DNA from: Catajapyx aquilonaris
Taxonomy: Eukaryota
Direction of reading: 5' to 3'
DNA: 64,000 bases
NCBI GenBank assembly: GCA_000934665.2
Contig: KZ538263.1
Location: 1-64,000, forward strand
A model generated the notes under the pieces. The model did not search any database. It had not been told where the DNA came from and saw only the letters and a list, made by a program, of their open reading frames with translations. Each line of letters begins with the position of its first letter. Within the stretch, counting starts at the first letter, position 1. Below, in pieces: positions 1 through 64,000 of the stretch. The position numbers and the translations under genes were made by a program.

Positions 1-242
1 CCCCCCCCCGGGCTACGTCACTGTGCCATATACATGGAAGTATGGCTAGACCGGCCCTTCGAGTCTGTTATAGCCGAGGCTGTTATATCCGGATTTAACT
101 GTATATTATATTAAAATATGTTATATGACCGAAGCTTCTGATTGGCCCGCCGAATATTTGCGCGACCCTTCCCATTGACCCCTGCGCCTGCGCAATGGAG
201 GAGGCAGCGCCTCTGCTGGATGGCAGTTGGAACTAGTTTATA

Positions 243-540
243 TACAGGGTGTTCCAAATTCATGGGTCGTTTTTATAGCTGATATCACCTGATAGTAGTT
301 ATTTTTGTAGCTTGTTGTGTCCCCAAGGGGGTCGAATATATCAGTTCTCTAAAATGGGGCACCTGGTAATATAGGGTAATATATAGGGTAATATATTATA
401 AGGTATATAATATATACCTTATATATTACCCTATATATTACCTTATATTATAAGGTAATATAAGGAGTGCACAACAAACTGCAAAAAATACGATCGGCTA
501 TATCAGTTATTTTTTTAAAAAACTACCCACGAATTTGATA
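243..540. mobile_element. Copy of the CAGGGTGTT MITE with an internal AT-rich expansion
   Basis: TACAGGGTGTTCCAAATTCATGGGTCGTTTTTATAGCTGATATC matches the 4293-4498 element. It has a degenerate right arm and TATATTACC/GGTAATATA repeats at ~365-462. Confidence 0.65.
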
Positions 541-924
541 ATTCACTTGAGTTCACTGCACTTGTTTATTACTAATAAATGATTCAGCTATAAATTTCAA
601 TCTGTTGCAAGAATTTAGTCTATTCCGGTGACTTCTGTTTGTGAGCTGACTCGACTGATTGGCAACAGGAAAAGGCTTCCCCTTCCCCGTCTCCCCCCAA
701 CGTCTTCTCCTTTTCCTTGTTTGGATGGTTCCAAAGAGAAGGCGAGGTGCAATTGGAGGTGGAGGTGTCAAATGAAGCGGGGACCCGGAAAGAACAGGGA
801 AAAAGTTTGGCCTGACGAGATCCTCCTCTTGTTTCGCGCAATTCAATTTTTCCACTTGGAAGATCTCCTCAGAACAAGAGATGCTGCTGCAAGAACCAGT
901 TCTATAAACACACACCAGACATAA

Positions 925-962
925 TATGTTAGGCGAATACCTATAGGTATTCGCCTAACATA
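925..962. repeat. 38-bp perfect palindrome
   Basis: TATGTTAGGCGAATACCTA|TAGGTATTCGCCTAACATA. A related 26-bp palindrome with one mismatch is at 5185-5210. Confidence 0.9.
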
Positions 963-1835
963 CACCCAATGGAGTATGAAGCGAACTGTGTATCCAACAG
1001 AAGCAAAATGTCTCATGGTTTCTCGCATTAACGTCATTCAGGTACACGTCCAGGTAATTGAGACACTGATTGGACCTAGCGTGAAAAGCCTCCTCACCTG
1101 CTTTGGACACGCCGGTTTTGGACGGCCTTCCAGAAGTGCCTCCAAAAGTGACAGCCATTCCCTTGGAGGAATCTCTCTCGACCCCCCCTCTTCTTTTCAA
1201 TGAAAAGAATCCGGAAAAAGAAGGTGGACCTTTCTCTTTTACAACCTCTCCCGCTGTGGGGTCGTGCTACTAATCCGGCCTGAAATGGGGCGGTTCGATT
1301 CGCATCATGCTAAGAAATCCTAGAACTTTTCCAAGCTGCTTTTTCGGGAGGGCGCGAGGCTTCTTCGTAGGCTTCAGGCCTTTGTTGGGCTGACCTTCTT
1401 GGTCAGAATACAGCAGAGTGATCTATAATGGCCTTTTCACATTATTTTTCATAACATTTTTCATGGTAGAATTTGTAGCAAATTTAATTTTGGCCAATGG
1501 TTATCCAACTGCACAATGATGTAAGTGTGAGAGACAAATCGTGTCCAAGCAGCCAGGCGCCAGGAAACGAGGGGCACGAGGCCTTGTTTCTTTTGTTGGA
1601 AACGGCGGGAAAGGACAAACTGAGTGACCATTTCCTGCCTCCGTTTCTGTCATCAACACCCCCTCCTGTCTTCCTGCCTTACTTACTGTTGACTGCACCG
1701 GTTTCGAATATATTGCCTGTCCTCACAAATAGGGTCACCATCACTTCTTGACCTGCTTCCACTTAACTGTCAGTTTAGGGTGTTTATAGTGGGGGACAAT
1801 GAATGGGACACTATTGACCACACTTGTGTGGGCAG

Positions 1836-1873
1836 GTATAGAAGGTAACCAGCGCGCTGGTTACCTTCTATAC
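1836..1873. repeat. 38-bp perfect palindrome
   Basis: GTATAGAAGGTAACCAGCG|CGCTGGTTACCTTCTATAC. Confidence 0.9.
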
Positions 1874-2677
1874 ACAGAATATTTACATGATATGTCCACT
1901 ACAGCCATATGATTTTTTTTCAAAAAATTTATTGTTACCGGCCCAATTCATTGGTCAGTTTGACGCCATGCCTGACACACCGTAAATTGCAAATAGGCCT
2001 GAAGTGACAGGCCGAGTTTTATTATCTCATTGAGGCGACACTGTCCATGGCCGTGGCTCCTATCATTACATCGTAAATGACAGGGCAATTTCGGCCTCCC
2101 GCAGATACCTCTGTTAACATGGCATGGCCATCCCCCCCTCTCCAATAAATAGGAGGGTTGTGGATAAGAATAGGGGAGGCCACTCCGTGAAGTGGGCCAA
2201 AAGGAAAAGAAAAGAACCGGAGGCCCACCCTATATGAATCGACAACTTCCAAGAGACGCAACCCTCCTGTGACCATGAGGTCCCTCAGGATATGAGGCCC
2301 AGATTTCAAGATAACATTGGCTCGCCTTCCTCTTTTAACGGGACCCTGGATAAACAGCGGAAATTCCGCCCCAGGAGACAAGTTGAACCCAGCAAACCCT
2401 AAGGAAGGGAGGGTCAACCTTGATGAAAGACTAGGAGAAAAACCGGCTTCCGGATTGTTTCTTGGTCTTTCCCTAATCTGATTAGCTAACATGTATTGAG
2501 AGTTTTTGTGGCAACTGTTTGAAGTACATGAAGGCTGTCATTTATTGACGTCATTTAAGGCTGGTTTCAAGCTCTTTGTGCAAGGCGGTCACTGTTGGAA
2601 GACCCTTACCAACAGTTTCCGTCAGAATAGTTTTTGGAATTCATTTATACCATCAATGGAATAATATTATGCAATGA

Positions 2678-3082
2678 AACACCCTGTAGAAAGTGGCTAC
2701 AAAAAAAACCAGGCTACTATCGGGCGATATCAGTTATTAAGAAACTATTTGGAACACCCTAAGTTCGTGGGTCACTTTTCTTGTCACTTATATTGAAGTA
2801 GCTTGTTGTGCTCCTAATCAGTTGCCATATACGTATTCGACCACCTGGGAGCAATGTGGCAACCGACGAGGGGCACAACGGGCTACAAAAAAATAACCAC
2901 TTCGGGCAATATTAGTGATAAGAAAAGTGACCCACGAACTTGGAACAACCTGTGTATTTGACCCCCTGCCCTGGGAGTAATGGAGCGCCTGGTTAGGGGA
3001 ACAAGCTACAGAAAATAACTACTATCGGGGCGGGGGATATCAGTTATTTCAAAAACGACTCACGAATTTTTGAACACCCTCG
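2678..3082. mobile_element. Cluster of fragments of the same CAGGGTGTT MITE
   Basis: Repeated GCTACAAAAA...ATCGGGC.ATATCAGTTAT...GACCCACGAA.TTGGAACACCC arms in both orientations. Confidence 0.6.
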
Positions 3083-4292
3083 TGGACACACGAGTTCTAA
3101 AAGCCGGTTTCGAGATAATACATAACAATCGTGTGATATGGCACTTGTTTATATGCTAATGAACGCGGAAAATCCTGGCTTGCTGGCTCACTATGAATAT
3201 TTCAGGTCTAAAAGGACTTCACCGCGTGATCATGTCATGTAAGTAGCTCAAAACCGTCCAAGTCAATTATTTCTGTATGCCCAGTATGTAATATATTAAG
3301 TAAAAATAAAAAGCAGCCTATCATATCCTTAGATTTCAAAATTCGCGGCACTTTATCCCATCAACCTTGCACCTCGCCCCATCTGTCGAGCACACCCAGA
3401 ATCACCTCCCGCATTTTTCAATCCTCACATCCTGCCCTGCCATCTACAAGCCGAGTTCCGAACTTCAACTTGGCGGGAGCAGAATAAGAAGTGGAGAGTT
3501 GCTATAAAAATGTTTATAGGCCTCTTTCTTGGTCTGAGGGGGTAAAAAGTGAGTGGGACCAAGCATGGTCCCGCCCACTAGAGGATGGGAGGTGCTGCGT
3601 CCGCCACCCACCGTCTTGATCGATACATTGGCTGGAATAAGGAAGCGGAGGAGGTGCCACACCTGCGCCCTTCTCCAAGCCATCAGAAAGGGGCAGGTGA
3701 CAATATGTTGTCACACACCTATGCGCAGGAGACATACGTTCACATTATGAAACAACTGCTATTTTAAATAATTTTAAAAAACAAAATTGTGTGACTCACC
3801 AATTTTTTATTATTACTATAAGAAATGTTCCTGCTGTGCATCACTGTCCGAATGGCCAGAGTTGGGTGGGTATGAACAAAACTTGGATGGGAAAAAAAAA
3901 TGTCAAGTGTTTGAGAACTGGACAAGTCCCCAAAAATTCCGATCTTATTCGGCCTAAGGTAACATCGGCGGGGGGTGCGGACCAGCAACAGAAGAGCAAC
4001 AATGGACTCATTGGTGGGAGGAGGTGAGAATGACGATGGAGCATGTACACTTGGCTTAACACGTTCCAGGCTGCCATCCAAAACTACTTGGGATTCCAGC
4101 AGTGATGTCAATTATTCAGTGTTTTTTTCAAAATTCGCACGACCAATTTGAAAATTGTCAAAATTCTGACAAACCCACATTAAAATGTGCGATTAGCATA
4201 ATAAAATTGTATAAATAATTATTGGCGAGTTCATGTAACTGGCAATCAAATTTCAATTAATTTTTCAGTACAGTAATTAGCAAAATTTAAAG

Positions 4293-4498
4293 TACAGGGT
4301 GTTTCAAATTTTTGGGTTGTTGATTATCACTGATATCACCCTAAAGCAGTTTTTTGTAGCTTGTTGTGCCCCCATTCCATAGCATCTGCTATATTCGACC
4401 CCCTGGGAGTAATGGGAATGTGGATTAGGCTACAAAAATAGCCGCTATCGGGCAATATCAGCTATAAAAAACGACCCACGAATTTGGAACACCCTGTA
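4293..4498. mobile_element. MITE with CAGGGTGTT termini, TA-flanked (Tc1/mariner-like)
   Basis: TACAGGGTGTTTCAAATT...AATTTGGAACACCCTGTA with long imperfect inverted arms. Confidence 0.75.
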
Positions 4499-6695
4499 TA
4501 AGCCTATAATTTGTAATGCTATATTCTAGTTTTTCTAATTATTGTACCCCGTTTTGAAAATATTAGCTTCTCACATTATGTTGAGGAAAATAATTGATTC
4601 AGCGCCTAAGTTTAATCATATTTCAATATTTGAAGATATTTGCTTGATTCTACTTTTCTGATGGCTACACCCTGTACCACCAACCGAACTAAGTTTTAAT
4701 CCCCTCCCCACCCCCTAAAAAACAGCCATTTCCTTCGGTATAGTAATAAGTTCGCCATCTTCAATATCCGGGTAACACAATACCACAGCCAAAAGTAATG
4801 GTCAAGCGAAGAGAATCGGATCCGTGAGAAAATCATCATTTCGTGAAGAATTTCCTCTTTTTTTTATTTCAAACACTGGCCGTGGAACACTTCTTGTTAA
4901 TGCACAAGTGCAGAACATTCCGGAAGGATCCAAATGAGCCACTTTGGCACTATTCGCAATAAATTCAGGTAAAGTTCCCGTGTGAAAACGATGCTGACGT
5001 CAGATTTTATCAAGTGCGGATGATGTCTGTATCTCCACATCCGAGGATACGCAATTTTTTGACTTCTTTCTTATTTTCTCAAGAGGATTTGGACACGGTT
5101 TGAAAACAACACTCAAGCGAGAAGAAATATCCGCTAAACTATAAACTGGTGCAATTATTTTGAAAAAGAAATGTAACAAAACTACGGCGAACACCTATAG
5201 GTATTCGCCGAATTCGCGTTTGAACCTATTGCATTTATTTATTTATTTAACTATTATTACTGAAAACATATATTCGACGAATGACGCCATAATGGTACGG
5301 TAGCATCTTCCAAATCACGACTGTCCATTTTTCTCACCGTTTTGTTCTAATGATGGCCAGCATTCGAAGCTGGAGCAAAGAACCTGATGGCTACGGGCAC
5401 AGGAAGCAGCAAATTACTTTTGAGTATATCGCCGTGAGGTTGTCAGTGACATGATCCACAGCTACTGTGCCCAAACATTATGTGAGCGGTGCAACAAGAG
5501 CTAAACCTTGTAATTACAATCTATCCCACAAATTGCAACCCATTGGGAAAACGCGGCCAATCTTCACATGATCACAAGAATATCAGACAGTTTTTTTTTT
5601 TTTGGNGGAGGGAGTGCTTGTTTCGTGGGGTCAGACACATTCTTGTCAGGAGAGAGTGGTGTGAATAAGTATAGAGCAAAAAAATTCCCACGCTACAATA
5701 TTGAACAAGTACAATTTACTAGTATAAACGGAATTATCTATATACTTATTCTTCTCCAAAAATAAAATAAAAACGAGAGCACGTTTCTTCTTCAAAATAA
5801 TAAAAAAACGAGAGCACATGTGAATTTGTCAGGGTCTGTGTATAACGATTGGTACTCCTCCTAAATGGTCGGCATGAAGGGCAAGCAATCACGATTGCCG
5901 ATGGCCACGGGCAAGGTAAGCCCGAAACGTGCTCCAGAAGACTGGTAGTTAGCACCTATGCTTCTGCAGAGCTCAGCACGGCAGTTACCAACGATGCAAG
6001 TGGTGATTACCCGAGAAGAAACACAATGATAAAGCCGGTTCGGTAGCCAGACTCAAAAAGAATAACGAGAGGACCTGAGAGCCGATGCTTCAGGGGTCAT
6101 TTCTTACTACCAGGTATACCGCTTTGTCTGATAGATCACATTTTTTGAGTTAAAAAATATTGACCAGTTCATACACTCTGTAGACGCATAGACTGTCAAG
6201 GACAACAGATATCTCGTTAGATTTCGAGCAAGTTTCCAACCCAACATCCGCAGGAAAAAATAAAACGCCTTGGCCTTCTACAGTGGGTGTTGCTTTATGA
6301 GGCATTGGGTAGTTGGCATATTTCATAGTGAGACAAAAATTCTTACTTTATCACAAAAACTTAGAAAGCATCCCATTCAAGAAGGACCCAAAAAGGTAGG
6401 CTATTCACCTGCAGGAAACCGCAATCAGCCTCCTGGCGAAACCGATTGGACATAGAAAGAGCGTGAAACCCTGAATTAAAACGGCAAAGACGAGGAAGAA
6501 ACTCCCATTCCCAGAGCATCATTTTTTCTCTCTCTCTTTTCTTCATCCACAGAAAAATCGTAGACAGTAAGACACTTATTGTTTGCTCACACTCCCGTGG
6601 TTCCAAAGATGTCATGTTGAATTAACCAATAAAAATTTTAAGTCATACTATGTGCATTGCGATGTCTAATTAGCACCATTGATTGTGGACAAGCT

Positions 6696-6814
6696 TGTTC
6701 CAGCATGTTCCAGCAAGCTGAATCGTGTTCCAGCATGCCGAATCGTGTTCCAGCATGCCGAATCGTGTTCCAGCATGCTGAATCATGTTCCAGCATGCTG
6801 AATCATGATCCAGC
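6696..6814. repeat. 20-bp tandem repeat, about 5-6 copies
   Basis: Unit AATC(G/A)TGTTCCAGCATGC(C/T)G. Confidence 0.9.
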
Positions 6815-8616
6815 CTGTTCATTCCTGTTAAGGCATGTTCATGCTTAGTAGCTAATTCTGACACTTAATAATCGTAATAAAATAACTACCCGGAGTGGTA
6901 TTTAACATAACTCAATATTTTACAAAAAAAATATTACATTAAATTTTAAATGTTTAAAGATATTGGCACAATCCAGTGGGTGTTCACCTGGCTATCTGGA
7001 GTAATAGACGTGATAGCAGCTTCAAGTGCCAGTAATGGGCATGTACATAATTGGCTTGTTAAATTCTATTGGCAGTTAAGAAGAGGCACTTGAGATATGA
7101 TAATCACCGCTGTCGGCTACTTCTGTGGTTTTGGGGACTGGATGATAGGCAGTCGGATGAGGCCAGGGTTTCAGGGCCTCTGCTTCCGTTCTGGGCCAAA
7201 CCTCAGATTGTACTGCCGCAATGTCTCAATATTTAATATTTTAAAAAGTGCGTACCTCGCATCTCTTAACGTCGATTCTAACAAAAGGTTTTGCCGTTAC
7301 ACTTTTGCTCCAACCACATCCACTTCTCCTTCCTGTTTTAAGTCTATAAACATCGTCAGAGATATCCTCTGTTTTGTACCCCCCTCCAACCTTGGATGTT
7401 TCAGATATCCTTACAACTGACGCCATAAAAATTATGAATTCACTCTGAACTAATCTCATATGTAGGCTCGCATTGTTATCAAGCTTCATATAGCGGCTTC
7501 CTTTCTTCTAGGAAGACCTTTTCCTCGTCTTATAAGGCGGCCAGGAAGTCACCCCACCAACTACTCTCCAACGTTCTGATACCATATTGAAGGAAATTCG
7601 CCCGACTATATTTTCCTTGCGATAGGACATGCTATCGCACCAACAAAAAGCTGGAGGAAAAAACCAGAAGCAGGCGTGCATGCCACGTCAATATGGAAAA
7701 AATTAATCTTAATCTTAATGGCGGTTAACATGTTTTTTCTTCCGAACCCTTATTGTACATGACCAGCATGTTCCAGGAAAATATACACAATTTAATTTGG
7801 ACTAAAATGTGACTGTTTAAAATTAATTTTTTTATACAATTGAAGGTTTGTGATATTAGGTGTTGGACAACATTAATTCGACGAAGGTCTGCTCATCATC
7901 ATGGCCTTCGTGGAAAGAAGCTTCTTAAATCTAACCCTCCCTTTATCCCCACTCATCACTAAATTAGAGCCTCGTTTCACTCAGAGCTCGTTATGAGGTT
8001 TGCGCAGATGTAGTAGAGTGACTTCATAGACTTGATTGTTTGTTTACTTTTTTGTTTCTTGTCATTGCATCAGCGTGAGTAATTCAGGAAACTATACTCA
8101 CTACTTTGCAACCTTTGACCAAATAATATGGCACCAATTTTTAACTATTTTTAGTCTTTAGATTCTTTCATAGGTCCGGATAGTTTGTACTGTCAACATT
8201 TTTGAACCCTTTACCATGACCTTTTTTGTTTCCAAGGCAGCCTTTATTCCAAGGCCTGATTCTGTAATGCTCTGGCACCATCTACAAGAAAACTGCTGCC
8301 CACGACCTTGAGCACAGCATGGCCCCTGCGAACAGGACCGTTTTTCGAATCCCCCTACCAACCACCATTCATCGAGAAACAACTTCGTGAGTCATTAGTC
8401 AGCAGCAGCCAGACCGGATCCCAAGAAATCAGGAGTAACTCAAAAAGCCTATTGCCAAACACCCAGTACCTCAGGGGGGGGGGGGACATCATATAAAACA
8501 TTGGTATGGCCCCAGGAAGTACAGCGATCTGATACTTTATGACTACCAGGCTTCCTTAGGAATTTCCCAACTCTCACATGGCATTATCGTCCGGAAATTA
8601 CGCAAAAGACATGTGG

Positions 8617-8704
8617 CACATAAATTGAGCTAGACATTTCTTGGTCTGGACATATGTCACATAAATTGAGCTAGACATTTCTTGGTCTGGACATATGTCA
8701 CATA
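8617..8704. repeat. 41-bp perfect tandem duplication upstream of Runx
   Basis: CACATAAATTGAGCTAGACATTTCTTGGTCTGGACATATGT occurs twice. Confidence 0.9.
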
Positions 8705-8934
8705 TTGGCCATGTGTTTAGTTCCACGTGTCTGACATTAGTAAATCCAACTCATCTCAATCGACCTGTATTGTTGGACAGCACCTCACATAAGAGGGCGG
8801 CCCCTTAATTCCCCTCCCCCGGGTCTGCGCCTGCGCACAGTTGAGTCCACGGCGAGGCCCGGGCGGGAATCACAGGGATTCAAGCTTAGAGTCTGGGATC
8901 ATACTCGAGGCTGGGTGGACGGAGGACCGGCTTC

Positions 8935-8972
8935 GACCGCACCTAGTCACCACACAGTGCGGTTGTGCGGTT
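8935..8972. promoter_or_regulatory. Cluster of four Runx consensus sites (TGYGGT) in the Runx promoter/5' UTR
   Basis: GACCGCA 8935-8941, ACCACA 8949-8954, TGCGGTT 8958-8964 and TGCGGTT 8966-8972. An NRF1/Ewg-like TGCGCCTGCGCA lies at 8826-8837. Confidence 0.6.
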
Positions 8973-9192
8973 CTTTTCAAGGGGGGGGTACAACACAGTC
9001 ATCATCACCATCATAGTTAGTGGCAGTGGCGGTTGATTACCATCCGGCTCCTGAGGAACTAAAATTAAACGGCGGTCGCGTGGATGGTTGCGGCTAACCC
9101 GGAAGGAACTAACACTGATTTTTTTGTGTGTTTGATTTTTTTTTTAACTGGCACATCGGTCCGACCACCAAGCTTCTACCGCAACAACCTCC

Positions 9193-23954
<14,762 letters not shown>

Positions 23955-25552
23955 CAGTGAGTGTCCAGTGTTGTGTCTAATGTACGGTCTAATGTGAAGT
24001 GTATATCGCCCAATTACACAGACTAGTGCTGAATAATGCTGCAATAAAATTGTCTAACTGCACTATTTTACCAACCCATTTTTGGCAGAAAACAGTACAG
24101 GTCCTCCAGTTCTGTTCAATATGCGGAACATACCCTCCTCCCAACAATAACTGTGCTTGGTGAACAATGAAACAAGGACGGTCCAAAAAAAAAGTAGTCT
24201 TGGCACCACCCACACCAATCTTGACCACGCACGCACCTTGTGGTTCGCTGAAAAAGCACAAAAAGAAAATCCAGGAAGAGAGTGACCATACCAAAACTAT
24301 TTTTTACCCATCCTCCTACATCTCTTATCTTGCGAAGGAATTTTCTGGGTCGTGAACTTTCCTGTTGGTGACAAGAGAGAGAGAGAACTATTTTGTTGCG
24401 CATCAAGAAACTTCTTGGGAAACAAGCCGTTTTTCTCACTTGATGATTTTTGTCTTTACGGAGTGTGTGAACCATTTGAATTCTTTCGCACCAAAGTGGC
24501 ACGGAGGGCCATATTTACAGCTACATGGACACAAGTCGGTGTGACGCATCGGTGAAACAGCAGCTTCGTGCCCTTAAAGTCATTTATTAACACAACATTA
24601 ACATATGTTTATCAGACAGATCTACAACATTCAAATCAACATTAACATTACCACAGATCATGTCATGAGAACAATTTGGGGGATCCCTCACATTGAAATG
24701 TGGATGCGTATCGTCGCATGGCAGGCATCGTAACCATGGCTGATTGGATTAATTACGTGCACCGAGGTGCATATCAATACTGAAGGAGCCATGTCGTTAA
24801 CCCTGGCACTGTCCAAAGGAAATATTGAGCCACGATATATTTTGAAAAATACTTCTGAGATCCACATGTCAATTGAAGATCTGTTTATGACATACACTCA
24901 TGTTGCTCAAAAAATGTCAAAATTAAAATCAAGGATATACACTCGTAGTAGCATTGTAGTTGTCAACACCCATGTTAGTACATAGCCTCATGAAGAAATC
25001 GTAAGTGAAGTACCAGTACAGCCATTCACTCTTCGTGACTAGAACGGAAAGTCAATAACGCAGCAAAAATATTACAAAAAAATGCAGAAAGATTCAATCA
25101 TATTCATAATAATTCCAATGAACATGTACGCCGGCAGTACTAGAACTACAGTACATCATTGTAGTTTAAATAGGTGTAATAAGCTTAGACATTGGACTGT
25201 GGCCCTAATCACAATATTTACAGTCTTCAAGCAAGAAAAAATACATAATGTAGTTTATTTAGCAATGTTACTGCAGCCTGACAGTACTACGGCCAGACTG
25301 TTCAATTTCAAGTAGTATGAACAGATCCTGTTAAAATCTGTCCAGGTATCGTGATCGTCACTTCGTTAAGGGCAACATGGCAAACTACAACATACATTAC
25401 AGGGGGTACCACGTTCAATTTAAACTCATCACACATTCAGCAAAAATATAAACAGCTATGAGAGTCAAGGATCAGAAATTTGACTAGTTAGTCGCCATCT
25501 GGTAGGAATAAAAAAGGCACCAGATTCGGTGAGAAAGTTCCAGCATCCCTGT

Positions 25553-28500
25553 TCACTCGGGACTGAATCCGTAAAGAGTAGCCACGCGCTGGAAAAATTC
25601 GGCTATGACTTGCTTCAGCCCTGAGTGAGAGGCATGAGCCGTCAGGGCACGGACACCAGGGAAAAGTGCTGGCAAGATGGCCTGGAAACACTGGTCATCC
25701 AGCTGGGCCGCCAGGTCAAAAACTGAAACCACCATCTCTGTCCACACTTTCATGTGAGCGTCACTGTCCTGCACGGAAAGTATTGTATTTCATATGGATT
25801 CTATTTTTTTCCATGTAGTCTAACTCATATAATGAAAGAGCCATTTCAGGAACTAAATTTTGCCAGTGTCAAACGTTTTATAAAAATGTCAGTGCAAGAC
25901 TTACCTTAACGATGCTCTTCCTCTGCTGGTGCTCTATTTCAGGAGCCACTGTCTCCACGTGGTCTGGGTCTTGGTCTGAACCTCGTTCCATAAAAGGGTT
26001 TATTCGATGACCTGCTCTAACTTGTTGCTGCAGGGAGGGCATGGCAAACTGCATCTTGCGACGGCGATAATCAGCCATCATCTGGTCAATGTCCTTCTGG
26101 GTAGCCACAGCATACACAGTGTCACCATTGCCAGCATTCAAGTCGAGATCCAGATCAGTTGGCCTGGGTGCACGATCCATATGCGAAAGTTCCAAGTCTG
26201 GTGGGAGCTCAGGTTCTACGTATTCATCCACATCTGAATACTCAACAACTGCATCTTGGTCGTTCTCAGTAGGTGGCGGGCAAGGGGAGAGGCTGAGGTC
26301 ACTGTTGTCTTCCTCGGTTTGTATGTCTTTAGGGTTCAATTCCTGAGGCGTCACCTCAGGAGGTGAGAGCCGCCTAGTCCTCTGCACCTCTGGAAACTCG
26401 TCAGGTTGTGCCAATAGGAAAAACAGAGGCTGGTCTGCCATGTGATCTGCAGCTGAACACCGTCCATCCTTGTCCACTACCAAATCAGCATACAGGGAAC
26501 ATTGGGCAGCAAAGCAACCCTGCAGTTTTTTCACATACGTCACTCGTCCTTTCCCTTCATCTTTCTCCCCTCTTGTTCGCACTTCATTCACTGCCAATGT
26601 GAAAATAGCCATTGCCTGAATGGTCCATGCAGCTCCAGCCTGCTTATACAGATTGGCAGCAGCTTCCAGGCCTGCCACCTTCTGCACTAAAAATTTCAGA
26701 CCAGGACGTGAATCAAAGTGCATGGCTCCTCTGTAGGACACCTCCAGTATGTCCAGGAGTTGCTGGATATGTTCGGGATTGTGAATCAGGGACAGCAATC
26801 CTGGAAGCGCAGTTGACTTGGCAGAAGGCTCTACCATCAACACATTTGCAAGGCTGAAATAGGTCAAGTCATACATTTACTGCCAGGCGACATAAAACAT
26901 GCCAAAGTAGCAGTCACAGACACATTAAGTTGGGGCTACCTCAGCCAGAATCAATTTATCACAATATTATTTAATTTTAACCAGATAATTAAGAACTTTG
27001 CCAACCTTGAAACAATGTATGGAGAACCCTGCAGCAGGATGGCTCCAATAGTCTGCAGAAGAATTTGATGGGCAAGCAGGCCGACTATGAGGCTCCGGAA
27101 GGGGATGCGTATAATGTAGAAATCTGGATTGAGGGTGCGTTCAACCCCTGGAGGGTACAGAAGGAAAACCAAGCTCCTCTCCTCTCCATCAGGTCCTTGA
27201 GAGCAGTGTGGTGGGGGTGACTTGGACGGGGACTGTGGAGCACCACACTCATATATGGCTGGCCGCTGGCTGTCCAGAAGGAAGACTTGGTGTGCCAGTT
27301 GACGCAAACGCTCATTCTCCTGTCCAGTGCAGTCCTTGCGTGCTGCCACTTTTACTTGGCCAATGTCCCCATAGAAGCTGCCAGAGCCACACTGAAATGC
27401 TACGATCAACTGACGCATTGGGTGCAGGGAAGCTCGGGCACCACGCCTCAGTGCAGCAATGCAGATGCACCACATCTCTTCAGTCAGAGATGAATTTGCG
27501 CTGAATATCGCATGTCTACAAGAAACAAATGTTGTGGTTCATTATTTGGTGTGCTTCAGTAGTGCATATTGTAACAACACTTCATAAACATCTAATACAA
27601 AATAATTAAGTCCAATGTACAGGCAATTAAGCCATGATGTTCAAGACTTCTGACACGTTCCTGTAGCACTAGAAGAGACTTCTCAACTCAAAGCCTGTGA
27701 AAATGCCAGTGATAAAATCTTCATGTCCCATTGACTTTTAATTTACAATTAGCATACAAAGCTTCACATTAAAACACACTAACACTGAGGACTGATAGGC
27801 AAGGCAGGAGGCTGGTAAAATCAATAAAAGACGACACAATCAGAATATATTCTTGTACAAAATTAATTATTGGATCTAACCTTGTTGTCAAATTTATTAT
27901 TGGTCTGCATAATTTCAGGCCACGTTTACTGCAACATTTCGTGTCAATTTCAACTGTTTATGATCACTTCCTGAATACACTACAACTGTCAGCTGTCAAC
28001 ACCTAATCATATTAACTAATAATTTCATTGCTAGTGCAGACAGTTAACTCGTCCTCCGAGTTCAGTGTGCAGCCATCAGCCTCATTCCCATCCAAAAAAA
28101 AAAAGTGTCATTAAAGACGTATATTTGAAAATCCACCTATAAACACAGCGCTCCTTAGTTCTGAGAGACAATTTTCATCAAGGGGAAGTCTCATTTGCTT
28201 CGGTCATGTGAACGCCACTCAGCTGCAGCCTCATTAAGGGACCATAAAATCAAGAGGTGGGCAGGTGCTTGTGTAGGGGGGAGGGAAGGAAGAAAATTAG
28301 GCAAAGGAAGGAAGCACATGATTATTCCGTTTAAATCGGTCTCAAATTCTGCACAGGCTTGGCAAGGATCCTAAGCATGCCATTTTTCGGCTCATCAAGA
28401 AAGTAATGGCAGCTGCAATTACAAAGTGTAAAATTGAAAAGTACAAAGTTACGCAGATGGAAGGTTCCAGATCCTGAAACAATGTGTTCACTGCTTTTGA

Positions 28501-31500
28501 GAATATTTTTTATGACCAGAAAATATGTTTCCTTTGGCCTAAATCCGCCTCAAAAAAATAAAATAAAATTCTTGGGGCTCATCCAGATATATATTATTAA
28601 TTTCGTAGGAGTTCCCTGAGATGTGAATATGAAGGTTGAGAAACACTGTTTTATACTGTTGGTAATGCAAAAAACAATCCATCATGCTAGAGAGTGCCAA
28701 CATCTTCACCTGCATTCTGCGCAATACAGGTTGTAAACCTATGCCTCATAAAGGATGCGTTGTTCAGTCATTCGCAACAAGGAAGGAACAACCTGTCTTA
28801 CCTGATGCAGGCACATCCTAAGAGAGCAACGATTTCTGTTGGCTGCACCACACACTCCACCATAACTTGTAGTAGCTGCTCCAACATAAAAGTGACACCC
28901 ACCATTTGCTTTGCACTTAGGTCTGAAAATATTTGAACCTCAAGTACTTGTACTGCAGAATTTAGAGCAACAAAAGGTACGCACCAGCCTTCCGGTTAAG
29001 GCAATCCACTACCAAGTCTGACGTGAGGCCACAGCACTGCTTAAAATTGGCAGTACAATTTTTCCATCCGTTAGTCACGCGGCTGGCTCCTCGCAGCCAA
29101 TTTTGCAGCATCGGCAGGAGGAGGTGGTTCAGGCAAAATATACCAAAATCAGGACCTGAAGAAGAACAAAAGTACCGCAGCTATTGAAATGTATCCAGTA
29201 GCTGACTATGCCATATCGTACCAGGAACATCCAAAAGATTTCTCAGCAAAAAGAACAGTGTTTCCATTGTATGTGGCTGATATTTTCTTGGGCATGCAGT
29301 GGTTGCACTGACCATGCCTTCCACAAGCAAGTACCACACATGTAGAATTCCACTCCCATTGTCCATGCCAGGCAATGTAGTAGCTGTAACTGCAAAAAAA
29401 AACACTAACTGTAAGCCACAGCCTTAGTTTCAACCGCAATGAACAAACAACAGCCTCACCTTGATACTTTGAAATTGGCTTTCCATCTTCCTCATGTTCG
29501 CCTTTAAGGTCCTCACAGTGTTCAAAGTGCAAGATCGTCATGTTTGGAATGACAAAATCCACCACTTGCGGCATCTTATTTAGTTGGATTCGATGGGCCG
29601 CATGAAACAAAGGGCATGCTGGCATGTGGTACATTGACGCCAGCATGGTCGAGCACCGCTGGAGGTACTTCAGGGCTGCCAAGCACATGTCCAGTTCAGG
29701 TGTCTCCAAGTCTTCTGTGCTGTCCATCTGTTGTTCATCTAGCAAAGGATTGTTTTAAACACATGTTAAGGAATTTAAAAATTCAGTGACTATCACCTAA
29801 CTATTAAAATGCTAATGTACAGTTTCCCTTCTCAAACGAATATGCACTAACTCACCTTGGCCTCTGATATGCTTCAGTAAGCACAGAATACAATCCACTG
29901 CAGCATTGGCAAACACCAACACATTGTCCGTATTGAGAAATGCTTCAAACACGTCAAAAAGCACTCGGATGTGACAGTTCGGTTGGTTAGGATCCTGGTC
30001 CTCTTCCTCCATGGTCTGATTGCTGGGATGGGAACGATTTTGAGGGAAAATGCGCACTGCACGCAATGCTCCAAAAAGAGGCCGCCAGCCAGACCGGATC
30101 TCAGTCTTGTTGCCTTCCACAAACTCGCATATGGCACACACAATCTGCAATGGCATTCCCTACTAATAAAAGCCAATAGCGGCCAAGAGTCACGCCTTAC
30201 CTGATCTTGCACAACTTCATCACAAAGCTCCAAACACAGCAGATTCTCAAATGGCTTAAACAAAGCTTCGTTAAAGTGAAAATGTGGCAGTTCAGTTTGG
30301 TCGTTCAAGAGGGCATTCATCATGTCATGAATGCATGATATGGCCTTCTTTGAAATGGCATGGTCTTTGTGACATGCAGCCTGGAAAATAAAAGGCCAGA
30401 TAAAATTTGTCCCAATATTAAATACCTCTAAACTTGGTACCTCCATGAGATGGGGCCCGACAATGGACCAGACTTTCATGACGTGAATGAGAGGACGCCC
30501 ACTTCTCACACACTTAAGCATCACGTCGCCAACTCTGTGGAGAAGCAGCATGGGCGTGCTGGTCACTGATGGCTCCTGCACAGCGATGCTGACTTTAAGC
30601 CTCTTTCTCCACCGCTGCATCGTCTTGGAAGGAGTTGCAGTCTTCTTCGAGAGTTGGAAGAACAGTTGAGCTTGGCTGCTAGCACATAGCTCAATCAGAA
30701 AGTTCAGAAGAGACTGGAGATTGAGCTTTGTGGCAGCATCATCAAACAACCTGAAGCAAATCCCAAAATTGTGACGGGTTCCAACAGTCATTATTTCATG
30801 AACTTACATGTCCACCTGTTGTGAGAGTGAATAAACGACTTTGGTGGCATACTCAGCACTAAGCACACCATTTGAGACCACGTCAGCATTGCTCTCTTGA
30901 ATTAGTTCAGGAATTGGGACAGCCTGAATTGTTGGGTTTGTCGGAAGCGGAAGAAAATTCCTGAAAATTTGTGGTGAAACCAATACTGCTAGAGCAAGAG
31001 ACACCACCTAATCAAGTCCTTCTCTCATCTTGTTCTCACATACCCAACGTCATCGTCATCAACACCTAGAGACGAGTCCTTCTCTGACTGGGAATGCGGC
31101 TGCTGTGATTTGACCAGAAAATTTTTATTCTTTCCCTGGCTGTAGATCTGATGTTCCAGTTGCACCACATAAAGGCAACATCTGTAAAAAAAAAAAAAAA
31201 CAATGTCAAATTGCATAATGTTAAAACAACAATTGTGGATGATGGCTTCATAGTCAAAAGACTAAACAGAAAAACATTTCTGTCCTTACAGGTTAGTTTA
31301 ATATCTTGTGTTCTCATCAATGTGAAAATTTGTAATTCCTGAAGGTCCATCTACTTACTTGAATACATGTCTCCAACAGTCAGAACTATGGCTACCAAGT
31401 TCCAGCCCCCTGGTGAGCAGCACATCCATGCTCAGCACCTGCGCCGTGTGCAGCTTGACTGGCTTTTGCAGCAGCTTCAGTTTGGCCAACTGCTGCAACT

Positions 31501-34500
31501 TCTTCTGGGCTTTTGCAACCATCCCTGAGCTCCCTTCATGCAGGCAAGATGCAGCAGCAAGTTGGGCAAATATAACGCCACATCGGTTCTGCAACCCTGC
31601 ACAAAAATATCGCATTAAATCCTAATGTCAAGACCAGACATGCAGCACACTCACCCAAAATGTTGCTCAGACGAGCAGCTTTCTGCAGCCCTTCCAAACT
31701 ATTCACTATGGCTTCCCTGGCCTTCCTATGCTCTTCCCTGGCACCCTCACTCCCCAGCAATAGTCCTATTGTGCTGGGTAACCCCAGTGAATTACCGTCT
31801 TTTAGAAGGACTGACAGAACACTCACAATCGATTCCCAGCAACAGGTCAATACACGAAATGCAAATTTGTGTCCTGAAAAGTAAATAATAATAATGTGAC
31901 GCAACATAAGCATCAAGAAGGCTAATTTTTCGTGAAGTGAGATGCACAGATTAGAATCTACGAAGTACCTGCTTCAATTTCTGGAGTAGTGTCAACATGG
32001 GTTGTGGCCCTTTCAAGTCTTCTATAGTCAGTCAGCAACTGTCCACCTTGTTGGACACTTCCTTGTCCGTCTATATCTAGTGAATGTATCAGAACATATA
32101 AGTCAGGAGATTCAGAAACAGGCACCAACGTAACCATGTATGAACCATCACCATATACATGCATGCAGAAGCCAATAAAGGACAAGTCTCAATAATTACG
32201 AAGCTTTTCATAATTATTCCTTCCAAATCAGCTAACGGTAATACAAACGGAATTCAGTAAGTAGAAAATAATCAAAATCAGTTTCAACTGTGAGAAGCAT
32301 AAGTCACACAATTGAGACAGGCCCTGAGAGGCAATGCAAGCTGCAAAATACAGCAACAAAAATCCCACCACCAAAGCAAAAATCCTGTATAAAATCAAAA
32401 TTACAATACCTAACGTTACTCTCATGCCAAATTCAATTTCTGAGAAAAGAAATGTTGGATAAAAACAGGTGAGAAAATAGTAGGCAAGCATGGGCAACAT
32501 GCAAAAAAAAATAAAACTGAAAAATAAAGCAGACGGCATTTACTTTGCAAGAAATGGCATCATAGATACTGCGTTCAAATTCCTACCTATGAGTAGATTA
32601 ATCAGAGCAATGTTGTTAGTAGCACTGGCATCATAACCAGCTTCAATTAACATATTGTGGTTTAGTATCTGCTGGTAAACTTCAGCCAACCATGTTGCAG
32701 ATAGATACACAAGTATACCACTTTCTAAAACCTCTTCCACAAATTGCTCCTAAAATAGATTAATTTGAAAGTGACATAGAAACGAAGAAAAGGTACTGAC
32801 CCAGTCTGTAAAGTTGTTATGTATTAATTCACTAACTACGACATCATGCACAAGTGGTATTAAGAGTTGCTAAGATTTATATGAATAAAATTGCTTTACC
32901 TCCGTCACTGGCACACTTAGCCTCTCTCCCTTATAGAATCCACATTGCAGTAGCTTCAGGTTAAGGTGCAATGCACAATATGTAGACAAGTACACTCCAT
33001 CAGCATTGATTATAGTAATGTATGACAGGTTGCGGGAATTGCTGCTGGCCTCCGGATCAATGGACAAGTTGGAATAAAACCCTAAAAGAAAAGTTGCAGT
33101 ACAGCCTTCCTCACGTCTTCATGGCAGAGCATATCCTACCTTGGCAGTATTTGGAAGCAAATTCCTGGAGAGCTTCATCTGTAGCAACAGAACTTCGGAG
33201 AGCAAGCAATGATGGCAGCAAACCTGACAATGTCTCTACAAAATGCCGCGCATGATGTCTCTCTATATCTATGTACTCATCTTGAACCTGGGGGAATTGC
33301 ATGTATAAATACAATTATAGTACAGGCAGTCCAATAGTAACAAAAGTGATTTGGACTCACCGCACAGACTTTCACGTCATCTCCAAGAAGTGTTTTTGGC
33401 ACTTTCTCCAGTCGCAGTGCTTCTTCGTCCTCCTTCTGCTTCTCCTCCTCATTCAGCTAAATCAAATAAGAAAATCAACGATGATGCAGACCAGACATTG
33501 GGGGCAATTTTTTGGGTGAAAACTAACATAACCTCCCTCTAGCTCAGGAGCATGTCACAAAATTCGGATGAAAAGATTCTCAGAAAAATTGTGGTACATT
33601 ATATGGAGGAAAGTGGAGATCAAATTCCAATGAAAGATACATTTATGGAATCTACGGACACGACATAACACATAAAAGGTAACTAGCAAGAGCATGCAGC
33701 TGCTTACGTCCTCCTCCTCCAGTCCAGCTATATCTTCTGGGCCTTCGGTGTCGCCTGAGCACTCAGAATCCTCTCCACTGGCATAACAACTATTCTCTCC
33801 TTGGTCCTCATTGCCCTTTCCATCTCCCTTGTCTTCATCTTGACTGTCCCACTCTTGCTGCTCTTGACGAATTCGTTCCTGGTACTGCTTTGGGAGGCGA
33901 ACCATCGACTGGTATGTCAAAGGACCTGCAGCATCAAGACGATTCTCAAAAATATGTTCAATTACAACAATTACAAGTGTTACTTGAACTGAAGAAAGGA
34001 CTTACCGGTATAATGACAGTCAGCAAGGTCTTGATAGACATTGTTGATCTTGTTCATGTAATCATCCCCCATCCCTTTGCCACTGCACAGATCATCCAGG
34101 GCAGTCAACATGGCAAAAACACATGCTACACTGGCACAGCACACGCTTGATTCATGACTCTGGCTACCCTCCACAATGGAATCCATGCACCTGCAACAAA
34201 TCCTCACATGTCAGCACTCAATTTCACATAAATTTAGAGTCAGTGATGCTAAGATTAATCAAGAAAACATGTTGTGACCAAGACAAGAAAAATGGTTCAC
34301 ATATGTCTTGGCCAACAGTGAAATGTCTATCTAATAAAGTGAATACGTACAGGCGGAGGAGAGCAAGGTCACTCTGCGGCTGTCCCCCATCATCCTCCTT
34401 GAGAATGGGCCCTGCCAGATCCAAGAGTCTGGTCGGACTGCCCAGCAACTCCTTCATACTTTTCAGGGCTTCCTGCCTGTGCTGCGGCTGAGGATAAAGC

Positions 34501-35859
34501 AGCATTCGGTGGAAGACAGACTCCAGAACTGGCCTCAATGAACCCACGCAGCCCACCAGTCTCACCAATTGGGATGCAATACTATTTAGATAGAAAATAT
34601 TTTTAAAATTCACCCATTATAATGGTTCCTGCAGTCAAACATGTCGAGACTGACCTGTATACAGATTTAGCTTCTGCACTGTTAAATTTGGGTGCAGTTC
34701 CCAGGCAAGCAGATCCGCGTCCCATCTCCCCTTCTCCCTTGCTTCCCGACACAATGTTCTTGTCCACCCGAGGAGACCCAAGGTAGGAGATGAGCAGTGG
34801 GCACAACTTTTGCCACAGGAAAGTGTTAAAGTGGGCATTAGAGTGTATGCGGGGTGGAAGGCTGCTGAAAAGGGTGTGCAGGCACTCCAGCCAGTAGATG
34901 ACAGCATGTACACTGCTCTTGCTTCCGGTACCCCTGCAAAATATAAAACAGTAAATGCTTGCAGTTGCATTTCCACTAATGAAAAGCTTACATCGATTGC
35001 AACTCTTCCAACTTGCTGCAAGCATACTGTGCCACAGGAATAACTTCATTGTAGCACGTGGCAGGGGATTCCATGTCCTGACTCTCCTCCTCTGAAAAAT
35101 TGTGCAAAATAAATTCCGTGTCCTGTATTTTCATGCCAGCCAAGATCGGCAATAGTACCCAGGTAGTTGCAGAAGGAGCGGATGGTCTGACTGGCAGCCG
35201 CTTGAGCTGCTGCCCTCACTGCCTGGGTTCCATCAATGTGGGAATCGCAACACAGAGAGAGGATCTGGATTATTATGCGGCCATTGATGGCCCAGTAGCT
35301 CATGCACGCCAGGTTCAGCAACACCTGAAATTATCAGAGGAATGTAAAAACTTTGGTCAATGCAACAAGCTAAAATGTTAATCAAGCATACCTTCAAAAG
35401 GTCAACCTGGATATCATCAGTGTGACTACTAAATGAACCAATAGCTTTCAGTAACTGGGTCGGAAGCCACAAAAGGTCATCATCCGGCTCAATATTGGAG
35501 TGGAAGCGATTGTCCCGCACGATTCTCTGCCGGGTAGACGTCCCATTACAAATCATTTCATTACAAAGAATTAAACGAACAAACCTGTAAGCCACTAACG
35601 GCCAGCAAGACCAGCTTGCTACTCCTAGTCTCCAGCGCAAGCTGCAACGCATCGAAACACTTCCCCCTCAAATCGTGCGGCGGATCTCGCAACAAACCCT
35701 GTTGTGACTCCAGGAAATCTGCAACGACACGCAATCTCATCCTGGTGTTAACTCCCCCAACGCAAGAACCATACCATGAGCGGCCTTGCACGCCTCCCTC
35801 AGCCTGGCGTGCTTGTTCCCAGGAGCCTCCCGCATGATCAGCAGCAGAAGGTCCTCCAT
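25553..35859 (-). CDS. ARFGEF3: Brefeldin A-inhibited GEF 3 (BIG3/ARFGEF3/KIAA1244)-like large Arf-GEF family protein, roughly 27 exons
   Basis: Start [28 protein letters not shown] (35859-35775), exon 2 35718-35585 ([25 protein letters not shown]). Recognisable blocks include [81 protein letters not shown] and [12 protein letters not shown]. Last exon is about 25768-25553 ([12 protein letters not shown]...YGFSPE*). Internal exon boundaries were only partly resolved. Confidence 0.9.
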
Positions 35860-36149
35860 CCCTCTGCAACAACCAGAACAAGTGGATCATGTACCATCTG
35901 GCAGTCCACCACCGCCTTTACCTGTCCCCAACGCAGCCTAGTTGTCCTGCTTCTGCTGACCCTCAACCAGCCGGTGAACCAGTTCGCGGCAACCAGAGGG
36001 TCAGCCAGTGGGTCAACCGGGGGTCGGCACCAGAGGGAACAACAGTCAACGTCACCAAACCCGTTCGACTAAACGCGCCCCACCAGAACGAGTGCAAAGA
36101 CGCGCCCGCACCAAAGAGTGACGTCACGTGTTGGTATGGCGGCAACTTG

Positions 36150-36575
36150 ATGGAAACGGACAAAGCGTGGCTTGGAGCTGGCCTAGGCCTGGAGGGACAG
36201 CGGCCTGGGATGGGCGACCCGGAAGCAGTGGACTTGGAGGAGGAGGAGTGGGACTGGGAGGAGGACCCCAAGCTGGTGGGGCTGGTCCAGGAGATGAAGA
36301 GGCGGAAGAAGGAGGCGGCGCTGACCAGGTTCCAGTTCTTCCTGGGAGACAGGGAGGTCAGCATGGAGGTGGACGAGGGAGGGAGGCAGATGCTGACCGT
36401 CGAGGCGGAGCAGCAGATCACCCTCAGCAGCCTGGACTACCGGAATGGGGTCGTTGGCTGGCCTGGTTGGTATGGGTGCGGACAGGGCGGCACCCGCATT
36501 GTTCTATTCGTTGTTCCAAAAGAGTGTATCCGCACGCACCATGGGAGAGCCGTGGGCTTGACCGACAGGGTCTGA
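36150..36575 (+). CDS. Unassigned GC-rich ORF head-to-head with ARFGEF3; may be a first exon rather than a complete gene
   Basis: Open frame METDKAWL...DLEEEEWDWEEDPKLVGLVQEMKRRKKEAALTRFQFFLG... with G/C-ending codons, starting ~290 bp from the ARFGEF3 ATG. No family recognised. Confidence 0.4.
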   Translation: METDKAWLGAGLGLEGQRPGMGDPEAVDLEEEEWDWEEDPKLVGLVQEMKRRKKEAALTRFQFFLGDREVSMEVDEGGRQMLTVEAEQQITLSSLDYRNGVVGWPGWYGCGQGGTRIVLFVVPKECIRTHHGRAVGLTDRV

Positions 36576-36787
36576 AAGAACATTAAGAGTAAAAGAAGCT
36601 CATGGGAATTGTTGGAGTAAAGTGCAATAAGTCATTTCTCGCACTAGGTCATTGACCTCTAGCTCATAAATATTAAAGGCTGTTATTTTTACGTTTCAAG
36701 TTGTGAACTAATTTAGTGTCTATGCTCAAGCTTTGACGGCCCACGCAAAAGCCCCGCATCTTCGAAAATCACGTAAGTGGAGATAAA

Positions 36788-36940
36788 TGCACTACTGTGC
36801 GGAAAACAAACCGACGATCTGACGTCACACAACAATATGAGTAAACAGTGTCAACAAAAAGGACATTGTTTACTCCTACTGTTGCAAGAGAACAAAGTGA
36901 TGACGTCAGATCGTAGTTTCGTTTTCCGCACTGTATTGCA
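36788..36940. repeat. Inverted repeat with a TGACGTCA (CRE) in each arm
   Basis: TGCGGAAAACAAACCGACGATCTGACGTCA (36798-36827) versus TGACGTCAGATCGTAGTTTCGTTTTCCGCA (36901-36930). Confidence 0.75.
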
Positions 36941-37349
36941 CTCCTCTTCGCAAACCACACATTTTGGTACAAAGCCCGTAATTGTAGGAGCAAAAGGTTT
37001 TGGCCACATTGAAATCGTGCACTTCCACATACGATAATGGAAAGAAAAAACTTCAAATATCTCGAATAGACGAATATCTAGAAAAGACAAAAAGCAGAAA
37101 TGCAGGATTTTGACTTCGGCATTTCTGCTTGGAATACTTTTTTTTTTACAAAAATTCATGCTCACAACCTTCACTGTGAATCTCCCTCGTTATTCAGGCC
37201 ACAAGTTTAGGCCTTATTTTTAAAAACCTTAGACAGTGCTGTGAAAATGCCTACCTGAATCTTGCACAAACTTTGACTTGTGAAGAATTTAAACTCTTTT
37301 CTGAGCATTATTCAAACTGAAGTTAATTTTCATTGACGTTTCTTTACAG

Positions 37350-38890
37350 AGAAAATAGTCATCATACCTGGAAATGGTAAGTGTTTCTTTCCATTTTGCA
37401 CTATAACCATCTCACATTGTTACAATTTAAAGAAATCTTATTGTAGGTTATACTGCTAAGGACACGAAGGACTTGGACAAGACTTCTGAAGGTAAACATC
37501 AACATAATCATTGCATGTAGATGGATGAATGTATAATATTTTATAAGCTATTCTATGGCAAATACAATTAAATTACCAACAGTGGCTACATAAAATAATT
37601 TAAAATTATTATTTGCAGTTGGACAAGTGAATAGCGAAAATCTTATTGTAAGTGACACTGAGGGCTTGGACAAAACTTCTGCAGGTAAATATCAGCATAA
37701 TCGTTGCATGTAGATATTTGTACAAATGTAATCGTCTCTATAGTCTACACTATTACAAATACCAAAGGGCAGGCCAATGTGTCTGGTCATCTACCTCATT
37801 AGCAGTTGGTCCCTTGACATTTTTTACCCCTACATTTTCAACTTGGTTTGGGCTCACGCATGTGTGCTTGGTTCATTAGTGGCCATAGTGTGTTTTAGTG
37901 TTTCTCTATTTGGGGGTGATGTGGGAATACATGTCATGATTTCTTTCAAAAGGTCAAGAATCGGACTAAGATACTTTAATAGTGACGCTTTCTCTTTCAG
38001 AAACAGTACCTGACCATCCTGAGCCCAACCCAAATGAGTCAGATGATTTACCCTCTGGATCTGAACCATCGGATCTTGATCTCCAACCAGAGGCCAGCAA
38101 CACGGATGTTGACAGGAGCGACATACTGACAGTTCAAAATGAAAAGGGTTAGTTATTTAAATTGAATCATATTGTATCAGTATTTTGGTTATGAAACCAA
38201 ATTGGCAAGTTCCTTAACAAACTTGCACCATTGTCCTCTCCCTCCAAGGGCTGCCCAGGAGAATCGGACTGATATACTTTCTCTTTCAGAAATTGTACCT
38301 GACCATCCCGAGTCCAGGCCATCTGAGTCGGATGATTCAGGCTCTGGTTCTGAATCATCGGATCAGGTTCTCCAACTCGGGGCCAGCAACACGGATGCTG
38401 GCAGCGGCGACATAGATTCCGGCAGCAGCGACAAAGCTGTTGGCAGTAACGACAAAGCTGTTGGCAGCAACGACAAAGCTGTTGGCACCAGCAATACTCC
38501 AATTGTTCAAAATGAAAAGAGTTAGTTATTTAAGTGGAATCATTTTGTATCACTATTTCCAACCTTTCACATATTCCTTGCTTCGTGTGACAGTTGAAAG
38601 GCATAAATAATAATGCTGCTTTTCAATATTATGTTTCAGAACCAGAAAGTCGTCCAGTCAAAAAAAGGGCCAGAAATTCTGATCTCATGAAAGAATTTGG
38701 CGAAACTGTCACCAAAATGTTCAAAGAAGTGGTGGAGCGTGATGCAAAGGCTCGTGAAGAAGATCGCCTGGCCATGGAACGTCTCAGGAAGCAAGACAAA
38801 GAGGAGATGCGTGAAATGGTAAAGGAAATAATGGCCCAACAAGTGGCCTTATTCACTCGGATGGTGGACTTAATGGGAAGCAAAAAGTGA
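37350..38890 (+). CDS. Multi-exon gene (5' end unresolved): acidic/Ser-rich linker, basic NLS-like motif and C-terminal coiled coil
   Basis: Phase-1 symmetric exons 37350-37376, 37447-37491, 37619-37684, 38001-38147 and 38290-38520, then last exon 38640-38890 (PVKKRARNSDLMKEF...ERDAKAREEDRLAMERLRKQDKEEMREM...GSKK*). All have AG/GT ends and splice in one frame. Confidence 0.65.
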
Positions 38891-40177
38891 TACTGTGCTA
38901 GTGTGCCTGCAGTGTTGCCAGTTACATTTTCTGGCAAGTATGTTATATTTGGAGACATACCGTAGTTATATATTCAGAACATAAGTGACCACGAACTTGT
39001 CTCAGGATGTTGTACAGGGAATGCATTAAGTGCCGTCCTTGGTCACTGAAGTTTGCATTTTGACTGTTATTCTGCAGTCAGCATGGTTATAACTCCATGA
39101 AGGTTGCAAAGTGCTATTTGATCAAATTATTTTTTGTAACCAAAAAATATTGGGGGGAAGACCAGCTGATCATTTTATATTTCGATTCATGTCTGAGTTG
39201 ATCTAAAGATCCTTAGGAATCATTTTATGCCTTGGGTGGAACGGGGCAAGGAAAAGAACCATTTTTTTTTAACATTCCAAAAAGCAGCAACACCGTGAAG
39301 CAATGTGAACATGATCAGTACAGATTTTGTAAGGGTTTCTTTTGCAAAGAGTTTCACAAGATTATATTTAAGGAATATTGAAAGATGTTATATTTGCAGT
39401 CAAAGTTCAGTTACCCTTGAGTAATTTTTTCCTCATTTTCTTTCATAATTGAACATCAAATCTGACTTTCACTGTACTAAAAACACTAGCGTAATAATGA
39501 CAGATCTTAGTATTTGAGGACCTACACGTCATGTTACCTTCCAGTGCATGTCATCTCTTTTTGTATTAGTATTTGCCTGCAGGCTGCTTTTTAAAAAAAA
39601 AGACTGATTGTAATTCATAATAAATCATATTTCATTATTGCTGTTTTGTTTTGAGTGTAAGTGACCATCCTAATCCCTACTGTGCACAACGTGATACTTC
39701 AGAGAGTTGATGTACGTTTTAATATGACAAGAAAATATTTCCATTACTTTGCATATCCTTACTCCAACACTACGAGATACAGTTTTAGGAATATGGATTG
39801 ATATCAATAATTATTATGTCCCTCTCTGTTACTAATGGGTCTCCTCATATTGTTCTGCCTAATAAATTTCCTACGCTATCTGATTCCTCCATGCTATCTA
39901 ATAAGTCGAGCAGAAAGGAAACATTTTCTCCTCTAGTCAATATTATTCAATCAACTCACTTTATGTAACTTGGCATTAAATAATTGCAAGCTATATGGGA
40001 AACCATATCAACTTTCACATAACTTCTCCCTTTTACGGTATGAATTTGGTAACAAGAGATTGCTTATGTGATAGGATAACTTTGGCTGGTATAAAAAGGA
40101 AATGTGGTGCTTACCGGAGTATAGTTTGAAATACACCTGGGAACAAATCAGACTGAAGGGTCGTACAACACACTGCA

Positions 40178-41019
40178 ATGGAGATTAAGGTACGTTAAAT
40201 GCCTGTAACTGTACTACTATTTTTGTTGAAATTCTGAGCTACTTGTACTATGCTAACCAAAGACACTGCATCAAATAATGAGTTTTTAATTGGCAGGTAT
40301 TGCTGGTGATTTTCATTACGGCCCTGTTCAGCAGCGCTACGGCTGGAACCACACACTACAAGTTTAAGCATGGGTTTAAAATACATGACAAGCACGGCAC
40401 AGCAAAGATGGATGCCCATGGAGACAATCATGGATATGGCTTTGAGATAAACCAAAAGCATAAGGATGGCGTCAGTTTTCAGAAGCAAGGAGGAAGCATC
40501 CACGGTGATTTTGGTGGAGGATCTGAGAGTGGTGGAGTTGGGGGTGGGGCTGGAGGGATTGGAGGTGGGGCTGGAGGAATCGGAGGTGGAGTCGGAGCAG
40601 GAGCAGGAGGCTTCGGAGGAGGGGCTGGCGGAGGACTTGGTGGATTTGGAGGTGGGGCTGGAGGAATTGGAGGTGGAGTTGGAGCTGGAGCTGGAGGCTT
40701 CGGAGGAGGGGCTGGCGGAGGACTTGGTGGATTTGGAGGTGGGGCTGGAGGAATTGGAGGTGGAGTTGGAGCTGGAGCTGGAGGCTTTGGAGGAGGACTT
40801 GGTGGATTTGGAGGAGGGGCTGGCGGAGGACTTGGTGGGTTTGGGGGAGGAGCTGGAGGAATTGGTGGATTTGGGGGAGGAGCTGGAGGAATTGGCGGAT
40901 TTGGAGAGGGGATCGGAGGAGGAATTGGAGGATTTGGTGGAGGAATTGGAGGTGCATCAGGAGGACTAGGTTTGGCTTCCATTGCTGGCGGATACGGCAG
41001 TGGGTTTGGTGACAAATAA
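40178..41019 (+). CDS. Secreted glycine-rich protein A (cuticle-protein-like)
   Basis: TATAAAA at 40090; 12-nt exon 1 40178-40189 (MEIK), exon 2 40297-41019. Signal peptide, then the shared domain KHGFKIH...NHGYGFEINQKHKDGVSFQKQGG, then GGGAGG(I/F/L) repeats. Confidence 0.85.
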
Positions 41020-42234
41020 CATTTATGTGTAAATATTACTATCAGAGTGACTGAAACAGTGTTATTATGAATGTACGTAACATATTTCGAGAGATATTAA
41101 AGTTATGGTTACAAACTTATGGTATTTTTTCCTGAGTTGCCTCTTGTGGAAGTGTCAGATAATGCATCAAAGGGTGATAAAAAATAAAAGAGCATTTACA
41201 CTAGTTGGGTATGTAATTTCAAAATATGTAAAAGTGATTCACATTTATGAAAACGTGTGGACAATTTTCTAAAAAAATTAGTCGTTCCATCTGACAATAA
41301 ATAATTGTAGTGAATTTCCAGTCAAATATTCAATTTTGTTAAAATTAACTAACATTATATTAAAACAGTGCCCTCACATAGACCTTGGTCACTCAAAGTC
41401 AAAGCAACAAAATAATTATTTTGATGTAAATTCTTGGCCGAATAACAGACAACGAGTCTTTCTGATAGAAATACCACTCCCAAGTTACTTGAGGTAACAA
41501 AAATGCACTGGATCGTCACGCGCAGTTGGTTTTACTAAACTGTAACACTACACACGCAAACCGCAATACGGGATATGACAGGTAACGAAAAGTCATGCCA
41601 TTGATTTATTATTAGACTGTGCTATTTCGCTATCCCAGGTAGCCTACTATACCCCTTATTTTGAAAAGTGTCTGACGTTTCCATTATTAAAAGGCTACGA
41701 CAATAATGGTGACCTCTACATGCAAATGTTGCGCACCTGATTTAATTCAATCGAATATTCAGGCATGACCAGAATTTTTTGGGCAGGAACCATCCAGTTA
41801 ACAAATGTGTGCTTCTAGGTTAGGTAACAATGAGCTAATTAGCTACTCGGGTTACAATTAAAAAAAGGGCCGTAAAAAGCTTGAAAAATTTTTAAGGCAC
41901 ATATTATCAACAAGTTATTGTTCAAGAAATCCTCATTTCAGAACATCCCCCAAAGGAAATGGTCGTTATCTAACGAACTTGTGTGAATAATAATTAAGCA
42001 CTTTCACTAGTCCCATATTCATTGTTTGATATACCTTTTACCTTGACTTTCGGTCCTACTTGATAAAAAAAGGAGCCTAAATTTCTGAGAATATATTTCT
42101 GCAATACTTCATGGCCGACTTCCGACCATCCTACCTATAAAAGATCTAAAATAGCTAACATATGAGCACAGTCCCTCACCCGGAGCTTCATTCGTATTCG
42201 AAGATTTGGTGGACTCGTTTCGGTGGTCATCATC

Positions 42235-43697
42235 ATGAGGGTTGTGGTAAGTGTCGCATTTTTGTATACACACAGTGGGTCAATGTTCCAGCACCTTTTC
42301 CTTAGCGATTGTTATACATTGTGATGTAATTTTAAAATTAATGTACATTATAGTGTACGGTAACGTTATCATTTAAAATATAAATTGAACGTTTGAAATT
42401 AATGTGAAAATTTGTATGCATATTGTTGCCCGCCGATACCTGGCAAAACCAGTGACCAAAGAGAAATTTTACGTGTCGCAAAAAAAAAGTGAAAACAATA
42501 ACAATCGGCAATTACATTAGAAATATGTGCAGATGACTTAATTGCGACAGGACATCTATCCAACAACATTAAAAAATTGTACACTGTAATTCATGTACCG
42601 ATTTATGTACTGACTTGGAGGTGGTATTTTGTGCTCAACTATCGTCTACAAGTCAGTACTGTAGAAGGTATTTGACGTCCAAGTCCTCTCAAAGAGACCT
42701 CGGTCTCAGCATTAAAAAAAAAAAGTGACATCCAAGTCGGTACATGAATCGGTACATCGTGATGTACTATTTTCAAGTCAGTACACAGTACATGTAGACT
42801 ACTGTACATCTGAAAGATGGATTGTGTACAAGTCAGTTCCGGTATTTGTTGATCGCAAAGTACCACCTCCAAGTCGGTACATGAATCAGTACATGAATTA
42901 TTACAGTGGATACATTTAATTTGTTATATCTTATTTTGTCCAATACCATATTGAATATGAATGATTTCTGCTTTAATATGCATCATTTCTTCCAGTTGAT
43001 CATACTGTCGCTGGTGGCTTACGTACGCGGTGCTGGCGGTCCTTTCCAAAGTATCTACGGCTTCAGGATCAACGGTCCTCTCGGGTACGCCAGCGTACAA
43101 TCGTACGCCGACAACTACCGGTACAACTTCGATGTCAGCCAGAAGCATCTGACAGGAGACAGCTACCATAAGCAAAGAGGAGGACTGGGATACGCCTCAG
43201 GGTACGGGTACGGATCACCTGCACCAGCAGCAGCGCCTGTACCTGTACCGGCACCAAACGTACCGTACCAAGAACACCATCCAGCAGGGTTTGGAGATGC
43301 ACCGGGTTACCATCATGCTGCTGGATGGCATGATGGACATACCGTACCGTACGGTGGACCTGCCGGACTGCACGGTGGACCTGCCGGACTTCACGGTGGA
43401 CATACCGGACTGCACGGCGGATGGCAAGGTGGACACCAGGCAGGATGGGACGCAGGGCAAGGCGGATGGTACGCCGGACCTTCTTTTGATGCATCTCGGT
43501 ACAAGCCAGGGTACGGTGCAGCGGCACGTCCGGACCTGGTGAACCACGGGGTTTATGGTGCTGGACTTAGAAAGGTGCACCATCCCGGGTATGACCTGGG
43601 GTTAGGTCAGTTTGGACATCATGGTCTGCACCACGGTCTGCACCATAACATCCCGCCGCCGGGTGTCAAATATTATGGACCTAATGGTTGGGCATAA
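42235..43697 (+). CDS. Secreted Gly/His/Tyr-rich protein B (cuticle-protein-like)
   Basis: TATAAAA at ~42137; exon 1 42235-42246 (MRVV), exon 2 42996-43697. Signal peptide, shared domain YGFRINGPLG...NYRYNFDVSQKHLTGDSYHKQRG, an AAAP motif and GGPAGLH repeats. Confidence 0.85.
42580..42910. mobile_element. MITE in intron 1 of gene B
   Basis: CACTGTAATTCATGTACCGATTTATGTACTGACTTGGAGGTGGTA is inverted against TACCACCTCCAAGTCGGTACATGAATCAGTACATGAATTATTACAGTG. Confidence 0.7.
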
Positions 43698-43760
43698 TGT
43701 ACTTATTCACTTTAATGCAAACGGTCCAGGGTGTAGTTCCTATCACTAGTATTATGATAG

Positions 43761-44104
43761 TACAGTGTTGGGCATTAATCGCGTCATACTGCTAGCGACA
43801 TTTGCCTATGCGGGAAGACGTGTAAATCGAAGTGCGAGTAAGAAATGGTAGCCCTTGGGTGACGTCACTGGCTGTCGACATGCCTTTTTTCCATTGACCC
43901 CAGCCGGTGACGTCACTCAAGGTCTACCTCTTCTTACTCGTATGGCTCACTTCGATTTGCACTTCTGAATAAGGTGAACGGGCATTGCCCGGGTCGGATA
44001 CATCGGGCCAACGTCGGCGCTAGACCGGCCCTATTTTGGGCCGACGAAGTGTGCTACCTGGGAATGTCGCAAGCAGTATGACACGATTAATGTCCAACAC
44101 TGTA
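43761..44104. mobile_element. TA-flanked MITE with a nested inner inverted repeat, downstream of the gene B stop codon
   Basis: TACAGTGTTGGGCATTAATCGCGTCATACTGCTAGCGACATT...AATGTCGCAAGCAGTATGACACGATTAATGTCCAACACTGTA. An inner inverted repeat spans ~43820-43962. Confidence 0.78.
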
Positions 44105-44527
44105 CAAATGGTCAAGAGTGACATCAGTACTGTCTTATAAATAGTGTAACAAATAATAAATTATATTTATGCATATCTCGGTACTTTTTTATTTAACTTG
44201 CGCGGAAGTGGAATTTCATTGCAAAGCACGATAGATTATAGAGGTCATTGCTATTTTCCAATAATTTTTATATAATAGGCGCTATTATTTCCGCAACAAT
44301 GGTCCCAACAGAGGCTGAAACTTTCACGCGGTTGTGCTACACTTATCATTAAACAACCTGATTCCTTGAACGAAATCGTTGCGTGCACGCAAGAATTGTG
44401 ACCTCGCAATCAAGTGTGTTATATCAGTTTCCTATACAAAAAGGCTTTGTGAGACTGTGGTTTTCGGTAGTTTCTCTGGTACAGTTCTATCGGGTGGTGT
44501 TGCTCTAAGTGTCTCGAAGCCAACGCA

Positions 44528-45855
44528 ATGAAAGTTTGGGTAAGTCATCTTTACATCTGAACATGTTAGTGCCATCGAATTAACAGCATATTAATCAGGT
44601 TTAAATATATTTATTTGAGATGATCTTGGGCGTATTGGCTGCTTTTTCCTGCGTCCAAGATGCATCTTCGCAGTTTGAGCCAAGAAGACAAGGTTTTTTC
44701 ATCAATGACCACCATGGGTTTGCGGATCTGGAGTTTCTTAAAGGCAACATGCAGTATGACTATCAGTTGAGCCAGAATCATAGCGATGGAAGTAGCTATG
44801 TGTTTCAGAGCGGATTTGTCAACGAAGATCAGAAAAAGGCAGAGGAATCTGGTAAAAAGGAGGCCGAAATTTCTCAAGACAGCAGAGAGAAGATTCTGAA
44901 ACAACTGTCGGATTTTATTCGACAATCGACAAGGACTCCTGGACCATCAGAAGAACCTTCACGACAAGAGTTTTCCCAACAATCAGCAGAGGTTCCTCGA
45001 CAGTCAGCAGAAATTCCACGGCAATCACCAGAAATTCCTCGGCGATCGGAAGAGATTCCTCGGCGATCGGAAGAGATTCTGAGACAATCAACTGAGTTTC
45101 CTCGACAACAGGGCAAGATTTCACGACAACCAGAGGTTTCACGACATGAAACAGAGTTTTTCCAACAATCAGGACAACCAGCAGAGTTTTCTCGACAATC
45201 GGAAGAGATTCCGCGACAATCAAACGAATTTTCGCGACAACCTGGCCCGATTTCACGACAACCCGTTGAAGTGTTACGACAACCGGTTGAGGTGTTACGA
45301 CAACCAGCAGAGGTGATACCCCAAACGGAAGAAACACCTCCCCAACAATTCGAGATTACTCCACAATCAGTAGAAATCCCTCGAAGATTACCAGGGAGGT
45401 ACCGAGAATCAGGCGAGAATCTTCGAAAATCGGCAAATATTCCACGTAGAGTTCCTAAGATTCCTAGACGACCAGCAGGAATACCGAGACAATCAGCAGA
45501 CAATGGTCACTCAGAAGTGATTCCTCGACGGTCAGAAGAGATTCCTCGAGAGTCAGCAGATATTACTCGACTTTCGACAGAGACTCCTAGACGTGTAGAA
45601 TCATTCACGCGAAAAGTTGGTGGATTCGCCAGATCTGAAGCACCCATTCCTCCAGTTCCAACAAGCGAGATCATCCAACAACCAGAAGAGATCCCGAATA
45701 CTCCACAGAAATTCAGACGGCTTAAGAAGATCCGGAAACAACCAAGGGTTCAAGAAGAATTGACCACCACTAGTGAAACTCCTGTGATTAAAACTAGACC
45801 ACGACCAAGCTACAAATATTTTTCTAGCAACAGAACGAGGTCAACAACTGCTTAA
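44528..45855 (+). CDS. Secreted protein C with the shared N-terminal domain and EIPRQS-type heptad repeats
   Basis: Exon 1 44528-44539 (MKVW, gtaagt donor), exon 2 44620-45855 (weak GAG acceptor; the ATG at 44620 is an alternative start). Signal peptide, then QGFFINDHHG...NMQYDYQLSQNHSDGSSYVFQSG, then 21-nt unit repeats. Confidence 0.8.
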
Positions 45856-47746
45856 TTATGTATTGTAGTTAGTGATACTCAATAATTGCAGTACATCGAT
45901 TTGAAAAAATTATTTGCAATTACACTAGCTGTAATCGGCATTTAGTGATTCATTGAATTCAGTGAAACGTATATGTTCTCTTAATTTGACTTTCATGCGA
46001 CTTGAGCAGTCGAAATAATTTTACTGCTCTGTAATCATCCATGTTAATAAACAGTCACTACTCAACCTGTAAAAATTTAAAAAGTAAACGTAACACTCTC
46101 TAAACTAGTGTCTTGCAGTTGCAAGTACGCAAAGTGACACTAGATAAAAAATTATGTCATGCAATGTAACACATGCAAAATCACGCACTCCACAGTATGT
46201 GACCATAATTATGCATTTGTAAAAATCCCACGTGCATGAATATGTGGTGTATAAAAATGATACGGATGGCTAACAGTGAACCAATTTAATCAGTCTCTAA
46301 TTACATTGACATGCTCAATAACATTTTACCCCTAGGTGCAGGAAAAAGGGTGTTACCTACTGATAAGCCCTTTTGTTTTTTTTTTTGTGGAATGCAACTG
46401 TATTGCGCGAATTACATTATACTGCATTGTAATTTTATGGTTCGCAACTCAGCACTTTTTTTTGCAGCTAACTAGGTCAGCTAGGTATAGATATTCACAT
46501 ACTGCAAAAATTCTAAAATAGCATACACTTACTCAACATATGCTTTCACCCAAACCATTTCTGAGGTATAAAAATAAGTGCACACCGTTAAGGAATTAGA
46601 AAAAGCGTGACCCTGACAAGAAATTTGCCTTCCTGACTTCCTTCAAAAAAGGTGACAGTCTCACCCACTTTCGTGGGCACCCAACTTCAAAATTAATGAC
46701 TAAAAAAAGTTCATATTCGTCCACATGCAATATTGCCTCACAAGATGGTATCGCACTATTTCCACATATTTTTCAAATTTTTATATTTTTTAAAAAAATG
46801 TATGCGGTGTTATTGGTGCCAGGGCCCAATTGTTTCCAAAATTAGAGTAAGGTTGTAGTTTCCCTTGAGTGAAAGTATGTGATGGAAAGCTCTAATTCGG
46901 ATATGATGTCTGCAGGATATACCAAGAGCTGTAGTTAAATGTTTTAATTACGTATCACCAGAAGCACTCTGTACATTTTTTTTTTTGCCTTACGTCCCTA
47001 GTTTTTAAGGAGAAAGCTTCTTGAGTAGTACGGTATGCAGATATGTCTGATGCACCGGTACTGGTGTATTGCCAATACGAAATAATTCGGTACATTTTTC
47101 AACAAAAAAATAATTAAATTGCATTGGTGCAGGTACCGTCGTACCGATGTCACAATCTGAGAGTTTCCGCATGGTGGAGATCCCTAAGTGTCCGCGCAAT
47201 TCATTACCAACACCTTGATCGTATGACCAGCGATGCGGAAAAGTACTGTGTCACTTTTTACACCTTTCGAGATTAATCTTTGAAGCTACTACTCGACGCG
47301 CACTAATTACTAGCCAACAATGCGCCAAAATTAATTCCACATTGAAAAAAATTTAATTTTTATTTTTTGATGAATATATCATAATTTCCATATTCGATGC
47401 ACCATATGTGGATATGAAGGCACGCGTAACAAATTAGACGACAAACGGAACCCTTTGCGATTACAGCAATAGAAAACATTCTATCACCCCTGCAAGACCT
47501 CTGCAAAAAGGAGGGGGCCCCACCCACAACAAGGCAAGGCGCTTTCACATTACTTCATACATATCGAATGCACCAGTAACACTTCCGTTGCTTGGGTTTG
47601 CCAGTGCCCTTTTGCAACGATGCTCACTCGAGTGGGATAAGTGAGCTCTCTCGTATATAAGGCCTCAGGAACTTCTAATTTGAATCAGAACCTACCACTT
47701 CCTCCACTCGGAATAACCAAGTCTGACAGCAGCTCCGACGGTCAAC

Positions 47747-48371
47747 ATGAACACCGTGGTGAGTACACCAAAAAAAAGTGGACAAGTGGGTTGCCAGTGC
47801 TATGTGCAAATGTGTCCAACTTGAGCAGAAATTTGGATAAATAATTTTTTTGACAATTATTACAACACAGTATGGACGTAACATTTAAATTGCTGTTGTA
47901 AACATTTCATAACGTCAACTTTTACCTTCAATAGAAAATTAGCTAAACTAATTAATGTCCGGTTGCACCATCTCCAGGAAATATTTTCCGACTGGACAAA
48001 TGGTGCAACAGGATCTCTTAAGCTAACCTGTTTTGTCCAATGTCCAGATCCTTTTGTGTGTGGCATCCCTGGTGGCGTACGCCAACGCTGGAGGATTCGC
48101 CGAGTACAAACATGGCTTCTCTATCTACGGTCCGTACGGCGCAGCGCAGTTGGATGCGTCCGGAAGTAACCATGGGTACGACTTCAACTTGCACCAGCAG
48201 CACAAGCATGGCAGCAGCTATGTCAAGCAGAGTGGAAGCTTCGTCCATGAGGTACCGGTCGTCAAGGGACACGACGACGGTGGACACGGAGGATTCGGTG
48301 GAGATGACGGTGGACACGGAGGGTTCGATGGAGGTGACTTCGGAGGATTTGACGGTGGATACGGACACTAA
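47747..48371 (+). CDS. Small secreted Gly/His/Asp-rich protein D (cuticle-protein-like)
   Basis: TATATAA at 47655; exon 1 47747-47758 (MNTV), exon 2 48048-48371. Signal peptide, then YKHGFSIYGPYGAAQLDASGSNHGYDFNLHQQHKHGSSYVKQSG, then DDGGHGGF repeats. Confidence 0.85.
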
Positions 48372-50731
48372 GGACCAAAGACAAGGTCAGTCAACAGGCA
48401 ACGAACTATGTAGCACGGTGGCTACATTTTGTATTTATTACCACATTATAAAATTGAACACTTTTAGTGCAATTTAGTGCTAATTATTTGGGTGTAGCTG
48501 TACATAACAATTATTATATTTGGCACAACTTTATTTTGTAATCCATATTTTTGCTTCCACAGAAATGACCTACTGGCTCCTGGACCCTTCATTTGTTATA
48601 CCGGTGGACTACCTCTCCATTATTTTTTTTCTACTTTTTTTGTAAATAACTTTCGCTGTACATAAACCCAGCAAAAAAAATAAATTTCGTCAAAATGACA
48701 CATTTTTCCCCCGTTACACTTGGACGTCAAAATTATTGTGAAATCAACATTTTGGTTTTTGTTTCCGAGCCTTAGCAGCAGCACAGATAGTGAAGATTAA
48801 GATCCGATGGGAAAGTCTCCGACAACTGTTTTCACGCTTCTTCGACCATGTGGAATAAGTAGGAAGCACGCACACGCGAACCCGCAGATAAAACTATAGA
48901 GAAATGCCAGATGACCCGGAGATTCGCACTTTGGAAAATAAGGGCGACATAGAGAAAAAATAGAGAGAAAAAAGTAGATAAGTGAAATCAACTTTGAGTA
49001 GACCCTAAGGGTGTACAAGGTTGGATAATTATATGTGCTGACAGGCCATGACATTGGTTGAGCCAGTGTACCGGTACAGGGAGAGTCAGTGCACTCTCTT
49101 TGTTGGGGGATGCTGGGGGCCATTGGTGGTCAACCACTGAGGGATTGTGGTCATTCCCACGCAAGGGCGTGTGAAATTTGGATTGTAAAATAGCACGTGT
49201 GCAGTGTCGCATTCAAGCTTTTTAATTTCTAAAAAAAAATCGTGGCAATGAATTATTGAATTTTAAATTCAATATTTTAAAAATAATGTTACGATGTGTT
49301 GAAAAAAATTAGCTGGATTTTACTACTCACATTTCTGGATACGACGAATGTCATGGTGAGGTGTAAAAAGTTGTACTGCGAGATACTTCTCAAGGCACTG
49401 AAGGTGTTTGACGAGTGCAATGCACACACGACAGGTTTAGTTGCACAGCGTTATTTTACTAGAAAGCAGCATTATACATGCGATGCTTATACGCAAAGGC
49501 ATTGTTTCTCATAACTATTGTTAGCCTTCTTATGAGTTTTATAACAAGGCCCATACTTCGGGGGAAAGTAATTCGTAATATTAGTACTTGTTGCATTGAC
49601 TTATTTTTTTGAGCTAAAAATAGTAATAAAAATGTACACATGCTTCACAGGCGAATTAAGATTATTTTTATTTTTCGGTCTCCGAAGAATAGTCATTGAT
49701 ATGAAATACTTGGTGTCAGCAGTGCCAGTGCTAGTGTAAAATATCCTGGCAGAGATGCATCCCTCCAAACGTTCTTGCCTTTTAACTTATATATGGCAGT
49801 TGGTATCATTTCATTTTAATTTAAAATATTTAAACTATAAACTGAGCATGGTTTCTTGCACAGCGAAGTGGAATAGCATCAGACAAAACAAGTGCATCTA
49901 ATTAACAGTCAATTATTTATTGTAAAACTTACGCCCAAATTGGCAACTAATTTGAATACTAGTTACGAAACGATTTGCTATGAACATTTCGTCGGATGTT
50001 GGTTGAAACCTGTACTTGCCACTTAGGACCGGTATTAGCAATAAGCTGTAGGTCTCCAACCAGCCAAAATTATTTGGCGTAATTAAGTGAAATCCCCGAA
50101 ACGAATAGTTTGGCTCCGTGGTAATCAGAGTGGTAGAAAAAAGAAACATTGCGGAGAGCCAAAGCAGCCAAGCAACGGAACACTTTCCAGACATGTCGTC
50201 ATGGTCTCATGCCAGCTACACCAAATAAAGGGAAAGGAGGAAACAACAAAGGGTGGGGCTGGAAAAATATAGAAATGAAAAATATTGTCACTATGTCTTT
50301 TTCATGGAAACGTCTATTTTTTAATATCAATTTCCACAGAAAGAAAAAAAAGTACACTGCGACCCCCCTGCAACAAAGACAAGAAAAAACAAGGTAATAG
50401 TTTTAAAAAAAATACTGTTTGGCGTTTCAGGAAGTTTTGAAGGTGGAAATGTCATCCAATGGCCATCTTTCGGGTTGGTGATGATTGGTGAATGGCTGCG
50501 AAAGATGACGACTAGCATCGCTTACCACCCTTGACTAACTCCTGCAAAAATGAGAAAACAATTGAAAAATTATGTCACCCACAAATCTGATTAAGCAACA
50601 ATATTATTGGCCGCTATAAAGGGCCGTAAAAAGTCAATTATTATGGAAAGTGTGGTAATATAGGCATTCACTTTTATGCCTCAGGTTTGGTTGTGTAATA
50701 TTTTCTTTGCCGTAATCTTACCCTGCATTGT

Positions 50732-51705
50732 TTAGTGGTGATGATGGTGGTACTTGTTGAATGAAGTGTAGGAGTGTCCGTAACCATGGTGGCCTCCGTC
50801 GCCTCCACCGCCGCCGCCTCCACTGCCACCACCGCCTCCTCCTCCACTGCCTCCACCGCCACCGCCGCTGCCTCCACCGCCGCCTCCGCTTCCTCCACTT
50901 CCTCCATCGCCTCCGAAGTTTCCAAGACCGAATCCGTGGTGATGTCCTCCGTCGCCACCATCGCCGCCGCCGCCGCCGCCTCCACCGCCGCCTCCACCAC
51001 CACCATCTCCGCCATGTCCGTGTTCATGCTTGACCTCAACTGGTGTCTCATGCTTGTAGTCAGCTCCCTGCCAGATGTAGCTGTGGCCTCCCTTCTTGTG
51101 GTCTTGCTTCAGCTGCAACAGGTCAAATGTCACACGTGCCAATAACTGGGTGTGGGTTGGTACTTACGTTGTACTTGTAGGTGTGCTTGTCGCCTTTGAC
51201 GTTGAGGTGAGCACTGATATGGTCGTGATGGTGGTCGTCACCACCGCCGCCGCCACCGCCGCCGCCACCGCCGCCGCCACCGCCACCGCCTCCTCCACCG
51301 CCACCGCTGCCGCCGCCACCACCGCTTCCGCCACCACCGTCGCCGCCATGATGGCCATGATGGTGGTGGTACACATAGTGGTGGTGATGGTCGTCACCAC
51401 CGTCGCCGCCGTCGCCGCCGCCTCCTCCTCCTCCACCGCCGCCGCCTCCTCCACTACCACCACCTTCGCCTCCCTTCTTCCCATGACCAACAGCCTTCAC
51501 GGCATACACATAACCATATCCCTTTCCTCCACTTCCTCCGTCACCGCCGCCGCCGCCTCCTCCACCGCCTCCTTCTTCGCCTCCATACCACTTGTGTCCC
51601 GCTGCGGCGCAGGCCACCAGTGCCGCCAGGCACAGCATCTGCAATGGAAACAGTCAATCCAGACAAACTGGTCATCAAAATCCAAAAACTCACCATCTTC
51701 GCCAT
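50732..51705 (-). CDS. Secreted poly-Gly/His protein E (cuticle-protein-like)
   Basis: TATATAA on the minus strand at ~51782-51788. Exons 51705-51694 (MAKM), 51638-51168 and 51112-50732 join in frame to give ...HISAHLNVKGDKHTYKYN|LKQDHKKGGHSYIWQG..., with long Gly runs and a C-terminal HHHHH. Confidence 0.85.
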
Positions 51706-52338
51706 GGTTGCAGCTCTTGAGATGCCTTGTTACTGGATGGTTGGGCTGACGAGTTGTGTCGATGTTGGACCTCGGTCAGCGTTATATACCCCCGGACCGG
51801 CGTGTGTCCCAAAGCTGGTTATGAGGGTCAACCCTTCCCTTTTTCCTTCCCTGTCCAACAACACATCCTATCCCTTCTTGTAAAACGGCTTTGCCTGTCA
51901 TTTGGGCAGGACAAAAGGCGTGGCCATCTGGCTCTCACCTTCACCTGTATCTTCTCTTGTACGGTACTCGGTACACCTCCTTTCCCCTCATCTATGGAAC
52001 ATCACCGTTGTATGAGTGATGATAACAGACACGAGACATGTCGATGTCACTTTATCTCGTTGAAGACTAATTAAGAATGTGGCTCAATCAACAGATTAAT
52101 GTTTGTTGCACTCATAATTAGGAATAGTACTTAATTTGGGTTCATACATCCGGTCATAGTATATGTAGGTTAAGTACTTTAATCCGGATTATTTAATGAC
52201 CTACAATTTTAAAAAATGGCGCCCACCATTATAATAAATAAGCATTAAAAATTTCTATATAGGTCATTTTATTTATGTGCATAAATATACAATCAGTTCT
52301 CGAGTTTTAAACACAATAGGCAGGTTATATAATTTTAA

Positions 52339-55300
52339 TTAAACAGGTTTGAGTCTGTAAGCTTTTCCGGAATCTTCGTCGTAGACTAAGCCTGAGTCTA
52401 GGTCGAAGCTTAGTCTCGGTTCTTTCTTTACAACAGGTTTCGACTCTGGTATAATCTTCTTGATGTCTTCTGAAGATGAGGTGTCCAACTCGCCTTTTAC
52501 TCTCGATTCAGCTTGTTCGTATGATGGAACCGGTTCGCTTCCTCCAAAACCCTGCAAAAAAAACCAGTTTTAAATATAGTTAACATGTACTTATTAGACC
52601 TTCAGTTAAACTCGTAAGGTAGAACCAACCTACTTTGCTCCAGTTTTTTTTTACTTACGCCCTAATGAAACAGCTATTGTCAACCCTGACACGTAACAAT
52701 TATTGTTCCGAATCCTAAAAATTCGTAGATACCATTTACTTTCACTGCAATAAGTATTACACAATCCACACTTGTGGAACCGGGCTACGCCACCTAATAA
52801 TATTGGGCTACCGGTGCAATAATCCATGACTTAAAAAAAACAATCAAGATTGAATTTACTTCTCTAAATGATTGGCTGAATAATAAAAAAATAAGGCGGT
52901 TTTGGGTTGCTTGTTTTACAGCCCGTTGATATAGAGAGGAGGAACTGCGTGGTCTGGTTTATTGCCAGGCTTTCTCTTGGCATGTGCCACCCAGTTTTTT
53001 GTCAATTAAATCGATGTGTTAACTACATCAGTGCTAAGTGACATATAGGACATTACCTCTCCTCCATATCCGTGATGATCATCATGGTGATCCTGTTGGA
53101 ACATAGAGCGATTAATATATTAGAGAGAAAAAAAGTAGCAGCTAATTACGCATGTCGCACCCCCCAAAAAAATTTATGGTGCACTTTAACTTAAGGTTAA
53201 ACTAATTTACCGCCAGGTATGAAGGACACTCAAAAAATGTCATGCTTTAAGATTTCCTTCACACTTTTTTTTGACGTATGACATGTCTAGACAATTATGA
53301 CACTTTTTGCTACTTCCCACTCCACCCCCCCCCGGATATGCATCAAACCGGTTGTAATAAATGAAACTGATTCACATCATGAAATATTCAGAGCAAGAAT
53401 TAGTATTATGGGACATTTCCTATTATTGCAACATAGTCTGTCCCAAGTATCCCGTGGACATCCATGGAATATCGGGCTGGACATCCACGATGGCCAAGGA
53501 TGTCCCGGATATGGCAGGTACATACCCCATGATTGTAATCCCAGTAATGTTCTCCGTAACCTCCCTTCTTGTCACCCCACCTCACCTAATAAGAGAAAAT
53601 TATGAGTGAATGACCTTGACATAAGCATAAGCATGTGCTAACAGAAAGCAGAAGAACACGCACATACATCAGTACACACATGATATGTGAAAAAAGCGAG
53701 AGTAAGTTCACAGTAAGAGAAGTTCTGTTATGGAGAGTAATGTCCTTACTTTAGTCTTGAAATGTCCAGCTTTTGGTTCGGCCTTCTCATGATGCTCTCG
53801 AAAATGGTGGTCGTTGCCACGACGGTACCCAAACTCGTACTTGTCATGGTCAGGTACTTGTGCGTACCTATATAGCGATAGACTCAAGAAGTACTAGCGA
53901 AGGACAGAAAGTGACAAGAGTGCAATGAACGCATCGTACGCACATACCGTCGTACGTACCTTACGTGATTGTGTAAATCAGGCCAGATTCATGAGCATGG
54001 CAGCCTTGAGTAATTACTCACACTCTACTAATTTACAATTTCGCTTCTCAACGATACGCTCTTGTGGGTTTTACACTGTTCATGAGGACGTCACACTGAT
54101 GCAAGTTCACACACAAAAAAGGCATTTTCAGAATAAGAATAAACGACAGTGGATGAAGATTTCGATTATTTTATCTTTGGAATGACGTCACCGGATGTCT
54201 AAAGTAGGAGGGCCACTGGCTAATCACAGCCAATCATGCAGCAAATCGCGCGGTTCTCAGGACGTCACTCATAATATCGATACGTAGATATCACTCAGAA
54301 ATATCGACGATATGAGGATATATGCCTTCTAGAAATATCGATACGTAGATATTCAACCAGACATAGATATTTCTGGGTGACATCAACATATCGATATGTC
54401 TTGGTTGAATATCTACGTATCGATATTTTGGGGGGACAGCCACATATCGATGTGTTACTGTCACCCAAAAATATCGATACTTAGATATTCAATGAAGACA
54501 TCAATATCTACATATCCATATTTCTAGGTGACATCAACATATCGATGTCTGGATTGCATATCTACGTATCGATATTTTTGGGTGACATTACCATATCGAT
54601 ATGTTGATGTCACCCAAAAATATCGATACGTAGATATTCAACCAGACATCGATATCTACATATGGATATTTCTGGGTGACATCCACATATCGATATGTCC
54701 TGTTGAATATCTAAGTATCGATATTTGGGGGGGGGACATCAACATATCGATATGTTACTGTCACCCAAAAATATCGATACGTAGATATTCAACCAAGACA
54801 TCAATATCTACATATCATCGATATTTTTGGGTGACATCAACATATCGACGTCTTGGTTGCATATCTACGTATCAATATTTTTTGGGTGACATTACCATAT
54901 CGATATTTTTGAGTGACATTAACATATCGATATTTTTGAGTGACATTAACATATCGATATGTTGATGTCCCCCCCCCAAATATCGATATTTAGATATTCA
55001 ACAGGACATATCGATATGTGGATGTCACCCAGAAATATCCATATGTAGATATCGATGTCTGGTTGAATATCTACGTATCGATATTTTTGGGTGACATCAA
55101 CATATCGATATGGTAATGTCACTCAAAATATAGATACGTAGATATGCAATCCAGACATCAATATGTTGATGTCACCCAAAAATATCGATGTAGATGTTCA
55201 ACCAAGACATCGATATGCTGATGCCACCCAGAAATATCGATATGCTGATGCAACCCAAAAATCGATATTTTGATACATAGCGAAACCATTAGTGTCATTA

Positions 55301-55865
55301 AATTGAATAAAAACGTCATTCCAAATTTTGAACAATCGGACAGTGCAGCACCGTATGATCCCGAAGATCTACTTTTGAGAGTACCTTCCCCTGAACCACG
55401 TGTTGGTCTCTTCTCTCGAATTTCTCCTCCCACTGGTCTGGGTCCTCGCACACGTGACCCAACTCGTATTGCAAAGGTCCGTACCTGTGGTCGTACATAT
55501 TCCTACACAAAAAGTGGCACGCACATTGTCAAAAATGTGTAACTCACATGTAGTATTTGCTGTCGATTCCACCTCCACCTCCACCACCACTTCCTCCACT
55601 TTCAGACGTATCATGGTCTTCTCCTACAGCTATAAATATTTAATAGTTAGTATGCTAATTTTTTAAACTGTCGTCTTGTTTTACCGTTGCCTCCGCCGAA
55701 TCCGACTTGTCTGGCAACCTTCTTGGACTCTGATGTGTCCTGGACACTTCCGGACACTACACCAAGCAGGACAAGAGCCAAAATGTTCCTCGTCTGTAAC
55801 ATTATATTGTAAATATTTCGACCCGAATTTAAACTTAAACCCGGTTTTACCTTCAGTGAATACAT
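52339..55865 (-). CDS. Secreted protein F with VRWGDKxGGYGEHYWDYNH motif and two alternative internal exons
   Basis: Exons 55865-55851 (MYSLK), 55793-55685 (signal peptide), 55629-55548, then [55502-55385 or 53867-53750], then 53585-53526 (VRWGDKKGGYGEHYWDYNHG), 53092-53057 (DHHDDHHGYGGE) and 52551-52339 (...LSFDLDSGLVYDEDSGKAYRLKPV*). TATA box at ~55920-55926. All junctions are GT-AG and in frame. Most exons are too short to appear in the ORF track. Confidence 0.8.
53750..53867 (-). CDS. Alternative exon 4b of gene F
   Basis: 118 nt, phase 2 to phase 0, encoding YAQVPDHDKYEFGYRRGNDHHFREHHEKAEPKAGHFKTK. Acceptor TATATAG, donor GTAAGG. Confidence 0.8.
54262..55270. repeat. TATCGATA-rich fold-back minisatellite, ~1 kb
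   Basis: Many ~20-25 bp units such as GGGTGACATCAACATATCGATAT in both orientations. Arms at 54527-54757 and 54947-55176 are near-perfect reverse complements. Confidence 0.9.
55385..55502 (-). CDS. Alternative exon 4a of gene F
   Basis: 118 nt, phase 2 to phase 0, encoding NMYDHRYGPLQYELGHVCEDPDQWEEKFERRDQHVVQGK. Acceptor TGTGTAG, donor GTACTC. Confidence 0.75.
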
Positions 55866-56146
55866 GATGACACGGAGAATGCACCTTTCAAACTCTCGGT
55901 ACGCTCACAATTGTCTTCTTTATATACGCGTTTTAGTGTACACAAAAAATCGTACGGTGTCCACGGTTCAACAGTCTCTACGGCATCACTAGTCACCGCT
56001 GTTTTTTATTGTTTTAAAAAAATCTTCCGTCACGTCCAACGTTCAGGAAGAGAAATTCGACGGACTAAAAAAATTAGGCACAATTTTCAAAAAAATATTG
56101 GGAACAATTTTCAAAAAAAAATTGGGCAATTTTAAAATTATTTTGT

Positions 56147-57412
56147 CTAAATACATCCACTGTTTTCGATTGAATATTTCATTTCTTCAAAGATGGCGAA
56201 GAAGCTGTTGCGGTACACGTGCTTCCATTTGGGGTCTCGTACTACACGCATTATTATCGAGATGATGTCGTTCATCGGGTCATTCCCAGGTTGGGCATGA
56301 CCTGGGTCAACCATGACCGCTTCGTAATCTCTCAACATCGGGTTGGCCACGAATATAGGGAGAAGGAAGAGCATGAGGGCATTCCGCTTACGAAAGTCCT
56401 CAGCCATTTCCTCGAAGGTGAATTTGACCTCTGACCCTAACGAGGTCACGTTGGCAGCGAAGGTGTCGTAGTAACATCGGAGAAGGTGGATCAAGTGCTT
56501 CTTCCTGAACTCGACACTGGTGCTGACCATGATGTAGTTGTTGAGGTCAACGGTCAGGGAGGATATGCTGGTCACCTGCATGTCGAAGAGCTTGATTTCG
56601 ACTGGTACGTCGTTGTGGTACCGGAACAGCATATTGTTGCTCCAACAGTCACGGTGGGCTACGACCGCGTAAGGTCCGGGGTCCTGCACCATCTTCATTC
56701 CGATGTCGTATATCTTGTCCTTGGCACGTCGTAAGATTTCGACCAGGTCCGAGTGGTCATCTTCGTCAACCAGTACGTCCATGACTCCTGAGAAACAGTT
56801 GATGAAGTACGGCTTGAACTCGGCCTCACCCTCTGGTGCCATCAGCTTCTCCTCGAGGTACGGACACTGGTCAGTGTTGGGGTACCCTGTCTGCTGCATC
56901 ATGGAGTACGACACAGAGTGGAAGTCAGCCAGAGCCTTGATGGCCAACTGGGCATGGGCAATGTCGTGTCCGTCTGAAGACAAAGGAAAAAGACAGAACC
57001 CGTGTCTCTTCAGGTCTTCTAGTGCCAACAAGTCACGTACTTGGTCATACAGTGCGTAGTAGCATCGGGGGAAGCTGAGGACAATGCGGCTGGACCGATA
57101 CTCCAAGAACTCCTCCATGGCTGGCAGGACAGTGTCGTAGAACCTGATTTCCTTCAGACCCATCTGGGCAGCTCTAATCAGCTTCAGGTTGACATCACCC
57201 ATGAACTTCAGGAACATATGCAGCATCGTCTCCGTACCGTCGCTGCCCACGTAGGTCAACTGCAACTGACCCACTGCGCATCCAAAGTGCTCGCCTTTCA
57301 AGTCCAGCTGCGATGACTCCATCTGCTTGATGACCAGTCCGTCGTCCTTCAGCTTCTTCCTCAAGGAAGACAGCATCAGATCAGTTGAGATGTAGCTGAC
57401 TATGTGCGCCAT
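56147..57412 (-). CDS. Ecdysteroid kinase-like (EcKL / DUF227, choline-kinase-like) protein, single coding exon
   Basis: ~420-aa uninterrupted ORF with KGEHFG, FLK, KEIRFY, LEDL, LADFHSVS, the Brenner-type motif HRDCWSNNMLF, and DMQ. Start is probably the ATG at 57412 (MAHIV). Confidence 0.88.
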   Translation of the reverse strand: MAHIVSYISTDLMLSSLRKKLKDDGLVIKQMESSQLDLKGEHFGCAVGQLQLTYVGSDGTETMLHMFLKFMGDVNLKLIRAAQMGLKEIRFYDTVLPAMEEFLEYRSSRIVLSFPRCYYALYDQVRDLLALEDLKRHGFCLFPLSSDGHDIAHAQLAIKALADFHSVSYSMMQQTGYPNTDQCPYLEEKLMAPEGEAEFKPYFINCFSGVMDVLVDEDDHSDLVEILRRAKDKIYDIGMKMVQDPGPYAVVAHRDCWSNNMLFRYHNDVPVEIKLFDMQVTSISSLTVDLNNYIMVSTSVEFRKKHLIHLLRCYYDTFAANVTSLGSEVKFTFEEMAEDFRKRNALMLFLLPIFVANPMLRDYEAVMVDPGHAQPGNDPMNDIISIIMRVVRDPKWKHVYRNSFFAIFEEMKYSIENSGCI

Positions 57413-59007
57413 TGCTTGCAACTGATGTACCTATCGGGTATGGTGCAATCACAGGTGTTAGTTAGAAGGCCATCTATAGATAACCACTACGTCACAGGTG
57501 CTTCCCTATCAGAATCGAGGTCACTCCTTTTGATTTCCATGACCTTAATAGACCCCCAGTCGCCTGCATATGGCCCAAACGACGTAATCAGTCAGCTTTA
57601 ATTACCAACGGGGGTGGACTTTTTCCGTTGTAAATGCCCTCAAGTGGTAATAATAATACATTTCGATAAACGTGTGCACCCAATAAGTGGAGCAACCCAG
57701 GTGCCATAAAAAGCAACTGACACTGCCAAGCACCCCCTTCACTCTCTCTAAGCCGCTGTGCACGTTGGGATATGCATTCTTCCGCTTTCGTATTCAGATT
57801 CACCTGGAAAGTGTCACTCATGCATGGCCCAGGTCATGCCGGCCAATCATAAAGCGAGGTCACATTTTTGTGACTAATTTATTCTCATTTTACATATAAC
57901 ACACTTGCACACAGTTTATGCCCATCAGAAAAATTGGTAATAGCCCATACACTAGTCTTTTGAGAGAAAAAAAAAATGAAAACAAATTCATTATTACTAG
58001 AGGAATGGAATTTTTTTTTTGAAGAACTTACCAAGAGTTTACAAGGGACGGTCCAGAAGCGACTGCTCGCCAATAGGAACAATAGGTGTTGCGAGGAGGC
58101 AAAAAATACATTTTCAGTTACGACCAAAATGTGCCACTGCATTCCGTACAGAGTGATGCTTGAGTGGCAATGATTCGTAGTTTGCTCCTCAAAGAGCATT
58201 TACTGACATGATTCAGAAACCACTTTACCTTCAATACATGAGCCTTCTGACCCTTCCCTTGCTCGTCGCAGGTTTCAAAACGCAAATATTGTCATGTTAT
58301 TCACACTTGCACTGTAATAAGTGCCATGCAAAAATTCTTGTGGGTTTTTAAACATCTTCGTAAGTCCTTCATGACACAGTGGGTCAAAACCTGAACAGTC
58401 AGTAACCAACATCCTGCAACTTTAAAAAATGCTGTCATTATCTTCAATTGGATCCACTCTTCGTCCAGCAGGAATTCATTGGAATCCGACTGAGCAGATA
58501 TTGACCATCATATAAAAAGGTACACCACACTACTGGTGAAAAACAAAACATGACTTCACTTTCAATGTTTGAAAATGGACACCCAAGGTGTATCAATGCA
58601 CCCTGAAGTTATCGACGACAAGTGCACAGGCTGATGGGGGCAGTCCCAGTAAAACCAGCCGGCAATCATGGAGGAAAGAAAGAACCAGTAATGCAGCAGA
58701 GAGAGCCGACGGCCACTCTACTTTCAATGGTTACTAATACAGTCCGTCCCAGCTACACAAAGCAGAAAGCTGAGACATTATCTGAATTACATACTCATTT
58801 TGAAACGATCAAGAACGAAAATTAAATGTAACCTAAAAAAAAAAAACAACCTCCACCTAAGATCTTCCAGTCTTACAAATCGAGCCTAGGTATCACCCAA
58901 TGCATAGGAAAAAAATGAAAATAAAACCAACACAAAAACATGAGAAATCAGTTTTCGAAGACGGCCTGGTAAAAAGCTGCGGAGAAGGCAGCAGTTGATC
59001 ATGGCGG

Positions 59008-62000
59008 CTACTTCCCACCTCCTGGGCTGTGTTCTCCGGAAACTCGCTTCATCGACTGCAATGCTCTCTCACGCAGCTTCTTCTCCAGCTCCTCATTACT
59101 CTGTTCACTCTCCTCCTGCAACGACAAGTAACATGCAATTGGAATTGGCTGCCTCGTAACTTCAAACCCACCACCACCATGTTGCTGATTTACGCAACGC
59201 AATAAATTGCAATCATGCACTGAAACCAATTTACAAGTAACACCCATAGATGCATCCATGAGCAGAAAGTAGGGAAACTGCTATAAAATGAATATTAGCA
59301 ACACAGTACAAGAATACTCAAGTTGTAACTACACATAATGTGAGGTATGTGCCACCAAGGCTGATGATACTGGCCGCAGCAGGTATTTCAGCACCATTCA
59401 GCGGACCACATTCTGGATTCGCCTCAACACCTGCCACGCTGGAGTACTTGCTAACAAATCCCACGTTGTCATGTACACTGCTGGACATAATAGCAGTTCC
59501 CTGGAAACTTTCTGATGTGGACGGAGTGAAGATAGCCACTTGTGCTGCTCATCCCAGAAGATTTCTAAGGGACTGCTATTATGTCCAGCCGCGTACTCAT
59601 TCACTTTACAATCCATTGTGCTCATAATTAGCTATTGAAATGATCGTCAATGTAGAATGTGCCCTCGTAATGTTAGCTTTTCATTCCAAGTCAAACTTAA
59701 GGCTTTTAACAAATATGATGTACTGCATTGGCCAAAAAGATCCCACACAATGGCAGTATAGTTCATGCAACCAACCATCCTCACCACATCTAGTACCATG
59801 CAAATTTAAACTACACTATAATTTCTCTCAGGCGGCCTAGAATCATGCTGTGAGAGTAAGAAATGTGAAGCCCTGTCATACGCCATGTCAGTATAGCCAC
59901 ACTTTTCACGAGCACCTTATTACACACTTTATATGCACAACGGCTTGACATAATAGATGTGTGAAGATTGGTGAAACTATTGGGTGAAAAATTAGCCAAA
60001 GTAACTCATTACACATGGATGTAATAAGGCAGTCATAAAGATGAAAATGTTCCATTATGAGTAGCACCAACAACTTCAATGTGCTCCAGCCATGACAACA
60101 CACTTGTCCAGGATTGCAGGCCTTATATTCAGATCTTCTTAGAAAGAGCTAATCAGAAATGGGCACAATTCACTGGATATGGATGCAACAAGGAGGTATT
60201 AACTAATGAACATTGACCGCAACCAATCAATGCAGGGGGGGGGAAAAAAGTCACATGCTGGCAGAAGCTTTCTTCGCAGCAGAGAGTTGTTTCAATGTGC
60301 TCCAACATGGCACAATGTCAAGGCAAATCCTTATTTCCTAACCAGTTACACAAGGATGCACAATCCCATTGGTTTGCTTCCTTTAGGCCAACTTCAGAGT
60401 TTATCGGAACTTCCAGTCTTACGATGAAAATTGTGCGAAAAAAGGCAAGAAATTCAACTGCTCTTTTCTCGATAATTAATCTCATTTACACAATGAGATT
60501 CCAACCTGGAGGATGACTGATTTACGATCAGGCTTTGTCTGATTTTATATACCACTGACATCAACATGACAACCCTGGGAACAAGGGAAGCACTTCTCCA
60601 GCACATATCCATACAGTCGAATTGCGCGTGCATGAACTGCTCATACAATGAGATGTGCATTTCCCACGAAATACTTCAAGAAATCCCATTGATATCATCC
60701 GACATCAATTACTCCGGAAAACACGTTCAAAGGACATGAAATTTCAGTACAGTGAATTAGTGCTTAATCAAAGCAATTCCAACCTGAATTGTGCCCATGG
60801 CTGGCTCTGCTCAATCTTGCTGGCAACTGGTAGAGATGCCTACCTCTGAGTCAGCCTTATGCTTCTTATGTTTCTTATGCTTCTTGTGTTTTTTATGCTT
60901 CTTGTGCTTCTTCTCCTTCTTCTTCTTCTTCTTTTCCTCCACCTCAGACTCCTGCACATGACGCCATCAATTAGTAATTGTAACCGATTGCACCAGGTAG
61001 GAAACTCAATGTCAACGCTTCATTTGTCAGCTTCAAGCAAAAATCTATACATACCTCCTCCGAGTCTGAGCTGGTATCCTTCTCCTTCTGCCTCTTTCGC
61101 CTCTTGCTCTTCTTCGACTTTGTGTCCTCTTCGGAGCTGGAAGCTGCTGCTCTCTTCTGTCGCTGCCTCCTTCCACTTTCCTCCTCTTCCTCATCTTCGT
61201 CAGACGAAGACTCATCAGAGCTGGCCTTCCTCCTCTTCCCTTCCTTCCTCTTCTTAACTTCTTGTGGAGATGAAGAACCAGAAGCCTTCCGCTTCCTCCC
61301 ATCCTTCTTTCCATCTCTAGCCCCGGCCAGTTGGGGAGAAACCTCTTTCCGTTTGGATTTACCCTTCTGCACAGCTTCAGGTGACACTTCTCTGCGCACC
61401 CTTCCCTTGGATCTGGGTTCTTCCTCCGACTCAGAACCTGATGATGAGGATGACGACGACCTGCCCCTCCTCTTGGAAGACACCTTGCCAGGTGTCACTG
61501 GGGACTGCTTCCTTCCCCTCTCAGGACTCTGGGACTTCCTCCTTTTCTTACTATCCTCTGGCTTCCTGAATGGCGAGGGTGTCCGTGAGAGGCTGTGAGT
61601 CCTCTCTCTAGGGACTGGCTTTCTCGGTGGGGATCGGCTGGGTGATCGGGACATGGGCCGACCTCCCCTTTCCATTGGACCACCCCGAGGTGGTGGTGAC
61701 CGCCTCCTGTCGTTGGGCCCGCCACGCATACCCAACCCACGAAGCATAGGCTGTTCCATAGAGCGTCCCCTCATGCGAGGTGGGCTGGGTGAACGTCGGA
61801 ACCGCCGGTTTGGAGACTGGTCTACTGGTGTCCTGTGAATTCAAATAAATGAACATGAATCACCTGCCTTTCATACCTGATGATGCTTCATTAGGGTAAT
61901 GACTTACCTTCTGGAAGGCATGTTACGCACAGGTGGCGGCATTCGACCTCGATCCCTCATTCTTTCTCTCTGACGATTTCGCTGCCGATCCCTGTCCATC

Positions 62001-63535
62001 CTGGCCCTCTGTTCCCTCTCTCGCCACATCTCCCGTTCCCTCTCTCGTTGGCGGGCAACCCTCTCCCTATCTCCTCCCCTGCCATCCCTGCCTCCACCTC
62101 GGCCACCATCTCTGCCTCCCCTGCCTCTTTCCATTGACCTCCTGCGCCTGTCCCTCCCTGGAGACATTCGCCTTGGTGGGGAGCGCATGCCACGGGGAGA
62201 AGGCGAACGTGACCCACCTCTCCTGCGCCTGTCACCATCCTGTCAAGAAAGAGAAACTATATTACACTCAAGACTGCTATCCAGCATGCATCCTTCCATC
62301 AGGCTAATTAATATGCACAACTAAAAATGGTGTGCATTGCCTTGTATGACACGCAAGCATTGTAAAGGATGATGGCAGAATAAACAACTGGAATTATTAT
62401 ATGCAAGAAACTGACCTTTCCCCTGGGGCCATCATCATCCCTCTCAGAATCAGTACTGGCATCTTTGTTGCTGCGGTAGTGCCTCTTTTTCTGCACACTG
62501 TCCTCCTTCTTGTGTATCTCAAAATCCTCATCCTTCCCCCTCTTTCCCTTTCCTCCGCTGCTGCTGCGGTGGCTGCTCCCTCCACTTGAGGAAGAACTAG
62601 TAGTACTGGCAGATCGTCGGCTGCCATGCCTCGGAGCAGCTGGGGAGTGAGAGCTGCTCCTCCTCTGTCCTACCCTTGGGCTGCCCCTAGATCGAGATCG
62701 AGATCGAGAGCGAGATCTGGATGCAGATCGGCCAGGAGATGCAGACCTGGACTGGCTTCTTGACCTGGATTTGCCACCCTTCTGCTGGTGGTGATGGTTG
62801 TGAGGCGGGGAGAATGAGTTGGAAGGCCGGCTGGAAAGTAAGATAATTCTTAGTCAATAAAATCTGCTTAATTAAACATGGTTGAAGGTTAAATTCATCA
62901 TATACGTATGTCATGCGAAGTCAAGGTGGTTCAAATTATGTCAGCTCGTTGGCAATCAGAGGATCACTTTGTGTAGTGGTGTCAATTTGTCTGAGAAGCC
63001 TCGTTACGCAAATAAAATCCAAACCCAACATATGAAATATCCTGGAATAGGTATGCTTCCCTTCTTGCAGCCTTGCACTTTAAATATTGAAAATGTTGCC
63101 GTGAAATGAACTTAATGATCTTACGGGCCGTGTCAGGCAATAGAAGTGTCCTGAGCTGTATTGGCACCATAGAACATGGTGTAATGCACTATCATTTGAG
63201 TAATAATAATTTTCAGAGATAATGATAATGCAGTGCGTAAGGAAACCTCTCCTTATACCGGCATACCTCACTTAGACCAGCATGCCGGTATAGCCACCAC
63301 ATCGGGGATTTCTAATAACTGGTCGACCTCGAATGTGTAGGTAATATGGTAAGAAGATGACTGGGCATATTTAGCCAGTTCTCTGAATGTCTCTTTATCA
63401 TTTACTTACTTCTCCTTGCCATCTTCCTTCTCCTTCTTGATTTGCACTGGCTGATTATTATGACCTTCCTCTTTGGGTAGTGCCACACCATCATTCTCCT
63501 GACCTATGTGCAGCTCAGGCGTCTTTGACCTTGGC
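59008..63535 (-). CDS. SRRM1: Serine/arginine repetitive matrix protein 1 (SRm160)-like, 3' portion; gene continues past the window end
   Basis: In-frame exons 63535-63410 (PRSKTPE...), 62830-62416 (RSRSRSRSR), 62239-61908, 61832-61055, 60951-60844 (KKHKKHKKH) and 59115-59008 (ELEKKLRERALQSMKR). The KKH run plus this terminal motif matches the SRRM1 C-terminus. The N-terminal PWI domain is not in the window. Confidence 0.85.
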
Positions 63536-64000
63536 CTGAAATCACAAGGTAAACCGCACATGTAAGAAGAAACATTCCAATCTGCATCTGCAACAAGTCA
63601 TGATCAGTGTCATTCTCAAAACACCTACATAATGCACCTCCCAAACCAAAATGGTGACGGTTAGGGCCTGCTGAATAATTGTTCGCTGCTCTGGGTTTTG
63701 CTGAGCAATTACAGCACAATTGCATGTCATAAGCTAAGAAGACTGGGTGGTTACAACAGTAAAGGAGACAGTTAACATGGCACAAGTCATACTCAAAGCT
63801 ATCGTAATCACAAGATGTATTTGTCAGCTTTTCTCTCCAACTCGAGCACCTGACAAGCTGGTAGAACTGGACAGTACAGCTGGGATGTCCTGCATAACGC
63901 CACATACCCCTCTCAAATTTTGTGCAGCTAAAAAACACAATTTGTGTGCTCTGTGAGCTTTGCCTTTGCTACACAGCCCAACAGAGATCACAACTGCCCC

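Follow-up and report, generated by a model that had tools for sequence, protein, structure and literature searches.

Exons 4a and 4b of gene F: a candidate diverged tandem duplicate with frame-dependent exclusivity in a small secreted-protein gene

The gene F locus

Gene F lies on the minus strand of the window (the whole 64-kb stretch of DNA that was analysed), in an arthropod-like genome, and encodes a small secreted protein with Gly/His-rich character. Its open frame runs from the ATG at 55865 to the TAA at 52339 through seven exon positions, for the fourth of which two candidate exons, 4a and 4b, are available (Table 1). Exon 3 is separated from 4a by an intron of 45 nt, the shortest in the gene, and the intron between 4a and 4b, which is filled with repeats, measures 1517 nt. 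A tblastn search with both isoforms across the 64-kb window recovered the gene itself and no paralogue, and the same window gave no match in Rfam.

Table 1. Positions of gene F, its exons and the intronic repeat array, in window coordinates
Feature	Position	Strand	Description
Gene F, whole unit	52268..55926	-	TATA-like box (55926-55919) to AATAAA (52273-52268), motif positions; exon chain by translation
Exon 1	55851..55865	-	ATG and start of signal peptide; donor AAG|GTAAAA
Exon 2	55685..55793	-	109 nt; hydrophobic core of signal peptide, then first Gly-rich residues
Exon 3	55548..55629	-	82 nt; final two bases form a partial codon; donor CAT|GTGAGT
Exon 4a	55385..55502	-	118 nt; acidic; the protein's sole Cys; donor AAG|GTACTC, weak
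Repeat array in 4a-4b intron	54320..55275		palindromic and tandem; arms up to 232 nt, 93% complementarity
Exon 4b	53750..53867	-	118 nt; basic, His-rich; donor AAA|GTAAGG
Exon 5	53526..53585	-	60 nt, 20 aa; W/G/Y/H-rich conserved motif
Exon 6	53057..53092	-	36 nt; His/Asp-rich
Exon 7	52339..52551	-	70 codons and TAA; C-terminal motif like the C-terminus of P0008

Splice sites and reading frame

The original prediction placed two exons of identical length and phase at the fourth position, either of which alone would keep the frame. Inspection of the locus bore this out: the coordinates of both exons are right, and each is flanked by AG on its 5' side and GT on its 3' side. The two bases left over from exon 3 join the first base of 4a or 4b to form ATG, after which 39 codons lead to a phase 0 end. 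On translation, 4a alone or 4b alone gives a 633-nt coding sequence (CDS) of 210 aa, whereas the inclusion of both or neither leads to an early stop, which lies five codons into 4b in the former case and at the exon 3/5 junction in the latter. Joint inclusion or joint skipping truncates the product because 118 is not divisible by three.

The pair was also compared with the published criteria for clusters of mutually exclusive exons (PMC3228551; PMC5740500). The two lie next to each other and no constitutive exon intervenes, their lengths are equal (the default tolerance being 20 aa), and they share the AG/GT splice-site type and the reading frame, each with 39 open codons and no in-frame stop. 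As evidence in its own right, the equal length to which the original prediction had pointed is weak. The rest of the window holds 87 candidates that combine an open frame between AG and GT with a length of exactly 118 nt. At this density, a 1.68-kb intron should contain ~1.2 of them, so that the single one observed is near chance expectation; the intron upstream of 4b also holds 30 frame-compatible candidates. Moreover, none of the three forward frames of 4a contains a stop, which leaves its openness in the claimed frame with little evidential value.

The donor of 4a, GTACTC, is the weakest in gene F (the others being GTAAAA, GTGAGT, GTAAGG, GTATGT and GTAATG). A second in-frame acceptor was found within 4a, from which the exon would start at 55484 and measure 100 nt. 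With this internal acceptor, the full-length open frame is kept in a 615-nt CDS, and the first five bases of the shortened 4a are identical to those of 4b.

Composition and charge

4a has the appearance of coding sequence, its GC content and codon usage both being exon-like. Its GC content is 0.53 (0.62/0.26/0.72 by codon position) versus 0.38-0.40 in the flanking intron, that of 4b being 0.48. In the claimed frame, the codon log-odds of 4a come to 0.431 bits per codon, whereas its other two frames give -0.145 and 0.224. Ranked against 1345 open AG..GT null candidates, 4a falls within the top 2.5%; the corresponding value for 4b is 0.350, in the top 4.5%. Among all gene F exons, 4a ranks highest in both GC and codon log-odds, and does so in the required frame.

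The encoded segments had been described as chemically opposite versions of one domain. This holds for the exon peptides: that of 4a has a pI of 5.07 (nine D+E, five K+R, three His and one Cys), and that of 4b a pI of 8.31 (seven D+E, eight K+R, six His and no Cys). It does not extend to the whole isoforms, both of which are acidic, with pI values, computed from residue 22 on, of 5.08 and 5.78.

Relationship between exons 4a and 4b

The weak homology reported earlier between the two peptides proved no better than that of shuffled sequences (local P 0.23, global P 0.40). The published WebScipio-type threshold requires a global BLOSUM62 score of at least 15% of the self-score; the relative score of the pair is -2.2%, rising to +1.7% when the internal acceptor is assumed. 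Of 3550 null candidates, only 8 reach the score of 4a against the 4b peptide.

Judged by nucleotide alignment, 4a and 4b are related at the DNA level. Their global alignment has a z of 5.5, a score reached by 0 of 2000 shuffles. When 3619 windows on both strands were scanned with 4b, 4a was its top non-self match (41 vs 30); since the intron upstream of 4b makes up ~1.3% of the two-strand search space, it is in itself unlikely that the top match would fall there. A larger null agrees, with none of 5963 windows reaching the local score of 41 (maximum 30; Gumbel P ~1e-5 per window), and neither did any of 5000 codon shuffles. The match depends on permitting gaps of 1-2 nt. In codon register the similarity is not significant (P 0.25), and therefore much of the homologous DNA would sit in different reading frames. 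Homology of this out-of-register kind is also expected of a decaying copy. With blastn across the whole window, the match between the two exons has an E of only 0.82. For both exon peptides, a protein-language-model search gave one and the same Atlas cluster as the nearest (scores of 0.87 and 0.78); like all Atlas scores below 0.9, these serve as a lead only.

Database relatives and the cuticle-protein lead

The downstream VRWGD...NH motif is conserved in other organisms. Eleven database proteins (P0001-P0011) match the exon-5 motif at E <= 1e-3 with 63-90% identity, and the alignment has 12 invariant columns over 20 residues. These proteins are ORF fragments from metagenome and assembly gene calls, one of them located on a 17.9-kb contig, and they begin at, or a little ahead of, the same Val, which points to an exon boundary shared with gene F; by this alignment, the upstream boundary of exon 5 appears to lie at the same place in the fragments from other organisms. 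The C-terminal motif of P0008 resembles that of exon 7, and the linker regions of the fragments vary widely in length and composition relative to gene F. Because an exon-4 counterpart is absent from every fragment, the family is uninformative on the exon pair. A twelfth protein, P0012 (403 aa, a cluster member), was set aside, as it has no motif in common with the exon-5 fragment family.

Further searches were conducted with individual exons. Word-index searches gave no candidate for 4b among longer proteins and none for 4a, taken inside its 70-aa ORF, among proteins of 38-123 aa; the terminal exon gave 70 candidates among longer proteins, 0 of them scoring. The original prediction had suggested that both motif types occur in uncharacterised insect proteins, but these searches recovered no relative of either exon 4 peptide. 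From 429 stretches of metagenome contigs matched to 4a, two loci passed, and these were rejected because they share only an identical run of 11 residues in an unrelated context. The exon-5 alignment yielded one spurious 14-residue match in prokaryote genome contigs, located in a bacterial MAG, and no match in viral contigs. No literature mention was found of four gene F motif strings.

Like the genes for Rebers-Riddiford cuticle proteins (Pfam PF00379, Chitin_bind_4), gene F encodes a small, secreted protein of arthropod type, and its exon 4 has a motif containing Tyr, Phe and Gly. PF00379 is carried by some members of the Atlas clusters nearest to the two exon peptides: 14% of members in the first cluster and, for 4b, 95% in the second and 58% in the third. 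Neither isoform contains the Rebers-Riddiford consensus pattern. When each exon was scanned singly, no relevant Pfam family, PF00379 included, was matched by 4a or 4b at E <= 10 or by the pieces from exons 5, 6 and 7 at E <= 1, and six related fragments gave no match either. Among the papers listed on mutually exclusive exons and cuticular proteins, titles and the opening parts of abstracts revealed no such exon pair.

Interpretation

We judge it about an even chance that 4a and 4b are a diverged tandem exon duplicate whose members are used mutually exclusively. According to this scheme, one ancestral exon would have duplicated in tandem to give 4a and 4b, which then diverged. Both would be spliced, with productive mRNAs carrying exactly one of them. 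The reading frame would enforce the exclusivity of the productive product, with wrong products cut short and probably degraded by nonsense-mediated decay. Exon choice would swap 39 residues just upstream of the conserved motif, exchanging an acidic segment with a Cys for a basic, His-rich one. An unlikely but more radical form of use of both exons is that one of them has been re-framed, small compensating indels having shifted much of the homologous DNA to another frame. If so, the alternatives would share an anchor motif and both exon ends and otherwise encode unrelated peptides, one acidic with a lone Cys and the other basic and His-rich; the swap, just ahead of an arthropod motif under strong conservation, would then involve sequences without homology instead of alternative versions of a single fold.

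A tentative reading that nevertheless carries real weight is that only one exon is used, most likely 4b, the other being a duplication relic, a skipped pseudo-exon or an exon found only in decay-bound transcripts. The peptides are not significantly alike and fall below the 15% similarity criterion, and a DNA homology that depends on gaps of 1-2 nt and is lost in codon register is what frameshifting decay would leave. The uninformative open frame, the weakest donor and the 45-nt upstream intron all belong to 4a, and 4b fits in with exons 5 and 6, which are also rich in His. The majority of predicted human candidates for mutually exclusive exons were also not validated, with only 855-1399 of 6541 confirmed (PMC5740500). 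A long-dead copy, however, should drift to intron composition, and 4a instead tops gene F in GC and codon log-odds; despite heavy divergence, it retains a usable AG/GT pair and a frame-preserving length.

The remaining alternatives concern what 4a is and how its ends are set. We find it quite improbable that both exons are used through other splice sites, in which case the equal length would not be read by the cell. For example, 4a could be spliced from 55484, or an 18-nt micro-exon (55502-55485) could be joined to 4b. The internal acceptor keeps the full-length frame, lengthens the upstream intron from 45 nt to 63 nt and gives 4a the same five-base start as 4b, and the same CAG|GT, as read from the sequence, could double as a donor. 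The outer acceptor, in contrast, is the first AG past the best branch-point-like element, TTGAC, and has the better pyrimidine run. Least credible of all is that 4a has no relation to 4b and is simply an open AG..GT stretch that arose by chance, its equal length being coincidental. Open stretches of this size, including frame-compatible ones, are common enough for this, and the peptide similarity is at chance level; however, 4a is the best DNA match to 4b window-wide, at a score that no null window or codon shuffle equals, and both its codon usage and its score against the 4b peptide are rare among null candidates.

Should both exons be used, as in the favoured scheme of a mutually exclusive tandem duplicate, an uncharacterised, conserved arthropod secreted-protein family would gain a built-in switch, through which local charge, His content and the presence of a lone Cys would be changed right beside the conserved motif. 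In that case, 4a and 4b would be missed by standard predictors because their peptides are too dissimilar. The general significance would be modest, because tandem duplicate exons kept exclusive by the reading frame are a well-known phenomenon.

Comparison with known mutually exclusive exons

Classic insect examples of mutually exclusive exons are found in Dscam1, Mhc and 14-3-3zeta. In animals more broadly, two reports describe the prediction of tandem-duplicated mutually exclusive exons by WebScipio/Kassiopeia (PMC3228551) and their validation in humans, where the lengths in 60% of validated clusters are not divisible by three (PMC5740500). Unlike in some known systems, no steric or U12-type constraint applies to 4a and 4b, which are separated by a 1517-nt intron and have GT-AG sites throughout. 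Docking/selector duplexes were assessed for four region pairs with 30 shuffles each, and 20, 2, 20 and 28 shuffles, respectively, were equal or better.

The pair also differs from known mutually exclusive exons in that its peptides lie under the published similarity threshold and most of its DNA homology falls outside codon register. In other respects it is like them: 4a and 4b are adjacent and internal, have the same length and phase and compatible splice sites, and carry a DNA-level trace of duplication, and with a length that is not divisible by three, their joint use or skipping breaks the frame.

Structure of gene F and its neighborhood

Gene F encodes a small, secreted-type Gly/His-rich protein within a eukaryotic, arthropod-like region. 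Its exon chain was obtained by sequence reading and then checked by translation, and GT-AG boundaries are present at every intron. Judged from the translation, the N-terminus carries a hydrophobic core that appears typical of signal peptides. Four further ORFs clustered beside the gene encode Gly/His-rich, low-complexity products with signal-peptide-like starts; a Pfam scan of three of these gave no match. Owing to their composition, these ORFs give some of the highest-scoring chance matches to the 4b peptide.

Gene F and other features of the window (forward-strand coordinates)
Feature	Coordinates	Strand	Remark
Single N	5606		
Runt-domain exon	10468-10815	+	E 2e-49
Assembly gap	20620-20894		run of 275 N
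Mon2/Sec7-like HDS match	29877-30803	-	weak, under curated cut-off
ORF beside gene F	40282-41016	+	no Pfam match
ORF beside gene F	48027-48368	+	no Pfam match (48027-48371)
ORF beside gene F	50735-51163	-	
ORF beside gene F	51126-51653	-	no Pfam match (51123-51653)
Gene F, AATAAA	52273-52268	-	end of extent
Exon 7	52551-52339	-	holds TAA
Exon 6	53092-53057	-	
Exon 5	53585-53526	-	
Exon 4b	53867-53750	-	
Repeat array	54320-55275		intron 4a-4b
Exon 4a	55502-55385	-	
Site inside 4a	55485-55484	-	CAG/GTACGG
Exon 3	55629-55548	-	
Exon 2	55793-55685	-	
Exon 1	55865-55851	-	holds ATG
Gene F, TATA-like box	55926-55919	-	start of extent
Ecdysteroid-kinase-like ORF	56150-57430	-	next gene upstream; intron-less, full (Pfam EcKL, E 2e-50)

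A frame-exclusive exon pair

The original prediction of an equal-length, same-phase, frame-exclusive pair was borne out by coordinates, flanks and translation of the splice outcomes, and the observation is confirmed. Exons 4a and 4b are 118 nt each with AG/GT flanks, and in either exon one base finishes the split codon of exon 3 before 39 codons follow. Either 4a alone or 4b alone gives a CDS of 633 nt (210 aa); joining both places a stop five codons into 4b, and skipping both creates one at the exon 3/5 junction. A productive product was shown to require single inclusion. The site inside 4a offers a second in-frame acceptor 18 nt into the exon, yielding a 100-nt exon, and the first five bases of this internally started 4a are shared with 4b. 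Used instead as a donor, the same site would define an 18-nt micro-exon that could join 4b in frame.

The proposed contrast of an acidic and a basic version holds locally, with 4a at pI 5.07 and carrying the sole Cys of the protein, and 4b at pI 8.31 with six His and no Cys. It does not extend to the whole isoforms, both of which are acidic (pI 5.08 and 5.78 from residue 22 onward).

Relatives and protein family

When 1.84 billion representatives were searched in full by phmmer with the exon-5 peptide as query, 11 proteins reached E <= 1e-3, being 63-90% identical across its 20 residues. Nearly all are short gene calls whose first residue is a shared Val or lies shortly ahead of it; this Val mostly follows a Gln, compatible with a CAG acceptor. 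One 273-aa ORF extends from the Val as far as a C-terminal motif resembling that of exon 7. Given this common start and 12 invariant positions in a 14-row alignment, the exon-5 motif is conserved, and so, it appears, is the exon boundary on its upstream side. The exon-4 part is absent from all 11 fragments. The 90% cluster of one of them, the 52-aa P0001, also includes the 403-aa P0012 without any common motif, which looks like a clustering error in the collection.

Word-index searches yielded no relative of 4b or the terminal exon among longer proteins, nor of 4a among proteins of 38-123 aa, and metagenome, genome and viral scans gave spurious short matches at most. On metagenome contigs L001 (302-334) and L002 (10001-10033), 11 consecutive residues repeat a stretch of the 4a peptide exactly, but they lie in an otherwise unrelated reading frame and the match is a coincidence. 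Pfam matched no family among the gene F exons and related fragments. The protein atlas places the 4a and 4b peptides nearest to one common 66-aa cluster, 14% of whose members carry Chitin_bind_4; since their scores (0.87 and 0.78) fall under the 0.9 line, this tie is no more than a lead. Neither isoform contains the Rebers-Riddiford pattern.

Shared origin, relic or coincidence

Equal length and phase by themselves are not beyond chance. Gene F aside, 87 open AG..GT candidates measuring exactly 118 nt occur in the window. At that density ~1.2 would fall in every 1.68 kb, which is the length of the intron around 4a; this intron has four AG-118-GT pairs, and 4a is the one that is open. Because all three forward frames of 4a are open, its open frame says little. 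Nor did the weak peptide homology originally proposed survive, as shuffles do as well (local score 28, P 0.23; global 17, P 0.40; 5000 each). Under the scheme described for WebScipio (global BLOSUM62, gaps -10/-2, score over self-score, default threshold 15%; PMC3228551), the pair reaches -2.2%; even so, just 8 of the window's 3550 null candidates match 4b as well as 4a does, and none reaches 15%. Nucleotide alignments nevertheless indicate that 4a and 4b are related at the DNA level, which makes a chance pairing very improbable. Aligned globally, the pair scores 67, whereas shuffles give 25.2 +/- 7.6 (0/2000 as high). When both strands were scanned by Smith-Waterman (3619 windows), 4b had its best non-self match in 4a, at 41 versus 30 for the next unrelated place. 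A score of 41 was reached by none of 5963 118-nt windows (maximum 30; Gumbel P ~1e-5 per window) and by no codon shuffle of 4a out of 5000 (maximum 35), and none of 2709 GC-matched windows exceeded 26. Blastn lends weaker support, with 45 columns at 75.6% identity and an E of 0.82 over the window as a whole; these scores together lead to a cautious P of 0.001-0.01 for the intron. The homology is unusual in being largely out of codon register, and it hinges on 1-2 nt gaps. The best alignment has five blocks in register (33 nt, 28 matches) and five out of register (54 nt, 39 matches), whole-codon gaps alone give 18 against 15.5 +/- 3.0 (P 0.25, 1500 shuffles), and ungapped alignment at a two-codon shift gives 52/112 identities versus 23-36% at other shifts. 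Should 4a and 4b both be in use, they would encode partly non-homologous peptides.

Common ancestry also suits a duplicate of which one copy is now an unused relic, a serious possibility though one we rate below mutually exclusive use. The donor of 4a (GTACTC) is the weakest in gene F, its preceding intron is 45 nt where introns 1 and 2 measure 57 and 55 nt, and the second in-frame acceptor counts against it. Composition argues for a living exon: the GC of 4a is 0.53 (0.62/0.26/0.72 by codon position), compared with 0.44-0.54 in other gene F exons of at least 36 nt and 0.40 and 0.38 in flanking intron segments. On a codon log-odds score trained on seven long ORFs of the window, 4a reaches 0.431 bits per codon in its claimed frame, the top value among gene F exons (other frames, -0.145 and 0.224). 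This places 4a in the top 2.5%, and 4b (0.350) in the top 4.5%, of 1345 open AG..GT candidates, a conservative null because real exons of other genes remain in it. Use of the pair through other splice sites, for which the internal acceptor gives an opening, is unlikely. Genuinely mutually exclusive use is plausible, at roughly even chances, and the pair stands as a candidate.

Exon choice and known systems

With 1517 nt of intron separating 4a from 4b, steric hindrance does not fit; nor does U2/U12 incompatibility, since every site is GT-AG. For four pairs of intron regions folded as duplexes, complementarity did not rise above that of shuffles. The 956-nt array between the exons combines tandem with palindromic repeats, showing periods of 27, 52, 149 and 358 nt and inverted arms that reach 232 nt at 93% complementarity, and looks, from its sequence, like a foldback or MITE-like element. 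In the pre-mRNA it would fold back into long double-stranded RNA, drawing 4a and 4b closer. Joint or skipped products would presumably be removed by nonsense-mediated decay.

Mutually exclusive exon pairs are already well known, and gene F would add a member. As reported for human genes in PMC5740500, 855-1399 of 6541 predicted candidates were validated, a sobering base rate. Lengths not divisible by three occur in 60% of the validated clusters, so the decay-enforced exclusivity envisaged for gene F would correspond to the commonest situation there (PMC5740500).
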